Shown here: positions 1 to 55,730 of the stretch, in pieces
Position numbering within the stretch: position 1 is the stretch's first letter
Layout of the letters: every line of letters begins with the position of its first letter
Source of the DNA: an uncultured Planctomycetota bacterium
GTDB lineage: Bacteria; Planctomycetota; PUPC01
Length of the DNA: 55,730 bases
Direction: 5' to 3'
NCBI GenBank assembly: GCA_964505325.1
Contig: CAZDHT010000004.1
Span: forward strand, 1 to 55,730
Notes under the pieces: generated by a model
What the model was told of the DNA's origin: nothing
What the model saw: the letters and a program-made list of their open reading frames with translations, nothing else
The model's database searches: none
Position numbers and translations under genes: made by a program

Positions 1-156
1 ACACGCAACAAAGACTCAGCACACGGTTCATCATCTCAGTTCTCCATTGACCAATCATCACACCTCACGGCAGGAAACGTCCCCGTAAAGAAATTCCGTG
101 CCGCCCTCAGGCCCTGGCGATCCAAACTTGTACGTGCTGTTTGTCAACCTATGTCT

Positions 157-1569
157 CTACTTCCTCTCCCACCGGACGCCGTCGGGGGTGTCTTTGAGGG
201 TGATGCCCTGGGCGGCGAGGTCGGCGCGGATGGCGTCGGCGCGCGCGAAGTCCTTGGCCTTTCGGGCGGCCTCGCGCTCGGCGATGAGGGCCTCGACATC
301 GGCGTCGAGCGACTCCTCTCTTGCTTCGGGCAGCACGCCGAGGACCCGGTCGAACTTGCGAATCACCGCAGCGGCCCTGGCGCCGTCCGCCGCGCCGACG
401 TCGAGCCTGTTGACGTCCCGCACGAAATCAAAGATGTGCCCCAGCGCCCCGGCGATGTTCAGGTCGTTGTCCATCGCCGCCTCGAAGTCCGCCTCGACCT
501 CCTCGAGCCGCTTCTCGACCTCCGGGTCCTCACCATCGCCGGTGGCCGCTTCCATGTTCGCGACGAATTCCTTGAGCCGCTTGATGGCGGCGTCCGACGC
601 CTCGACCGTGTCAAACGTGAAGTTGAGCTGCTGCCGGTAGTGCGCGGAGAGCAGCGTGTAGCGGATCGGCATCGGGTCCAGGCCCCTGTCGAGCAGGTCG
701 CGGATGGTATAGAAGTTGCCTTTGGACTTCGACATTTTGCCCCCGTCGACCAGCAGGAACCGCGCGTGGAGCCAGTACTTGACGAAGGGCTTTCCGGTGG
801 CGCCTTCGGACTGGGCGATCTCGCATTCGTGGTGCGGGAAGATGTTGTCCTCGCCGCCGGTGTGGATGTCGATGGTGTCGCCCAGGTACTTCTGCGACAT
901 CGTCGAGCACTCGAGGTGCCATCCCGGATAGCCAACGCCCCATGGGCTCTCCCACTTCATAATGTGGTTTGGGTCCGTGACCCAGAGCGCGAAGTCGTGG
1001 GGGTTCTTCTTGTCCGGGTTCACGTCGATCCGGGCGCCCGCTTCGAGCTTGTCGAGCGTGTTGCCGGAGAGCTTGCCGTATTCGGGGAACGTCGTCACGT
1101 CGTAGTAGACGCACCCGTTGACCTCGTAGGCATGACCCTTGGCGATGAGGGCCTTCACTGTCTGGATCATGTCGCCGACGTGCTCGGTAGCGCGGGGATA
1201 GACCTTGGCGCGCTTGAGGCCGAGCGCGTCGATGTCCTCGAAGAAGGCGTTCATGTAGAACTCGGCGATCTGCCACGGGTCTTTCTTCTCGGTGCGGGCA
1301 GCCTTTTCGAGCTTGTCCTCGCCCTCGTCGGCGTCGCTGGTCAAGTGGCCGACGTCGGTGATGTTCATGACCTGGTCGACCTCGTAGCCCTTGTACTCGA
1401 GGTAGCGACGCAGCAGGTCGGCCAGCATGAACGAGCGGAAGTTGCCGATGTGCGCGTACATGTAGACGGTCGGGCCACAGTTGTACATCTTGACCTTCCC
1501 CGGCTCGACCGGAACGAACTCCTCCTTGCGGTTGGTCAGCGTGTTGTAGAGCGTCAGCGGCATCGTCAT
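157..1569 (-). CDS. cysS: cysteine--tRNA ligase
   Basis: 470-aa ORF. Class-I synthetase signatures are visible (GPTVYMYAHIGN HIGH-type, KMSKSKGN KMSKS-type) and the sequence is CysRS-like end to end. Confidence 0.95.
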   Translation of the reverse strand: MTMPLTLYNTLTNRKEEFVPVEPGKVKMYNCGPTVYMYAHIGNFRSFMLADLLRRYLEYKGYEVDQVMNITDVGHLTSDADEGEDKLEKAARTEKKDPWQIAEFYMNAFFEDIDALGLKRAKVYPRATEHVGDMIQTVKALIAKGHAYEVNGCVYYDVTTFPEYGKLSGNTLDKLEAGARIDVNPDKKNPHDFALWVTDPNHIMKWESPWGVGYPGWHLECSTMSQKYLGDTIDIHTGGEDNIFPHHECEIAQSEGATGKPFVKYWLHARFLLVDGGKMSKSKGNFYTIRDLLDRGLDPMPIRYTLLSAHYRQQLNFTFDTVEASDAAIKRLKEFVANMEAATGDGEDPEVEKRLEEVEADFEAAMDNDLNIAGALGHIFDFVRDVNRLDVGAADGARAAAVIRKFDRVLGVLPEAREESLDADVEALIAEREAARKAKDFARADAIRADLAAQGITLKDTPDGVRWERK

Positions 1570-2024
1570 TTCTCTGTCTTGCGTTCCTTGACCTTCCTTA
1601 AGGTCCGAACATCTTGGCGGTGTCGTGGATGTTCTATTCCCTCCTTCGAGCGGATGAGGTCGTCCAGATGCAGCCAGTTCACCTCCGTGGGACCGTAATG
1701 GTCACGGACTCGCCTGCCCCAAGCCGCGCCAAAGTCAGGGATGCCGTTCAGCCCAAGCAGCAGGTCCACGCGGTCCGGCGCGACGCCGATTTGCACGATC
1801 TGCTCGGTCTCGTCAGGGTCGATTAACCAGGGGCTGCCAAACTCAGCAAGCGCCTCGTTGGCGCGTTGGACATTGTCCGGTGACGGGTCTATGAAGAGAT
1901 CCATGTCCTTGGTTGCCCGAGGTCTGGCGTGATAGATGAACGCAAATCCCCCGACGATGAGGTAGCGAACACAATGCTTCTCAAGGAGTTGAAGCAAGTC
2001 CAGGAAGTCGCGGATCACTTCCAT
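1566..2024 (-). CDS. small nucleotidyltransferase-fold protein (MNT/DUF6036-like), putative toxin-antitoxin component
   Basis: 152-aa ORF. The N-terminal YLIVGGFAFIYH...KDMDLFI pattern is typical of minimal nucleotidyltransferase-fold proteins. Its TGA overlaps the cysS ATG (ATGA), and its start overlaps the upstream small ORF by 10 nt. Confidence 0.6.
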   Translation of the reverse strand: MEVIRDFLDLLQLLEKHCVRYLIVGGFAFIYHARPRATKDMDLFIDPSPDNVQRANEALAEFGSPWLIDPDETEQIVQIGVAPDRVDLLLGLNGIPDFGAAWGRRVRDHYGPTEVNWLHLDDLIRSKEGIEHPRHRQDVRTLRKVKERKTEK

Positions 2025-2230
2025 TGGTCTTCCTCATCATCCTCCCAGTTGGCGTCGGCCCCCTTGATCAGTCTCACGTCCTCGCGGATGGTGACGAGCG
2101 CCGACAGACGGTCCTGCGGTGTGAGTGCCTGCCAGAACTCGAGGTCCCAGTCTTCCGCCTCCTCGTGGCTGTGGGCGATGTTGCCGACGATCCGTTTCCG
2201 GCGCTCTTCGCTTCGTTCTTTCAGGCCCAC
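2015..2230 (-). CDS. small acidic protein, putative partner of the nucleotidyltransferase-fold protein
   Basis: Track ORF 2015..2278. I prefer the GTG at 2230 because GAGGAG lies 6 nt upstream and there is no overlap with ispF. The family is not recognised; the call rests on size, coupling and position. Confidence 0.4.
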   Translation of the reverse strand: MGLKERSEERRKRIVGNIAHSHEEAEDWDLEFWQALTPQDRLSALVTIREDVRLIKGADANWEDDEEDQWK

Positions 2231-2240
2231 GTTGGCTCCT

Positions 2241-2714
2241 CTACAGGTCGGAGAGAGTTGCGACCGCTTCCGCTGCAATGGCTTCGCCGCGGCCGACGCT
2301 GCCGAGGCCCTCGGCGGTCTTGGCCTTCACATTCACCGATTCGGCGGGCAGCCCGAGGTCGGCGGCGATGTGCTCGCGCATCGTGCTCTTGTGCGGCCCG
2401 AGCTTCGGCCGTTCCAGCCGCACCGTCGCGTCGAGCTGCACCACGCGCAGTCCCTTCTCCGCCAGCAGCGCCGACGCCCTCCGAAGCAGCTCGCGGCTGT
2501 CGGCGTCCTTGTACTGCGGGTCGGTATCAGGGAAGTGGTCGCCGATGTCGCCCAATCCAGCGGCGCCAAACATCGCATCGATAATCGCGTGCAGGAGCAC
2601 GTCGCCGTCGGAGTGAGCCGCGGCGCCGCGCGGCGAGTCGATCTCAACCCCGCCCACCACCAGCCGCCGCCCCTCGGCAAGCCGGTGAACGTCACCACCG
2701 ATACCGACACGCAT
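2241..2714 (-). CDS. ispF: 2-C-methyl-D-erythritol 2,4-cyclodiphosphate synthase
   Basis: MRVGIGGDVHRL..., HSDGDVLLHA and GDIGDHFPDTD motifs. Start taken at the internal ATG (MRVGIG) of track ORF 2241..2756. Confidence 0.95.
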   Translation of the reverse strand: MRVGIGGDVHRLAEGRRLVVGGVEIDSPRGAAAHSDGDVLLHAIIDAMFGAAGLGDIGDHFPDTDPQYKDADSRELLRRASALLAEKGLRVVQLDATVRLERPKLGPHKSTMREHIAADLGLPAESVNVKAKTAEGLGSVGRGEAIAAEAVATLSDL

Positions 2715-2822
2715 ATGATCCAGCCCTCCAAGCCAGGCTCCGCCAGTATAGCACAAACCGGAGCGACGACAAGCGCTCCGGCAGGTGGTCAGGCTCCCTG
2801 CGTTGCCTTATCGGTGCGGCCG

Positions 2823-3362
2823 TCAACAGCCGGGGTCGTGCGCCTGCTCGCCGTGGCGGCCGAGCGCCTCGGCGAATGCGTCGTACGCGTCCTGGTCAAA
2901 GAGAACGAAGAGCACCTTTTCGAGCGAGGAGTCCCCCGAGGCGAGATGTTCGCGCACCGTGGCCACCATCAGCCGGGCGCATTCATCCAGTGGGAACCCG
3001 GCGATGCCGGTGCCGATCGCGGGGAATGCGATAGACTTCAGTTGGTGCTCGTCGGCGCGGAGGAGGCTGTTGCGGGTCGACGCGATGAGGTTCTCCGCCG
3101 TGGTGGGCTCGCCGAGCGACATGCTGGCGGCGTGGATCACATACTTTGCCTTGAGCCAGCCGCCGTCGGTGACCGCGGCCTCGCCAAGCGGGATCGGGCC
3201 GATCCGGTCACACTCGTCCTGGATCGACGGCCCGCCCTTGCGGCGAATCGCGCCCGCCACGCCCCCGCCCAACTGAAGCTGATTGTTGGCGGCGTTGACG
3301 ATGGCGTCCGCTTCGACTTCGGTGATGTCGCCGAGCCGAAGTTCGATCTGCTCGTCGGCCAT
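2823..3362 (-). CDS. macro-domain protein (ADP-ribose binding / O-acetyl-ADP-ribose deacetylase-like)
   Basis: GDITEVEADAIVNAAN, GGGVAGAI and AFPAIGTGIAG motifs. Start at MADEQ within track ORF 2823..3395. Confidence 0.9.
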   Translation of the reverse strand: MADEQIELRLGDITEVEADAIVNAANNQLQLGGGVAGAIRRKGGPSIQDECDRIGPIPLGEAAVTDGGWLKAKYVIHAASMSLGEPTTAENLIASTRNSLLRADEHQLKSIAFPAIGTGIAGFPLDECARLMVATVREHLASGDSSLEKVLFVLFDQDAYDAFAEALGRHGEQAHDPGC

Positions 3363-3413
3363 TTTGGTTCCCTCCCGTGTTCGGTGACCGGTCACTGGTT
3401 ACTGCTCACTTCT

Positions 3414-3752
3414 TCACAGCACCTTCGCCCCCGGCTTCATCGGGCGCTCGGGCGAGACGATCACCACGTCGTCGCCTTCCTGCGCCGCCAGGAGCATGCC
3501 CTGGCTCTCGACGCCGCGCAGCACCGCCGGCTCGAGGTTCGCCACTACCACGAGCTGCTTGCCGTTCAACTCTTCGGCGGTGTAGTACGGCTTCAGGCCG
3601 GCCACCAACTGCCGCTCTTCGCCGCCCAGGTCGACCTTGATCACGTACAGCTTGTCTGCGTTCGGATGCGGCTCGACCGATTTGACCGTGCCGACCACCA
3701 GCTCCACCTTCTTGAAATCGTTGAACGAAACCATGTCAGCCATCCGCTCCAC
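3414..3752 (-). CDS. tRNA-binding OB-fold protein (CsaA/EMAP-like)
   Basis: 112-aa ORF. VGTVKSVEPHPNADKLYVIKVDLG...LVVVANL is characteristic of the CsaA / MetG C-terminal tRNA-binding domain. Confidence 0.85.
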   Translation of the reverse strand: MERMADMVSFNDFKKVELVVGTVKSVEPHPNADKLYVIKVDLGGEERQLVAGLKPYYTAEELNGKQLVVVANLEPAVLRGVESQGMLLAAQEGDDVVIVSPERPMKPGAKVL

Positions 3753-3818
3753 TCCCGTTCAGGGTCAAGGGTTCAGAGTTCAGCGTTGCCGCCCATGCAC
3801 CCGTGCACTCATGCGCAC

Positions 3819-6467
3819 CTACACCGGCTGGTCGGACGTCTGCTTCATCTCGATGTTGTGGTTCGGGCAGCGCCAGATGCACATTCCGCATCCGACGCAT
3901 TTCTCGTGGTCCAGTTGGATTTGCCAGCCATCGAGGCTGAAAGCAAACTGGTTGCAGAGCTGCTGGCAAATCTGGCACCCGGCTCCGCAGCCACAGGCGT
4001 AGCATCGCTGGGCCTCGGCGACCGCCTGCTCACGGGTCAGCGGCTCGCGATAGGTCCCCCAGTCCTGGCGGCGGTCGACGGCGGGCCGCAGGCTCACCGG
4101 GACCCGCCACCGGCGCGGGTCGTCGCCGTGGCGCAGGAGCACCTCGTCCACGTCCACCTGGTTCAACGCGGGTTCCGGCGCCAGAAAGGCGAACTCGCCG
4201 GCGAACTGCCGGTCGATGTACGCTGCGGCCCGCTTGCCGTCGGCGACGGCGCTGACCACGTCCATCCGCCCGCCCGTGCAGTCCCCCCCGGCGTACACGC
4301 CGGGCACGTTCGTCTGGCACGTCTCGCGGTCAATTCTGACGAAGCCCTTGTCCGATTCGACCGGCCCGACCAGATCCTTGTCGGCCTGCTGACTCACCGC
4401 GAAGATGACCGCGTCCAGCGAGAGCCGGAACTCCGTGCCCTCGACGATCTCCGGCCGCCGCCGGCCCGACGGATCCTGCTCGCCGAGCACGTGGTTGACC
4501 ATCCGCAGGCCGGCGACGACGCCGTCCTCAACCAACACCTCCTTGGGCGCGACGAGATACATCACCTTCACGCCCTCTTCCTCGGCCTCGACCACTTCCT
4601 CGGGCGTGGCGGGCATCTCGTCCTTGGTGCGGCGGTAGAGGATGTAAACATCCTCAGCGCCCAGGCGGAGACAGGTCCGCGCCGCGTCCACCGCCGTGAA
4701 CCCGCCGCCGATTACGCCGACGCGCTTGCCCAGCAACGCCGAGCCGTCCACCGCAACGTCGCGCAGGAAATCGACCGCCACCATACAGCCGTCCGCATCT
4801 TCACCAGGGATGCCCGGCGTCCCGCCGGTCCACGCCCCGATGCCCACGAAGACGGCGCCGAAGTCGTTCCTGAGCGAATCGAGCGTGACGTCCTTGCCCA
4901 GCGCGACGCCCGTCTTGATCTCGACGCCGAGCGCCCGCACCGATTCGATGTCCGCGTCGAGTTCCTCCGTGCCCATCCGGAACCGGGGGATGAACCAGCG
5001 GAGCGCCCCGCCGGCCCGGGTCTCTTTCTCGAACACGGTCACCTGGTATCCCGCCCGCGCCAGGTCATAGGCGCAGGACAGGCCCGCCGGCCCGGCACCG
5101 ACCACGGCGACCTTCTCATCTCGCGGGCCGGCGGTCTCGACCTGCGGCGTCCAGCCCTGCTCCCGGGCATATCGCAGCACGAAGTCTTTGATGTCCCGAA
5201 TTCGCAGCGGCTCGTCCTTCGACGCCCGGGTGCAGGCCTCCTCGCACGGATGATCGCAGATCTTCCCGCAGATCGACTGAAACGGGTTCTTCGAGCAGAC
5301 GAGCCGGTAAGCGACCTCGAACTCCTCGTCCGCAACCGCCCGGACGTAACCCTGTGCCGGCACGTGCGCGGGACAGTTGTACACACACGGCGCGGCCAGC
5401 CCGGGGTCCCGGACCTCGGCGTGTCCCTCGAAAATGGTCATCTCCGGCGCGGACTTGAGCTCGTTTACCACGACGTCTCGCATATCTCGGAATGCCTTGT
5501 AGCCGTGGGTTTTCATGTACTCCTTCACGCCGTGGATGAACTCGGGCATGAAACCGAATCCGTGCGTGAGGGTGGCGGTGCACAGGCCGACCAGGTCGGC
5601 GCCGCACATCGCCATCTCGACCGCGTCGCGCCACGTGTTCACGCCGCCGGTGGCGAACATGGCCGGCTCGGGACCGATCATCCGGCGGATCTCGTAGGCG
5701 TCCCGCTTCGCCAGCGGCAACACCCAGGAGCCGGACATGCAGGAAAGCCCGATCTCGCGCTGGAGCAGGTTGGTCGACTCCGCCGGCCGGTCGAGGTCCA
5801 GCGGCACAATCGCCAAGCGGTTGGCGTTGGAGCCGACGCAATCGGCCCCTGCGTCCACCGCCGCCTTGCAGACGTAGCGGATCACGCCGCCCTCCGGGGA
5901 CAACTTGACGAACACCGGGATGTTGGTTTCGGCCTTGACGGCCTTGACGATTTCGGCCACCGCTTGGGCATCGCAGCCGAGTGAGGCCCCTGACTTGTGG
6001 CCGCCGGCGGCTGCTGCGCCTCCGCTCATCTCGACGTTGAACGACATGTTTGGGCAGCCGAAGTTCAACTCGTTGACGTGCACGCCGGCGTCTTCGCACC
6101 GCTTGGCCAGCTTGACCCAGCCCTCCACGTCCTCGTCCACGTACGTGATGTTGGAGAACAGGATAAGGTCGGGGGTCTCTCTTCGGCCCTGTTCGATGAG
6201 TGCAAGGAGTTCGTCGAGGGTCAGCCGCTTTTCGGCGGTAAAGGCGAGGTATCCTTCTGCGTTGTAATAGCCGTACCGCGGCTTGCGGTTGATGTAGGGG
6301 ACCGGATAGAGGGTGAGCTTGAGGCTGGCCGCGGCCCAGCCATTCGCCTCGGCAGCGCGGAGCTGCTCGATGCTCATCGTGGTCGGGCCGGATGAGACGA
6401 AGAACGGGTTGCGAAAAGTCAGGCCGGCCACCTCGACGGGCAGATCAAAGTCAGTGTACTTCGCCAA
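3819..6467 (-). CDS. dihydropyrimidine-dehydrogenase-like fusion: DHOD/PreA-type FMN TIM barrel + GltD/PreT-type FeS/FAD/NADPH module + 2x[4Fe-4S] ferredoxin
   Basis: 882-aa ORF. N-terminus: GLTFRNPFFVSSGP, LNFGCPNM, FVKLSP, ATGGV (DHOD-like barrel). Middle: ICGKICDHPCEEACTR, VAVVGAGPAGLSCA, VIGGGFTAVDAA, GGDC. C-terminus: CxxCxxC...CVGCGMCIWRCP. Confidence 0.85.
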   Translation of the reverse strand: MAKYTDFDLPVEVAGLTFRNPFFVSSGPTTMSIEQLRAAEANGWAAASLKLTLYPVPYINRKPRYGYYNAEGYLAFTAEKRLTLDELLALIEQGRRETPDLILFSNITYVDEDVEGWVKLAKRCEDAGVHVNELNFGCPNMSFNVEMSGGAAAAGGHKSGASLGCDAQAVAEIVKAVKAETNIPVFVKLSPEGGVIRYVCKAAVDAGADCVGSNANRLAIVPLDLDRPAESTNLLQREIGLSCMSGSWVLPLAKRDAYEIRRMIGPEPAMFATGGVNTWRDAVEMAMCGADLVGLCTATLTHGFGFMPEFIHGVKEYMKTHGYKAFRDMRDVVVNELKSAPEMTIFEGHAEVRDPGLAAPCVYNCPAHVPAQGYVRAVADEEFEVAYRLVCSKNPFQSICGKICDHPCEEACTRASKDEPLRIRDIKDFVLRYAREQGWTPQVETAGPRDEKVAVVGAGPAGLSCAYDLARAGYQVTVFEKETRAGGALRWFIPRFRMGTEELDADIESVRALGVEIKTGVALGKDVTLDSLRNDFGAVFVGIGAWTGGTPGIPGEDADGCMVAVDFLRDVAVDGSALLGKRVGVIGGGFTAVDAARTCLRLGAEDVYILYRRTKDEMPATPEEVVEAEEEGVKVMYLVAPKEVLVEDGVVAGLRMVNHVLGEQDPSGRRRPEIVEGTEFRLSLDAVIFAVSQQADKDLVGPVESDKGFVRIDRETCQTNVPGVYAGGDCTGGRMDVVSAVADGKRAAAYIDRQFAGEFAFLAPEPALNQVDVDEVLLRHGDDPRRWRVPVSLRPAVDRRQDWGTYREPLTREQAVAEAQRCYACGCGAGCQICQQLCNQFAFSLDGWQIQLDHEKCVGCGMCIWRCPNHNIEMKQTSDQPV

Positions 6468-6631
6468 TTCAAGGACTCCTTCGACAGCGAATCGATGTTG
6501 CCCCCTCAGGTTCAGCTCAGATGTTAGCGCGAAAAGCCGTGCGAATCAATGGCCGCCGCCTGGCGGCTGAGGGGAGAGTAGTTCCGTGAGTCCAGCCACT
6601 TGGGTCGGACATGACCCGCCCTTTGAGTTGC

Positions 6632-6659
6632 TTGCATTCTGCATCGCGTTCGGTATATT
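6632..6659 (+). promoter_or_regulatory. sigma-70-type promoter candidate for the propeller gene
   Basis: TTGCAT (6632-6637), 16 nt, TATATT (6654-6659), about 65 nt upstream of the 6723 start. Confidence 0.45.
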
Positions 6660-6722
6660 GTCGGCTGCGCCATAAAGGCGTCCCGGTCGCGCACGCGAGC
6701 GTGAGGATAGGCAGGAGGTCGA

Positions 6723-8306
6723 GTGGTGAAACGGAATTGGCTGTTGCTCGGTGTGCTATTGTTGGTCATGTGTCCGGCGATCGCTCAGTCGGCGGACTGG
6801 AGTCAGTGGCGCGGTCCGGACCGCAACGGCATCGTGTTGAAAAGCCCCCCCCTGCCAGACAAGTGGCCGGCCGCAGGCCCGAAGAAGCTCTGGCAGAGCG
6901 AGGAGAAGGTGCCCAGCGGCGATGCCGGCGGATACGGCAGCGTGACCGTGGCGGACGGCCGGGTGTACTTGTTCGTGTGCTGGAAGTACCGCGTACCGCT
7001 CACCACGCGCACGCTGCCCGAACAGAACCTGAGACGGCTCGGCTGGCACCCGGCGAAGCCGCCCGCCGATTTGCTCAAGAAGATCGAGGACGCGCGGGTG
7101 TCGGACGAGCGGGCCAAGCTGAAAGGTGGCCGCCAGATCCAGGCTTGGCGCAAGAAGTGGGCCGAAACGAATATGGACAAAGAGCAGGTGAAGAAATTCG
7201 GCCGGTTCGCCTCCGACCGGATCTCCAGGGGCACGGGCGCGATGGACTTGGCGGTGCTCGATAAGCTGGCGACCATCCGCAACAAGAAGTTCGAAAGCCA
7301 GGAAGAACTGGACAAATGGTTTGCCGCCAACGACATTACCGGCAAGCTGAAGGCCACCATCGCGCGCTACGTTCCCACGTTTGTGCAGTTGGCGAACGAC
7401 ACCTTGCTGTGCGTCGACGCGGCAACAGGAAAGACTTTGTGGAAGATCAACTTCCCGGGCGTTCCGCAGGGCTACGGCTCGTCATGCACACCATGCATCG
7501 CCAACGGCCGCTGCTACGCGACCGGGTCCGACGGCGGCGTGTACTGCCTGGATGCCAAGACCGGCGCGGAAATCTGGAAGGCCAAGGTCGGAAGCCGGGC
7601 AAAAAACAGCTCGTTCGTGCTCGTGGACGGTGTCGCGGTCATCCCCGTCGGCCCGCTGACCGGGTTCGACCCCGACAACGGCAAAGTCCTGTGGAAGCAG
7701 GACAAGATCGGTTACGGGAACAGCTCACCGGCTTATTGGCGCAAGGACGGCAAGACCTACCTGGTCTGCAACATCCGCAACAAAGTAAGCTGCGTTGACC
7801 CGAAGACCGGAGACATCCTGTGGAGTGTCCGGGGCGGCGGCGACGCCACCCCCGCGATCGTCGGCGACTACATGGCGGTCGCCACGAACAGGAAGGACGC
7901 CAGCATCATCGCCTACAAGCTGTCGAAGACCAAGGCGGAGAAACTGTGGTCGATCGAGAAGTTCCTGGACCGCGGCGCCAGCCCGGTCATCCACGACGGC
8001 TTCGTGTACGCGATGGGCAATTCCGGCGCCTGGTGTGTGAATCTCCAGACCGGCGAAGTGGCGTGGCAGAAGAAGCTGGGGAATCCGGAGTACTCGTCGC
8101 CCATCGTCGCCGACGGCAAGCTGTTCGTGTCCGGCGCGCGCGGCGCTCTCATGATGGTCAAGGCGACGCCAGACGAGTGCAAGGTGCTGGGCAAGGCCAA
8201 GGCTTCGATGGCCTCGTGCACGTCCATCGCCTTCGCCGAAGGCAAGTTGTTCTTCCGCACCAGGGACGGAATCGCCTGCTACGAGCTCGCGAAGAAGGCC
8301 GAATGA
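6723..8306 (+). CDS. secreted PQQ-like (BamB-type) beta-propeller repeat protein
   Basis: 527-aa ORF with GTG start. Signal peptide (LLLGVLLLVMCPAIAQSA), DWSQWRGPDRNG start and repeated ...G.V.A.D..TG...W blades. A helical insert lies after the first blade. Confidence 0.85.
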   Translation: MVKRNWLLLGVLLLVMCPAIAQSADWSQWRGPDRNGIVLKSPPLPDKWPAAGPKKLWQSEEKVPSGDAGGYGSVTVADGRVYLFVCWKYRVPLTTRTLPEQNLRRLGWHPAKPPADLLKKIEDARVSDERAKLKGGRQIQAWRKKWAETNMDKEQVKKFGRFASDRISRGTGAMDLAVLDKLATIRNKKFESQEELDKWFAANDITGKLKATIARYVPTFVQLANDTLLCVDAATGKTLWKINFPGVPQGYGSSCTPCIANGRCYATGSDGGVYCLDAKTGAEIWKAKVGSRAKNSSFVLVDGVAVIPVGPLTGFDPDNGKVLWKQDKIGYGNSSPAYWRKDGKTYLVCNIRNKVSCVDPKTGDILWSVRGGGDATPAIVGDYMAVATNRKDASIIAYKLSKTKAEKLWSIEKFLDRGASPVIHDGFVYAMGNSGAWCVNLQTGEVAWQKKLGNPEYSSPIVADGKLFVSGARGALMMVKATPDECKVLGKAKASMASCTSIAFAEGKLFFRTRDGIACYELAKKAE

Positions 8307-8358
8307 GCTGCCCGCGTCCGGAGATGGACCCACGAACAGGCCGAACATCCTCATCTTC

Positions 8359-9777
8359 ATGACCGACCACCAGCGGGCGGAAACCGCGCTGCCGGAGCAC
8401 CCCGCCGTGACGCCCAACCTGGACGCGCTCGGTCGCAACGGCGTGACCTTTACCAACACGCACTGCCCCTCGCCGCACTGCTGTCCGGCGCGGGCCACAT
8501 TCTGGAGCGGGCTGTATCCGTCGCGGCACGGCGTGTGGAACAACGTTCTCAACGCCCAGGCGCTCTCCCGCGGCCTGAAGGACGGCGTCCGGCTGTGGAG
8601 CGAGGACCTCGCCGAGGCCGGCTATGCGATGCACTGGCTCGGCAAGTGGCACGTCAGCGCGGTGGAGTCGCCGAAGGATCGCGGCTGGACCGAACACCAG
8701 GTCAGCGCCGGGCCGAGCACCGTCCACGGCGGCTCGTGGGACTACTATAAGGGCCTCGCGGGGCAGACCGAAGACGCCAAACGCGGCGAGGGCCAGGTCC
8801 GCCGACCGGGCTATGGAACCTATACGACCTATGGGACCCGTGACCTGTCGGGACACCACGACGTGCGGATCACCGAGCGGGCAGAGGCGCTCCTGCCCGA
8901 GCTGGCGGCGGGAGCCGAGCCGTGGTGCCTGTTCGTTGGCGCGACCGGCCCGCACGATCCGTATTTTGTCCCACAGAAGTTCCTCGACCTGTACGACCTC
9001 GATGACGTGCCGCTTCCTCTCAGCTACGCCGACGAGATGAAGGACAAGCCGGTCATTTACCAGCGGATGCGCGAGCAACGATTCGGCCAGCTCTGCGAGC
9101 GCGAGGTCCGCGAGGCCATCCGCCACTTCTGGGCGTACTGCTCGTTTCTCGACCACCTGTTTGGAAAGCTGCTTTCGGCACTTGACGAAACAGGCCAGGC
9201 CGAGAACACCGTCGTGCTCTATTGCTCGGACCATGGCGACTACTGCGGCGACCACGGGCTGTTCGCCAAGGGTATTCCGTGCTTCCGCGGCGCCTACCAC
9301 GTGCCGGCGGTGATGCGATGGCCCGCCGGCATCCGCCACCCGGGGCGCCGGGTGGACGAGCTGGTCTCGCTGGCCGATTTCGCGCCGACGTTTCTCGAGC
9401 TGGCCGACGTGCCGGCCGACCGGTATTTCACCGGCGCCAGCCTGGCGCCTTTCCTGCGCGACGAGACCCCCGTCGAATGGCGCGAGGCGCTCTTCACCCA
9501 GTGCAACGGCGTGGAGCTGTACTTCACCCAGCGCTCGGTGCTGACCCGGGAATGGCGGTACACGTTCAACGGCTTCGACTGGGACGAACTGTACGACCTC
9601 CGGAGCGACCCGCACGAGATGAGGAATCTGGCGCGGGACCCGAAGTACCGCGACGTAGTGCGAGAGATGTGTCGGCGGATGTGGCGGTTCGCGCTCGCGG
9701 AGGAAGACACCGCCATCAACCAGTACATCACCGTGTCGCTGGCGCCCTTCGGCCCGGCCGAAGCGTTTCGACAGTGA
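8359..9777 (+). CDS. type-I sulfatase (formylglycine-dependent)
   Basis: CCPARATFWSG (C-x-P-x-R motif) and sulfatase-like sequence throughout. The conserved first strand RPNILIF lies in frame upstream of the first start codon, so the 5' end is unresolved (see findings). Confidence 0.85.
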   Translation: MTDHQRAETALPEHPAVTPNLDALGRNGVTFTNTHCPSPHCCPARATFWSGLYPSRHGVWNNVLNAQALSRGLKDGVRLWSEDLAEAGYAMHWLGKWHVSAVESPKDRGWTEHQVSAGPSTVHGGSWDYYKGLAGQTEDAKRGEGQVRRPGYGTYTTYGTRDLSGHHDVRITERAEALLPELAAGAEPWCLFVGATGPHDPYFVPQKFLDLYDLDDVPLPLSYADEMKDKPVIYQRMREQRFGQLCEREVREAIRHFWAYCSFLDHLFGKLLSALDETGQAENTVVLYCSDHGDYCGDHGLFAKGIPCFRGAYHVPAVMRWPAGIRHPGRRVDELVSLADFAPTFLELADVPADRYFTGASLAPFLRDETPVEWREALFTQCNGVELYFTQRSVLTREWRYTFNGFDWDELYDLRSDPHEMRNLARDPKYRDVVREMCRRMWRFALAEEDTAINQYITVSLAPFGPAEAFRQ

Positions 9778-9898
9778 AACAAGGAAGAACGGGAGACCGG
9801 AAAAGAGAAGTCCTCCGCCCGAAGGGCGGCGCGATCCTCTCTCTCCCGTTTTCCCTCTTCTCCCTTTTTCCTTCCTTACGCCTGTTCCACCTCCGCGG

Positions 9899-9926
9899 TT
9901 GCGCTTCCTGCGACACCCGGTATAAT
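9899..9926 (+). promoter_or_regulatory. sigma-70-type promoter candidate
   Basis: TTGCGC (9899-9904), 16 nt, TATAAT (9921-9926), about 40 nt upstream of the 9965 start. Confidence 0.55.
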
Positions 9927-9964
9927 CCCGGTCGTAACTCAGAACCCACATGAAGGAGGTCACG

Positions 9965-10948
9965 ATGGGAGAGTCATTGGCCGACAAACCCGCTCCCGAG
10001 CTGAGCGACCGGATCCGCGGCAGGCAGGCCCCGCACATCGGCGTCTTCAGCCGAGAAGAACTGGCCGAAATCATCGCCCTGGGCGAATGGTTCCGCGAAA
10101 ACCGCTACGACATGACCTACGCGAACTTGCTCCACGGTCGCGTGCTGGGGCTGCTGTTCGTGTATGAATCCACGCGGACGCGGCTCGGCTTCGAGGCGGC
10201 GATGGCGCAGCTCGGCGGCACTAACGTCTACCTGCCCGTCGCCTCGACCCAGATGGGCCGCGGCGAATCGATGGCCGACACCGCCCGGGCCATGGACCAG
10301 TACCTCGATGTCTTCTGCGGGCGGCTGTGGAAGCAGGAGGACATGGACGAGGCCTGCGCCAACATGACCGTGCCCGTCCTCAACGCCTGCACCCCCCGCG
10401 ACCACACCACCCACAACATCGGCGAGCTGATGGCCATCAAGCAGGCGAAGGGGCGGCTCGAAGGGCTTAACCTCGTCTACACGGGCATGGCCCGCGGCCT
10501 GCTGCACTCGTTCCTCCGCGTGTGTCCGGTGCTGGGTGTCAACTTCGTCGCCGCCGTCCCGCCGTCCTACGCCGAGACCCTCGACCCGGACGTGCTCGCC
10601 GAGGGCGAGGCCCGCGCGGGCGAGGCCGGCACGCGCCTCGAGGTGGTCACCGACCTCAAGAAGGCGGTCGAGGATGCTGACTTCATCCAGGCCAGCACCC
10701 TCATTCGCAGCATGCTCGCCGGCGAGCAGTCGCCCGAGGAGAAGGCCGTCGTGGTCGAGGAGTGGACGGTCACCGACGAGGTGCTCGACTGCGCCAAGCC
10801 GGACGTGCTCTACAGCCACTCCGGCCCCGCCCACCGCGGCGTGTGCGCCACCAACGAGGTGATGGACGGCCCCCGCCAGATCATTCAGCAGGAGGCCCTC
10901 AACGCGATCTACTCGAAGAAGGCCCTGCTGGCGCTGATGGTGAAGTGA
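9965..10948 (+). CDS. aspartate/ornithine carbamoyltransferase-family protein (atypical second-substrate motif)
   Basis: STRTR carbamoyl-phosphate motif (VYESTRTRLGFE) with an HSGPAHRG motif in place of HCLP/HPLPR. The ATG at 9965 is preferred because AAGGAGG sits 5 nt upstream, inside the longer 9950 ORF. Confidence 0.8.
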   Translation: MGESLADKPAPELSDRIRGRQAPHIGVFSREELAEIIALGEWFRENRYDMTYANLLHGRVLGLLFVYESTRTRLGFEAAMAQLGGTNVYLPVASTQMGRGESMADTARAMDQYLDVFCGRLWKQEDMDEACANMTVPVLNACTPRDHTTHNIGELMAIKQAKGRLEGLNLVYTGMARGLLHSFLRVCPVLGVNFVAAVPPSYAETLDPDVLAEGEARAGEAGTRLEVVTDLKKAVEDADFIQASTLIRSMLAGEQSPEEKAVVVEEWTVTDEVLDCAKPDVLYSHSGPAHRGVCATNEVMDGPRQIIQQEALNAIYSKKALLALMVK

Positions 10949-11282
10949 GTTCCACCATGAAGGGCGCGAACAACACCAAGAATCACCCGCCAGCGACGTT
11001 CCCCCTGCGAGCCGCCGAAGGAATCCGAACATCGTCGCCCCGGCAGCCCAGAATCGACGCGGCCGACGCAACTCCTTGCCAAGCAAGCACCTACACCCCA
11101 CGTCCGTGCCAGGCACCCAGGTCCGCAGGCCTGCTAGGCACCGACCTCGGCACTCGCGGAGCACGGTTTGCTCGACAAGGGGCTGGCGCCGTTCGCCAAG
11201 TCAGTGGTCGATATCCTTCAGGGAAAGTACGACCAACGCGAAGGACAGGTGTTTGGCAAGAAGTTCTTGGCGGGACACCAAT

Positions 11283-11302
11283 AAAAAAGGCCCCGAAGGG
11301 CC
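11283..11302 (-). terminator. intrinsic terminator candidate (minus strand)
   Basis: On the minus strand: GGCCC-TTCG-GGGCC followed by TTTTTT. On the plus strand this reads AAAAAAGGCCCCGAAGGGCC. Confidence 0.45.
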
Positions 11303-11417
11303 CCGATGGCTTTCGCCATCCACCTCCGGTATCCCGGATTACCCATAGCATACCCCAAGATCTCTCCGCTGGCAAGCGCTATCTCCAAAAAAACCGCCCC
11401 CGGCCTCAGCGGAATCC

Positions 11418-11527
11418 GCGCCACCAACGAGGTGATGGACGGCCCCCGCCAGATCATCAAGCAGGAGGCGCTGAACGCCATCTACTCCAAGAAGGCGCTT
11501 CTGGCGCTGATGGTGACGTGGGGCTGA
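11418..11527 (+). repeat. second copy of the carbamoyltransferase 3' end (orphan C-terminal coding remnant)
   Basis: Encodes ATNEVMDGPRQIIKQEALNAIYSKKALLALMVTWG*. The gene end at 10845-10948 encodes ATNEVMDGPRQIIQQEALNAIYSKKALLALMVK*. Confidence 0.85.
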
Positions 11528-11533
11528 GCCTAC

Positions 11534-11827
11534 TTAGAACCAGTACAGCCTCATTTCTTCGAGGAACCCCCGCTCGATGGGGAAGTCCGAACGCGAGCCG
11601 ATGACGCTGTCGATGCCGCAGCGAGGGCAGAGGGCAGTCTGCCCCTCCCCGGTGTCGTCGTCATCGACCCAGTCTTCGATCTGCCCCGGTGCGAACGTCG
11701 CACAGCAGTAGAAGCAACCGCACAGATCGCTCCGTTCGATCTCGGTGCGATGCCGCATCGAGTGCTTATGAGCTTGTCTGATTCTTTCGGGAAATGCATC
11801 GAGCCCGTCATCGATTTCGCCGTGCAT
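11534..11827 (-). CDS. Cys-rich small protein (CxC...CxxC), function unknown
   Basis: 97-aa ORF with CGCFYCCATF...ALCPRCGIDSVIG. It lies 57 nt downstream of mazF on the same strand. Family name not recalled with confidence. Confidence 0.55.
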   Translation of the reverse strand: MHGEIDDGLDAFPERIRQAHKHSMRHRTEIERSDLCGCFYCCATFAPGQIEDWVDDDDTGEGQTALCPRCGIDSVIGSRSDFPIERGFLEEMRLYWF

Positions 11828-11884
11828 CCGAGCCCCTCGCCGGGGTCAGCTCGCCTTGACGGGCGCTTCTTGCCATGCCGCACA

Positions 11885-12208
11885 CTACGGCGCAAACATC
11901 GCGTGCAGCACGCCCAGCACGCCCTGTTGCACCCGCGGCGAAACGCGGCCCAGCCGGCGCACCAGCCGCGTCTTGTCCACGGTCCGGACTTGGTCCAGCA
12001 CGACCTGTCCCTTCTTGCCCTGAAACGTGCACGGCACGCGGGTCGGGTAGTCACGCCCCTTGGTCGTCATTGGCGCGACTATGACCGTGCCGATGTGCCG
12101 GTTCATCTCATCGGGCGAGACGACCAGGCAAGGTCGCGCCTTCCTGATCTCCCTGCCTCGTGTCGGATCGAGAGACACCAGAAAGACATCGAATCGGCGG
12201 ACTACCAC
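11885..12208 (-). CDS. mazF: MazF/PemK-family endoribonuclease toxin
   Basis: RRFDVFLVSLDPTRGREIRKARPCLVVSPDEMN...VAPMTTK is typical PemK/MazF sequence. The GTG at 12208 overlaps the mazE stop; an alternative ATG is at 12229. Confidence 0.85.
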   Translation of the reverse strand: MVVRRFDVFLVSLDPTRGREIRKARPCLVVSPDEMNRHIGTVIVAPMTTKGRDYPTRVPCTFQGKKGQVVLDQVRTVDKTRLVRRLGRVSPRVQQGVLGVLHAMFAP

Positions 12209-12450
12209 TCCCACTCCTCTGCATCCCATTCGGTGGTGGACTCGGCGACCAGCAGGCGGTCGTCCCCTCGTTCTGCCATAGCAGCAAACGCCTCGTCCCA
12301 GCCTTCGCGGGGCCGATGAGCGGAGCGAATCACGAGTTCGCCGTCGCGGATGTCCATCTCGATCTCGCCCTCCAGTCCACACTGCTCACAGATGGGCTTC
12401 GGTATGCGAATTCCTTGCGAGTTCCCGACCTTGACCAGCTTGGCTTTCAT
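12202..12450 (-). CDS. mazE: AbrB/MazE/SpoVT-type antitoxin
   Basis: MKAKLVKVGNSQGIRIPKP (swapped-hairpin AbrB-type N-terminus) with an acidic C-terminus. Immediately upstream of and overlapping mazF. Confidence 0.85.
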   Translation of the reverse strand: MKAKLVKVGNSQGIRIPKPICEQCGLEGEIEMDIRDGELVIRSAHRPREGWDEAFAAMAERGDDRLLVAESTTEWDAEEWEW

Positions 12451-12456
12451 GCTTAC

Positions 12457-12485
12457 AATGTACCCACTTCGGGCCCGGAAATCAA
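12457..12485 (-). promoter_or_regulatory. sigma-70-type promoter candidate for mazEF
   Basis: Minus strand: TTGATT, 17 nt, TACATT, with the -10 ending 6 nt before the mazE ATG. Confidence 0.5.
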
Positions 12486-12505
12486 GCCTGTTGGCGCAGT
12501 GGTCT

Positions 12506-12587
12506 GCGCCACATCATCCAGCAGGAGGTCCTCAACGCGGTCTACGCGAAGACGGCGCTTCTGGCGCTGAGGACGGAGTGCGCTTGA
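12506..12587 (+). repeat. third, more diverged and internally deleted copy of the carbamoyltransferase 3' end
   Basis: GCGCCAC followed by a frame reading IIQQEVLNAVYAKTALLALRTECA*. It lacks the NEVMDGPRQ segment. Confidence 0.75.
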
Positions 12588-12652
12588 CCGCGCTGCCGCA
12601 CCGTGGTACAAGTCATCTCGATGCTGGTGCCCAACCGCCTTCGGAGGTCCCG

Positions 12653-13504
12653 GTGAGAACGTATCTCCAGTGCGTGCCGTGCTTTGTGCGCCAGACGCTC
12701 GAAGCGGTTCAAATGGCCTCCAGCGCCCCGGCCGTCCACGAGCAGGTCATGCGCGAGGTTCTGCATCGGACCTCACAAATGGACCTGGGCGATTCGCCCC
12801 CCACGATGGGCCAGGCCATCCACCGAATTATCAAGCAGATCACCGGTGTCGCCGATCCCTACCGCGATGCGAAACGGCGGCTCAACGCGTTCGCCCTCCG
12901 GCTCTACGACGAGCTGGCCCCGCAGACCGACAAGGCCGCCGACCCCGTCTCGGCGGCTGTCCACCTCGCCGCGGCGGGGAACGTTGTCGACCTCGGCGTC
13001 AAGTCCGGCCTCGACCACGATCAGATCCGGTCCGCCGTCCGCGGCGCGCTGGACGACCCCCTCGACCCCCGCGAGGTCGAGCGATTCAGGCAAGCCATCG
13101 CCGCCGCCCGCGATATCCTTTACCTTGGCGACAACAGTGGAGAGATTGTGTTCGACCGCATGCTGATCGAACGCCTCCCGCGCGAGAACATCACGTTCGT
13201 CGTTCGCGGCGAACCGATCATCAACGATGCAACGATGCAGGACGCCATTGAGACCGGAATGGCCGACCTGGTCCCCGTGATCGACAACGGCTCCGACGCG
13301 CCGGGGACAATTCTCTCTGACTGCTCGCCCGAATTCCGCGAACGCTTCGCCCGGGCGGACTTGATCATCAGCAAGGGTCAGGGCAACTACGAGACGCTCA
13401 GTGAGGAAGACAGGCCGATCTTCTATCTGCTCAAGGTCAAGTGCCCCGTCATCGCGCAAGACATCGGCGAGCCGGTCGGCACGCTGATCCTTCGCAGGAA
13501 GTGA
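12653..13504 (+). CDS. DUF89/ARMT1-like damage-control phosphatase family protein
   Basis: YLQCVPCFVRQ..., GDNSGEIVFD, ISKGQGNYE motifs. The GTG at 12653 with GGAGG upstream is preferred; the longer track ORF from 12350 only reads through repeat copy 3. Confidence 0.8.
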   Translation: MRTYLQCVPCFVRQTLEAVQMASSAPAVHEQVMREVLHRTSQMDLGDSPPTMGQAIHRIIKQITGVADPYRDAKRRLNAFALRLYDELAPQTDKAADPVSAAVHLAAAGNVVDLGVKSGLDHDQIRSAVRGALDDPLDPREVERFRQAIAAARDILYLGDNSGEIVFDRMLIERLPRENITFVVRGEPIINDATMQDAIETGMADLVPVIDNGSDAPGTILSDCSPEFRERFARADLIISKGQGNYETLSEEDRPIFYLLKVKCPVIAQDIGEPVGTLILRRK

Positions 13505-13589
13505 GAGAACGGATTCCCGGCCGAATCATCCGAGGACGGCGCCATCCAAGCCAGGGAGGCCCCGCTGGCGCTCGTGGGCTCCGCTCGGG

Positions 13590-14591
13590 TCACGGCTTCT
13601 CCGGCACGTCGAAGCGGCGTACGCGGGCGTGGCAGCCCCGCTCGGGATGCTTCTTCAGGTAATCCTGGTGAGACTCTTCCGCCGGGTAGAACTTGCCGGC
13701 GCGCACCACCTGCGTGACCACCTTGTACCCCTTGTCCCGAAGCACCCCGATAAGCTTCTCGGCGGTCTTCTTCTGCTCTTCGTTCGCGTAGAAGACGGCC
13801 GAGCGATACTGCGTGCCCGCGTCGGGCCCCTGGCGGTCGAGCTGGGTCGGATCATGGATCTCGAAGAACAGCTTGGCCAGTTGCTCGTAGGAGACCCGCG
13901 TCGGGTCGTACGCAACCCGGACAGCCTCGGCGTGACCGGTCCGTCCCGTGCATACCTGCCGGTACGTGGGCTCGGACACCGTTCCGCCCGTATAGCCAGA
14001 GGTGACGCTGATCACCCCGTCGGCCTGTTGGAAGTGGTGCTCGACGCCCCAGAAGCATCCGCCCGCAAAGATCGCTTCTGCCGTCCGGGCCTCCCCAGCG
14101 GGCCGGAAGACGAGCGACACGGAATTGACGCAGTGCCGGACGTTCCTGGGGGTGAGCCGTTCGCCCTTGAAGACGTGGCCTAGGTGGCCGCCGCAGCGGG
14201 CGCAGACGATCTCCGTGCGTCGGCCGTCCGGATCGGGCTGGCGCTTCACCGCTTCCGGCATCTCGTCGTCGAAGCTTGGCCAGCCACAATCCGAGCGGAA
14301 CTTGCCCGTGGACGAGTACAGCTCGGCGCCGCACTGCCGGCATGTGTAAACGCCGTTCTCAAAATGATTCCAGTACTTCCCGGTGAACGCGCGCTCCGTG
14401 CCCTTCTCGAGAATGACGCGCTTCTCCTCCTCGCTGAGAGGAGGCATCTGTCGCGAGCCCGGGTCGCTGGTATCCACGGCGGTCTTCTCCTTCTTGTTCG
14501 TGTCCTCAATCGACGGGCAACCGCAGGCAAGCAGGGCCGCCACTGTCGCAACGCTGGCGCACAGAAAGACGAGCGGTTTTCTCAACTGCAT
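13590..14591 (-). CDS. lipoprotein-type bifunctional methionine sulfoxide reductase (MsrB domain then MsrA domain)
   Basis: Lipobox-like LLACGC. MsrB: CRQCGAELY...CARCGGHLGHVF...RHCVNS. MsrA: GGCFWGVE. Start at MQLRK within track ORF 13590..14618. Confidence 0.9.
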   Translation of the reverse strand: MQLRKPLVFLCASVATVAALLACGCPSIEDTNKKEKTAVDTSDPGSRQMPPLSEEEKRVILEKGTERAFTGKYWNHFENGVYTCRQCGAELYSSTGKFRSDCGWPSFDDEMPEAVKRQPDPDGRRTEIVCARCGGHLGHVFKGERLTPRNVRHCVNSVSLVFRPAGEARTAEAIFAGGCFWGVEHHFQQADGVISVTSGYTGGTVSEPTYRQVCTGRTGHAEAVRVAYDPTRVSYEQLAKLFFEIHDPTQLDRQGPDAGTQYRSAVFYANEEQKKTAEKLIGVLRDKGYKVVTQVVRAGKFYPAEESHQDYLKKHPERGCHARVRRFDVPEKP

Positions 14592-14747
14592 GGGGCCACT
14601 CCGCAACACTCCGGCCACCCCCCATTATACCACTGCGCGTTCAAGTTCGTTTCTGTAAGTCGGTCCCGCCCGCGACCGGAGCGGCTGCGGCAAGGACGGC
14701 GAGAGACAGCCTGTCTCGCAGAGCTGCTTCACCTCGGCGACCGGCGG

Positions 14748-15035
14748 TCAACTTGCCTCGACCAGCGGTCGCACCCGCCTCTTGATAGGGTGCGTGGCTA
14801 GGTCGTAGCTGGCCTGGGCGTTCATCCAGAACTCGGGCGTGGTGCCCAGCGCCGCCGCGAAAAGCTGAGCGGTTTCCGGGCTGACCGCGCGCTTCCTTCG
14901 CACAATCTCGTTCACCCGCCGGACGGGCACCCCAATATGCTGCGCGAATGCGGTCTGCGTGATGCCGAGCGGCCGCAGGAACTCCTCCTGCAGGATCTCG
15001 CCCGGCGCCGTTGGTGCTCGGTGTCTTGGGATCAT
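14748..15035 (-). CDS. higA: HigA-family (XRE HTH) antitoxin
   Basis: PGEILQEEFLRPLGITQTAFAQHIGVPVRRVNEIVRRKRAVSPETA is typical HigA/VapI sequence. Confidence 0.9.
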   Translation of the reverse strand: MIPRHRAPTAPGEILQEEFLRPLGITQTAFAQHIGVPVRRVNEIVRRKRAVSPETAQLFAAALGTTPEFWMNAQASYDLATHPIKRRVRPLVEAS

Positions 15036-15047
15036 TGGTCACCTCCG

Positions 15048-15344
15048 TCAGCGTCTGTGGTAGTCAACGATCGACACGTCGTGAGCAGCGCCCTCGTGCC
15101 ACCGGAACGCCACCCGCCATTGGTCGTTGACGCGAATGCTGTGATAGCCTCGCAGAGCACCCTTCAACGCCTCCAGGCGATTCCCGGGCGGAGCAGCGAG
15201 GTCCTGGAGCGCCTGGGCGAACTCGATCATATCGAGTTTGCGGCGCGCGACCCGCCACAGGTCACGTGGGAACCGCCGCACACGCCGCGTCCGCGACCCG
15301 TGATACAAGTCCTCGGCAGCTCGGTCACCGAACGACGCAATCAT
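15048..15344 (-). CDS. higB: HigB/RelE-like toxin (plasmid maintenance system killer family)
   Basis: 98-aa ORF with ...LEALKGALRGYHSIRVNDQWRVAFRW.... Directly upstream of higA. Confidence 0.85.
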   Translation of the reverse strand: MIASFGDRAAEDLYHGSRTRRVRRFPRDLWRVARRKLDMIEFAQALQDLAAPPGNRLEALKGALRGYHSIRVNDQWRVAFRWHEGAAHDVSIVDYHRR

Positions 15345-15418
15345 TCGCCGGTTCCTGTCTATACACAGTATACCACGTTACCGCCATGCGTGCAAGCCAG
15401 ACTCGCCCCCAGCGAACG

Positions 15419-17941
15419 CTACTTCGCCGCCGACAGGAACCCCGTCTCGAAGAGCTTCTTCACCTCGGCGTCGCTCAGCACGCGGCCGAAGAACATCACA
15501 TCGTCGATGGCACCGTCGAGGTACACCAGCCCGCCGCCCCAGCCGACGGGGGCGCAGAGCTGCAGCCGCGTGTAGATGTGCCGCAGGAACCGCGGTGTGA
15601 CCGCGGTCTTCAACTCGCCGTCGATGTACACCTTCGCCCCGTCCTTCACCTTGTTCTGGAACGTCAGCGCGACGTGGTGCCACTTGCCGTCTGCGATCTT
15701 CATGTTCGGGTCCGCGGCTTTCGAGCGCCAGCCGTTGCCACTGACCATCAGGCAGTTGCGATAGATGCGAAGCGTATAGGCATAGGTCTTGTTCAGGATG
15801 GTGCCACCGCCGCGCGGCCGGGGCTTGACCTTGACCCACAGGCACACGCTGCCATTGTCGGTGTTCAGCGGCGACTTCTGGTCGACCGACCTGTCATCGA
15901 GGTTCGTCCCGCCGGGATCCTTGGCGAACTTGGTCAGAACCGCGAAGTCGCGCTCGCGCCCGATGTAGAGCGCTTTCCCGTATCGACCGGGGACGCGGAC
16001 GGCCTTCGGGATGTTCACGTCGTGGTACGCCGTGCCGGTGATGCCCAGCGGGCCGAGGTCCTTCAACGCCGGCCCGTCGAGCGCGTCGAAGCTCCACCAC
16101 GCCGTCAGCCCGGGCAGGTGCTTCAGCTCGACCGTTCCCAAAGTCGCGTCCATCACGTTCCCGCTCTTCGACGCGTCCTTGATGCCCGAGATCGAAAGCG
16201 GCACCTTGCCGGGGCCGAGCGGCCGCAGCGTCTTGAGCCGCACGACCCGCCGATGGGGGCCGAGCTTTGCCTCGACGATCTTGTTCTTCCCCTCGAAGCC
16301 GTAGTTCTTCACGTCTTCCGCCGTCGCTTTGTCGACATCCTTGTTGAAGATGACGAGCACCGTGTTCGGGTCGTTGAACGCCAGGACCCGGGCGACCTCC
16401 GGCTTGGTCTTGTCGAGCCCGAAGAACGCGAACTCCGCGGTCGCCACGTCGCTGGGCTGGAAGCCCTCCAGGTACGACCGCACTTTGAGCGTGCTGCTCT
16501 TCTCCAGGGTGATCGGCCCCTTATACTCGGGCGACTTCTCGTTCGGCTCTACGCCGTCGAGCGTGTAACGATGCGTCACCCCGCCCCAGTGGCTCTTCAC
16601 GCTCACGGTCAACGAATCGTGGAAATCCCGCTGCTCGGGCAGGAGGATCGGCGTGACCACCTTCCCCATCGACGCCTTCATGTTCGCGATGATCTCCTTT
16701 TCGCCGAAGGCTTGGTTGTAGACGGCAAACTCATCCCGCCGCGTCAGGCTCCGACCGCCTTCATCGCGATGCTGGACGACGGAGAACGCGGCGTTGTCGG
16801 GCAGGGCGACGCTCCACGGCGCCCCGTACCACGGCTCATCGGGCGCCGGCTTCCCGTTCATCCGGACCGCGTCGTTCGCCTTCTTCCCGTCGATCCAGAT
16901 TTCCAGCCGCCGCGCTTCCATGTCCCAGACGACCGCGACGTGCTGCCAGCGCTCGGTCCAGGCGAACGGCGCCCGGACGCTGTACTTCCGCCCCTGCAGC
17001 GCCTGGTAAACGGCTTCGAGGTAGCCGGGCTTGCCCATGAACGCCTTGTAGCGCCGCAACCCGATGAAGCCGTCCGAGCCGGACTTCGCCTTCCAGTCCC
17101 GGCCGGTGGCGCGCTTGAGCCGTCGCGCGGCGACGGTCTGCGGCGTCCAGTTGCCGCCGAAGATGCCCTCGCCCGAGCCGCCGTGGCCGGACTTGGGGCC
17201 GAACTTCCACGTGTCGTCGTACTTCATCCGACGCGTCGCGTCCCAGTACCCCATCTCGCCGATCTTCTCCTCCTTGCGGATCCAACACGTGATGGTACCG
17301 CCGCGGTGGTCGACGCTGTTGAGCGGGTCGAACGCGGCCTTCGACTTCATGTCGCCGTTCGCGCCGCGGAAGCAGTTCCCCTTGACCCCGCCCGGCGCGA
17401 TCCACATCCCCTCGTCCCACATCTTCGCTCGGCCGGCGGCCTTGTCGGCGACGAGGTAGCTGGCGCGGTACGGCTCGCCGTCGCCACAGGAGTAATAGAA
17501 CAAGAGCCCGTTTTCGCCGACCGGCTTCTTGTCGAGCATCTTCTTGTCGCGGACGATCTGCGTCTTCAGGTTTTCGGGGAAATTGACCGGCTCCTTGATC
17601 GCCGCGGCCACGAGCTTCGGACGGATCGTCACCATCTCGCCCCACTTCGTGTTCGTGATCTTGAAGACGAGCAGCTTCGACTCGCCCGGCTTCAGCTCGA
17701 ACTCGTGCTGCTTCGGCTCGCAGGTCAGCCCGTCGGGCAGGTCGGGAAAGCCGAACGCCCCGCTGCACGCGGTCTTCGCCCCCGACAAGTGCACCAGGAA
17801 ATGCTGCGACTCGCCCGGCCGTAACGGAATCCGCGGCACGGGGTCCATATCCACATTCACCGCCAAAGCGCTCCCGCAGAACGCCAGACAAAGGATCAGG
17901 GCCCCAAGACAGACGCCGGTCAGGTTCCTTCGTTTGCTCAT
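15419..17941 (-). CDS. secreted multidomain LamG/concanavalin-like lectin protein with Ig-like and chitobiase/hexosaminidase-C-like modules
   Basis: Start at MSKRRNLTGVCLGALILCLAFCGSALA (signal peptide) inside track ORF 15419..18184. Two LamG-like segments (...WHHVALTF...IDG..., ...WQHVAVVWD...IDGK...) and YTLDG..P...S..Y..PI. Confidence 0.8.
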   Translation of the reverse strand: MSKRRNLTGVCLGALILCLAFCGSALAVNVDMDPVPRIPLRPGESQHFLVHLSGAKTACSGAFGFPDLPDGLTCEPKQHEFELKPGESKLLVFKITNTKWGEMVTIRPKLVAAAIKEPVNFPENLKTQIVRDKKMLDKKPVGENGLLFYYSCGDGEPYRASYLVADKAAGRAKMWDEGMWIAPGGVKGNCFRGANGDMKSKAAFDPLNSVDHRGGTITCWIRKEEKIGEMGYWDATRRMKYDDTWKFGPKSGHGGSGEGIFGGNWTPQTVAARRLKRATGRDWKAKSGSDGFIGLRRYKAFMGKPGYLEAVYQALQGRKYSVRAPFAWTERWQHVAVVWDMEARRLEIWIDGKKANDAVRMNGKPAPDEPWYGAPWSVALPDNAAFSVVQHRDEGGRSLTRRDEFAVYNQAFGEKEIIANMKASMGKVVTPILLPEQRDFHDSLTVSVKSHWGGVTHRYTLDGVEPNEKSPEYKGPITLEKSSTLKVRSYLEGFQPSDVATAEFAFFGLDKTKPEVARVLAFNDPNTVLVIFNKDVDKATAEDVKNYGFEGKNKIVEAKLGPHRRVVRLKTLRPLGPGKVPLSISGIKDASKSGNVMDATLGTVELKHLPGLTAWWSFDALDGPALKDLGPLGITGTAYHDVNIPKAVRVPGRYGKALYIGRERDFAVLTKFAKDPGGTNLDDRSVDQKSPLNTDNGSVCLWVKVKPRPRGGGTILNKTYAYTLRIYRNCLMVSGNGWRSKAADPNMKIADGKWHHVALTFQNKVKDGAKVYIDGELKTAVTPRFLRHIYTRLQLCAPVGWGGGLVYLDGAIDDVMFFGRVLSDAEVKKLFETGFLSAAK

Positions 17942-18114
17942 GACCACACCTTCCATATGCGCTGGATTCGCTGCGTGCTTTGCCGCTGGTAGCGATTGTA
18001 CGGCCGTGCGGCGTGCGGGACAACGCTGGCGTTGGCCAAGGCGGCCGCGACGCGGACAACGGGGACCATCCTCCGTCCGTTGCGGCGCGCCGCGGCTTGG
18101 CGGGCCGCCACCCG

Positions 18115-19458
18115 CTACCGTCCCTGCTTTCCACGGAAGAGGCCCGAATAGCCGGCCGGGGTTGCGAAGATGCCTCCGCCGCACTCGTAGTACTTCTCGT
18201 CAAGTTTAAAGGCGCCCTGCTGAGGCCGGAGCCAAGACGCCTCCGGAAGCGGGAACTCCGCAAGCAGCCGGGCCCAGTGGGCGTAGTTCTCCGGGCCGTT
18301 GGACTCCAGCAACTGACCGCGCAGGCCGGGGAAGGCCGGTAAGCGCGCGGCGACGTTCTTGTTCCACTCGACCATCACGGGCACGCAGGCGTTGTCGGCG
18401 ACGAAGCAGATCGCCCCGGCGTCGCGGGCGGCCTCGATCATCCGGAAGCTGCGCGACACCGTCTTGCCGGCGGTCTTGATGGCGATGGCTCCGTAGCCCT
18501 GCTCGACGCGCGTCCGCACGTCGTCGGCCGACTCCACGCTCTCGTCGCCTGCGAAGCAGGCGGGGAGCCCGTGCACCTCGGTCTCCTCCGGCCGGGCAAA
18601 CGGCTCCTCGACCAGGATGATGCGATCGAGGAAGCCGCGCTTCTCGCAGTGATCGAGAAGCCGGGCCATCGTATCCTTCCCGCCGTAGCGGCCGTTGGCA
18701 TCGAGGTAATAGAGGACCCGGCCCGAGTCGGTCATCTCGGTCTCATAGCCGCCGGCCAGCGCGTGAATGCGGCCCAGCCACTCGATGTCTTTTCTGAGCA
18801 TCTCGTCCTCGGCCCCCGGCCGGCCGATCTTGATCTTGAGGACGTGCACCCCCGCATCAAGAAGCGCGCGGAGCTTCTCCATCGGTAGCGTGTAGCCGAC
18901 GGCGGGCGCCAGGGAGACATTGCTTTGCCTTGACGAGAGTTGGCCGCGGAACTCATCGGGGATGAGCCGGTCGAAATCACTGATGCCGCGTTCCTGCGCG
19001 TGGAGCAGCCACACAGCGTAGTCCAGCGCCGAGAGCGCCACCAGCGTGAACGTCAGGCGAAGATCGGGCAGCCCGGTGATCCGGCACGCGTACTCGTGGA
19101 CGTCGCCGATGACGGCATCCTGGAGGGCCATCGGGTCGTCGAACGCCTCTCCGCGGACGCGCCGCAGCGCTTCCTCGAGCACGGCCAACTGAAGCGCGTT
19201 GCCGCCGGTCTCGGTGTGCTGCCGGAAGACACGTGCGTCGGACCACAGCACGGCCAGGCCGCCCACACCGATCGCCTCCCGGCCCGCGTCGTCGACCAGC
19301 CGCACGACCGGGCACCACTTCTCGTGGAACGCCGACCCCTTGAACCCGAACGGCCGTGCGAACGGCTCGCGCCGAAGCTCCAGATCGGTCTGGCGGATGC
19401 CAAGACGCAGCGGGGACGATTCGCCTGAGTATCGCACTTTCGAGACCGACGAGTTCAC
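18115..19458 (-). CDS. enolase-superfamily enzyme (mandelate racemase/muconate-lactonizing/dipeptide-epimerase-like)
   Basis: LKIKIG (KxK), YLDANG, LVEEP and AGDES metal/catalytic positions occur in the expected order. Confidence 0.75.
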   Translation of the reverse strand: MNSSVSKVRYSGESSPLRLGIRQTDLELRREPFARPFGFKGSAFHEKWCPVVRLVDDAGREAIGVGGLAVLWSDARVFRQHTETGGNALQLAVLEEALRRVRGEAFDDPMALQDAVIGDVHEYACRITGLPDLRLTFTLVALSALDYAVWLLHAQERGISDFDRLIPDEFRGQLSSRQSNVSLAPAVGYTLPMEKLRALLDAGVHVLKIKIGRPGAEDEMLRKDIEWLGRIHALAGGYETEMTDSGRVLYYLDANGRYGGKDTMARLLDHCEKRGFLDRIILVEEPFARPEETEVHGLPACFAGDESVESADDVRTRVEQGYGAIAIKTAGKTVSRSFRMIEAARDAGAICFVADNACVPVMVEWNKNVAARLPAFPGLRGQLLESNGPENYAHWARLLAEFPLPEASWLRPQQGAFKLDEKYYECGGGIFATPAGYSGLFRGKQGR

Positions 19459-19491
19459 GAGTAAACTGTCAGGGTGCCGCGCGGCCGCCTG

Positions 19492-21162
19492 TCACTTCTC
19501 TGCCAGCTGCGGCTGCAGGGTCGGCTCGTTGGCGAAGCGGGTGACCGCGAAGGTGAGCTTGCCGGTGGCGCCGGGCGCCAAGGTGACCTTTAAGCGGCGG
19601 TCATCGACCTTCACCGCGGCGCCATCGTTTACCTTCACGCTCTTCCACTGATGCTGGCCGTACCACCCGGCGGTGATGATCATTGACGTGTCGGCCTTCG
19701 CACGATTGTGCAGCAGGACGACGACCTCGTCCTTGGCGACCTTCCTGACGAGCGCGGCGACGTCCATCGGCAGGCCGACCTCGCCGTCGCCGGTGAAGTA
19801 GCGGACGCTGCCCGCGACCGGTCCGCCGCACCGGCCGTTGTCGTACCGGCCCCACCACGAGCCGATGACGTATTCCATCCCGGACACGTACGGCGTGAAC
19901 TGCTCGCGGACGTCGTCGCCGGTCCGCGGCGCCGCCTTCTTGCGGTACTCCGCCGCCTTCCCGTTCAGCCGCGCGGCCCGGTTGCGGAAGTGCATCGCCA
20001 CCTGGTCGAGTCCCCCGCCGCCGAAGTAGTAGAAGTCCGAGTACTGCATGAAGTGGCGCTCGGTGCGGGCGTCCTCGGACTTGGCCGTGGCGGCGATGTA
20101 CCTCTTGAACAGCTCGCCGAGCTCGGGATCGAACGTCAGCGCGTAGGTGTTGTCCATCAGCCGCGGCACAGCCCAGTTGCCGCGCTTGCCGCGCAGAAAG
20201 TCCTTGCCGTCGTGGGATCCCGCCGGCAGGCCGTCCTGTCCCTTGGCGAAGAGCACCTTCAGCATGCTCTTCATGCCGGCGCAGTGTTTCGGGTCGCCCT
20301 TGTCGAGCAGGCACAGCGTGGCGGGCAGCGAGTGGAGCGACCGCATGCCGGCGATGATGCCGTACTTGCCGTAGCCGAACCCGCCCCACGGCGGCATGTG
20401 CCACGTCTTGGCGAGCTTCCGCGTACCCGGCGGGACATAGTAGGGGAACGCGCCGCCGTTGCCCGCCGCGAGCTCGTTCCAGCTTGTGCCGTATTCGATG
20501 GCCCACTTCTTGTATTTCTCGTCGCCGGTGGTCAGGTAGGCGTGGAAGGCGGCGGTCAGCCAGATCGTGTTGAGCGCCACCTCGCCGGGGTGCCGGTCGA
20601 GTCTTCCGCGAAGGTGATACGAATTGCGCATCAGGCGGGTCTTCGGGTCCCAGACCTCGTTCATGATGAAGTCGAGGCAGCGCTTGTTGTCGGCGATGAG
20701 CTTCTTGTTCGTCGGGGCGAGCTCGAGGGCGCCCCACAGGAGCTGGAACAGTTCGGAATAATGCTCGGCGTCGAACCCGCCCGTGCACCAGAACGGGTTA
20801 CGGCCGGGCATCCGGCGCTCCTGAAAGATGACGTTCCACAGCTTGACGTAGGCCTTCTGCACGCGCGGATCGCAGCGGTTGAGGAGGTAGAGGTCCCAGA
20901 TGGCGATGCCCTCGGCCCAGTCGTCGTCGCAGCCACCGCTGACGGTGAGCTGCTTGACCGGAGGGATGTCGATCTTGCCCTCGATCAACTTGTCGATCAA
21001 GGTGTGATAGCACTTCGACGAAGCATCGAGCATCGCCAACTCATTGACGGCCCACTTCGGCGCGGCTTCGTCCCCCGCCGATACCCTCACCCCCACCTCG
21101 CCGGCCGATCCAAGAGCACACACCAGCACGAACAGCAACACCAGGGCAATGCGGTGCCTCAT
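19492..21162 (-). CDS. secreted hypothetical protein (possibly alpha/alpha-toroid glycoside-hydrolase-like)
   Basis: 556-aa ORF with a clean signal peptide (MRHRIALVLLFVLVCALGSAG) and normal, non-shadow composition. Family not recognised. Confidence 0.6.
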   Translation of the reverse strand: MRHRIALVLLFVLVCALGSAGEVGVRVSAGDEAAPKWAVNELAMLDASSKCYHTLIDKLIEGKIDIPPVKQLTVSGGCDDDWAEGIAIWDLYLLNRCDPRVQKAYVKLWNVIFQERRMPGRNPFWCTGGFDAEHYSELFQLLWGALELAPTNKKLIADNKRCLDFIMNEVWDPKTRLMRNSYHLRGRLDRHPGEVALNTIWLTAAFHAYLTTGDEKYKKWAIEYGTSWNELAAGNGGAFPYYVPPGTRKLAKTWHMPPWGGFGYGKYGIIAGMRSLHSLPATLCLLDKGDPKHCAGMKSMLKVLFAKGQDGLPAGSHDGKDFLRGKRGNWAVPRLMDNTYALTFDPELGELFKRYIAATAKSEDARTERHFMQYSDFYYFGGGGLDQVAMHFRNRAARLNGKAAEYRKKAAPRTGDDVREQFTPYVSGMEYVIGSWWGRYDNGRCGGPVAGSVRYFTGDGEVGLPMDVAALVRKVAKDEVVVLLHNRAKADTSMIITAGWYGQHQWKSVKVNDGAAVKVDDRRLKVTLAPGATGKLTFAVTRFANEPTLQPQLAEK

Positions 21163-21165
21163 CGG

Positions 21166-21600
21166 TCATCCCTCCCAAGCTTCTCTTGAGGGTCTCCGCG
21201 ACCGCAGCTTCTTGACCCGGCTGCGTCGCTTCTTGGCTTCGAGTCGCCGCTCCACGACGGCCCGCGGAATTCTCGTCTTCTTTCGGACCGGCTTCCGTTT
21301 CAGCGCGTCGCGGAGCAACTCGCCGAAACGCTCAGTCACGGCGTTCCGGTTCGCGGCCTGCGTCCGGTGCCGGTGCGAGGTGAGGACCAGCACCCCGCCC
21401 TTGGTGATCCGCGTCTTGAGCCGGGACATGATACGGCCCCGCTGCCAGTCGCTCAGGCTCGGTGAGCGGGCCACGTCGAACCGAAGCATCACCTGCGTGT
21501 TGACCTTGTTGACGTTCTGTCCGCCGGGCCCCCCGCTCCGGGACGCGGCGAACGACAGCTCCTCCTCGGGAATTCGCAACCGGCCGTTGATCTCGATCAC
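21166..21600 (-). CDS. arfB: alternative ribosome-rescue factor ArfB (peptidyl-tRNA hydrolase, GGQ)
   Basis: RSGGPGGQNVNKV GGQ motif and a basic C-terminal tail. The GTG at 21600 (VIEINGRL) with GGAG upstream is preferred over the long track ORF to 21840. Confidence 0.85.
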   Translation of the reverse strand: MIEINGRLRIPEEELSFAASRSGGPGGQNVNKVNTQVMLRFDVARSPSLSDWQRGRIMSRLKTRITKGGVLVLTSHRHRTQAANRNAVTERFGELLRDALKRKPVRKKTRIPRAVVERRLEAKKRRSRVKKLRSRRPSREAWEG

Positions 21601-21685
21601 GTCCGTCTCCCTGCCCGCCGATTCTATACTTATAACACATTCCGGTTGTGCATCCCACTGATTTCGGCTACACTCCCCCGCTGGG

Positions 21686-24139
21686 GTGCGTTCGCTGGAG
21701 GTGCTCGTGGACCGACCGTGTTGGGTCGCCATTCTTTCCCTTGCTGCACTGGCGCCGGGCTGCGCCGCGGAGGGACCCGTGACGAAGAGAAGAGAGCCAC
21801 CGTTCTGGGAGTTGTCGCCACAGCAGCATCCGCCGACCACGAAGCGGAAGCTGACCGTCTACCCGAGGCATCCGCGCCTCGTCTTCCGCCCGAAAGACAA
21901 CCCCGGCCTCGGCCTCACGTTCGAGGAGCGGCGGACGCTCTACAAGACGGACCCCACGTTCAAGGCCATCTTCGACAAGGCGCTCCAGGTCAAGCTCGAC
22001 CGGCAGCACCCCGCCATGCTCGCCGCGGTGTGGATCGTGACCGGCGACGACCGCTACGCCAACGCGGCCATCGACACAATGCTCGCGCGGAAGCTCGGCA
22101 AGAGCGGCGAGCCGTACTACACCAGGGTCTGGTCCTACGCTCTCGCCTACGACTGGCTCCACCACCATCCCGCGTTCACGGAGAGCAAGAAGAAGAAGGT
22201 CGTCGCTCGGATCATCGAACGCATCAAGACGGAGCTGGACGACCTCGACGACGAGGGAATGGCGGTGTGGCACGGCCGCAACCAAGCGGCAAACGGCGTG
22301 ATGATTGCGGCGCTCGGCGTCGCCGAGCACCTGGACGCGAAGACCCTCCGCCGCGCCACGGCGCACTACATCGACGCCCTCCGGGCCCTCCAATACTCCG
22401 AGGGCTGGCCCGAGGGCGCCAGCTACTGGATCTACAATCGCGCCGGGCCGTATCCGCTCGCGGCCGACTGCGTGATGACGGCGACCGGGCTCGAGACGAT
22501 CGACGGCATCCCGATACGTGAGGTAATGCGCAAGATCGGCCTATGGCAAATCTACCAGTACGCGCCCAACGGGACGTTCGAGCCGTACGGCGATTCGTCC
22601 GGCTCGCTGCGGCTGGGCCACACCGGCTGGTGGTTGCTGACCGCCGATCACTACGCGCGGCTTTCGCGCGACCCGGCGCTGATGGCGGGAGCCGACTACT
22701 TCCGCAACCGCTCGCCGCACCCCTACGGTCGGCGGCCGTACTACTGGCACGTCGCCTTCACGTACGATCCCGGGATGCGGCCGAAGAAGGGCTACGACCC
22801 CGCGACGCCCGAGCGGTGGATGCGGAAGCACATGCCGCAGGCGATGTTGTTCGGGCGGGACTCGATGGGCGTCGCCTTCTTCCGCGGCAGGTGGGGCGAC
22901 CCGAACGAGGTCTACGCCAGCTTCAAGGCCGGCGACTTCATGGCCCACCACGACCACTACGACGCCGGCCACTTCAGCATCCAGGCGTTCGGCGGCCTGC
23001 TCGCACCGCAAACCGGGCTCTACAGCGTCGGCTATTGGAGCGACCACCGGCTTGGCTACACCGTCCAGACCGTGTCCGCCAACAGCCTGCTCGTGATGGC
23101 GCCGGGCGAGACCGCCGCCAACCTGCGCCACCGCCGCCGCGACAAGAAGCCCGTCTGGAAGTGGCTGTCCGGCGGGCAGCGGGTGATCCGACCGACCGGG
23201 TTCAACTGCTGCAGCGTAAAGCACTACGTCGAGCAGCTCAACGCCGGGCCGCACCTCGAGCGGGCCACTATCACCGCCTTCGAAAGCGTACCGGGCGAAT
23301 ACGACTACATCGCCGCCGACATTACCGCCGCGTACAACTCGACCCGGTGGGCCGAGCCCGCCACCGTTGCCAAGGTCTCGCTCGTCACGAGGCAGTTCCT
23401 CTACCTCCGCGACGCGAAGGCGTTCGTTATCTACGACCGGATCAACACGACCGACAAGAAGTACGTGCCGAAGTTCGTGCTGCATCACCTCGGCAAGCCG
23501 CTAACCCTGACGGAACGCCTGGTGGCGGGCAAGGAGCTTCGCAACGGCATCGTGGAGACCGACGAGCGCGGGCTGGTCACGAGGCACAAGGGCGGGCTGC
23601 TGGCCCACCACGTTCTGTCGCCGGACAAGGCCCGCGTGCTCAAGATCGGCGGACCGGACTACTATTGCTACGTCGAGAAAGACGGCGATCAAGCCAACGG
23701 CTTCAACGGCGTCAACCTGGGCCTGGGCCGCAAGGCGTATGACAAGGAGCGCAAGACCGCCCAGCTCGGCCGATGGCGGACCGAGGTCGAGCCGGCCGAC
23801 CCGACGACGACAACGCGGTTCCTCAACGTGCTGTTCGTCCTTTCTGCGGAGGGGAAGCCGCCCGGCGGCCCCAAAGCGGCCTACAAGACCGGGCGCGAGG
23901 GCCCGGTCGAGATTCTTACCGTCGGAGACACAGTCGTGTGTGTAGCACGCGAACCGAAACCGGTCACGGAAATGACCCTTCAAGAGGTCGTCCTGGGCCG
24001 ACAGTTGCTTCTCCTCGACGCCGTCCCGGGTGGGACGTACCAGGTCGGTCGTCGCAAGGTCACCGCAAGTCGGGAGGGGGTGTTACAGGCCGGCCTGCCG
24101 GGGACTGGCCCGCACCGCATCCACCTCGTCAAGGACTAG
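21686..24139 (+). CDS. heparinase II/III-like (alginate-lyase-fold) polysaccharide lyase, probable lipoprotein
   Basis: 817-aa ORF with HHDHYDAGHFSIQAFGG typical of the Heparinase II/III family and N-terminal LSLAALAPGCA. The GTG at 21707 (GGAGG 5 nt upstream) is an equally good start. Confidence 0.8.
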   Translation: MRSLEVLVDRPCWVAILSLAALAPGCAAEGPVTKRREPPFWELSPQQHPPTTKRKLTVYPRHPRLVFRPKDNPGLGLTFEERRTLYKTDPTFKAIFDKALQVKLDRQHPAMLAAVWIVTGDDRYANAAIDTMLARKLGKSGEPYYTRVWSYALAYDWLHHHPAFTESKKKKVVARIIERIKTELDDLDDEGMAVWHGRNQAANGVMIAALGVAEHLDAKTLRRATAHYIDALRALQYSEGWPEGASYWIYNRAGPYPLAADCVMTATGLETIDGIPIREVMRKIGLWQIYQYAPNGTFEPYGDSSGSLRLGHTGWWLLTADHYARLSRDPALMAGADYFRNRSPHPYGRRPYYWHVAFTYDPGMRPKKGYDPATPERWMRKHMPQAMLFGRDSMGVAFFRGRWGDPNEVYASFKAGDFMAHHDHYDAGHFSIQAFGGLLAPQTGLYSVGYWSDHRLGYTVQTVSANSLLVMAPGETAANLRHRRRDKKPVWKWLSGGQRVIRPTGFNCCSVKHYVEQLNAGPHLERATITAFESVPGEYDYIAADITAAYNSTRWAEPATVAKVSLVTRQFLYLRDAKAFVIYDRINTTDKKYVPKFVLHHLGKPLTLTERLVAGKELRNGIVETDERGLVTRHKGGLLAHHVLSPDKARVLKIGGPDYYCYVEKDGDQANGFNGVNLGLGRKAYDKERKTAQLGRWRTEVEPADPTTTTRFLNVLFVLSAEGKPPGGPKAAYKTGREGPVEILTVGDTVVCVAREPKPVTEMTLQEVVLGRQLLLLDAVPGGTYQVGRRKVTASREGVLQAGLPGTGPHRIHLVKD

Positions 24140-24192
24140 CAGCGCCGTGTCGCTGCGCCCACGAAGAACGGCGCCGCCGGCGGCGCGCGGCA

Positions 24193-24226
24193 GTTTCATA
24201 GTTCATGAATTCATGAACTATGAAAC
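24193..24226. repeat. 34-bp perfect AT-rich palindrome
   Basis: GTTTCATAGTTCATGAATTCATGAACTATGAAAC, in the intergenic region between the lyase gene and tilS. Confidence 0.95.
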
Positions 24227-24331
24227 AACCCGGACGCCGGAGCGGCCGGTTGCGCCTCAGCGTCGGATCAGGGCACCTGTCACCTCGTCCACCCCGACAA
24301 GAATCAGCAGTTCAGCGGTCGCCGGGCTCGC

Positions 24332-24360
24332 TTGACTGCCGATAGGCTTCGCGCGAGAAT
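24332..24360 (+). promoter_or_regulatory. sigma-70-type promoter candidate for tilS
   Basis: TTGACT, 17 nt, GAGAAT, about 30 nt upstream of the tilS ATG. Confidence 0.4.
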
Positions 24361-24390
24361 GTCGTCCAGAACACTGCCGGCGGGCAAGGA

Positions 24391-25818
24391 ATGTCGCTCT
24401 ACTCCGAGGTGCTTAAGCTGATCCGGCGGCACAAGCTGCTGGCGGGAGCCCGGGCGGCCGTCGTCGGGCTGTCGGGCGGGCCGGACTCCGTTTGCCTGCT
24501 CGACCTGCTCGCGTGGATGGGCGAGCGGGGCGATATCGAGGTGGTACTGCACGCGGCGCACCTCAATCACGGCCTCCGCGGCGAAGAAGCCGACAAGGAC
24601 GAACGCTTCGCCCACGAGCTGGCCGAGTCATGCGGCCTGCCCATCACGGTGGCCCGGCGCGACGTGCAAGCGGCGCGCACGAGCCACGGCGGCTCACTCG
24701 AAGAGGCGGCCCGGAGGGAACGCTATGCGTTCCTCACCTCGGTGGCCGAAGCTGCCGGGGCGGAGGTGGTCACCGTCGGGCACAACGCCGACGACCAGAT
24801 CGAGACCGTACTACACCGCATCATCCGCGGCGCGGGGCTCAAGGGACTGCGCGGCATTCCACTGACACGCGCCATCCAAGAGGGCTCATCCGTCCGGTTG
24901 GTCCGGCCCCTGCTCCAGTCTCGCCGTTCACAAATCCTGGAACACCTCCGCGAGCGGGGGCTCTCGTTCCGTGAAGACTCATCGAACCGGGACACCATGT
25001 TCACCCGCAACCGCATCCGGAACGAACTGCTGCCGCTGATCGAATCGGAGCATAACCCGGCGTTCGGCGAGTCGCTGCAGCGGCTGTCGCGGTCGGCGTC
25101 CGACGCATACGACCTGCTGTTGGAGATCGCTCGCGCAGGGGCGGAGCGGTGCCTGTCAGGTGCAACGATTGACATCCACGAGTTCGGGCTCCTGCACCAC
25201 GCGGTGCAGCCACTCGTGATCGACAGCGCGGCAAAGTCGGCAACGACCGGCCTCCCACAGTTCGACGCGAAACACTACGAGACGGTGATCGAACTCGCGT
25301 CGAACGGTGAGCCAGGCGCGCACCTCGACTTGCCGGGCGGGATTGTGGCCACGCGGACGAGACACGGGGTAGAGTTCGCGAAGCGCCGGCCGCGCAGGCC
25401 TGCGCCGCGGGTCGAAGCGGTACTGAAGGTTCCGGGCGAGACTGTGGTGCCGGCAGCCGGACTAACGGTGAAGGCTGAGTTGCTCAACCGGGCTGATCTC
25501 GACCTGGATGCTTTTTTGGCGGCGAAAACACGCTATGATGAAGTGTTCGATTTCGATGCGATTGTGGGCCCGCTGGTGCTGCGATCGAGGCGGGACGGCG
25601 ATGCGTTTCGACCGCTCGGCGCCGGTGGCCGCAAGAAGGTGGGCGATTTCCTGACGGACCTGAAGGCGCCCGTTGGGGAGCGGGAGCGGGCCCTTATCAT
25701 CGCGGTCGGCGAAGAGCCGGTGTGGGTCGTCGGCTACCGAATCGACGACCGCGTAAGAATCACGGAGGAAACAAGGCGAGTGGTGAGACTATCGGTGGAG
25801 GAGGAGAGGAAGACCTGA
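24391..25818 (+). CDS. tilS: tRNA(Ile)-lysidine synthase
   Basis: PP-loop SGGPDSVCLL, HLNHGLRG and TilS-like length and C-terminal domain. Confidence 0.9.
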   Translation: MSLYSEVLKLIRRHKLLAGARAAVVGLSGGPDSVCLLDLLAWMGERGDIEVVLHAAHLNHGLRGEEADKDERFAHELAESCGLPITVARRDVQAARTSHGGSLEEAARRERYAFLTSVAEAAGAEVVTVGHNADDQIETVLHRIIRGAGLKGLRGIPLTRAIQEGSSVRLVRPLLQSRRSQILEHLRERGLSFREDSSNRDTMFTRNRIRNELLPLIESEHNPAFGESLQRLSRSASDAYDLLLEIARAGAERCLSGATIDIHEFGLLHHAVQPLVIDSAAKSATTGLPQFDAKHYETVIELASNGEPGAHLDLPGGIVATRTRHGVEFAKRRPRRPAPRVEAVLKVPGETVVPAAGLTVKAELLNRADLDLDAFLAAKTRYDEVFDFDAIVGPLVLRSRRDGDAFRPLGAGGRKKVGDFLTDLKAPVGERERALIIAVGEEPVWVVGYRIDDRVRITEETRRVVRLSVEEERKT

Positions 25819-26240
25819 TGACGAACAGAGACCCGGACTGCATTTTCTGCAAGATCGTGGCAGGCGAACTGCCCAGCGAGAAGGTGTATGAGGACGACCG
25901 CGTGCTGGCGTTCCTCGACATCACGCCCACCACCCGCGGCCATACCCTCGTCATCCCGAAACACCACTACGCGGACCTTTCCTCCACGCCGGTGCATGTT
26001 CTGCAGGACGTGGTGGCGGTCCTGCCGAAGGTGGCCAAGGCTGCGGTGGAGGCGACCGGGGCCGACGGTTTCAACGTCCTCCAGTCCAACCGCTCCTGTG
26101 CCGGCCAGTGCGTCTTCCACATCCATTTCCACATTGTGCCGCGCCGGGAAGGCGATGGCATCGGGTTGGGGTTTCGACAGACCGAGCCCGCCAAGGACGA
26201 CCTAAGCAAGACGGCGGAGGCGATCCGCGCGGCTCTGTAG
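25818..26240 (+). CDS. HIT-family nucleotide hydrolase
   Basis: CIFCKIVAGE...HIHFHIVPR histidine triad. ATGA overlap with the tilS stop. Confidence 0.9.
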   Translation: MTNRDPDCIFCKIVAGELPSEKVYEDDRVLAFLDITPTTRGHTLVIPKHHYADLSSTPVHVLQDVVAVLPKVAKAAVEATGADGFNVLQSNRSCAGQCVFHIHFHIVPRREGDGIGLGFRQTEPAKDDLSKTAEAIRAAL

Positions 26241-26255
26241 CACACGGGAAGTCCG

Positions 26256-27659
26256 ATGGCCGCAAAGAAATCATCCCTGCGACGGCGTTCGCTGCACGTG
26301 GTGATCGTGCTGCTGGTGTTCTACCCGATCGTTGTCTACATCTATTCCCAATCGGTGAACCGCGCCACCGCCGACGACATCGTCCTGCGGAACATCGACG
26401 ACGGGCTCCGCTACTGCTTTGACGTGAAGGCCGCCATCGAAGAGCTCCTGGAACTGCCCGAGGACAGCCCCATTGAACAGGACCACACCCTGGAACGGCT
26501 GAGGTACAAGCTGGAAGGGGACGCGTTCGAACGCAGACTGGAGGGACTTCTGTACCGGGGCGGAGTGACCGAGACGTTGGTCAGGTTCACCCAGATTTAC
26601 GACGGTGACGTCCGCCGTCTGCACTGGGGCCAGGAGCTGCCGGGGAAGATTCTGGATGATGTTGTGGTCAAGCGAGGGGAGCGCATTGACCGCGCGGCCC
26701 TGCGCGAGCGGGTGTTTCAGGTGACCTCGCGGGGCACGGCCCCGGGGACGTGCCGGATCACACTCCCGTTGGATCTGCCCGGCAAGCGGTCCTGCCGGCT
26801 GGTCGTGGGGCTGGTTTCACCCAACATCGGCTCGTATCTGGGCGCGCTTTCCGAGAAGCTGAGCATGCGGGCGCTGCGCCTGTCGCTGTTCGGTACGTCG
26901 TTGCTCGCCCTGCTCGCGGTGTACATCGTCTATCTCAACGACCGGACCCGCGAGCTGGAGCTGAAGCTCGAAGAAGAGAAGCGGCTGGCCTACGTGGGGA
27001 CCATCGCCGCCGGCATGGCGCACGAGATTCGCAACCCGCTCAGCTCGGTCAAGATGAACATCCAGATGATCGAGGATCGGCTGAGCGAGTTCGGCGAAAC
27101 GGAAAGCAAATACCTGATGAACAAGGTCGTCCGCATCCACCGCGAGACGGCGCGCCTGGAGGAATCGGTGAACAACTTTCTCGCGTTCGCCCGGCCGAAG
27201 CCATTGGAGCGCCGATGGGCCAACCTGAACCAGGCGATCGACAACGTCATCGAGTTCCTCGAGCCGGCCTGCATGAACGACGGCATCCGGATCGTCCGCG
27301 ACTACGCGCCCGACCTGCCGCAGGCGTACATCGACCCCGATCAGCTCGGCCAGGCGGTGGAGAACCTGGTTCGCAACGCGCAACAGGCCACCGGCAAGGA
27401 CGGCATCATCGAGATCTACACCGGCCGCCATGACGACCACCTCGAGATCCGCGTCTCGGACGACGGCCCCGGGATTCCGGCCGAGGACCAGGGCAACATC
27501 TTCGAGATATTCTTCACGACCAAGGAGGCGGGCAGCGGGCTGGGGCTGACCATCGTCAAGCAGATCGCCGAAGCGCACGGCGGCGGTGTTTCGTTCGATA
27601 CGATCGAGAAGCGCGGCACGACGTTCACCATCGGCCTCCCGGTCCGGGAAGCGCACTAA
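26256..27659 (+). CDS. membrane sensor histidine kinase (HisKA + HATPase_c)
   Basis: N-terminal TM segment, second TM segment, H-box GMAHEIRNPLSS, N/G boxes (NLVRNAQQA, DDGPGI, GSGLGLTIV). Confidence 0.9.
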   Translation: MAAKKSSLRRRSLHVVIVLLVFYPIVVYIYSQSVNRATADDIVLRNIDDGLRYCFDVKAAIEELLELPEDSPIEQDHTLERLRYKLEGDAFERRLEGLLYRGGVTETLVRFTQIYDGDVRRLHWGQELPGKILDDVVVKRGERIDRAALRERVFQVTSRGTAPGTCRITLPLDLPGKRSCRLVVGLVSPNIGSYLGALSEKLSMRALRLSLFGTSLLALLAVYIVYLNDRTRELELKLEEEKRLAYVGTIAAGMAHEIRNPLSSVKMNIQMIEDRLSEFGETESKYLMNKVVRIHRETARLEESVNNFLAFARPKPLERRWANLNQAIDNVIEFLEPACMNDGIRIVRDYAPDLPQAYIDPDQLGQAVENLVRNAQQATGKDGIIEIYTGRHDDHLEIRVSDDGPGIPAEDQGNIFEIFFTTKEAGSGLGLTIVKQIAEAHGGGVSFDTIEKRGTTFTIGLPVREAH

Positions 27660-27668
27660 CGAGGACAC

Positions 27669-29054
27669 ATGAGCGACTTCAGCACCGCGAACGAACGCAC
27701 CGTTCTAGTCGTGGACGACGATCGCACCGGCCGCGAGACGCTGGCCGAGGCGGTGAGCGAAATGGGCTACGAGGTCGCATCGGCGGCGGCCGGGCCCGAA
27801 GCGCTGGACATCCTCCGCCAGCGCGAGATCGACATCGTGCTGACTGATCTCAAGATGCCCGGAATGGACGGGCTTGAACTGCTGACCCGCGCCAAGCGAA
27901 TCCGCCCGGACGCGTTCGTTATCCTCGTCACCGCGTTCGCCACGGTCGACACCGCCGTCGAGGCGATGAAGAAAGGCGCCTACGACTACGTCATGAAGCC
28001 CATCGACCTGCGCAGGCTCCGCGTGCTGCTCGACCGGGCCAGTCACTCGCGCGACCTGCTCATCGAGAATGAACTGCTCAAGGATCAGCTCGGCGAGAAG
28101 TATGACTTCTCGAACATCATCGGCCGCAGTTCGGTGATGAAGAACGTGTACGAACGGATTCGGCAGGTCGCCAACACGCGGGCGGTCGTGCTGATCGAGG
28201 GAGAAAGCGGCACCGGCAAGGAACTGGTGGCCAACGCGATTCACATGAACTCCGACCGTCGCGACCAGCCGTTCATCAAGGTCAACTGCGCCGCTCTGCC
28301 GGCGACGTTGCTGGAGAGCGAGCTGTTCGGCCACGAGCGCGGCTCGTTCACCGGGGCGTTCGAACAGCGCAAGGGCCGGTTCGAACTGGCGGACGGCGGG
28401 ACCTTGTTCCTCGACGAGATCGCCGACCTGTTACCTGGGACCCAGGTGAAGTTGCTGCGCGTGTTGCAGAACTACGAGTTCGAGCGGGTCGGCGGCACGG
28501 AAACTCTCCGTGTCGACGTGCGCACCATTGCCGCCACCAACGCCGACCTGGCGGAGCGGGTCAAACAGGGCCGGTTCCGCGAGGACCTGTACTACCGGCT
28601 GCACGTGGTGCCCCTGAACCTGCCGCCCTTGCGCGAGCGACCCGAAGACATCCCGCTGCTCGTGTCGCACTTCGTGAAGCACTACGCAGAGCGGAACAGC
28701 AAGGACGTTCGCGGCGTCTCGGCGGAGGCGATGAACACGCTCACCACGTATTCCTGGCCGGGCAACGTGCGCGAGCTTCAGAACTGCGTCGAGAACATGG
28801 TCGTGATGTCGGGAAGCACGATGCTCGGGCCGGAGCTGCTGCCGACGGAGATGCAGCAGACCACGGTTGCCAGCGACCAGATCGGCTTCCCCATCGGCCT
28901 GTCGATGCGGCAGATCGAGGAGAAGGCCATCCGCGAGACCTTGGCCTCGGTCGGCGGCAACCGCAAGCGCGCCGCCGGCATCCTGGGGATCAGCCTCCGC
29001 ACCCTGCACCGCAAGATCATCGAGTACGGCATCGACCGGATACACAAAGGGTGA
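27669..29054 (+). CDS. sigma-54-dependent response regulator (NtrC family: REC + AAA+ + Fis-type HTH)
   Basis: REC (VLVVDDD...DLKMPGMDG), Walker A GESGTGKE, GSFTGA (GAFTGA-type sigma-54 contact loop) and a C-terminal HTH (KRAAGILGISLRTLHRKI). Confidence 0.92.
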   Translation: MSDFSTANERTVLVVDDDRTGRETLAEAVSEMGYEVASAAAGPEALDILRQREIDIVLTDLKMPGMDGLELLTRAKRIRPDAFVILVTAFATVDTAVEAMKKGAYDYVMKPIDLRRLRVLLDRASHSRDLLIENELLKDQLGEKYDFSNIIGRSSVMKNVYERIRQVANTRAVVLIEGESGTGKELVANAIHMNSDRRDQPFIKVNCAALPATLLESELFGHERGSFTGAFEQRKGRFELADGGTLFLDEIADLLPGTQVKLLRVLQNYEFERVGGTETLRVDVRTIAATNADLAERVKQGRFREDLYYRLHVVPLNLPPLRERPEDIPLLVSHFVKHYAERNSKDVRGVSAEAMNTLTTYSWPGNVRELQNCVENMVVMSGSTMLGPELLPTEMQQTTVASDQIGFPIGLSMRQIEEKAIRETLASVGGNRKRAAGILGISLRTLHRKIIEYGIDRIHKG

Positions 29055-29177
29055 TCGCCATTCACCACGAGCGCGCCGGGAGCAAGAAGGAAAAGACCGG
29101 CCCCAAGGCGCCAGCGTGACGGCCTGGCCTGCCATAAGTGAGGCGATTGGCCCCGGTGGAGCAACCGCCAGTTCGAA

Positions 29178-29252
29178 TGACCCCGACGGGATTCGAACCC
29201 GTGTTACCGGCGTGAAAAGCCGATGTCCTAGGCCAGGCTGGACGACGGGGCC
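29178..29252 (-). tRNA. tRNA-Glu (anticodon UUC)
   Basis: 75-nt cloverleaf folded by hand: acceptor GGCCCCG/CGGGGTC, D arm GTCC/GGAC, anticodon loop TTTTCAC, T arm ACGGG-TTCGAAT-CCCGT. CCA is not encoded. Confidence 0.9.
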
Positions 29253-29283
29253 AGCAAGGAATGTCTGCCGGAACGTCCCGCGT

Positions 29284-29312
29284 AGTCTACCCGAAAACGC
29301 CGCAAATCTCAA
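29284..29312 (-). promoter_or_regulatory. sigma-70-type promoter candidate for tRNA-Glu
   Basis: Minus strand: TTGAGA, 17 nt, TAGACT, with the -10 about 32 nt upstream of the mature tRNA 5' end. Confidence 0.5.
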
Positions 29313-29351
29313 GACCCAACAGGCGAGCGAAACACGGGGAGAGAACGAAGC

Positions 29352-29476
29352 TCTGTCTGACAATTGGGCAGACAGGAAGGGACTCCGCCGAAGCGGCTAT
29401 GTCCCTCTCGCGAAGGCGGATGTCTGCCCCACCATCCTGGCTAACTTGAGGGGTGGGGCAGGCATTCTTGCCTGCC
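29352..29476 (-). repeat. GC-rich multi-hairpin repeat, copy A (REP/BIME-like or small structured RNA)
   Basis: A 58-nt core is identical to 51151-51208, in inverted orientation. It contains GGGAC-ATAG-CCGC-TTCG-GCGG-A-GTCCC, the outer stem GGGCAGACA/TGTCTGCCC and the hairpin GGCAGGCA-AGAA-TGCCTGCC. Confidence 0.8.
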
Positions 29477-29850
29477 AAACCAGCCCCAACCAAGCACAGG
29501 CCATTTGCCGGACAGAGAGCAGCAAGGGGGAGGGAAGCGCCTGAACGGGACCGCACTCGTGGCCCCGCTGCAGCGCTCCTCCTTCGCTGCGCTCCCGTGT
29601 GCTGTGTGCCGGACGTTGCGGGCCTGCACCGGCCGAGGCCCGGCGGGCGTTGCGGGAAAACATCACGCCTAACTCGCTACGTAGCAAAGGCTTATGGGGA
29701 GGCCTCGGTTTCGGGGCGGGTCAGCGTTGCGTTAACGCGACATGGTGACGGGCGCAGATCAGCCCTCTGCAAAAGGCCTGTGTCGCATAAACCGCTGGTA
29801 AACAATCACTTACAGACGATCTCAGCCGTCCGGGCAGATTTCTGTGCTTT

Positions 29851-29866
29851 TGGCATGCCATTTGCT
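29851..29866 (+). promoter_or_regulatory. sigma-54 (-24/-12) promoter
   Basis: TGGCATG-CCAT-TTGCT versus consensus TGGCACG-N4-TTGCW. The GG and GC are correctly spaced. It lies 104 nt upstream of the small ORF and about 800 nt from the sigma-54 activator gene. Confidence 0.6.
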
Positions 29867-29969
29867 CCTGTGCCTACCGAAAGCCGCTCAAGGAAGGGCG
29901 GCGGATGGGCTGATTCGGAGAGACAAGAGGCGTGCGTGGTGCGCGCTGGAAGTCTGGGAGATAAGGGCG

Positions 29970-30134
29970 ATGAAGCGGCACGGTCACTGCAAGCACGAGC
30001 GAACGAGATTTCATTCCATCCAGCGGCTGGGGGATCAGCCGGCGATCGAGCTGCGGCAATGCCTGCTCTGCGACAGCACCATCGCGGTCCGCATAGCCGA
30101 GCCGGCCGCAGCCGGCGTCGCCGCGAGTCATTAA
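29970..30134 (+). CDS. 54-aa CxH...CxxC zinc-ribbon-like protein, family copy A
   Basis: MKRHGHCKHERTRFHSIQRLGDQPAIELRQCLLCDSTIAV.... Paralogous to 53336..53503 and 55278..55439, and flanked by its own promoter and terminator. Confidence 0.65.
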   Translation: MKRHGHCKHERTRFHSIQRLGDQPAIELRQCLLCDSTIAVRIAEPAAAGVAASH

Positions 30135-30161
30135 CGGCTGCATTGTCAGAACTTGTCCGTC

Positions 30162-30199
30162 ACGATGCCGCGTTCTTTGATGCGGCATCGTTCTGTTTT
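30162..30199 (+). terminator. intrinsic terminator
   Basis: 10-bp stem ACGATGCCGC/GCGGCATCGT with a 10-nt loop, followed by TCTGTTTT. Confidence 0.65.
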
Positions 30200-30242
30200 G
30201 GCCTTGATCGCTCCCCAACCCCACGTCGCGACCCGTAATTCA

Positions 30243-30271
30243 TTGACTACCGCCCGCACGGCCAATATAAT
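30243..30271 (+). promoter_or_regulatory. near-consensus sigma-70 promoter for the FHA-GT2 operon
   Basis: TTGACT, 17 nt, TATAAT, about 65 nt upstream of the 30337 start. Confidence 0.6.
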
Positions 30272-30336
30272 CGCAGTAATACGGGACGTCCGGCTCAGCC
30301 TGTTTCGGTCGCACCGCGACCGGGACCCGCGGAGGC

Positions 30337-32700
30337 ATGATGAAGGCAGTTTTGACCGTCACCGGCGGTCCTCAACGCAGCCGCCAGTGGACGATAGACT
30401 CGGACGAACCGTTGACCATCGGGCGAGGCAGCGACGCTGACCTCGTCCTTCTCGACTCCGAAATCTCCCGTTCCCACTGCCGGGTCTCGTGCACCGACGG
30501 CCGCTGGCACATCGAGGATAACAGCAGCCTGAACGGCGTGTTCGTTAATGGCCGAAAGGTCGCAGAAGACGAGCTCCGACACGGGGACACGATCCGCGTC
30601 GGCAGCACCGGCCTCCGCTTCGATATCGCCGCCGAAGCAGTCGTCGAGCGGGCGCCGGAGGTGCCCGTCGCCACGGGCACGTGCAGCCGCTGCGGCCGCG
30701 AGATCCCGTCCGATTCAGAGACCTGCCCGGTGTGCGGCAGGAAGGCGCCTTTCGAGGCTCTCGGCGTAGCAGAGGAGTTGACGCAGCCAGCGGCGCTCAA
30801 GGAAGAGCCGGTGAGGTTGGGCGAGCCGCGCAGACCGGCCGCTCCTCCCGAGGTCGTCGCGGCGCCCCGGGTCGTCCGCATCGAACAAGAAAACACGGTG
30901 CAGGAGTTCATCGAGAGGCACCCGCACGACACCTCGAACATCGTCCTCACCCGCAGGCAGAAGCTGTGGTATCTGCTGGTCATCGCGGCGTTCATTCTGC
31001 TGCTGAACGTGGACTACCTCTACTTCCTCCAGGTCGTTCATCTGCTGTGCATGTTCTACCTGGTGGTCATCGCGTACAAACTGGTCACCATCTTTCTCTC
31101 CGTCGTCAAGAAGTGGGAAATACAGGTCCAGCCCCACGAGATCGCCGCGTTCAAAGACGCTGAGCTGCCGATGTACACCATCCTGGTGCCGCTGTACAAA
31201 GAGACCGAGGTGGTCAACAAAATCGTCCGGCACATCTCCGAGTTCGACTATCCGAAGGACAAGCTGGACGTGAAGATATTGCTTGAGCCCGACGATCCGG
31301 GGACGCTGGAAGCCATCCAGCAGACTGGGCTGCCGGGCTTCTGCGAGGTCATCGTGTGTCCGGACTCGAAGCCGAAGACGAAGCCGAAGGCCTGCAACCA
31401 CGGCCTGGCGCGCGCTCGCGGCAGGTATACGGTCATCTACGACGCCGAGGACCGGCCGGAGCCCGACCAACTCAAGAAGGCGGTGGCGGGATTCCGCAAG
31501 GCCGAGGAGCGGTGGGAGAAGGGCCGCTGGCTCCGGCGCCTCAATCCGTTCGCCCGGGCCGAGGGCGGCCGCCCGGTGTGCCTGCAGGCGAAGCTCAACT
31601 ACTACAACCCGGACCAGAACCTGCTGACACGCTGGTTCACCATCGAGTACGCCACGTGGTACCAGCTTTACCTCCCCGGCTTGCACGCGCTGCGGGCGCC
31701 GATCCCGTTGGGAGGAACGTCGAACCACTTCCGCACCGACATGTTGCAGGAGATCGGCGGGTGGGATCCGTTCAATGTAACCGAAGACTGCGACCTGGGC
31801 ATCCGCATTCACAAGCTGGGCTATCGCACCCGGGTGCTCGACAGCACGACCTGGGAGGAGGCGAACTCCCAGGTCGGCAACTGGGTCCGGCAGCGGTCGC
31901 GCTGGGTGAAAGGGTACATCCAGACACATTTCACGCACATGCGCCATCCGTTGCGCACACTGTGGAAGTTGCACCCGTTGGGCATGTTCCACTTTCTCAA
32001 TTCCGTCGGCGGCCTGTCCGTCATGCTGCTGCTCAACCCCATCTTCTGGCTGAGTTCGCTCCTGTACGTCGGCCTGTTCACGATGGACCTTCACGAGCAC
32101 GGCTATTCGTTCGAAAAGGCGCTGGGTGTCGAAGAAGCTTTTCGGGACGCGACCGATCCGGACATCCCCGACCGGACCGTCCGGATACCGCATCCCAGCC
32201 GGTGGGCGTGGCCGATCATATGCGGCGCGCTGCCGGACGTGATGCCGCCCAAGGCAACGTGGAAGCAGAAGGTGTGGTCGGCGATCAAGGAGGACTGGCG
32301 TCACACGTGGCACGGGAGTTGGGCCCCGCCTCCGCCGCTTGAGAGCAGGGATTTCGCGGCAGGCGAGGGCCCGCTGATCAGCCCCCCGGCCTACGAGCAC
32401 GATCCGTGGCGCGAGATGTGGGCGCACCGGGGCTTTCATTTCTGGAACATGGCCTCCCAGGTCTTCTTCGTGGTAACCATCGTTCTCGTGGTTGGCAACT
32501 TCTTCTTCATGTTGATCCACGTCGTCGCGTGTCTCCGGGCGGGCATGCCGAAGATGATCCCCCTTGCCATTGTGATGCCGCTGTACTGGGTGCTGATCAG
32601 CGTGGGGGCGTGGAAAGGATTCCTGCAGTTGTTCCGGAGACCGTTCTACTGGGAGAAAACCCAGCACGGGCTGGACTTGAAGGCGGCGAAGGGCCAATGA
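30337..32700 (+). CDS. FHA domain + zinc ribbon + processive family-2 glycosyltransferase (cellulose/PNAG/chitin-synthase-like), polytopic membrane protein
   Basis: FHA: TIGRGSDADLVL.DSEISRSHCRV...NSSLNGVFVNG. CSRCG...CPVCG. GT2: ILVPLYKE, YDAEDRP, TEDCDLG, QRSRW (QxxRW). Multiple TM segments on both sides. Confidence 0.88.
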   Translation: MMKAVLTVTGGPQRSRQWTIDSDEPLTIGRGSDADLVLLDSEISRSHCRVSCTDGRWHIEDNSSLNGVFVNGRKVAEDELRHGDTIRVGSTGLRFDIAAEAVVERAPEVPVATGTCSRCGREIPSDSETCPVCGRKAPFEALGVAEELTQPAALKEEPVRLGEPRRPAAPPEVVAAPRVVRIEQENTVQEFIERHPHDTSNIVLTRRQKLWYLLVIAAFILLLNVDYLYFLQVVHLLCMFYLVVIAYKLVTIFLSVVKKWEIQVQPHEIAAFKDAELPMYTILVPLYKETEVVNKIVRHISEFDYPKDKLDVKILLEPDDPGTLEAIQQTGLPGFCEVIVCPDSKPKTKPKACNHGLARARGRYTVIYDAEDRPEPDQLKKAVAGFRKAEERWEKGRWLRRLNPFARAEGGRPVCLQAKLNYYNPDQNLLTRWFTIEYATWYQLYLPGLHALRAPIPLGGTSNHFRTDMLQEIGGWDPFNVTEDCDLGIRIHKLGYRTRVLDSTTWEEANSQVGNWVRQRSRWVKGYIQTHFTHMRHPLRTLWKLHPLGMFHFLNSVGGLSVMLLLNPIFWLSSLLYVGLFTMDLHEHGYSFEKALGVEEAFRDATDPDIPDRTVRIPHPSRWAWPIICGALPDVMPPKATWKQKVWSAIKEDWRHTWHGSWAPPPPLESRDFAAGEGPLISPPAYEHDPWREMWAHRGFHFWNMASQVFFVVTIVLVVGNFFFMLIHVVACLRAGMPKMIPLAIVMPLYWVLISVGAWKGFLQLFRRPFYWEKTQHGLDLKAAKGQ

Positions 32701-35294
32701 GCGCACTGCGGCGGGCAACGGTATTGGCGGCGTTTGCATGGGCCGCGGTCACCCTGCCGCCGGCCTGGGCGGACCAGCCCAAGCCTGTCCGGTGGTGGAA
32801 CCAGGACTGGAAATATCGCAAGATCGTGCGGGTGAAGTTCCCGAAGCAGGGCAACGACATGCCGGTGAACTTCTTCGAGCCGTCGAAACTCCTGGGCGAG
32901 AGGACACTCACCGGGCGGATCACCATCATGATTGAAGGCCGGACCAGCCGGCCGGGCAAGGAGGTAGTGGTGATCGACTCCGCGGGGAGCCTGGTGCCGG
33001 CCCGGGCCTACGCCAGCGGCTGGGACCAACAGGTCACCGTGCTTTTCAAGGCGCAGCCGAAGACCGCCGACTACTACCTCTACTACGGCAACCCCAAGGC
33101 TGACCGCACGCGCCTCGACTGGCGGGGACGAAGCGCGTATCCGATCATGATGGCTACAGTGCCCGTGAACGACGCTGGCGCGATCGAGACCCCCGCCCGC
33201 GCTTGCAGGGCTATCCTCAAGGTCCCGGAAGTCAAGACCCGGATGGGGGCGTATTCCGTCAACAACTCCCGGAACCTGTTCGGGCTCCAGCCGGGCCTCA
33301 TTTACATCACGCTCTACTCGGGGCTGATCTACGCCCCGACCGACGGGACCTATGAGTTCGCGATCAACGCCGGCGGCACCGCGCACTTCCTCATCGACGG
33401 GTCACTCATCCTCACTGTCCGCGGCGGCTCGAGGCCCGCCAAAACATGGAAGCATAAGGCCGCGGTCAAGCTGACCGAGGGCGTGCACAACTTCACCATA
33501 CTGCACGGCGAGAGAAGCACCGCACAGGGCATCCATATGGGCTGGCGCAAGCCCGACCAGCTCAGGATTGCACTGATGACCGGGAGCGCGTTCGCGCGGA
33601 GCAATTACACACCGGCCAGAGTAGTGGGGCTCGAGGAGCTGGGCAAAGAGGTCACGCCCTTCTTCACGTTCGAGCGACCCACGGAGGCGTTCACCCTCGC
33701 CAGCGGCGAGGCCGTGGCGCACGTCAAGCTGAACAACCTCACCCGCGGCGACGGGCTCCGGTACCGGTGGAAGGTTGGCGCCCTGTCCTTCACCCGGCGT
33801 TCGCCGCGCTGTTTTGTCCCTGCCGGGCGTGAGAACCCGATCACGCTCGAGGTGTTCAAGGGCGGCAGATCGGTGGGCACCTACACGCGTCCTCTCAGCC
33901 TCCGCGCCATCCAGCGCAAAAAGGGCGAGGCAACGTTTGAGCTGCTCACCTGTCCGAACGTCTGCTACGCAGGGGAACGGGCCAAACTCACGTTCCGCGT
34001 GACCAACCTGTCCGACCACTCCCTGCCGCTTCGACACGAGCGCGAGCTGTCGACCGGCAAGTCGGTCACGGGCACGATGAACATGCCGGCGCGAGGAAGG
34101 CAGCCGGTCTCCGTGGTGCTGCCCAAGATCACCGGGCGCAATTCCTGGGCTCAACTGACGCTGCGCCTGTGGCACGAGAACGTCAAACTGGGCCACGAAA
34201 CATGGCGCGTGGTCCGGCACGATTCCGGCCGGGCTGAGCTTGTGGTCAAGCCCGGCCGCCCCGTTGACGGAAAGCGGCGCCCGTACGTGGTGGTCGCCGC
34301 ACCGAAAGACATCGCCCATCAGGGCGAACACGCCACACTCACCTTCACCGTGGGCAATCTGGCCAACTATCCCGTCTCGCTCCGGTATGAGCACGAGTTG
34401 TCGACAGGCAGGTCGGTCTCGAGCTACGTCGATTTGCCGCCGAGAGACGAACAGCCGGTTCACAGCGAACTGCCCACGCCTCCCGCGGACGGCTCATTCG
34501 CCCAGGTGACGTCGCTGATGTGGCTGGCGACCGACCGGATGGGCGTGGCAACCGTCCGAGCGGTCCGGCCCGGACCCCGGCTGACCTCGCTGGCGCCCAG
34601 CCTGGGCCATCTCATTGACCGCCAGCGCGAGGGCTGTCGGACGGTCATCGTCACCGAGCTCGAAGACGAGAGCAAACTCAGGCGCTGGGCCCTGGTCAAA
34701 TGGATCGGGAGGCAGTTCAAGAGCGGTCCCACAACGATCATGCTGTTCGGCGATTCCATGCTCAACGTGACCGACAGTTCCGGAGAGGAGAGCTACGTCG
34801 AGATCCTTCGGAAGCGGCTGGCGGGCGCCGGCCGGACGCTCACGTGGGTCGAAGGCGTCCGGGACGCCATCGTGCCGTGCGTGGCGGACATCCCCGCGTT
34901 CGGCGCGGCGGTGGCGAAACACGCGCCCGACCTGGTCCTCATCTCACCCGGCAGCCGCGACGCGCTGAGAGGGATCTCGCGCCAGCAGTTCGCCCGCGCG
35001 CTCGACGTCCTCATAGACCTCGCCCGCAGCCAGGAAAACGCGCCGGGTGTCGCGATCATCTCGCCCCCGCCGCTCCTCAGCAATCCCAAGATGTCGGAAG
35101 GGCTCGCCCGCGCCGCGCGCACTATCGCCAAGCAGCATCACGTCCCATTCGTCGACATCCACAAGCTCATCATGGAAAAGGAAGGTTGGAAAAGCGCCTA
35201 CAAACAAGGCGCCGACGATGAGGTATACTATCTGTATCCCAACGCGGAGACCCACAAGGAGATCGCGGAGTCGGTCCTCGGCGAGATCGAATAG
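32697..35294 (+). CDS. secreted PA14-domain / repeated beta-sandwich / C-terminal SGNH(GDSL)-hydrolase protein
   Basis: ATGA overlap with the GT2 stop and a signal peptide (LAAFAWAAVTLPPAWA). DUF2341-like WWNQDWKYRK, a PA14-like segment (YAPTDGTYEFAINAGGTAHFLIDG), two similar internal repeats (...LSDHSLPLRHERELSTGKSV... and ...LANYPVSLRYEHELSTGRSV...), and IMLFGDSM with LISPGSRD at the C-terminus. Confidence 0.8.
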   Translation: MSALRRATVLAAFAWAAVTLPPAWADQPKPVRWWNQDWKYRKIVRVKFPKQGNDMPVNFFEPSKLLGERTLTGRITIMIEGRTSRPGKEVVVIDSAGSLVPARAYASGWDQQVTVLFKAQPKTADYYLYYGNPKADRTRLDWRGRSAYPIMMATVPVNDAGAIETPARACRAILKVPEVKTRMGAYSVNNSRNLFGLQPGLIYITLYSGLIYAPTDGTYEFAINAGGTAHFLIDGSLILTVRGGSRPAKTWKHKAAVKLTEGVHNFTILHGERSTAQGIHMGWRKPDQLRIALMTGSAFARSNYTPARVVGLEELGKEVTPFFTFERPTEAFTLASGEAVAHVKLNNLTRGDGLRYRWKVGALSFTRRSPRCFVPAGRENPITLEVFKGGRSVGTYTRPLSLRAIQRKKGEATFELLTCPNVCYAGERAKLTFRVTNLSDHSLPLRHERELSTGKSVTGTMNMPARGRQPVSVVLPKITGRNSWAQLTLRLWHENVKLGHETWRVVRHDSGRAELVVKPGRPVDGKRRPYVVVAAPKDIAHQGEHATLTFTVGNLANYPVSLRYEHELSTGRSVSSYVDLPPRDEQPVHSELPTPPADGSFAQVTSLMWLATDRMGVATVRAVRPGPRLTSLAPSLGHLIDRQREGCRTVIVTELEDESKLRRWALVKWIGRQFKSGPTTIMLFGDSMLNVTDSSGEESYVEILRKRLAGAGRTLTWVEGVRDAIVPCVADIPAFGAAVAKHAPDLVLISPGSRDALRGISRQQFARALDVLIDLARSQENAPGVAIISPPPLLSNPKMSEGLARAARTIAKQHHVPFVDIHKLIMEKEGWKSAYKQGADDEVYYLYPNAETHKEIAESVLGEIE

Positions 35295-35309
35295 CTCACG
35301 GAGAAGCGC

Positions 35310-36302
35310 GTGGGGCAATACAAGGGCGCGTACGAGTTCTTCGATGCCGCGCGAATCAGCCCATATCCGATCGCTGAACGGCCGAACAAGGTCACCCTCG
35401 ACAACCTGGTCCGCCTCGACGGCCTGACCGTACCGGACCGCTTGATGGACGATGCGGCCTTGGTTGCGGTCGCTGAAGCCATCGCCGACGCCCGCACGAA
35501 GGGCAACCCGGTCATCCTGTTCATCGGTGCGCATCCCGTGAAGCTGGGGCTGTCGCCCATCGTGCTCGACCTGATGGAACGCGGGGCGCTGACACACGTC
35601 GCCGGGACCGGCGCCACGGCCATCCATGACTTCGAGCTGGCGCTGATCGGAGAAACCAGCGAGAACGTACCCAACGCCCTCCCTCACGGCCGGTTCGGCA
35701 TGGCGCGGGAAACGGGCCATTACATGAATGCCGCCATCGTGGCGGGGTTCCAGCGCGGGCTGGGCCTGGGCGAATCCCTGGGCCGCCTCATCCTGGGCGA
35801 GCCGATGCCGGAACGGGTGGAGTGCCGGCACCCCGAGGTGAGCATTTTCGCCGCCGGCGTCCGCCTCGGCATCCCGGTCACCGTTCACGTAGGCATCGGC
35901 ACCGACATCATCGACCAGCATCCCGGGTTCGACGGCGCCGCGAAGGGCGGGACGAGCGGGTTCGACTTCGGCGTCTACGTGGCCTCCGTCGCAAAGCTGA
36001 CCGGCGGCGGCGTCGTGCTAAACGTCGGCTCGGCTGTGACCGGGCCCGAGGTGTTCCTCAAGGCCGTGTCGATGGCGGCCAATGTCGGGTCGCCGCCGAA
36101 GGGGATCGTCACGGCGAACTTCGACATGCGCCCCGTCGTGTCCAAGGACGTCGCCGACGAAGACAAGCCGACGTACTACTTCCGCGACAACAAGAGTATC
36201 GTCACCCGCATCCCGGCCGCGTTCGGCGGGACCGGCCATTACGTCTGCGGGCATTTCAGGCAAACCCTCCCGGCCTTTTACGAGAAGCTGATTCGCAGCT
36301 AG
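35310..36302 (+). CDS. conserved hypothetical protein, possibly deoxyhypusine-synthase-like Rossmann fold
   Basis: 330-aa ORF with GTG start and GGAGAAG upstream. VILFIGAHPVKLGLSPIVLDLMERGALTHVAGTGATAIHDFE loosely resembles the DHS NAD-binding core. This assignment is from memory only. Confidence 0.4.
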   Translation: MGQYKGAYEFFDAARISPYPIAERPNKVTLDNLVRLDGLTVPDRLMDDAALVAVAEAIADARTKGNPVILFIGAHPVKLGLSPIVLDLMERGALTHVAGTGATAIHDFELALIGETSENVPNALPHGRFGMARETGHYMNAAIVAGFQRGLGLGESLGRLILGEPMPERVECRHPEVSIFAAGVRLGIPVTVHVGIGTDIIDQHPGFDGAAKGGTSGFDFGVYVASVAKLTGGGVVLNVGSAVTGPEVFLKAVSMAANVGSPPKGIVTANFDMRPVVSKDVADEDKPTYYFRDNKSIVTRIPAAFGGTGHYVCGHFRQTLPAFYEKLIRS

Positions 36303-36332
36303 CCTCCGCTCTCCGGCCACGGGAGTTCGAGA

Positions 36333-36950
36333 ATGAAAAAGGGATTGCCGGCGGCGGCCGTCATCATCCTCAGTGCCGTCGCGTGCCAGGCGGCGGAGCC
36401 GATCCCGCCCGTTCCGGACGAGAAGACCGTCGTCCTGCGGCTGGTCGACGCGCTCGCCACGGGCGGGGAGAACGTCGCCTGGCGCGCCGCGAAGCAGTTG
36501 GAGCGTCACCCCAAGCTGGCCGGGCCGCTGCTCCGCGAGCGGCTTGAGGACCCGAAGCTCCCGAACTGGACGATCGCCGCGAACGCTCTTGCCGGCATCG
36601 CGCCGGACGAGTTCAAGGCGCTGGAGGCGAAGCTCGGCAAGAAACGGCCTGCCCTGACCACCCGCTACCACCTCTGGCGGCTCGCCCAGAACAAGTCGTG
36701 GTCGTGGGACCCCTTTGCCGGAGGGGACGGGAAGACGCCCGAGTCCGTGGAGCCGATCCAGGCGCTCGGGCCAGCCGCCGCAGAGGAACTCCGCCGGGCG
36801 ATGGCCGACGACCAACTCCGGCGGCACGCCACCTGGGTCATCGGCGTCCTGAAGGTCGAGCAGGCGGTGCCGGAACTCCTGCGCCACATCCGCGATACGC
36901 GGGTCTACACGAGCGGCGGGCGGACCGGTCCGCCCCCACGGACCAATTAG
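36333..36950 (+). CDS. HEAT-repeat protein, N-terminal part with signal peptide; ends at an in-frame TAG
   Basis: MKKGLPAAAVIILSAVACQA plus HEAT/PBS-lyase-like repeats. Same reading frame as 36975..40037, with only the TAG at 36948-36950 between them. Confidence 0.7.
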   Translation: MKKGLPAAAVIILSAVACQAAEPIPPVPDEKTVVLRLVDALATGGENVAWRAAKQLERHPKLAGPLLRERLEDPKLPNWTIAANALAGIAPDEFKALEAKLGKKRPALTTRYHLWRLAQNKSWSWDPFAGGDGKTPESVEPIQALGPAAAEELRRAMADDQLRRHATWVIGVLKVEQAVPELLRHIRDTRVYTSGGRTGPPPRTN

Positions 36951-36974
36951 CTGGCCGCCGCAGCACTCGTCCAC

Positions 36975-39900
36975 ATGGGCGAGAAGGGCCGGACGGCGCT
37001 GCTCGATCACTTCGAGAAGCTTCGCTTCACCATCGCGCCGAGAACCACAGTGACGGGCCCCCGCGACGAGGCCGAGCTGATCATCGAAAGCTTCACTCAC
37101 GTCGGCGCCCAGGCCGCCATTGAGAAGGCGCTGATCCGCATGATCGACGGCGACGATCCCGCCGTCGCCGGATGGGCCCTGCGGAAGATCATCGACTGGA
37201 ACGAGCCGTCCAGCTCGACCCTTAGCAGCAGCGTCAAGTACGGGCTGCCCATTCCGTTCGCGAAGTGCGCCGCGCTGCTCGCGGAGGACGGGCCGGACCC
37301 CGGCTACCCCAGCGGCCGGGCCCGCGCCGCCGCCGGCTACCTCTCGAAATGCCTGGCCGAGCCGCGCGCCTGCAAGGCCTGCCTCGAACAGTTCGAGCAG
37401 CGGCGCTTCATCGACATCTTCCTCCATAACTGGACGCGGATCGGCCGTTATCCGCTCAGCGCGTCGATGACGTTCTCGTTCGACTACGCGAAGGGCATGG
37501 CAGGGCTGCGGAAGCGGATGCGCGACGTTGCACTGACCCTCTCAGAGCCGAAGCAGTTCCGGCGGCCGGGGTGGGAACGCAAGCACCGGCTCATCGCGCT
37601 GCTCGGCGGCGTCAGCGACGGATACGATCCTGCGAAGCGCGAGGAGGCTGTGCTCCGACGGCTGGAAGGGATCATGCTGGAGGACAGGCACGAGGACGTG
37701 CGGGCGCTCGCCGCCGCCGCATACGGCCGGCTGACCGAGTACCACGACCGCGCCCGAGCGTTCGACGTGTTCTCCGGCGCCGCCGAGAAGGAACTCGAAC
37801 GAGGCAAGCAGAACGACCGACAGGAGGCGCTGGTAAAAATCGTTTATCACATCCCGCGCACCCTGGGCAAGGACCCCGCGCCCGTGTTGTTGAAGGTCGC
37901 GACGTCCGCGCCCACCGACTGGCCGCGGAAGGAAGCGACGGGCCGGCTCACGCAGTTCGGCCGCTTGCCTGGCGCGTGGCCGCTGCTGACCAAGGGGAAG
38001 CCGGACACCGAGTCGTCGCTTTACTACGGATTCCATCTCCTGCCGACGGCCGCCGAGAAGGCGAACGGAGCCGACCTTGAGGCCGTCAACACTGCGCTCG
38101 GCGCCATCCTCCGCTTGGCCAACTACCCGGAGAAGCACCGCAAGTATCATCGTCACTGGCGCGGCGTCGAGCCCGACGAGGAGTCGGCGGCGCTTGCGGA
38201 ACTTGCGCTGAAGCGCTGCGTTCCCGGCGTCCTGAAGCGACTCGACAGCGCCGAGCTCCGCGTGAGCCGCTACGACTGCGACGTGGTCCGCAAGCTCCGG
38301 ATTCAGGAGGCAATCCCCGCGCTGGCGGACGGCCGGTCCCCCGCTGAAACCCTCTCGCACCTGACGCTGCCGAACGAGCACTACACCCCCCTGTTCAAGC
38401 GGGCGATGAAGGGGGACTTCTACGCCCTTCGGGCAATCTCAGGAACGGCCGACAAGCGGGCGGCGGACCTCTACCCGGTCTGGTCCGGGAAGAGCGCTGG
38501 GGCACGGTACTGGCTGGCGAAAGCGCTGCTCCGGAGCGGCGACGTGCGTGGCCTCGCGCTCTGCCGCGAGCTCGGCAAAGCCAGCATCCACTTCAGCTCG
38601 AACGAACAAGCGCTGCGAGCCATGGGCCTGCTGCGAACCGAGCGCGCCGCACAGGAGGTGGTCGCGTTCGTCAACGAGTATTCGTACCACTCGAACGCCG
38701 CGGCCGATGCGCTCGTCGCTATCGGCCGCCCGGCCGTGCCGGTCATCCTCAAGGCTCTCACCGACCCCGCATGGCCGCACGGCGGGCGCGAATACTACGA
38801 AGGAAAGCGCCGCGGCGCGCTCGTCCGGGCGCTCGGCGAGATCGGCGACGACCGCGCCGTGCCGATCCTCGTCTGGCTCTGCGGACGGAAGAACGACCAC
38901 GGGGCGCTCGCCGCGCTGATGCAGATCAACACGAAGACGGCCCGCGACGCCGTGTTCGCCCTCGCGCAGAAGGGCCGCGTCGAGCCGAGCTGGCAGATGT
39001 TCGGCTCGCTCGCGGAGTGTTTCAGGGGCGACCCGCGCGCGGCCGAGCTGTACACGCTCCTCGCCGAGCAGGCGCCGCCGGACTCGAGCGCCCGCGGCTA
39101 CGGGGCGTGCCTTGCCGCCCGGTTCACCCGGACGCCCGAGCGGACCCGCGAGCGCCTTTACAGGCTCTGGACCGGGGCGAAGAAAGAGTACTACCGCAAG
39201 GAGATCACCAAGGCGCTGAGCTGGCTGGGCGAGAAGCGCGTCGCCGCCGAGGCGTTCCCTTACGCGGCCTACGGAGGCTACCCGACCGTGGCCGGCCTGG
39301 AGATGAAGTGGGACTTCGACGCGATCGTGCGGCTCGACCGCGACGGCTTGATCCGCTACGCGAAGAAGCAGGCGGCTTCCGACGACCCTGCGACCCGGCG
39401 GCTCGGCCTGCGGCTTATCGCCCGCCTGGGGGTTCTCAAGCCGGCCGAGGTCGACGCCAGCCCGTACGGCAAGGAGCTGCGGAAGATGCTCGACGTTCCG
39501 AAGACGAACGACCGCAGTTTCGCGGCGTCCCTGCTCGCGCAGCTCAAGGCGCCCGGCATCGTCAAAGAGCTGAACCGGCGGATGAACCGGTCTCTATCCC
39601 TCGGTTCCGTGGTCGATGCCTTGGGCGAGAACGGCACGGACGAGGCGGCGGAGGTGCTGGTCGGCTTGCTCGACGATCCCGCGCGTCGAGCGGAGTTCAC
39701 CCGGAGCGACTACTGGCAGTACTTGAAGGCGCTGAGACAGAACGGCCGGCCCAAGGCGATGAGAGCCCTGCGAGGATTGCTGTACAAGGACTTGGCGGGG
39801 CAGGACGTGCCGCGCTCGCGCCGGGCGCTCGGGATGCTCGCCGAGGTGGCTCGCGGCGGCCTGCGTGACAAGCTGCTCGACTTCGCCGCGTCGGCCACGG

Positions 39901-40037
39901 GCCACCTGCGCTGCCTCTGCGTCTACGGTCTGATGAAGCACTTCGGTTACAAAGGGCCGTACGACCCGTTCGAGTCCGGGCCGAAGCTCAAGAGGATGGC
40001 CGAAGACCTGCGAGCGCACGTGCGCGCGACGGAGTGA
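36975..40037 (+). CDS. large HEAT-repeat protein (probably the continuation of 36333..36950)
   Basis: 1020-aa ORF with recurrent ...R..AA.AL..IG...AVP.L... repeats. No SD before the 36975 ATG. Frame continuity with the upstream ORF. Confidence 0.75.
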   Translation: MGEKGRTALLDHFEKLRFTIAPRTTVTGPRDEAELIIESFTHVGAQAAIEKALIRMIDGDDPAVAGWALRKIIDWNEPSSSTLSSSVKYGLPIPFAKCAALLAEDGPDPGYPSGRARAAAGYLSKCLAEPRACKACLEQFEQRRFIDIFLHNWTRIGRYPLSASMTFSFDYAKGMAGLRKRMRDVALTLSEPKQFRRPGWERKHRLIALLGGVSDGYDPAKREEAVLRRLEGIMLEDRHEDVRALAAAAYGRLTEYHDRARAFDVFSGAAEKELERGKQNDRQEALVKIVYHIPRTLGKDPAPVLLKVATSAPTDWPRKEATGRLTQFGRLPGAWPLLTKGKPDTESSLYYGFHLLPTAAEKANGADLEAVNTALGAILRLANYPEKHRKYHRHWRGVEPDEESAALAELALKRCVPGVLKRLDSAELRVSRYDCDVVRKLRIQEAIPALADGRSPAETLSHLTLPNEHYTPLFKRAMKGDFYALRAISGTADKRAADLYPVWSGKSAGARYWLAKALLRSGDVRGLALCRELGKASIHFSSNEQALRAMGLLRTERAAQEVVAFVNEYSYHSNAAADALVAIGRPAVPVILKALTDPAWPHGGREYYEGKRRGALVRALGEIGDDRAVPILVWLCGRKNDHGALAALMQINTKTARDAVFALAQKGRVEPSWQMFGSLAECFRGDPRAAELYTLLAEQAPPDSSARGYGACLAARFTRTPERTRERLYRLWTGAKKEYYRKEITKALSWLGEKRVAAEAFPYAAYGGYPTVAGLEMKWDFDAIVRLDRDGLIRYAKKQAASDDPATRRLGLRLIARLGVLKPAEVDASPYGKELRKMLDVPKTNDRSFAASLLAQLKAPGIVKELNRRMNRSLSLGSVVDALGENGTDEAAEVLVGLLDDPARRAEFTRSDYWQYLKALRQNGRPKAMRALRGLLYKDLAGQDVPRSRRALGMLAEVARGGLRDKLLDFAASATGHLRCLCVYGLMKHFGYKGPYDPFESGPKLKRMAEDLRAHVRATE

Positions 40038-40070
40038 TTCCCGCCCGCTTTCCCGGCACCGGCGGCAATT

Positions 40071-41096
40071 CTATTCGAACAGGTTCTTCTGTGCGGATTT
40101 GGGCGGCGTGAGGCCGAGGTGTCCGAACGCGCTCTTCGTGGCGCGGCGGCCCTTGCTCGTCCGGTTGAGCAGCCCGATGCGGAGGAGGTACGGCTCGACG
40201 ACGTCTTCGAGGGTCCCGCGCTCCTCGTTGAGGGTGGCGGCGAGGGCCTCGATCCCGACCGGCCCGCCGTCGTAGAATTCGGCGATGGTGCGGAGGAACC
40301 GCCGGTCGAGTTCGTCGAGCCCGAGCACGTCCACGCCGAGCATATCGAGCGCCTGGTTGGCGAGTTCGAGCGTGATGCGGCCGTCGCTCTTGACCTGGGC
40401 GAAGTCGCGGACCCGCTTGAGATAGTTGTTGGTGATGCGCGGCGTGCCGCGCGAGCGGCGTGCGATCTCGCGCGCCGAATCGTCGTCGATTGGCACCCCG
40501 AGCAGCTTGGCCGACCGCTTCACAATCGCCTCCAGGTGCTCAGGCCTGTAGAACTCGACGTGGTGGAAGATGGCGAACCGCTCCCGCAATGGCTTCGACA
40601 GCAAGCCCGACTTGGTGGTCGCCCCGACGATCGTGAAGTCCTTCAACGGCACCTTGATCGTCTTGGCGAACGCTCCGCGATCCACGACGAACTGGACCTC
40701 ACGGTCCTCCATCGCCGGGTAGATGAACTCCTCGACCGCGACAGGCAGGCGATGAATCTCGTCGATCAGCAGCACGTCCTTGTCGCCCAAGCTGGTCAGT
40801 ATGCCCATCAGGTCACCGGTCCGAGTAAGCGCGGGCCCGGAGGATTGCGCGAGACTCGAACCGATCTCGTTGGCGATCGCGTGGGCGATGGTGGTCTTCC
40901 CCAGGCCGGGCGGCCCGTCGAGCAGGACGTGTTCGAGCGCCTCGCCGCGCTCCGTTGCCGCTGCCAACGCGATCCGCAGCGGCTCGAGCTGGTCCGACAG
41001 CCCGATCATCTCGTCGAGGGTGCGCGGCCGCAGCGTCAGGTTAAACCGCTCGTCGTCAGCGGAGAGCGGCCCGGGATCGACAATTCTCTTTCGCAT
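40071..41096 (-). CDS. ruvB: Holliday junction branch-migration helicase RuvB
   Basis: GPPGLGKTT Walker A, DEIHRL, and RuvB-like sequence throughout. Confidence 0.95.
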   Translation of the reverse strand: MRKRIVDPGPLSADDERFNLTLRPRTLDEMIGLSDQLEPLRIALAAATERGEALEHVLLDGPPGLGKTTIAHAIANEIGSSLAQSSGPALTRTGDLMGILTSLGDKDVLLIDEIHRLPVAVEEFIYPAMEDREVQFVVDRGAFAKTIKVPLKDFTIVGATTKSGLLSKPLRERFAIFHHVEFYRPEHLEAIVKRSAKLLGVPIDDDSAREIARRSRGTPRITNNYLKRVRDFAQVKSDGRITLELANQALDMLGVDVLGLDELDRRFLRTIAEFYDGGPVGIEALAATLNEERGTLEDVVEPYLLRIGLLNRTSKGRRATKSAFGHLGLTPPKSAQKNLFE

Positions 41097-41097
41097 G

Positions 41098-41761
41098 TCA
41101 GCGTTCCCGGCCCTGGGCGTGGATTCTGAAGATCTCGCTGATCAGCTCCTGCGACGACTCGATCTCCGCACCGGACGCGATGGCCTGACTGATCATCGCT
41201 TCCGCCTCGACGGCCGAGTACTGAAGCTGGTTGACGAGGATCTGCATCGTCTCCGAGCGCACATCCGGCTCCAGCTCGCCGACCGCTTCCACTTCGAGCG
41301 GCTCACCCCCGCGCATCAGGGCGAACTTCTGACACTTGCCGCGGAGCTCCGCCACGATCTTCTCCGCACTGCGGCGGCCAATCTCGGGCAACTCGCACAG
41401 CGCCGAATGCTCGGCATTCTCGATCGCCAGGGCGAACCGCTTCGTCGAAATCGTCAACGACTTGAGCGCCTTCTTCGGCCCCAGCCCCTTGACACTGGTG
41501 AGCAGCCGGAAGAACTCGCGGTCCATCGGGTCCACGAAGCCCAACAGGCGAGGGATCATCGAGCCGCCGGTCGGGCCGCCCTCGATGTACTCGAGCGTGT
41601 GAAGCGTCAACTCGGTCCCGGCCGCCCCGTGCTGCCGCAGCTTGAGCGCCAGCCCGCTGGGCACGAGCACTTCGTAGCCCAGCCCGCCGTTCTCCAGGGT
41701 GATGGCGTCGTCGCGGATCTCGGTAACCGTACCGGTGATCTTCGCTATCACTTCCGTCTCC
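41098..41761 (-). CDS. ruvA: Holliday junction DNA-binding protein RuvA
   Basis: (V)IAKITGTVTEI...GYEV...F..L..V.G.GPK.AL. The GTG at 41761 is preferred over the long track ORF to 41967. Confidence 0.88.
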
Positions 41762-42266
41762 CGGCGATTGCTGGTGGCTTGCCCGCCGTGTTGAGGTGAC
41801 ACAGCGCAACCGCCAGCGCGTCGGCCACGTCCGGCGGCTCCGGCACTTGGCCGAGCCCCAGCATCACCTCGATCATCCGCTGCACCTGGCGCTTGGTCGC
41901 GTGGCCGTTGCCGGTGAGCGACCGCTTGACCATCGTGGCCGAATAGCTGGCGACCGGGATACCGCACTTGGCGGCGGCCAGCAAGATCGCCCCACGGGCG
42001 TGGCCCATCAGGATCGCCGTCCGCGGGTGCTTATAGTGCGCGTATAACTTCTCGATCGCCGCGGCCTCCGGCTTCGCCTCCTCGAACAAGGCGAGGACAT
42101 CGTCGTATATGCACCGGACGCGGTCGGGCATCGCGTCGCGCTCCCTGGTGGAAACGATGCCCGCCTCGACCAGCGAGAACACTCGACCGCTGCCCTCGAC
42201 AATGCCGTAGCCGGTGATCTTCAGGCCGGGATCAACGCCGACCACTCGCAAGTCCCGTTTCTCCAC
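41748..42266 (-). CDS. ruvC: crossover junction endodeoxyribonuclease RuvC
   Basis: VVGVDPGLKITGYGIV, ...EKLY...P.TA...GHARG.... Confidence 0.93.
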   Translation of the reverse strand: MEKRDLRVVGVDPGLKITGYGIVEGSGRVFSLVEAGIVSTRERDAMPDRVRCIYDDVLALFEEAKPEAAAIEKLYAHYKHPRTAILMGHARGAILLAAAKCGIPVASYSATMVKRSLTGNGHATKRQVQRMIEVMLGLGQVPEPPDVADALAVALCHLNTAGKPPAIAGRRK

Positions 42267-42372
42267 AACTCGGCTGAAGGAGCCCCTGCCGGACGCATTC
42301 TAGCAAACGCCCCGCGCGGCCGTCAAAGCTTTTCGCGCGCGGCGGGCGACTGGCCCAGGCCCGATCAGCCGC

Positions 42373-44337
42373 TCACGCCGGATCGATCCATACGGGGCTC
42401 GCCCAGGCGACCTCGCCGTCCGACTGGATCGCGCGCACGTAGTAGAAGCAGAACGGGTGGGCGCAGAACGTCGCCGGCGGGAGCAGGACATCGCCGAGCG
42501 GCGCCGCGTCCTCCCAGGAGAGCTCACAGTCCAGCTCGCCCGGGGCGAAGGTCTGGACGATGTCGTTGTTGCGGATGATGTCGATCCGGTCGGCGGGTGC
42601 GGTGCCGTGGAACTCGATGTCGAGCCGGCGCCGCTCGGTGATGCCGGGGCATGCCTTGGCGTCGAGCTCGGACCCGATCGGGCGCCCGTTCAACTCATAG
42701 TTGAGCAGGATCCTCGGCCCGGTGGTCGCGACGACGCGGCGGCTCCACATCGCGTCCCAGATCGCCTCGCGGCTGCGCTCGGCCGCGAGCACGGCCATCA
42801 GGCCGGCCTTGTAGCGCGTCTCGCCGCCAGTGATAGGGAACTCCGTCCCGGCGTGGCCGATGTGGTCGTCGCCGCCCGCGGTGAACCCGACCCGCCAGCC
42901 CATGGCGAGCGCACGGCTGACGTATCCGCATTCCATCGGCGGCTCCTGCCCGCGCTCCGGCACCGGGTTGTCGTCGCCGCGCTCGTAGCTTCCGCGGAGT
43001 TGGAAGATCTCGACCAGCCGCTCGTGCTCCGGATCGTGGTCCTTCCAGTCGCAGAAGTTCCCGTAGTGACCGGTGTGGTGCGGGACGACGATGGCCGTTT
43101 CGTTCTGGATCGCACGGAACAGGTCGGGCGGCGTCGGGAAGTTGACCTCGTCGGAGCGGTACATCGGCCGATGGTCTTCGAGGTAGTAGATGTTTCGGTC
43201 GCCGTGGCCCTTGCGGGTCCACTTGGCCCATTCGTAGCCAAGGAACGTGACGAAGCGCCCCGGCTCGTTCCATCGTGCCACGGCGTCGCACGCCTTCTCC
43301 CACAGCGGGCCCGGCGTCTCCCACAGGTGGTCGTGGTCGCCGGGCGCGGCGAAGTCCAAACCGGCCTCGTCGCGCATCTGGCGGAAGTACTGGTCGATGT
43401 TACCCTGACCGTCCGACAGCTCGGTGTGGCCGTGGATCATGCCCCAGAAGAAACGGTGCGCCGCGGACCCGGATCGGCACACCGTCGGGTTGGCGACGGC
43501 CTCCAAGCCCTTGGTCCGATCCAAGACTCGGATCCGATGCGCGCCCTCGCCGGGCAGGCGAACCGTGAGGCGCACGCAAGTCGACTCGCGCACGGGCTCG
43601 ACCTCGGCGTCGAGCTGCTCGTCGCCCAGTAACGCGGCGACGTGGTCGAGCGTCTCGTGCGACAAGTTGCTGAACTCGTCCTCCGGTCGCACAAGGATGG
43701 TGAGCCGCTCCCCTGGCTTCGATTGCGAGGGGACGTAGGCGCGCAGTTGACGGACCGGCCCGCCGAGGACGTGCATCGTGCAGGCGGCGACGATGTGCCG
43801 CTGGTTGTCCTCCGACCACACCGCCCCGAGATCCTTCTTAAGCTCGGCGCTGGACCGGCTGTCGCCCACAACCCACGCCGGCAGCGCCTGGGCGCTGCGG
43901 TCCGCGACGTACAACACAAAGAACTTGTCGAGAGTTCGTGTCTCCGGCGCGCGGATGCCGGAATGGTCACCGAGGGTCACGGTAAGAACGTCATGCTTCC
44001 GCAGGCCCCCTTCGGGCACGGTCAGCTCGAACGTCCCCGCGACCTCGGCGGCGCGAAGGGGAATTGTCCGGCCAGCCGCCGTGCGGGCCGTGATGTAGCC
44101 GTAGCCTCCGGGCTGGTCCGCCTGGGCGTCGAACGTGCCTTTATTGTTCCGCCCGCCGAACAACTGGAGCCGAAGGACGGCCCCCGCGGGCACGCCGCAC
44201 GCCAGCTCGAGCGGCAGCGTCCAAGCCGACATCTCACCGGCGAACGCCGCCTCCGGCTCGCACCGGCCCAGCGGCACCCGCTCGGGAATCCGAATCGGCC
44301 GGGTGGAGCGAGGAGCGTCGACACGTGGTTCAGCCAT
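42373..44337 (-). CDS. DUF3604-like (PHP-type metal-dependent phosphoesterase-like) protein
   Basis: FFWGMIHGHTELSDGQG and C-terminal FYYVRAIQSDGEVAWASPVWI are typical of DUF3604 proteins. Confidence 0.7.
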   Translation of the reverse strand: MAEPRVDAPRSTRPIRIPERVPLGRCEPEAAFAGEMSAWTLPLELACGVPAGAVLRLQLFGGRNNKGTFDAQADQPGGYGYITARTAAGRTIPLRAAEVAGTFELTVPEGGLRKHDVLTVTLGDHSGIRAPETRTLDKFFVLYVADRSAQALPAWVVGDSRSSAELKKDLGAVWSEDNQRHIVAACTMHVLGGPVRQLRAYVPSQSKPGERLTILVRPEDEFSNLSHETLDHVAALLGDEQLDAEVEPVRESTCVRLTVRLPGEGAHRIRVLDRTKGLEAVANPTVCRSGSAAHRFFWGMIHGHTELSDGQGNIDQYFRQMRDEAGLDFAAPGDHDHLWETPGPLWEKACDAVARWNEPGRFVTFLGYEWAKWTRKGHGDRNIYYLEDHRPMYRSDEVNFPTPPDLFRAIQNETAIVVPHHTGHYGNFCDWKDHDPEHERLVEIFQLRGSYERGDDNPVPERGQEPPMECGYVSRALAMGWRVGFTAGGDDHIGHAGTEFPITGGETRYKAGLMAVLAAERSREAIWDAMWSRRVVATTGPRILLNYELNGRPIGSELDAKACPGITERRRLDIEFHGTAPADRIDIIRNNDIVQTFAPGELDCELSWEDAAPLGDVLLPPATFCAHPFCFYYVRAIQSDGEVAWASPVWIDPA

Positions 44338-44396
44338 TCGCAGTCCGTCCTTTCACTGTCCGAGCGGGGCGGAGACAGCGGAGCGGCCGGGCTACC

Positions 44397-46133
44397 CTAC
44401 ACCCCCAGCATCGCCTTGTGCTTCCGGAGCACGGTCCGGTCGCCGGATGTGACGAGCCGGGTGTTGCCGTCGGCGCGGGCGGCGGCGCGCAGGATGAAGT
44501 TCCTAGCAGTGTACTGCTTTTCGACCTTTTGCTTCGCCTGGCTTAGCAGCAGGTATCCGATGTAGGCGTCGCACGCGATCTCGACGATGCGCCGCGCGTG
44601 GAAGTCCGTGTACTCGCGATTGTCCTTCTTCTTTACGTGGTCGGCGCACTTGCGCATCTGCCCGACCATCCGGGCGAGTTTCTTGGCCGGCGCGCCAAAC
44701 GGCTTCTCGTATGTCTCCCGCCGGAACTCGGCGAACTCCTCGTCCAGATCCCCCGCCAGCACACACCCGATCGCAGCGACCACCTGAAGCTGCGTTGTGC
44801 CCTCGTAGATCGACGTGATTCGGGCGTCGCGATAGTACCGCTCGACCGGATAGTCCCGCATGTACCCCGACCCGCCATGCACCTGGATGGCGTCGGACGT
44901 GACCCCGATGGCCATCTCACACGCGAAGAACTTGGAGATTGGCGTGAGCGCCTTGGCCAACTTCGCGTACTTCCGCTGAGTGGCGCGAAGCTCGGCATAC
45001 TCCGGGTCGTTGCGATCGAGGGCGGCAAGTTTTTCGCCGAAAAGCTTCTCCAGGTCGACGATCACACTGGTGTAGCAGATGAGCGCCCGAGCCGCCTCGA
45101 TGTTGGTCTGCATGTCCGTCAGCATCTCGTACACGGGCGGGAAGTCGAGGATGCGTTTGCCGAACTGCTCGCGGTTCAGGGAGAAATCCAGCGCGGCGCG
45201 GTAGGCCGCCTCGGCAATGCCCAGCGCCTGCGCCCCGATGGCGAGGCGCGCGCCGTTCATCAGCGCCATCACGTATGTCGTCAGGCCGCGCTTGCGCTTG
45301 CCGATGAGGCGCGCCGGCGCATTGGCGAATTGAATCTCGCAGGTCGGCGAGCCGTGTATGCCAAGCTTGCTCTCGATGCGCCGGACGCAGACGCCGTCGC
45401 CCTTGTTGGCCAGGAAGAGCGACAGCCCGCGGCCGTCCTTGGTACCCGGCTCCGACCGCGCCAACACGAGGAGCACGTCGCCGCAGCCGTTGGTGATGAA
45501 CCGCTTCACGCCGTTGATCCGCCAGACACCGTGGTCATCGCCGTCGGGCGGCGGCGTGGCGCCGGTCATGACGGCCTGGAGGTCGCTGCCGGCGTCCGGC
45601 TCGGTCAGCACCATCGCTCCGGTGACCTCGCCCAGCGAGAACTTGGGCAGGTACTCGGCCTTGGTCTGTTCGTCCGCGAAGTCGTGGATCGTCTCGGCGA
45701 TGTCCTGGAGGCCGAAGATCGTCATCAGGCCGGCGTCGGCGCGGCCGACCATTTCGATGGCCATACTGTAAGTAACCGTGGGCATGTTGAGCCCGCCGTA
45801 CTGGCGCGGGAGGGTGAATCCCATCAGGTCGGCATCGGCGAGGCGCCGGATGGCCTCGACTGTGCCCCGGGCGTATCTGACCTCGCCGGCCTCGAACTGG
45901 GCCTCCTCCAGGTCAACGTCTTCGGCCCTGGGTTCGATGAAGTTGCCGGCCACGTCGCCCACCAGGCTCAGCACGCGGCGATAGCTGTCGAGCGCGTCGT
46001 CCGCGTCGGATGGTGCGTAGTTGTAGTCGGCTGCCTCGCTGAATCCTTTCTCGCGAAGCGCGATCACCTTCGACAGGTCGAGCCACTCGAGCATGAACTT
46101 CAGGTCTTCGTTCTCGTCGAAGAAATTGGGCAT
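44397..46133 (-). CDS. acyl-CoA dehydrogenase (long, ~580-aa form)
   Basis: LTEPDAGSD, ITNG, IHGGSGYMRDYPVERYYRDARITSIYEGT. Confidence 0.9.
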   Translation of the reverse strand: MPNFFDENEDLKFMLEWLDLSKVIALREKGFSEAADYNYAPSDADDALDSYRRVLSLVGDVAGNFIEPRAEDVDLEEAQFEAGEVRYARGTVEAIRRLADADLMGFTLPRQYGGLNMPTVTYSMAIEMVGRADAGLMTIFGLQDIAETIHDFADEQTKAEYLPKFSLGEVTGAMVLTEPDAGSDLQAVMTGATPPPDGDDHGVWRINGVKRFITNGCGDVLLVLARSEPGTKDGRGLSLFLANKGDGVCVRRIESKLGIHGSPTCEIQFANAPARLIGKRKRGLTTYVMALMNGARLAIGAQALGIAEAAYRAALDFSLNREQFGKRILDFPPVYEMLTDMQTNIEAARALICYTSVIVDLEKLFGEKLAALDRNDPEYAELRATQRKYAKLAKALTPISKFFACEMAIGVTSDAIQVHGGSGYMRDYPVERYYRDARITSIYEGTTQLQVVAAIGCVLAGDLDEEFAEFRRETYEKPFGAPAKKLARMVGQMRKCADHVKKKDNREYTDFHARRIVEIACDAYIGYLLLSQAKQKVEKQYTARNFILRAAARADGNTRLVTSGDRTVLRKHKAMLGV

Positions 46134-46141
46134 TCACGTCC

Positions 46142-47167
46142 TCACTGTTTCGATTTGTACGCCTTGATCAGCTTCGGTATGACGTCGTTGAGGTCGCCGA
46201 CGATCCCGTAGTGCGCGATGCTGAAGATCGGCGCCTCGGCATCTTTGTTGACCGCCACGATGGTGCCGGACTCCTGCATGCCGGCGCGGTGCTGGACTTG
46301 GCCGGAAATGCCGCACGCGATGTAGAGCTTGGGCCGCACGGTGGTGCCGGTCTGGCCGACCTGGTGGTCGTGAGAGATGAAACCCGCATCGACCGCCGCG
46401 CGGGACGCGCCGACCACGCCACCGAGCGCGTCCGCCAGGTCCCGAATGAGATTGAAATTGTCGGCGCTCCCGACGCCGGCTCCGCCCGAGATGATGATCT
46501 GGGCGCCTTTCAGGTCCACCTTCTTCTCCGCCTGGACGCGGTCGAGGACCTTCGCGATCATCTCGTCCTGTGTAAGCGCGGGATGGACCTGTACGACTTC
46601 GCCGGCCCGCGAATCGTCGGGCTCACCCAGCGGGAACACTCCCTCGCGGACGGTCGCCATCTGCGGGCGGCGCTCGGGCGAGACGATGGTGGCGATGATG
46701 CTGCCGCCAAACGCCGGCCGGATTTGATATAGGAGTTGCTTGTATTGCCGGTCCGTGTTGGGGTCGGTGTAGTCCCCGATGCGGAGGTCGGTGCAGTCGG
46801 CGGTGAGCCCGCAGCGGAGGATGGACGCGACCCTCGGCGCCAGGTCACGGCCGAGCATCGTGGCGCCAAAGATGATGATCTCCGGGCCTTGGTCTTTTGC
46901 CAAGTCAGCGATGGCCTTGGCGTAGGGCAGCGTGGTGTAGTCGGCAAGCCGCACGTCGTCGATCAGGTACACCTTTTTCGCGCCGTGCGCGATCAGGGTC
47001 TTGGCGAGGCCGCCGACATTGTGGCCGGCCACCACCGCACACACCGCGCCGCCGATGTCGCCGGCCAGCTTCCGGGCGCGGCCGAGCAATTCCAGGCCGA
47101 CCTCCGCGAGCTTCCCTTCCTGCTGTTCGGCGACTACCCACACAGCTTTCTTGTTGTCGTCGTTCAT
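46142..47167 (-). CDS. etfA: electron transfer flavoprotein, alpha subunit
   Basis: Start at MNDDNKK with GGAG upstream. C-terminal FAD motif ...[10 protein letters not shown]...VGQTG..V.P.LYIA.GISG..QH..G.... Confidence 0.9.
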
Positions 47168-47177
47168 CCCATCTCCG

Positions 47178-48089
47178 TTACTCAAGGATGTGATCTTTGG
47201 CAAGTTCGTGGATCAGTTGGTGCATTCCCTCGTCGGTCGGTTCGACTTGCTTGTGCTCGGCCTGCTTGAGCACCGCGCCTTCCGCCCTCATCACCCGCGT
47301 GGGCGAGCCGAGAAAGCCGCACTGTTCCATGTCGGCAGCGATCGCCGCGCCGTCCCACTCCGGGATCAGCAGCCCGGCCTGGCCCAGCTCGTACTCCTTC
47401 TCCTTCCATCGCTTCTCCAGTTCGTCGGGAGGGAGCTTTCTCGCGGGGTCGATAAGCCGGATCAACTCGGACGGCGCCTTGGCCTTCTTGTATTTCATAA
47501 TCAGCTTCGCCCGTGGGGGTCGTGGCTCGTTCGCCTCGGACGGGACGGTCATGAGCACGGGCAGTTTCGCCTCGACCGTTTCGTAGCCGCCGTCGATGAG
47601 GCGGCGCACCTTGACCACGCCATTGCCGAGCTCCAGAATCTCGGCGACGTACGTGAGTTGAGCGAAGCCCAGGTTGCCGGCGAGTTGCGGGCCGATCTGT
47701 GCGGTGTCGCCGTCGATGGCCTGTCGGCCGCAGAGGACAATGTCGGCGCCGCCCGCGCGACCGATGGCCTTGGCGAGCGTGTAGGACGTCGCCAGGGTGT
47801 CTGCGACGGCGAAGCCGCGGTCGGTGAGCAGCACAACGCGGTCCGCTCCGTACTCGAGCGCGTCCCTCAGGATGTCCGCGGCGCGAGGCGGGCCCATGGT
47901 GATAACGGTGACCTCGCCGCCGTGCGTGTCGCGCAGCCACAGCCCCATTTCCAGGGCATTCTTGTCCTCCGGGTTAAACACGGCCGGCAGGGCGCCGCGG
48001 TTGATGGTCCCGTCCGCGTTCATCGCGTCGCCGGTGATGTTCCTGGTGTCCGGGACCTGCTTGGCGCAAACAGCAATCTTGTACGACAT
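47178..48089 (-). CDS. etfB: electron transfer flavoprotein, beta subunit (extended C-terminus)
   Basis: MSYKIAVCAKQVPDT...NPEDKNALE...GRQAIDGDTAQ.GP.LA. Confidence 0.9.
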   Translation of the reverse strand: MSYKIAVCAKQVPDTRNITGDAMNADGTINRGALPAVFNPEDKNALEMGLWLRDTHGGEVTVITMGPPRAADILRDALEYGADRVVLLTDRGFAVADTLATSYTLAKAIGRAGGADIVLCGRQAIDGDTAQIGPQLAGNLGFAQLTYVAEILELGNGVVKVRRLIDGGYETVEAKLPVLMTVPSEANEPRPPRAKLIMKYKKAKAPSELIRLIDPARKLPPDELEKRWKEKEYELGQAGLLIPEWDGAAIAADMEQCGFLGSPTRVMRAEGAVLKQAEHKQVEPTDEGMHQLIHELAKDHILE

Positions 48090-48233
48090 GACAACCCTTT
48101 CGCCGGTATCAGCTGTCCATTTCCAGGCTCGATGCGGCCAGAGAGTCTAGCAAACGGTCTCTTTTCAGTCAATGCCTGCTGGGCATGCCTACTGGGCGAC
48201 ACTTCAGAGATCGCCAAGGTGACCGTCCCGGAC

Positions 48234-48263
48234 TTGTCTTTCTGCCTCAAATATGGATAATAC
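48234..48263 (+). promoter_or_regulatory. sigma-70-type promoter candidate for tRNA-Arg
   Basis: TTGTCT, 18 nt, TAATAC, with the -10 about 18 nt upstream of the tRNA. Confidence 0.35.
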
Positions 48264-48281
48264 TGATTAGCGTGCTTGGAT

Positions 48282-48358
48282 GCGCCCGTAGCTCAATTGG
48301 ATAGAGCGCCGGTCTACGGAACCGGAGGTTGGGGGTTCGAGCCCCTCCGGGCGTGCCA
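48282..48358 (+). tRNA. tRNA-Arg (anticodon ACG)
   Basis: 77-nt cloverleaf folded by hand: acceptor GCGCCCG/CGGGCGT, D arm GCTC/GAGC, anticodon stem CCGGT/ACCGG with loop CTACGGA, T arm GGGGG-TTCGAGC-CCCTC. CCA is encoded. Confidence 0.9.
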
Positions 48359-48370
48359 GCGGAGGAGGAC

Positions 48371-48405
48371 GGGCGACAGTCGCTCACGGCTGTCGCCCTT
48401 TTTTT
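48371..48405 (+). terminator. intrinsic terminator after tRNA-Arg
   Basis: GGGCGACAG...CTGTCGCCC followed by TTTTTTT. Confidence 0.8.
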
Positions 48406-48545
48406 GCGCTCGCCCGAAACGTCGCCACGTGATCCCTCGAGTGGCGACGGAAGGCGGCGACGCTTCAGCAGGGCCATTCAATTCTCCGAACGGGTCTTGA
48501 TGGCCGCCCGCCCGCGTTCTCTTGCCCCCGCCGCGGAGCATCTCG

Positions 48546-48577
48546 TTTATAAAAGTCACACGTGTGACTTTTATAAA
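48546..48577. repeat. 32-bp perfect AT-rich palindrome
   Basis: TTTATAAAAGTCACACGTGTGACTTTTATAAA. Confidence 0.95.
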
Positions 48578-48767
48578 CACACTCCCTGAGCGCGGCCCCC
48601 ACTTGCTCCGCCAGACGAGGTCGAGAATTGAATGACCCTTGTGCTTCGGCCGCACGGTTGCAGGCCACGCCCAATCCTGCTATAAGAACGCCCAATCGAT
48701 CAGGAGCCAAGCCGACACTCTGGAAAGCATAAATGCCACGACGCAATTGGGACGGGGCCAACTCGCG

Positions 48768-49380
48768 ATGTTAGCTGCGGTGCTGCATGATCAGGAAGAT
48801 CTTCGCGTGCAGGAGGTTCCCACGCCGTGCATTTCCGAGGACGAAGTGCTGCTCCGCTGCCGGGCGGTGTCGATATGCGGGACGGACTTGCGGATTTACC
48901 GTGTCGGCCACAGCCGTTTGCCGCCCAGGACCCGGCGGATCCTGGGACACGAGCTTGCCGGAGAGATCGCCGAAGTCGGGCGGAATGTCCAAGACCTGGC
49001 GGAGGGCATGCGGGTGGCCGTCGCGCCGAACTTCGGCTGCGGGAGCTGCCGGATGTGCCGGCGGGGCTGGTTCCACCTGTGCCCGGAATACGGAGCCATC
49101 GGCCTCACGGTGGACGGCGGCATGGCCGAATACGTTCGCATTCCGAAGATCGCAGTGCAGCAGGGCTGTCTGCTCGAGATGCCCGCCGACCTACCTTCGA
49201 AGAGGCCGCCGTCAACGAGCCTTTCGCCTGTATTTACAACGGGCAGACGCGCTGTCCGACGCAGCCGGGAGACGTGGTGCTGATAGTGGGCGCCGGTCCC
49301 ATCGGGATGATGCACGTTCTAATGGCTCGTCTCGCCGGGCCGGCCGGAATTATGGTTGCCAACCGGCTGGCCGGCTACAA
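48768..49380 (+). pseudogene. Zn-dependent alcohol/sorbitol dehydrogenase (MDR family), frameshifted and 3'-truncated
   Basis: GHELAGEIAEVG and CGSCRMCRRGWFHLC in frame 0. The sequence continues as FEEAAVNEPFAC...VGAGPIGMM in another frame after a 1-nt loss at CCTTC (about 49196). Similarity is lost about 49380 (end approximate). Confidence 0.7.
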
Positions 49381-49559
49381 CGGCGACGCCGCCATCATCA
49401 CCGAGCCCACCGGGCTGCGGCTCTATCACGCCCACCGGGGATTCCGCATCGTGCACCTCACCCTGAGAGGGAAGAGCGGCATGGACTTCTCGGAGGGGCA
49501 ACTGCCCAATCCGGTCGAACACGTCGGCCTGCTCATCGAGGGCTTCAAGACGTTCCGTC

Positions 49560-50104
49560 AGCAACGCCGTGACGCCGCACCCAGGCCCCCGGAATACGCC
49601 GGCGTCGATAATCCCGTGCCTCTCTTCATGAACAAGCTCCAGGCCGGCGAGTTCAGCCTCAACATCCCGATGCAGATCCCCGAAACCTGCACCCTCGAGA
49701 TCTATTGGCAGACCATGCCGGGCGAGACGCGCGAGGCCGTCGAGCGCGAGTTCTTCGACTTCCTGGGCGGCTGGGTCGATGAACACCCCGCGCTGAGGCA
49801 GTTCGAAATCGAGCATCGGTTCAGCCATCGCTGGATGCCGGGCACGCGCATCGACCGCGGCAGCCCCATCGTCCGGGCGGCCGAGACTGCCGCCACCCGC
49901 GTGCTTGGCGAGCCGGTGAAGGTCACCGGGGCCCCGTACCCGTGCGACCTGTTTGTCTTCAACCTGTGGGGCATACCGGGCGTTCTGTTCGGGCCACAGG
50001 GTGCAGGCGCCCACGGCTCGGATGAGTACGTGGAGATCGACTCGGTGGTCAAGGCGGCCCAGGTGCTGGCGTTGACCATGATCCGGTTCTGTGGCGTGGC
50101 GTGA
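49560..50104 (+). pseudogene. M20 peptidase / ArgE-DapE-type deacylase, C-terminal fragment only
   Basis: ...FMNKLQAGEFSLNIPMQIPETCTLEIYWQTMPGE...GAPYPCDLFVF...GAHGSDEYVEIDSVVKAAQVLALTMIRF resembles the last third of M20 enzymes. There is no N-terminal catalytic half. The start is approximate. Confidence 0.55.
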
Positions 50105-50117
50105 GGGGAAGGCGGCA

Positions 50118-51052
50118 ATGGACGTGATTTGCTTCGGCAGCATAGTGGTGGATCACCGGCGCTCCGCAGAGACGTCCGGGACCGCGGCCGAGCCGCTCCG
50201 GATCGTCGATAGCGCCATCGACCTTCACGTGGGCGGCGTCCCCATCCTGGCGACCACGCTGCGGCGCATGGGCTTCGACGTCGCTCTGATGGGCTGCGTC
50301 GGACACGACATCGCCGGATATGGCCTGAAGCTCTATTTGGAGAACGAGATCGGGCTGAATGTCGAGGCGGTCAAGACCATTGACGCGCCGACCAGCACCT
50401 CCTGCATCCGATTGACGGAAGAACAGCGCTACGTCGACCACACCCCGGCGCCAGCGCGGAACTGGCGCCCGGCGATCGGGAGCTGGCCTTCGTCGAGAAA
50501 CACAAGCCGAAGCTGATGGCCATCGGGTACGCGGGCCTGCTTCCCAAGCTGGACGCGGACCGCGGCCGGAAGATGGCCGAGTGGATCGTAGCGGTTCAGC
50601 AGAAAGGGACGCTGGTCGCTCTGGACACCCACACCGTTCCGCCATACGCGATGCTGGAAAAACCCGTCGGCGTGGCGGACGTCTTCATCTGCAACAGGGA
50701 AGAAGCCTGCGGGATCACGGGGCCCGGCAAGGATTCCCCCGAGAAGGGCCTGGCCGCCATCTGGTCGAAGTTCCGCGCCCGCGATCCATCACGCTATCGG
50801 CTGTTGGGCTTGGCGATGGCCGAGGGAGTGCAGTTGGCTTACGGTCACGCAGGGGAGTTCGCCAATCAGTGGATCGCCAACCCGCATTTCGGCACGTTCA
50901 CGCCCGCCGACCTGACCGGCGCCGGCGATTACTTCCGCGCGGGGGTATATGCCTCGATAATGCGCCAACTGAGGGAGTTCGCCTCCGGTCAATTGAACCT
51001 GGTCCGGACGGGCCTTGCCGGCCACGACGTAGCCTACCAGCAGCTTCGATAA
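50118..51052 (+). pseudogene. PfkB-family sugar kinase with a frameshift
   Basis: MDVICFGSIVVD...GG...A..L.R.G in frame 0 and ...DVFICNREEA...TGAGDYF in frame 2. The frames join if one C is added to the C run at 50443-50446. Confidence 0.7.
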
Positions 51053-51150
51053 CGCCGCCCTTCCCGCAGCAGTTACCCACCATTGTTGTGTCCGTGCGAT
51101 GCCGCGAAGCTTCAGGTTGCCTAAGGAACTCTCACGAAACGGTGAGGCGA

Positions 51151-51236
51151 ACATCCGCCTTCGCGAGAGGGACATAGCCGCTTCGGCGGAGTCCCTTCCT
51201 GTCTGCCCGGTGACAGACAAGAATGCCTGCCCCACC
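51151..51236 (+). repeat. GC-rich multi-hairpin repeat, copy B
   Basis: ACATCCGCCTTCGCGAGAGGGACATAGCCGCTTCGGCGGAGTCCCTTCCTGTCTGCCC is identical to the reverse complement of 29369-29426. Followed by GGTGACAGACAAGAATGCCTGCCCCACC. Confidence 0.8.
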
Positions 51237-52029
51237 GAGGGAAAGGAACGGCATTAGAGCTTATCCAACAACCCTGAGCGTTGTTCACCCTCAGCCGTCT
51301 CTGGGACTCGTAAGCCCCTCTTTCAGAGGCTCTTACGCAAACCGCTGGCTGGCATTAACATTGTCCGACACAACACGCTGTCAAGCAAAGAGTTACGCCT
51401 TTATAGTGTGCCTGGCACACTCTAGAAGTGCAACATGTTGGCAGTCAAGCACTTGCAAACGGAGCATGCAATCCCCCACGTTGGGAGGCAGGGTTCTTGG
51501 ATGGCCTCTCAGTGGGGCGTACATTCTTGTCCGCCACCGGGAAGCTCAGCGGCAAATGCATAACTTCTTCTTTTTGGGCGAGTTGTGTACGGCCTCTGTG
51601 GCCCCGTTGGCGGAAGTCTGGCGTTGTGGTGTTGAGATGAGTTGACGGAAGAGCTGTCCGCCTCCACGCGCTGTCCGGCCCCAACGTACCCGACGCACGG
51701 TGCCGGGGAGCACCATCGTATCCCCTGCAAACGTCACAGGTTAGAGAAAACCGCACGGACAGCGTGTTTTTTTGGCAACGTCCGGTGCTCTGCGCCGCCC
51801 TCGGACTGAAAGCGATCCGGTGTCGTAACATCTTGCGCAACAATGCGTTAAGGCCTTGTTACAATAACATACAAGGCCTCGGCACGCGGTTTGCTCTTAC
51901 GGTGGGCAACTGCTGTGAAGCTTTGAGAGGGTAGCGCCTCTTATGGTCTATGGCACCGCAGTCGGGCGTCAACATAGAAGAGCGGAAGAAACCGGCCTCG
52001 GGTGCGAAGGAGGGGAAAGGGAGGTCCTT

Positions 52030-52209
52030 ATGACGTAGGGGACAGGGGAGGAGGAAAGCCCTGTAAACGGGGGGCTTTACGCGGCATGGCGAGCCGCGGC
52101 AGGCATTTGAGGACAGACCGCCGCGTCGCATCAGGACGGTGCGGTCTACGCCCTCGCCCCGGACGGGACACCGGACGTTTTCCTCCAGTGATCTGACCGA
52201 ACAGGTCGG
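52030..52209 (+). repeat. structured module R1
   Basis: Shares with R2 a G-rich 5' block, the hairpin CGCGGC-N7-GCCGCG (52080-52098) and an identical 24-mer GCCCTCGCCCCGGACGGGACACCG (52150-52173). Confidence 0.7.
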
Positions 52210-52767
52210 AACCACACCACACATCCCTTGGTCCAGGTGAGCGGCATGGCGTACCCCGCCGCACCGGGCTTCCGGTGTTCGGGCAGGCGCACGTGCGGGG
52301 GGACGGGCCGTGCGAAAGGCCGCAACGGCGCCTGAGTTGAGCGCTCACCAGCGGTGTCCCACATTCGCCAAGCGAAGGGGGAACGGCGCCATGCGAGCCC
52401 CGTCCGGCGGCGAAAGCGGCCGGGCGGGCTTAGCGAGCGAGGGAAGAGCAGCACAGACCTCGTGAGCAGTGGACAAGGAGCCCGGCCAACCCTGGAAGAA
52501 GGGAGATACGGCGGTAATGCGGACGGGATAGCCGCGGCAGCCATCGGAAGGGGCTCGCCGAAGCGTGGCGAGTGGCGATGCGTCGCTGACTATTCGTGGG
52601 AATGGAGGGGCTCTTCAACGGGGGAGACCACTCCAATCAAGCTAAAGCACCGGCTGCGCGGAGACTTCTTTCCGCGCGTCAGCCGGGCCGGAGGGCGGCA
52701 GATCCGGACGCCCCGTGCGACAGATCGACGTCGGCCTCCAGCGAAGAGTAGGAAAGGAGTCAAGGGA

Positions 52768-52945
52768 GTGACATAAGGGGATGGGGAAGGAGGAAAACCC
52801 CGCAACGGGGAAGGCCCTCGCGGCTTGGCGGGCCGCGACGGGCTCTCGAGAGGGAGAAGCGGGGGCCGTTGGCCGGCCCCTGCTTCAGCCCTCGCCCCGG
52901 ACGGGACACCGCAAACCACTTCCACTGACCTGGCGGACAGACGGG
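52768..52945 (+). repeat. structured module R2
   Basis: Paralogue of R1: hairpin at 52819-52837, identical 24-mer at 52888-52911. Confidence 0.7.
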
Positions 52946-53206
52946 GACTAGGCGCGGCGCGCGAGGAGCACAGCGCCGCCGCGACGGGCGTTCACGGCGC
53001 GTAAAGACCGCCGCCGCACCGTCCGGCCGGGGTTGTCGGACCAACGCGCCACCCGACCCGGCAACGCCGACGGCCCGCCAGGTCCCGTTCACTTACCTCC
53101 CAGACAGTTGTGGGCAGAACAGGCGCAACAATCGCAGCCATTTGCGCATCAGACAGGGGCTTCCCCCGCCTTCCGCACGGAAATTGCGAAAAAGGAGGCG
53201 TTACGT

Positions 53207-53248
53207 GTGATCAGACCAGATCGAGGAGCAGGGCCGCTCGCGGCGTAG
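53207..53248 (+). CDS. candidate 13-codon leader ORF (MIRPDRGAGPLAA) overlapping the terminator stem
   Basis: AAGGAGG (53192-53198) lies 8 nt before the GTG. Codons 9-12 form the 5' arm of the terminator. A GTG-TGA start-stop at 53205-53210 is an alternative reading. Confidence 0.25.
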   Translation: MIRPDRGAGPLAA

Positions 53249-53265
53249 CGAGTGGCCCTTTTTTT
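53231..53265 (+). terminator. strong intrinsic terminator
   Basis: GGGCCGCTCGC-GGCGTA-GCGAGTGGCCC (11-bp stem with one G-T pair) followed by TTTTTTT. Confidence 0.8.
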
Positions 53266-53335
53266 GTCCGAACGGAGGCTGGACGCATGAACGGTGGTCC
53301 GCCCGCCTGCCCGCGAGGGAGAAAGGAAAGAAGCA

Positions 53336-53503
53336 ATGCCACCCACAAAGATCTGCCGCCACGAAGGAGCTCGATTTCACTGCGTGCAGCGGCTGGGCAA
53401 CCTGCCGCCCGTCGAGCTCTGGCACTGTCCGACGTGCAAGAGCACGGTCTCGATCGAGGGCGCTTGTGCGGCGCCCGCGGCCCATCGCCGTGACGCGATC
53501 TGA
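53336..53503 (+). CDS. 55-aa CxH...CxxC zinc-ribbon-like protein, family copy B
   Basis: MPPTKICRHEGARFHCVQRLGNLPPVELWHCPTCKSTVSIEG.... Purine-rich GAGAAAGGAAAG upstream. Confidence 0.6.
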   Translation: MPPTKICRHEGARFHCVQRLGNLPPVELWHCPTCKSTVSIEGACAAPAAHRRDAI

Positions 53504-53688
53504 CGCACGGCGGCGAGCAAACCCTCCGGCGCCTGCGGAGGGAGAAAGGAGAACTGCCAATGGCGTGAACGATGGAGCAATCGGAGCGCAGGGACACACG
53601 GTCCGTGCGCTGGGCAAGGCCGCTCACGGCGCAGTGAGCGGTCGAACGTTGTGTTGGAACCGCTGTTCCAAATCAAGGAGACGCAGCA

Positions 53689-54408
53689 ATGTCTTTGGAA
53701 ATGGACGAAGTAAGTACTTTGCTGGATAAGGCTACCATCGGGGACCTGATCGAACTCGCGCTGAAGAGCAAGGGGGGCGAGCTCAGCATCGCCACGAAGC
53801 CGGAAGCCGTCTTCCGCAGAGAAGGCGAGACCTGGGTGCTCCAGTTTGCCGGCAAGACGGTGTACGCCAAGGACCGAATCGGGCTGGAGTACATCAGCTA
53901 CCTCTTGGCGAACCCCGGGAACGCTGCCCCCGTGATGTCGCTTTACCTGGCCGTGACGGGTGGGCTGAACGGCTTTGCAGCCACGCGCCGCCGCTCAAAG
54001 CACGACGCGCAGCACGAGCTGAACGGGTGGCAGATCTCGCGCGCGGGAACAGCCGAGGTGCTCGCCGACCCGGCTGCCCTGGCCGAATGCCGCGAAAGAC
54101 TGCGGGAAATCGAAGCAGAGCTCGCGCAGGCCCAGGCGCAGAACGACGAGGCGCGGGCGCTCCGCCTGAAGGAGGAGCAGGAAGGACTGCTCCGGTACCT
54201 CAACGCGTGCAACCGCCTCGATGGCCGGCTCCGGCAGGTGGCCGATGTCCGGGAAAAGATCCGCAAGTCGGTCTCCAATGCGATCTCCCGGGCGATTTCG
54301 GTTATCTTGGACGACCACGAGGTGCTCGGGCGCCATCTGAGCAACAGCATCAAGACCGGCTATAAGATGGTGTACAATCCGGAAACGCCCGTCGAGTGGC
54401 ATCTCTGA
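53689..54408 (+). CDS. hypothetical protein, N-terminal FRREGE.W...F.G......D..GL.YI..LL..PG motif plus coiled-coil region
   Basis: 239-aa ORF with AAGGAG 7 nt upstream and normal composition, including a Glu/Ala/Leu-rich heptad-like segment (ECRERLREIEAELAQAQAQNDEARALRLKEEQEGLL). Confidence 0.65.
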   Translation: MSLEMDEVSTLLDKATIGDLIELALKSKGGELSIATKPEAVFRREGETWVLQFAGKTVYAKDRIGLEYISYLLANPGNAAPVMSLYLAVTGGLNGFAATRRRSKHDAQHELNGWQISRAGTAEVLADPAALAECRERLREIEAELAQAQAQNDEARALRLKEEQEGLLRYLNACNRLDGRLRQVADVREKIRKSVSNAISRAISVILDDHEVLGRHLSNSIKTGYKMVYNPETPVEWHL

Positions 54409-54692
54409 GCTGTTGTCGGCAGGCTTAAAATAGCGCGGCCCTGAAAAAAATGGGGCCGTCCACAGGCCGCATTGCAGGCCCAGTGTGGGGGGCCATCTCC
54501 GGCTCTACCGGGGTGTCACACTGGGGGCTCGCACTGGGGCAAAACCGTTCCATAGCACCCCTGCGGGCCTTTCATGCCGTCTCCGCCAGCGCGGCTCTCG
54601 GCGCCGACGGCCGGTCAGGCCGTCGTGTTTCTCCCGATCCTCCCCGCTCCACCCTCCGGCAGATCCAAAAAAAAACGGGCCGCGCGCCATTT

Positions 54693-54728
54693 GCTACACC
54701 ACTTGTAGCACTGCTACACGATTTGTAC
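54693..54728. promoter_or_regulatory. two tandem operator-like inverted repeats
   Basis: GCTACA-CCACT-TGTAGC (54693-54709) and GCTACA-CGATT-TGTACC (54712-54728), about 135-170 nt upstream of the 54861 start. Confidence 0.5.
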
Positions 54729-54860
54729 CGCATAGGGTAGTGAGGGGTAGAGCCCCATCGGTGTAAACGTACGCGGCCTGTCTCCGTCCAGCCGGGTCGG
54801 CTGGCGGGGCGGCCGCACAGTGACGGGTCGCGAGCGGGCCCGTCGAAAGGAGATGAGGAG

Positions 54861-55130
54861 ATGGAAGTCCTCTTGGCGGCTCTCGCCACATTGGGAGCGA
54901 CGCTGCTCCTGATGTTCGGGGGCATTGTCCTGGTTGGCGGCGTCGTTTGGCTGTGCTCTTGGTGGCTGACGCGGGAAGAGGTGGCCCGGTTCGGGAACCA
55001 CAAGGCCTTCTGGCCCGGCTCTCGCGCCGCCTCGGCGCCCACGTCGATGGGGCCGGACAAGGCGCCGGTCTTTGGCGGCGTGTCCCTGAAAAAGGCCGGT
55101 CCCGAGCAGACCCGGCGCCGCGCGGCCTAG
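54861..55130 (+). CDS. small membrane protein (one or two N-terminal TM segments)
   Basis: 89-aa ORF with AAAGGAGATGAGGAG just upstream. MEVLLAALATLGATLLLMFGGIVLVGGVVWLCSWWL hydrophobic N-terminus and a basic tail. Confidence 0.6.
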   Translation: MEVLLAALATLGATLLLMFGGIVLVGGVVWLCSWWLTREEVARFGNHKAFWPGSRAASAPTSMGPDKAPVFGGVSLKKAGPEQTRRRAA

Positions 55131-55151
55131 GGCCTGTGACGCAGTTTCGGC

Positions 55152-55243
55152 GGGGCAGGCGTCCGCCTTCGCGAGAGGGACATAGCCGCTTCGGCGGAGT
55201 CCCTTCCTGCCTGCCCGGTGGCGGATACGAATGTCCGCCGCAC
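55152..55243 (+). repeat. GC-rich multi-hairpin repeat, copy C
   Basis: Same central hairpin as copies A and B. The outer stem GGGCAGGC/GCCTGCCC and the 3' hairpin GGCGGATA-CGAA-TGTCCGCC carry compensatory changes relative to copy A. Confidence 0.8.
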
Positions 55244-55277
55244 ATTTGGTTGGAGTTCTTCAGAAGGAGGAATATCC

Positions 55278-55439
55278 GTGGCACCCAGAGAGCCCTGTCA
55301 TCACGAACGCGCCCGGTTCTTTTGCGTGCAGCAGCTCGGCAGCCTGCCGGCGGTCGAGCTCTGGCACTGCCCGACGTGCAAGAGCACGATCTCGGTCGAG
55401 GGCGTCCGCCGAGCGGCCAAGCGGCCCGCTGCGGCGTAG
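55278..55439 (+). CDS. 53-aa CxH...CxxC zinc-ribbon-like protein, family copy C
   Basis: GTG start 7 nt after AAGGAGG. (M)APREPCHHERARFFCVQQLGSLPAVELWHCPTCKSTISVEG.... Confidence 0.6.
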   Translation: MAPREPCHHERARFFCVQQLGSLPAVELWHCPTCKSTISVEGVRRAAKRPAAA

Positions 55440-55618
55440 CGGTCGCCACAGACGCCGTGCTGCGACCGGGTTCCGTGCGTACCCGGTAGGTGGCACGGGA
55501 AGCGCGGACGGAGAAACGCGGAATTGGCATGAGCATGACGCCGGCCCGGCGGGGAGACCTGTCGGGCGGGACCAGGAGCAAGCGGCCGGGCGCGTGGCCC
55601 GGCAAGGAGGCAACAACG

Positions 55619-55720
55619 ATGACGAGCGGCGTGAACACAGGCAGTTTCCAAAACGCGTTCGGCCCACACGGCCGAATGGAGGGGAAAGGAGGCGTGGCGT
55701 ATGACCTGATTCGGGAGTGA
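55619..55720 (+). CDS. 33-aa hypothetical peptide
   Basis: ATG 8 nt after AAGGAGG. MTSGVNTGSFQNAFGPHGRMEGKGGVAYDLIRE. No family recognised, and it lies close to the window end. Confidence 0.35.
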   Translation: MTSGVNTGSFQNAFGPHGRMEGKGGVAYDLIRE

Positions 55721-55730
55721 GCGGGGCTTG

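Follow-up and report, generated by a model that had tools for sequence, protein, structure and literature searches.

The window, by which we mean the whole stretch of 55,730 nucleotides analysed here, comes from an uncultivated member of the Planctomycetota. The region under study is the block 51237-53265, for which the sequence-only reading had proposed limits that we could retain: on the left it starts directly after a REP-like repeat (copy B), and on the right it ends with a 12-bp stem followed by T7 (53230-53265). The genes preceding this region, at 48639-51052, are fragments or frameshifted, and past it come genes for a small zinc-ribbon protein and for a protein of 239 aa. The features of the locus are the following:

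51140-51236, plus strand: REP-like repeat copy B, with core CGCGAGAGGGACATAGCCGCTTCGGCGGAGTCCCTTCCTG; left boundary of the block
51203-51544, no strand: MITE-like unit with arms at 51203-51239 and 51508-51544
51405-51421, no strand: perfect 8+1+8 palindrome AGTGTGCC-T-GGCACACT, operator-like
51753-51775, plus strand: weak terminator-like hairpin of 5 bp, then T7
51851-51879, no strand: 9-bp inverted repeat AGGCCTTGT-N11-ACAAGGCCT, abutting the promoter
51880-51895, plus strand: sigma-54 (-24/-12) promoter CGGCACGCGGTTTGCT, with 1 mismatch to TGGCACG-N4-TTGCW
52018-52220, plus strand: E1 copy A (covariance model R1, 175 bits); SD 52019-52024; mini-ORF ATG ACG TAG 52030-52038; closing stem P1 52038-52047 with 52151-52160; junction GGAGGAAA 52050-52057; H1 52059-52072; H2 52074-52104 (loop AUGGCGA); H3 52115-52147; invariant tail GGACGGGACACCG 52161-52173; CCUCC 52182-52186; H4 52192-52210
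52398-52428, plus strand: hairpin CCCCGTCCGGC-GGCGAAAGC-GGCCGGGCGGG, the first hairpin of 'E3', a leader preceding PEP-CTERM genes
52650-52686, plus strand: long GC-rich hairpin including GCGCGGA-N8-TCCGCGC, z-score -3.5
52753-52953, plus strand: E1 copy B (covariance model R1, 201 bits; folding z-score -4.1); SD 52753-52759; mini-ORF GTG ACA TAA 52768-52776; closing stem P1 52777-52786 with 52889-52898; H1 52798-52810; H2 52814-52843 (loop UUGGCGG); H3 52856-52886; invariant tail 52899-52911; CUUCC 52919-52923
53191-53265, plus strand: E2 element; SD AAAGGAGG 53191-53198; start-stop GTG TGA 53205-53210; GGCGUA-loop hairpin 53230-53259, then T7
53336-53503, plus strand: gene for a small zinc-ribbon protein (CxH...CPxC), copy 1; first ORF past the block
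53545-53643, plus strand: second E2, with an SD, mini-ORF ATG GCG TGA 53560-53568 and GGCGCA-loop hairpin 53618-53643
53689-54408, plus strand: gene for the 239-aa protein, preceded by E2 in every related locus and by E1 in most

The block is the most ORF-poor part of the window, as had been claimed. No ORF overlapping it exceeds 140 aa, the longest stop-free frame per position has a median of 146 codons versus 531 in the whole window, and the two longest stretches of the window without an open frame of more than 160 codons (51175-51861 and 52345-53004) are both inside it. Ten of its ORFs gave no match in Pfam, nor did the block ORFs match NCBIfam. In relatives 92-93% identical to it none of these ORFs is conserved, and all frames are disrupted in the loci L017 and L027 by stops and by single-base indels (52268, 52513, 52619 and 53093). 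Substitutions fall into the three codon phases as 34/25/20 over 52108-53265 versus 10/4/25 in the 239-aa gene, in which 25 of the 39 differences from L017 are at third positions. The block is non-coding, and the earlier remark that it holds no credible ORF withstood the search for codon-periodic conservation, of which none was detected. Hidden coding in 52354-52776 had been considered because of a weak third-position-like bias in the 'mid' segment (21/13/7), and was ruled out by two frameshifts and three stops present there in L017. The lower GC content ascribed to the first part is likewise real (0.525-0.55 at 51200-51600 and 51700-52000, versus 0.63-0.70 in the flanks), and from 51900 onward the plus strand is purine-rich.

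The palindromes and hairpins reported for the block were all found in place on re-reading, among them CAACATGTTG (51431-51440), TTGCGCAA (51833-51840), the inverted pair CGTAAG/CTTACG (51309-51337) and the stem-loops AGACCGC/GCGGTCT (52115-52147), 52554-52572 and 52656-52677; a hairpin given as 11 bp at 52858-52884 exists, but it has 13 bp and spans 52856-52886. The structure signals had been described as dense, and the hairpins are indeed there, but the excess folding energy is local and not uniform along the block: the mean folding z-score in 150-nt windows is -1.26 inside versus -0.61 outside, with peaks of z <= -3 only at 51475, 51850, 52600 and 52750. When the whole window was searched with the Rfam 15 covariance models only 2 tRNAs reached the gathering threshold; 50900-53800 gave no match at E <= 5, and the E1-bearing leaders of two related loci (L025 and L018) gave chance matches only, with E 6-9. 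This agrees with the earlier failure to recognise any known class in the block (RNase P, tmRNA, SRP, 6S RNA, group II intron or riboswitches). RNase P, considered because of the presence of the sequence GGAGGAAAG, was ruled out by the same search.

One of the two readings first offered for the block was that of a large structured RNA, that is, the whole 1.4-2 kb forming a single non-coding RNA of the OLE, GOLLD or ROOL type. As in OLE, GOLLD, ROOL and HEARO the region is long, ORF-free and rich in predicted hairpins, and it ends in a strong terminator; unlike them it has no Rfam match (none at E <= 5-10), is not conserved as a unit and consists in part of promoter-upstream DNA, the first 640 nt lying upstream of the only conserved promoter. 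Outside the species only pieces of about 200 nt (E1) and about 30 nt (E2) are conserved, the related leaders measure 420-810 nt with a single E1, and the folding z-scores are significant only locally. Between these pieces conservation is low although the overall identity is 92%: relative to L027 the substitutions rise to 20.7 per 100 nt (in the promoter-to-E1 spacer), against a block average of 9.1. A single large RNA is thus already largely refuted, and we consider it highly improbable.

The DNA preceding the promoter (51140-51880) is a repeat or MITE-like element plus AT-richer upstream DNA. The REP-like repeat is present three times in the window (29366-29477 on the minus strand, 51140-51236 and 55148-55243), where shuffles expect 0. 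The MITE-like unit is bounded by 37-nt inverted arms, 81% complementary and enclosing 268 nt; the arm is part of the REP-like repeat and recurs in the window, in which the full unit is single. These are traits of REP elements and MITEs, short structured repeats of intergenic DNA, from which the block differs in that the likeness is confined to 51140-51544 and no transposase relative was identified; as no target-site duplication was identified at the unit either, its reading as a MITE is tentative. The perfect palindrome at 51405-51421 looks like a putative operator and is flanked by divergent sigma-70-like -10/-35 matches (51378-51407, plus strand; 51448-51419, minus strand), and in L027, a 92% identical relative, its arms are kept and the central base alone is changed. 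Several palindromes of this first part are eroded in L027, and the constraint on the inverted repeat at 51851-51879 appears weak because its 3' arm is partly eroded there. Weak terminator-like sites are no more numerous than in shuffles.

At 51880-51895 the sigma-54 arrangement TGGCAC-N5-TTGC is present with both its -24 GG and -12 GC elements, and the transcription start is predicted near 51906, about 12 nt past the -12 element. The motif GGCAY-N5-TTGC occurs in the window only here and at 29852, and in L018, L025 and L026 its sole match lies upstream of E1 on the plus strand. Every occurrence in the window and these three loci is on the plus strand and precedes either E1 or the third zinc-ribbon paralog, and three distant loci have the motif in the same relative position. 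In L027 the GGCAC and TTGC cores are kept, with changed flanking bases. The window also encodes a histidine kinase (26256-27659) and an NtrC-type sigma-54-dependent response regulator (27669-29054), the latter scoring 513 bits for AtoC and, for PEP_resp_reg, 416 bits, below the PrsR family cut-off of 502.6. We infer that this regulator acts on the promoter at 51880. As candidate activator sites, the words shared upstream of four sigma-54 promoters are only short (GTCCGGCC, CGTTAAG and TTGCGCAACA) and of uncertain significance.

Downstream of the promoter, the two paralogous modules pointed out by the sequence-only reading are real, with 72% identity, nhmmer E values of 7e-9 to 3e-11 and an exact 24-mer in common at 52150 and 52888, where shuffles expect 0. 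Each is a copy of E1, in which several stems meet at a junction; hairpin H2 with its UUGGCGR loop is conserved, the 3' tail CCCGGACGGGACACCG is invariant, and CCUCC lies downstream. Copies of E1 were found by nhmmer and by the covariance model R1 (116-205 bits). The tandem arrangement is seen only in this species, and related Planctomycetota carry one copy, which follows the sigma-54 promoter, precedes the ortholog of the 239-aa gene and heads PEP-CTERM gene arrays; these orthologs share 47% (L018 and L019), 45% (L025) and 53% (L020, cut by the contig end) amino acid identity with the 239-aa protein. Order and orientation relative to promoter and 239-aa gene are fixed in four loci. In addition, a further E1 copy adjoins the end of a PEP-CTERM gene in L024, where the gene context is different and neither a sigma-54 motif nor a mini-ORF could be recognised; L021, with the 239-aa gene and E2, lacks E1. 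Relative to the block average, substitutions are few in both copies (4.9 per 100 nt in copy A versus L027, 5.0 in copy B versus L017 and L027). In L027 two substitutions disrupt the H3 hairpin of copy A, so that one copy may be decaying.

The analysis of base pairing, made on an alignment fitted to the model and on only four or five independent full-length sequences, gives 81% paired cells for E1 versus 73% in shuffles (0/500 reach 81%) and 45-50% with slid partners; 13 pairs change on both sides, and the covariation score is 0.188 versus 0.119 (0/500). Covariation is evident in H2 and H3, above the controls, and P1 is invariant, with no compensatory change. In a hand alignment each of the 8 pairs of H2 shows at least two pair types around the conserved loop, and H3 and H4 are always hairpins, their sequences being unrelated between copies. 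The many G.U pairs of E1 indicate the plus strand. With conservation and covariation both found, the idea of a structured RNA survives for the modules, and E1 is a candidate RNA family without Rfam counterpart, not described before. No terminator follows E1 in any locus. Since the next ORF starts at least 270 nt from E1 in all loci and H4 lacks a U-tract, E1 shows no classical expression platform, and none of the riboswitch type coupled to E1 and an ORF was found; alternative E1 pairings involve SD-like (GGAGG) and anti-SD-like (CCUCC) sequences. The 20-mer CTCGCCCCGGACGGGACACC, scanned against 185,579 reference genomes, matched 10 loci, all by chance, in unrelated coding sequences encoding LAPDGTP; no RNA family lies at the matched site of these 10 loci, the sole match being a tRNA at another place in L009. 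Among viral contigs there was a single match, due to chance, and a metagenome scan with GCCCTCNNCCCGGACGGGACACC returned only 3 contigs, of which two derive from the same organism or a sister organism.

At the closing stem of E1 there is a candidate mini-ORF, formed by an SD, a start codon, 0 or 1 codon and a stop codon that touches or abuts the stem; four divergent copies read ATG ACG TAG, GTG ACA TAA, ATG TAG and ATG GCG TAG. The window holds 16 matches to an SD plus mini-ORF, five of which lie in 52030-55709 on the plus strand and a sixth 40 nt past the other sigma-54 promoter. In having a strong SD, a start, 0-1 codons and a stop they resemble the start-stop uORFs (Meydan et al., bioRxiv 10.1101/520783; PMC13285730), units which cannot make a protein and are thought to be regulatory (bioRxiv 10.1101/520783; PMC13285730). 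Unlike the known examples, the candidate described here is conserved across divergent loci at a fixed helix-touching position and occurs several times per leader; it may be an uncommonly clear example of a conserved start-stop mini-ORF in physical contact with an RNA helix.

The terminator said to close the block is confirmed at 53230-53265, its 12-bp stem containing 9 GC pairs and a 6-nt loop. Because the T7 tail is present here, the first E2 reads as an intrinsic terminator, and from its sequence E2 (53191-53265) should function as an intrinsic terminator or attenuator. Comparison of the window with L027 reveals in its stem a compensatory change from C-G to U-A and a change from G.U to G-C. 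The hairpin of the second E2 precedes the 239-aa gene by 46 nt, and in 5 loci a GGCGNA-loop hairpin, with covariation in its stem, lies 45-130 nt before that gene.

These conservation data bear on the view that the block is functionless debris, composed of duplicated leader pieces, inserted repeats or MITEs and decayed genes, amid a pseudogene graveyard. The surroundings lend themselves to it, given the broken genes at 48639-51052, the eroded palindromes and the damaged H3 of copy A in L027, and the resemblance of the block to a 2.1-kb expansion relative to repeat copy C, which is separated from the zinc-ribbon ORF by 36 nt. Moreover, the 52398-52428 hairpin matches sequence just past PEP-CTERM stop codons in L018, L019 and L020, and also at 55546 in the window, the remainder of the E3 leader being degenerate in the 'mid' segment. 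We nevertheless find this view quite unlikely, as substitutions accumulate in both E1 copies at about half the rate of the remaining block, the sigma-54 core is maintained, the terminator hairpin is maintained via compensatory change, and the promoter-E1-E2 architecture is shared with loci of only 45-53% protein identity. A different view is that the conserved features act as DNA, as sites for a sigma-54 activator, IHF or an attC-like recombinase: the first part lies upstream of the sigma-54 promoter, where enhancer sites are expected, the 8-mer GTCCGGCC recurs upstream of promoters in three loci, and palindromes are typical operators. For E1 and E2, however, the helices keep G.U pairs, which are A.C mismatches on the other strand, the stems vary while the loops stay fixed, and the elements are downstream of the promoter; with no integrase or recombinase in any locus, we regard action as DNA as very unlikely. 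An integron attC-like reading of the repeated hairpins was ruled out by the lack of an integrase and the strand-specific G.U pairs.

The zinc-ribbon gene, of which all related loci have a copy, has paralogs at 55278-55439 and 29970-30134; a search with the protein opened no new loci, since it gave only 2 matches. Homologs of the 239-aa gene number about 10 among 5.8 billion proteins, one of them from a Planctomycetota metagenome-assembled genome. Neither these two proteins nor the small membrane protein matched Pfam or NCBIfam, a PDB profile search with the 239-aa family returned coiled-coil noise only, and the AlphaFold model of the 239-aa protein has a pLDDT of 50.8. Where the contig extends far enough for the downstream context to be read (L017-L020 and L026), the 239-aa homolog is followed by a small membrane and/or zinc-ribbon protein and then by PEP-CTERM arrays, marked by weak precomputed PEP_exosort_dom matches; one downstream protein of L018 passes TIGR02595 (23.1 vs a cut-off of 16). 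PEP-CTERM proteins are therefore encoded adjoining the element. The first PEP-CTERM gene of the present locus starts beyond the window end, and L013 shows its signal peptide; the sequences examined contained no recognised exosortase gene. Inside the L018 PEP-CTERM array there are no canonical plus-strand terminators, the only two of that locus being just past the upstream gene and at the start of a 76-aa gene. The succession of promoter, E1 and terminator is absent as a pattern in L018.

The distance of at least 270 nt between E1 and the next ORF, with no obvious expression platform, would also suit free-standing small RNA genes, the E1 copies acting in trans or as the RNA of a ribonucleoprotein whose protein could be, for instance, the zinc-ribbon or the 239-aa protein. 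Two uncharacterised small proteins always co-occur with E1, GGCG-containing loops recur in H2 and E2, as expected of a protein-binding motif, and in L024 E1 stands by itself, with a divergent gene on one side and a convergent PEP-CTERM gene on the other. This interpretation is, in our opinion, unlikely: it has to contend with the lack of a terminator after E1 in every locus, with copy B, which has no promoter motif of its own, and with the fixed order and orientation in four loci.

Thus, we propose as the probable explanation, with appreciable room for doubt, that the block comprises the upstream regulatory DNA and the unusually long leader of a sigma-54-dependent operon heading a PEP-CTERM (exosortase-cargo) cluster. 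It bears out the other of the two initial readings, that of a complex leader, inasmuch as the promoter is followed by E1 twice and by E2, and relatives have these elements in the interval from the promoter to their ortholog of the gene at 53689. In this operon 51237-51880 would be promoter-upstream DNA, consisting of repeat or MITE debris and possible regulator sites, and an untranslated leader of about 1.8 kb would start from the promoter. The predicted transcript, with its predicted 5' end, would fold into the two tandem E1 copies and next into E2, whose U-tract in this genome may cause intrinsic termination, predicted at 53265, or attenuation; past E2 it would continue through the zinc-ribbon gene, the second E2 and the 239-aa gene to the PEP-CTERM genes. 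E1 and E2 would decide in cis whether RNA polymerase and ribosomes reach the downstream genes, and a ribosome that sits on the mini-ORF could, from its position, open the closing stem of E1. Within this scheme we infer transcription, the direction of regulation, a ligand or protein partner and the role of the mini-ORF. A more specific version is doubtful: E1 might be a new ligand- or protein-sensing RNA class that gates sigma-54-driven PEP-CTERM expression, the ribosome-occupied mini-ORF melting the closing stem and the GGCGNA-loop hairpins (H2 and E2) binding the zinc-ribbon or the 239-aa protein.

Large unexplained non-coding regions preceding PEP-CTERM genes were reported by Haft et al. in 2006 (PMC1569441); their explanation by sigma-54 sites covers the Proteobacteria only, in which two short DNA motifs end on average 71 nt before the start codon, and the others remain unexplained (PMC1569441). 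The present locus shares with the Proteobacterial case (PMC1569441) the large non-coding region, the -24/-12 promoter and the nearby NtrC-type regulator and histidine kinase, and differs from it in a leader of 0.4-1.8 kb, in conserved RNA structures, in belonging to the Planctomycetota and in a regulator below the PrsR cut-off. It would offer a concrete, testable architecture beyond the Proteobacteria, in which a sigma-54 promoter is followed by E1, by mini-ORFs and E2, and by the genes. EAR (eps-associated RNA) and the phage put RNAs, cis-acting elements of processive antitermination (PMC7858274), resemble E1 as structured RNAs in or heading a long exopolysaccharide or surface-polymer operon, upstream of terminators and not adjacent to a start codon (PMC7858274); unlike these, E1 has no Rfam similarity and the L018 array lacks canonical plus-strand terminators, and for processive antitermination by E1 it would be only the geometry (promoter, E1, terminator at 53230) that fits. 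Riboswitch and attenuator leaders, such as the c-di-GMP riboswitches preceding biofilm or surface genes, have in common with E1 a conserved promoter-proximal multi-stem junction, invariant single-stranded nucleotides, variable peripheral hairpins and the alternative pairings with SD-like and anti-SD-like sequences; E1 differs in matching no known class and in having no terminator or ORF start directly after it. As a candidate family new to Rfam E1 would, if it regulates, be among very few regulatory RNAs known in the Planctomycetota, and would link sigma-54 control with control at the RNA level of cell-surface and biofilm proteins. Finally, the long GC-rich hairpin at 52650-52686 has its sole L017 change in the loop.

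The block at 51237-53265, taken in the sequence-only reading as a candidate large structured RNA or complex leader, is composite, being formed by upstream regulatory and repeat DNA, a predicted sigma-54 promoter, a leader with a duplicated ~200-nt structured element (E1; copy A 52018-52220, copy B 52753-52953), and an extra unit of a GGCGNA-loop hairpin element (E2) and a zinc-ribbon gene. The proposal of a complex leader is supported; that of a single large structured RNA is not. The leader is ~1.8 kb long with E1 duplicated in tandem at a spacing of 738 nt; related loci carry one E1 each in leaders of 420-810 nt. The extra unit is inserted before the 239-aa gene.

Features of the window
26256-29054: histidine kinase and sigma-54-dependent response regulator
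29366-29477 (-): REP-like repeat, copy A, ~110 nt from tRNA-Glu
29970-30134: third zinc-ribbon paralog
30337-32700: FHA-glycosyltransferase (cellulose-synthase-like) gene
48282-48358: tRNA-Arg (ACG), upstream of the block
48282-51052 region: gene fragments directly after tRNA-Arg (ACG), upstream of the block
51140-51236 (+): REP-like repeat, copy B
51203-51544: repeat-derived MITE-like unit
53230-53259 and 53618-43: E2 copies
53336-53503: zinc-ribbon protein, 55 aa, downstream of the block
53689-54408: 239-aa protein, downstream of the block
54861-55130: membrane protein, 89 aa, downstream of the block
55148-55243 (+): REP-like repeat, copy C, between the 89-aa membrane protein gene and the second zinc-ribbon gene
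55278-55439: second zinc-ribbon gene, downstream of the block
55541-55730 and beyond (L013 1830-2240): E3, a leader in front of PEP-CTERM genes
Just past the window end: secreted protein gene

The reported ORF poverty was confirmed: no ORF exceeds 140 aa and the block is the window's most ORF-poor part, with a median longest stop-free frame per position of 146 codons versus 531 in the whole window, and with both of the longest window stretches lacking an open frame above 160 codons inside it. Its first part has the lower GC previously described (0.53-0.55), the + strand is purine-rich from ~51900, and the ten largest block ORFs gave no Pfam match. L017 and L027, contigs from sister organisms, share 92-93% identity with the window, and single-base indels at 52268, 52513, 52619 and 53093 together with stops break every block frame in them. 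Substitution phases relative to L017 are 10/4/25 in the 239-aa gene, the expected third-position excess, and 34/25/20 over 52108-53265, the aligned part of the block; the block is non-coding. A mild three-base phase bias at 52221-52752 (21/13/7 versus L017, p ~0.03), in frame of ORF 52354-52776, which is broken in L017, may be accidental or a remnant of earlier coding.

All palindromes and hairpins listed earlier were found in place, the one near 52858 having 13 bp (52856-52886) instead of 11. The boundaries were also recovered, directly after repeat copy B on the left and at a 12-bp stem followed by T7 on the right. Excess folding energy occurs in local peaks and not uniformly along the block; one giant RNA is the least likely of the rival readings. 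The block fits no known RNA family: Rfam matched nothing in it, whether the cut-off was the gathering threshold or E <= 5, and gave only chance matches (E 6-9) to the leaders homologous to it in two further loci.

The two paralogous modules noticed before show 72% identity (nhmmer E 7e-9 to 3e-11) with an exact 24-mer in common, and their comparison across four or five independent sequences indicates a conserved RNA element, E1. Searches with nhmmer and a covariance model placed E1 ahead of the 239-aa ortholog in L018/L019, in L025 and in L020 (where the contig end cuts it), at a PEP-CTERM gene end in L024, and as a weak match in L026. Free-standing small RNAs, an unlikely rival reading of the E1 copies, would suit the L024 position; the orientation of E1 and its order relative to promoter and 239-aa gene, fixed in four loci, speak against it. 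CCCGGACGGGACACCG is invariant in every confident copy. Pairing reaches 81% of cells in the alignment built with the model, versus 73% in shuffles (0/500 reach 81%) and 45-50% with the partners slid, and thirteen pairs are changed on both sides. By hand alignment, H2 has at least two pair types in 8/8 pairs around a fixed loop, (A/U)UGGCG(A/G), and H3 and H4 are hairpins in every copy with unrelated sequences. Stems that change around fixed loops and pairing kept through G.U pairs speak against DNA-only sites, an unlikely rival, for E1 and E2. The closing stem P1 is conserved. Since P1 does not covary and RNAalifold offers alternatives pairing GGAGG with downstream CCUCC or GAGGG with CCCUC, the exact junction fold is ambiguous; the frequent G.U pairs point to the + strand. 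Non-functional debris, an unlikely rival, is opposed by the substitutions versus L027, which amount to 4.9-5.0 per 100 nt in the E1 copies, 9.1 in the block mean and up to 20.7 in the promoter-to-copy-A spacer. The L024 copy (reverse strand ~1470-1700) has a longer H3 region and sits between a divergent gene and a convergent PEP-CTERM gene 3' end, with no recognisable sigma-54 motif or mini-ORF; L024 and L021 are exceptions to the simple locus pattern.

The predicted block-end terminator belongs to the second conserved element, E2. Its hairpins, 8-12 bp long with covarying stems and the loop GGCG(U/C/G)A, precede the 239-aa gene by 45-130 nt in five loci. Set against L027, the 53230-53259 stem shows one compensatory change, C-G to U-A, and one from G.U to G-C, and only this copy and its orthologs carry a T-run, the 53618-43 copy having none. 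The E2 hairpin and other shared pieces also occur in E3 leaders, and a degenerate E3 copy opens with the hairpin at 52398-52428. E3 is itself conserved: a hairpin with compensatory changes immediately follows the stop codon of the gene before, and with it come another hairpin, a mini-ORF ATG ACC/ACG TGA within ATGNNNTGAYTCGGGAG, and a GGCGUA-loop hairpin; the 63-66-aa ORFs that gene callers put on it look spurious.

Copies in related contigs
L018 13761-14130; L020 2440-3002; L017 4532-4919: E3
L017 2760-3029; L018 10060-10290; L020 1248-1472; L026 3363-3635: small membrane protein
L018 10320-10481; L020 1511-1675; L025 1884-2072; L021 3572-3733: zinc-ribbon protein

A predicted sigma-54 promoter, CGGCACGCGGTTTGCT (51880-51895), heads the leader with one mismatch to consensus and lies 144 nt ahead of the closing stem of E1. 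The core GGCAY-N5-TTGC has only two window sites, here and at 29852, and a single match in each of L018, L025 and L026, where it again precedes E1 on the coding strand; L027 keeps both cores, GGCAC and TTGC, amid substituted adjacent bases. This agrees with the similar arrangement at proteobacterial PEP-CTERM genes described by Haft et al., who explicitly left regions outside that class unexplained (PMC1569441). Given this promoter, 51237-51880 is promoter-upstream DNA; it holds the MITE-like unit, a palindrome resembling an operator with divergent sigma-70-like boxes on its two sides, and small palindromes only partly conserved in L027. The 8-mer GTCCGGCC occurs upstream of sigma-54 promoters in three loci (window 51673-51680; L018 8351-8358; L026 1685, 1782, 1976), and GCTGTCCG/CGGACAGC three times within 51653-51764; both may be activator-binding sites. 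The 29852 promoter, TGGCATGCCATTTGCT, is identical to that of L018, and its unit, ending with the third zinc-ribbon paralog, lies just upstream of the FHA-glycosyltransferase gene.

Mini-ORFs (strong Shine-Dalgarno, start codon, 0-1 codons, stop) number 16 on both window strands, 5 of them in 52030-55709 (+) and a sixth, ATG GGC TGA, 40 nt after the 29852 promoter. In four divergent E1 copies the stop touches the closing stem (ATG ACG TAG, GTG ACA TAA, ATG TAG, ATG GCG TAG), and where copies A and B differ, at three bases, a start codon, a synonymous Thr codon and a stop codon are retained. In E. coli such start-stops bind ribosomes and modulate expression (10.1101/520783). The E1/E2 leader most likely regulates in cis the read-through and translation into the operon, with the E2 hairpin/terminator and ribosomes loaded on the mini-ORFs as the proposed effectors. 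By analogy with EAR (PMC7858274) it is possibly a processive antitermination element; it may also be a riboswitch of a new kind or a leader that binds a protein.

The 239-aa protein has only ~10 homologs among 5.8 billion proteins, one named as from a Planctomycetota metagenome-assembled genome. Homolog contigs keep the order 239-aa gene, small membrane protein (single-pass, 74-90 aa, C-terminal end RRR(M)AA), zinc-ribbon and PEP-CTERM arrays. The zinc-ribbon-like family (53-62 aa; C-x-H ... C-P-x-C; RF..QRLG..P.ELW) is in every related locus, though it has only 2 matches among those 5.8 billion proteins and no Pfam or NCBIfam model. The response regulator resembles the PEP-CTERM regulator PrsR, scoring below the family cut-off. 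The fragments after tRNA-Arg (ACG), namely an ADH N-terminal GroES-like domain alone, an M20 peptidase keeping its C-terminal part, joined to a nonsense N-terminus, and a PfkB kinase broken over two frames, look like a decaying island adjoining the tRNA gene. The three repeat copies share an identical 40-nt core, and the hairpin module GGCAGGCAAGAATGCCTGCC changes side of it between copies.

Follow-up and report, generated by a model that had tools for sequence, protein, structure and literature searches.

Two copies of one RNA module, R1 and R2, lie in a putative long untranslated leader of an uncultured planctomycete and, judging from their sequence, are probably tandem copies of a new cis-acting structured leader-RNA domain of ~150–190 nt, within the leader of a sigma-54-dependent operon. 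The leader would span ~1.36 kb and precede an operon composed of a zinc-ribbon gene and the gene for a 239-aa protein, at the head of a cluster of PEP-CTERM surface-protein genes. The domain is previously undescribed and makes a good candidate cis-regulatory RNA, in which the module probably serves as a sensor or a protein-binding element.

An end-to-end alignment confirmed that R1 (52030–52209) and R2 (52768–52945) are paralogous modules, as an earlier note on this DNA had proposed. The two copies are 739 nt apart and share 79% column identity, with ~10 nt beyond either end counted in, and the duplication reaches beyond these limits, to ~51993–52290 versus 52732–53049. Both contain the exact 24-mer GCCCTCGCCCCGGACGGGACACCG described in the note (52150–52173 and 52888–52911), for which no third copy exists on either strand of the window, the whole 55.7-kb stretch of DNA that was analyzed, with up to three mismatches allowed; shuffled sequence gave no match in any of 100 shuffles. 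Nothing else in the window resembles R1 or R2. The 5′ consensus that the note had written without gaps matches R2 and not R1, and retrieves only R2, because R1 is one base shorter at two sites (TAGGGGA versus TAAGGGGA, and GGGGAGGAGG versus GGGGAAGGAGG). More broadly, the locus is rich in duplicated leader cassettes, and several further repeat families are present.

Predicted architecture of the R module

The module is best read as a multi-branch (five-way) junction, predicted from sequence and closed by the GGAGG/CCUCC helix P0 (Table 1). P0 would be a purine/pyrimidine helix that pairs GGAGG(AAA) with (UUU)CCUCC. The arms of the junction would include the small hairpin P2 and the hairpin P3, which displays a conserved UGGCG loop, together with an arm of free length and sequence whose base helix joins YGAGG to CCUCR and recruits the start of the 24-mer. 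The invariant 3′ block CCCGGACGGGACACCG would hold a CGG-GACA-CCG hairpin.

Several of these elements had been described before and can be read directly from the sequence: the small hairpin (CCC-TGTAAAC-GGG in R1 and CCCC-GCAAC-GGGG in R2), the hairpin CGCGGC-N7-GCCGCG with loops ATGGCGA (R1) and TTGGCGG (R2), and the variable hairpin of R1, with 7 bp and a 19-nt loop. The long hairpin of R2 has the 5-nt loop attributed to it, and its real stem is 13 bp with one G·U rather than 11 bp. In R1, GGAGGAAA (52050–52057) is indeed complementary to TTTCCTCC (52179–52186), and the shorter equivalent of this closing helix, GGAAG/CTTCC, is present in R2. Absent from the earlier description is the part played by the start of the 24-mer (CCUCG), which is the 3′ strand of the base helix of the variable hairpin.

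Table 1 Features of the leader and of the first downstream genes (window coordinates).
Feature	Position	Strand	Basis or remark
Sigma-54-type promoter-like element GGCAC-GCGGT-TTGCT (−24 GG / −12 GC)	51881–51895	+	Pattern and conservation
R1 Shine-Dalgarno GGGAGG (52019–52024) and mini-ORF ATG ACG TAG (52030–52038)	52019–52038	+	Sequence; N5 spacing
R1 core	52039–52186	+	Segment table checked against sequence; covariance model 188 bits
R1 G-rich 5′ tract	52039–52049	+	
R1 P0	52050–52057 with 52179–52186	+	
R1 P2	52059–52063 with 52068–52072	+	
R1 P3 outer	52074–52077 with 52101–52104	+	
R1 P3 inner	52080–52085 with 52093–52098	+	Loop AUGGCGA
R1 P4 base	52108–52112 with 52152–52156	+	Around variable hairpin 52113–52151
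R1 CCCC	52157–52160	+	
R1 P5 CGG-GACA-CCG	52164–52173	+	
R1 3′ hairpin CUGACC-GAACA-GGUCGG	52187–52209	+	Poor conservation in R2
Inter-module spacer	52210–52767	+	Folding z-score −3.9 (+) versus −0.8 (−)
R2 Shine-Dalgarno AAGGAG (52754–52759) and mini-ORF GTG ACA TAA (52768–52776)	52754–52776	+	Sequence; N8 spacing
R2 core	52777–52923	+	Segments located in sequence; covariance model 172.7 bits
R2 P0 GGAGG/CUUCC	52789–52793 with 52919–52923	+	
R2 P2	52798–52802 with 52806–52810	+	
R2 P3 outer	52814–52817 with 52840–52843	+	
R2 P3 inner	52819–52824 with 52832–52837	+	Loop UUGGCGG
R2 P4 base	52850–52854 with 52889–52893	+	Around 13-bp hairpin
R2 P5	52902–52911	+	
Leader remainder 3′ of R2	52924–53190	+	Weak homology with post-R1 region, to ~53049
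Leader end: AAAGGAGG, start-stop GTG TGA (53205–53210), terminator-shaped hairpin	53191–53266	+	Terminator scan
Intrinsic terminator	53230–53266	+	Hairpin 53230–53259, GGCGUA loop, then U7
55-aa zinc-ribbon-like protein (CxxH...CPxC)	53336–53503	+	First gene past the leader
239-aa protein, function unassigned	53689–54408	+	Leaders of orthologues carry the R module

Homologues and compensatory changes

Homologous modules occur in relatives at the same site, between a sigma-54 promoter motif and the gene for the 239-aa protein, which is just 45–54% identical in these organisms. Scored with the covariance model, the module of L011/L010 reaches 132.9 bits and that of L034 reaches 34.9 bits (E = 3.7e-8), L012 and L023 have truncated modules, and that of L022 is divergent, a weak match (24 bits) outside the syntenic leader that adjoins the end of a convergent PEP-CTERM gene. 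The 16-mer CCCGGACGGGACACCG is identical across relatives, the 24-mer is retained at 22–24 of its 24 positions, and the UGGCG hairpin loop is kept, with a variable hairpin that is wholly different in each lineage. The proposal that R1 and R2 are homologous structured RNAs, made from their conserved unpaired blocks and variable helices, is thus supported by homologues in distant relatives, in which substitutions preserve the stems. The module is absent from the ~340–415 nt upstream of the 239-aa-family gene in L013 and L024. Relatives with a complete leader have a single copy, and the tandem arrangement is therefore specific to the source lineage.

P0, P2, P3 and the P4 base are all retained among homologues with differing sequences. 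The P3 stems of four lineages (CGCGGC/GCCGCG, GCGAU/AUCGU, GUCACGG/UCGUGAC and AAGGCGA/UCGCCUU) are all complementary and carry the UGGCG loop throughout. The closing helix put forward for the module is preserved as GGAGG/CCUCC in L011 and as GAGAA/UUCUC in L034; the P4 base exchanges A-U for G-C in L034, and C-G, U·G and U-A are all seen at its end. In L007, a 92% identical relative, single substitutions convert G·U to A-U or G-C in P3 outer and in P4, and the R1 variable hairpin has two broken pairs. The R1-type 3′ hairpin retains its pairing in the L012/L023 lineage through changes from G-C to G·U and from G·U to A-U. Overall, 88.8% of cells pair in the proposed structure versus 43–51% in controls with slid 3′ partners, 13 pairs are altered on both sides, and the observed covariation score was reached by none of 500 shuffles, statistics that are weak because the sample holds ~5 independent lineages, two of them truncated, and the sequences behind the pair counts had also served to derive the structure. 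A MAFFT alignment that includes L034 shifts P3 by one column, and the helices were therefore checked on a hand-made segment table.

In a first RNAalifold model, CCCU..CCCC of the 24-mer was the partner of the 5′ G-runs (GGGG..GGGG), in rivalry with the P4 base helix. This model was demoted because the P4 base helix compensates for the U-to-C change of L034, which the G-run pairing does not, and also because L022 pairs GGCGAGGG with CCCUCGCC locally; the G-run pairing may occur as an alternative fold or pseudoknot. A possible kissing contact of the P3 loop (GGCGAG) with CUCGCC of the 24-mer fits R1, R2, L034 and L022, and does not fit L011.

G·U pairs and folding energy favor the + strand. The proposed structure contains 27 G·U cells, with the 88.8% of cells that pair on the + strand falling to ~82% on the − strand, and the folding z-score of the whole leader is −7.6 (+) versus −3.65 (−). 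Divergence from L007 amounts to 5.0–5.1% in the modules, 8–19% in flanking non-coding DNA (8.1%, above the modules, in the spacer) and 4.8% in coding sequence.

The module family is very rare and confined to uncultured lineages. The exact 24-mer has no match in 185,579 reference genomes, and the relaxed pattern CCCTCNNCCCGGACGGGACACC finds eight there (Chloroflexota, Frankia, Streptomyces and others) that we treat as due to chance, none being significant with the covariance model (best L028, 11.1 bits, E = 0.44). In metagenomes, the same pattern finds eight loci, three of which carry the module; it would overlook L034, which has CCCCC instead of CCCTC. Two tRNAs are the sole Rfam 15 matches at gathering thresholds in the whole window. 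For 50800–53800 an E-value limit of 5 gave no match, nor did a limit of 1 for L011, L012, L022 and L034, the homologous loci; the families covered include riboswitches, leaders, sRNAs, the c-di-GMP and guanidine classes, and large ncRNAs such as OLE, GOLLD, ROOL, HEARO and raiA. A full-text literature search with part of the invariant block returned no result.

It is highly improbable that the module is a MITE- or REP-like repeat, mobile or dispersed, or codes for a small protein. In favor of such a reading, other repeat families do exist at the locus, and two metagenome contigs end within the module, but there are only two copies in 55.7 kb, both in one leader, and ~200 kb of related loci hold no convincing non-syntenic copy, the weak L022 match aside. 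The homologues are syntenic rather than dispersed, terminal inverted repeats are lacking, and neither BLAST of 51850–53270 against phage and plasmid collections nor a viral contig scan found anything relevant. R1 and R2 also sit within 2.2 kb without a credible coding sequence, with no ORF of coding-like GC3 in 51053–53293. The coding reading was rejected because stops interrupt all three + frames in R1, R2 and the module R3, and on the − strand these three share no open frame (in R3, every − frame is closed); no reading frame is conserved among the modules.

Putative promoter, mini-ORFs and terminator of the leader

The promoter pattern GGCAYNNNNNTTGCW occurs twice in the window against 0.32 expected, and the core GGCAC-N5-TTGC is retained in L007 despite heavily diverged flanks. 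The same motif stands upstream of the module in L011 (1341), L034 (15) and L035 (2047), and is found upstream in four lineages. We infer that the motif would act as a sigma-54 promoter, with transcription starting near 51907 and running through the modules. Sigma-54 promoters need bound activators, and PEP-CTERM genes of Proteobacteria have such sites (PMC1569441); the conserved blocks, with a short palindrome (CCCG-GA-CGGG) inside the 24-mer, could act as double-stranded DNA, an operator or enhancer for a transcription factor such as an enhancer-binding protein or the 239-aa protein. We consider this very unlikely, given that the modules of the three lineages with a full-length copy lie 135–230 nt downstream of the promoter motif, whereas enhancer sites sit upstream, and that compensatory changes, G·U-tolerant substitutions and whole-hairpin replacement are marks of single-strand folding.

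The block (A/G)TG-AC(G/A)-TA(G/A) at the start of each module, overlooked as such in the earlier note, spells a start, a single Thr codon and a stop, with a Shine-Dalgarno sequence before it. From R1 to R2, ATG becomes GTG and TAG becomes TAA, substitutions that preserve both start and stop. R3 has ATG TAG and R6 has ATG GCG TAG, so that start and stop are common to all four and the sense codon is variable or missing. These mini-ORFs have the sequence features of minimal uORFs, namely a functionally spaced Shine-Dalgarno sequence, a start, and a stop after 0–1 sense codon; five are observed against 0.27 expected, and none of 1000 shuffles gave at least five. Enriched as they are, and with start and stop preserved, the mini-ORFs look to be under selection.

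Mini-ORFs with a strong Shine-Dalgarno sequence recur in nearly all leaders of these PEP-CTERM clusters, with or without R modules. This recurrence agrees with a generic protective architecture that senses nothing, in which structure and ribosome-loading mini-ORFs would guard the leader against Rho and RNases and R2 would be a duplicated piece of leader; the spacer is structured too, and duplicated leader cassettes are many at the locus. We give this explanation only a small chance, as it leaves unexplained both the invariant 16-mer and UGGCG loop, kept with freely changing stems at 45–54% protein identity, and the slower evolution of the modules relative to the remaining leader. The spacer also contains a copy (52398–52428) of a hairpin element found 3′ of PEP-CTERM genes in relatives, and its BLAST matches are intergenic starts in L010/L011.

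The + strand of the leader is purine-rich. Neither module is directly followed by a U-tract terminator or a gene start that could serve as an expression platform, the nearest terminator lying ~285 nt past the R2 module and ~1020 nt past R1. Upstream of the 239-aa gene, L011, L013, L014 and L034 have a hairpin whose stem covaries beneath a GGCG(U/G)A loop, mostly without a U-run. In the source lineage, a strong intrinsic terminator closes the structured region ahead of the first gene, and over its full 1.36 kb the leader has a much stronger predicted fold than shuffled sequence (z −7.6). With its repeated modules and purine-rich strand, the leader could thus be a large non-coding RNA ending at 53266 that acts in trans, whole or as processed pieces, its modules titrating a protein (a Csr/Rsm-like sponge) or base-pairing with other transcripts. 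This seems unlikely to us: in relatives, the equivalent hairpin mostly lacks the U-run and the leader is continuous with the gene, those with complete leaders have one module only, and the 24-mer has no complementary target in the window.

Downstream of the leader, the zinc-ribbon protein has a paralogue at 55279–55439, and orthologues of the 239-aa protein head PEP-CTERM protein gene clusters. Pfam and NCBIfam assign no function to the 239-aa, zinc-ribbon or 89-aa proteins, and the AlphaFold model of the 239-aa protein (pLDDT 50.8) is too low in confidence for use.

For a cis-acting leader domain, we infer the signal, partner and output as follows. The UGGCG loop and the invariant unpaired blocks would together bind a small molecule or a protein, and a ribosome on the mini-ORF would be in competition with the folding of the domain's 5′ part. 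Whether the domain is folded would then determine if the leader is read through and survives as far as the downstream genes, with the 53230–53266 terminator, Rho or decay as the means. The suggestion made earlier, of tandem ligand- or protein-binding domains, is one possibility. In a bolder and rather doubtful version, the R module would be either an aptamer that defines a new class of riboswitches or a new type of leader responsive to a protein, acting within a sigma-54-dependent leader and with translation of the two-codon mini-ORF as an integral part. If true, the R module would control the regulatory operon of PEP-CTERM/exosortase clusters in Planctomycetota through a gate operated jointly by ribosome and ligand, a combination that has not been described for known riboswitches.

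Known leader elements and PEP-CTERM regulation

Tandem riboswitch aptamers, such as the glycine riboswitch, and orphan candidates, such as the structured 5′ UTR motifs that comparative genomics has revealed, likewise repeat homologous folded domains in one 5′ leader. Shared with riboswitch candidates are a junction of several helices, in which stems vary freely and unpaired nucleotides are invariant, the variable-length hairpin at a fixed site, and an intrinsic terminator further along the leader. In contrast, the R module matches no Rfam family; R1 and R2 are 739 nt apart rather than adjacent, and relatives are single-copy; an expression platform directly 3′ is missing, and a predicted mini-ORF belongs to the unit.

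Leaders may also contain Shine-Dalgarno/anti-Shine-Dalgarno helices and 5′ stabilizers of the STAB-SD type. The R modules resemble these in their GGAGG/CCUCC pairing and in SD-like tracts distant from long ORFs, but no start codon follows the GGAGG of P0, which would serve to close the domain. In L034, GAGAA/UUCUC replaces GGAGG/CCUCC, and it is therefore the pairing that is conserved, not the Shine-Dalgarno identity.

Start-stops have been found in E. coli by Ribo-RET (bioRxiv 10.1101/520783), a study that also cites the AUG-stop of plant NIP5;1. As the mini-ORF yields no useful peptide, regulatory ribosome occupancy would be its natural reading. The R-module mini-ORFs, predicted from sequence, differ from the E. 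coli start-stops in lying in leaders rather than within genes, and they recur cluster-wide at the 5′ edge of structured cassettes and are conserved across lineages.

At PEP-CTERM loci, the non-coding DNA upstream is unusually extensive and a −24/−12 promoter motif is present (PMC1569441), and both are seen at the R locus. The motifs of Haft et al. 2006 come from Proteobacteria only and represent an activator site and a promoter, both of them sites on DNA (PMC1569441). The R element, unlike these, lies downstream of the promoter, behaves as folded RNA, and precedes one putative regulatory operon rather than every PEP-CTERM gene.

Many environmental bacteria have a cell surface and a biofilm matrix shaped by PEP-CTERM/exosortase systems. 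To our knowledge, very few regulatory RNAs have been described in Planctomycetota. The regulation of PEP-CTERM genes is understood in Proteobacteria only, and the large upstream regions of other phyla are without explanation (PMC1569441). One- and two-codon mini-ORFs paired with structured cassettes offer a natural test system for start-stops in bacterial leaders, and a conserved folded leader RNA would give a first handle on PEP-CTERM regulation in Planctomycetota.

Duplication and homologues of the module

R1 and R2, two paralogous modules in one long putative leader, align end to end with 79% column identity (short flanks counted in) and share the 24-mer GCCCTCGCCCCGGACGGGACACCG, present exactly twice in the window. 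No third copy was found on either strand with up to three mismatches, and 100 shuffles gave no match. The paralogy claimed in the earlier note thus stands, as do the positions of its hairpins and of the GGAGGAAA/TTTCCTCC pair. Its 5' consensus fits R2 but misses R1, which is one base shorter at two places, and the modules, though real, belong to a duplicated unit exceeding the span assigned to them.

The zinc-ribbon and 239-aa proteins served as queries for protein searches, and looking up the contigs of their matches gave loci from several lineages; a profile, then a covariance model, was built on R1, R2, their orthologues, and the copy at the related locus L011. With the covariance model, the window and the 92%-identical relative L007 each yield two copies. 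L011/L010 and L034 have one full copy apiece, scoring 132.9 bits and 34.9 bits (E 3.7e-8), respectively; the copies in L012 and L023 are cut off where the contigs end; that in L022 is divergent and sits beside the end of a convergent PEP-CTERM gene; and L035 has a reduced remnant that is doubtful. Although the adjacent 239-aa protein is just 45–54% identical in these lineages, CCCGGACGGGACACCG does not vary, and 22–24 of the 24 positions of the 24-mer are conserved. The module is absent from the short gap upstream of the 239-aa gene family in two lineages, L013 and L024. An exact-pattern scan found it in three of eight returned metagenome loci and in no reference genome; the family is rare. 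Two independent metagenome contigs of a related lineage (L012 1–91, L023 1–81) both start inside the module, 13–25 nt 5' of the 24-mer; since assemblers break contigs at repeats, the module may be duplicated there too.

Divergence from L007 is 5.0% for R1, 5.1% for R2, and 4.8% for the 239-aa coding sequence, and reaches 8.1% in the spacer between the modules, 8.6% after R2, 11.6% over 51321–51899, and 19% just upstream of R1.

Proposed fold of the module

In the RNAalifold consensus of a five-sequence alignment, 88.8% of cells pair versus 43–51% with partners slid by 1–3 columns, the structure being derived from the same five sequences. Thirteen pairs changed on both sides (3–8 with slid partners), and 0 of 500 shuffles reached the observed covariation score. 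The preferred model adds L034 and L022, each helix being checked on the real sequences. An outer P3 helix also occurs in R1, R2, and L034, the hairpin enclosed by the P4 base is unrelated in sequence and length in every lineage, and 3' of P4 lies an invariant block that includes CGG-GACA-CCG. The proposal of a homologous structured RNA is borne out by homologues whose stems differ in sequence among lineages yet stay complementary. The 24-mer is a conserved single-stranded block only in part: its first part is a helix strand, because it forms the P4 base in the preferred model, and the remainder is invariant and largely unpaired or minimally paired. Alternatively, the 5' G-runs could possibly pair with the 24-mer as a competing fold or pseudoknot. 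Substitutions in L007 are mostly compatible with the preferred model, with G·U to A-U in the outer P3 helix of both R1 and R2 and G·U to G-C in R2 P4; the weak variable hairpin of R1 loses two pairs.

The proposed pairs include 27 G·U cells, and the opposite strand would drop pairing from 88.8% to ~82%. Folding z is −7.6 (+) versus −3.65 (−) for the whole leader, and −3.9 (+) versus −0.8 (−) for the spacer.

Putative leader, promoter motif and mini-ORFs

The window is chromosomal DNA (G+C ~65%) whose proteins include ETF, acyl-CoA dehydrogenase, DUF3604, HEAT-repeat, and Laminin_G_3 proteins; near-identical contigs originate from salt-marsh and sediment metagenomes, and the closest named relative of a neighboring protein is a Planctomycetota MAG. 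Between a PfkB-like gene, whose stop is at 51052, and the zinc-ribbon ORF (from 53294), no ORF shows coding-like codon-position G+C. The zinc-ribbon and 239-aa genes head PEP-CTERM gene rows in relatives. For the window's two paralogous zinc-ribbon-like proteins (53–55 aa, C-x2-H ... CP-x-C), only two homologues were found among 5.8 billion proteins, and the genes always adjoin the 239-aa gene.

Upstream of R1, GGCACGCGGTTTGCT matches the sigma-54 −24/−12 consensus; the pattern GGCAYNNNNNTTGCW occurs twice in the window versus 0.32 expected. L007 keeps the core GGCAC-N5-TTGC with heavily substituted flanks on both sides, and three more lineages carry the motif 5' of the module or its remnant. 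Because the motif is kept in L007, L011, L034, and L035, the modules are placed ~135–230 nt 3' of a conserved putative promoter, within a leader that, measured from this motif, spans ~1.36 kb here versus ~0.4–0.8 kb in relatives. Large upstream regions are typical of PEP-CTERM genes, at which sigma-54 motifs were found in Proteobacteria only (Haft et al., PMC1569441). The second window motif, identical in all 15 bases to that upstream of the L011 module, lies 5' of a mini-ORF and an FHA-domain family-2 glycosyltransferase gene.

The block (A/G)TGAC(G/A)TA(G/A) of the earlier note reads as a minimal ORF in which a single codon separates start from stop, with a Shine-Dalgarno sequence 5–8 nt 5'; start and stop are kept despite differences between module copies. 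Five such units lie on the + strand of 51900–55730 versus 0.27 expected (0 of 1000 shuffles reach five), and the other 51.9 kb hold one, just 3' of the one further sigma-54-like promoter motif in the window. Such units also open leader cassettes repeatedly across related PEP-CTERM clusters (e.g., ATG ACC TGA, ATG GCG TGA, GTG TGA, ATG TAG). In E. coli, start-stops bind ribosomes and modulate expression (bioRxiv 10.1101/520783).

Further elements accompany these leaders. In every lineage, a GGCG(U/G)A-loop hairpin with a covarying stem immediately precedes the 239-aa gene or PEP-CTERM genes; a U-run follows it, giving a terminator look, in the window only. A conserved hairpin, CCCGYCCGG...CCGGGCGGG(ACCAG), opens the intergenic region right after each PEP-CTERM stop codon in L011. 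One copy sits within the R1–R2 spacer, which suggests that duplicated cassettes were the building blocks of the long leader. Another non-coding element, in three copies 85–95% identical, includes the hairpin GGGAC-AUA-GCCGC-UUCG-GCGG-A-GUCCC and has no Rfam match; one copy is directly 5' of the zinc-ribbon paralogue and one 5' of tRNA-Glu. A nearby segment of lower G+C, part of which is 81–85% complementary to the 3' part of this element (51203–39, 55211–43), may be a small antisense RNA.

Positions and sequences of features in the window and related loci (L0xx)
Feature	Position	Strand	Detail
R1	52030–52209	+	Shine-Dalgarno GGGAGG-N5; mini-ORF ATG ACG TAG
R2	52768–52945	+	Shine-Dalgarno AAGGAG-N8; mini-ORF GTG ACA TAA
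L011 copy (R3)			Shine-Dalgarno present; mini-ORF ATG TAG
L034 copy (R6)			Shine-Dalgarno present; mini-ORF ATG GCG TAG
24-mer	52150–52173; 52888–52911		
Duplicated unit	~51993–52290; ~52732–53049		R1 side; R2 side
P0 closing helix			R1 GGAGGAAA/UUUCCUCC; R2 GGAGG/CUUCC; L011 GGAGG/CCUCC; L034 GAGAA/UUCUC
P2			R1 CCCUG/CGGGG; R2 CCCCG/CGGGG; L011 CUC-CG/CGGGG; L034 CCC/GGG
P3, UGGCG loop			R1/R2 CGCGGC/GCCGCG; L011 GCGAU/AUCGU; L034 GUCACGG/UCGUGAC; L022 AAGGCGA/UCGCCUU
P4 base			R1 UGAGG/CCUCG; R2 GAGGG/CCCUC; L011 UGAG/CUCA; L034 GGGGG/CCCCC; L022 GGCGAGGG/CCCUCGCC
Sigma-54-type motif	51881–51895		GGCACGCGGTTTGCT
Sigma-54-type motif	29852–29866	+	GGCATGCCATTTGCT
Sigma-54-type motif	5' of module		L011 TGGCATGCCATTTGCT; L034 TGGCATGGAATTTGCA
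Sigma-54-type motif	5' of doubtful reduced remnant		L035 TGGCATGGGTTTTGCT
Glycosyltransferase gene	30337–32700		
Shine-Dalgarno + mini-ORF	52030, 52768, 53205, 53560, 55701, 29905	+	
Shine-Dalgarno + mini-ORF	L011 1511, 3409, 4499, 6785, 10091; L006 3465, 4701; L012 2801; L034 266		
GGCG(U/G)A-loop hairpin	53230–53259; L011 1864–1890; L013 ~1460–1490; L014 ~60–90; L034 133–157, 687–712; L002 ~2150–2180		
CCCGYCCGG hairpin	52398–52428 (R1–R2 spacer), 55563–55612; L011 4382, 6609, 8256, 9974, 11316; L006 4541–4570		
Intrinsic terminator shape	53230–53259, then U7	+	Strong; terminator scan
Zinc-ribbon gene, 55 aa	53336–53503	+	3' of terminator shape
239-aa gene	53689–54408	+	Function unassigned; 3' of zinc-ribbon gene
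Zinc-ribbon-like paralogue	55279–55439		
Three-copy element	51140–51235 (+), 55148–55243 (+), 29366–29430 (−)		
Lower-G+C segment, ~360 nt	51378–51775, bracketing features included	+	Sigma-70-like promoter match 51378–51407; terminator-like hairpin + U7 51753–51775
Complementary stretch	51508–51544		

Nature of the module

A coding role was rejected, as every + frame of R1, R2, and R3 and all − frames of R3 have stops. A mobile or dispersed repeat is likewise disfavored: copies are syntenic rather than dispersed, and phage, plasmid, and viral collections gave no match. Coding, mobile-element, and DNA-level readings are unlikely. Rfam searches, at permissive thresholds included, gave no match for the modules in the window or the homologous loci. 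The comparisons across lineages demonstrate a conserved, non-coding, structured + strand element that occupies a fixed place, with the promoter motif on one side and a putative regulatory operon on the other, and that has been duplicated in this lineage.

The module would act as RNA in cis. Its invariant unpaired blocks and presented loop suggest a domain that probably binds a metabolite or a protein; ribosome occupancy of the abutting mini-ORF would be coupled to folding, and the output would be whether the long leader is read through or survives. Action in trans or as a sponge is a less probable alternative, as is a merely protective architecture.

The significance is moderate, the distribution being narrow and the role putative. 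The comparative evidence nonetheless points to a real, previously undescribed structured RNA family, familiar in its general kind and unusual in its mini-ORF component.
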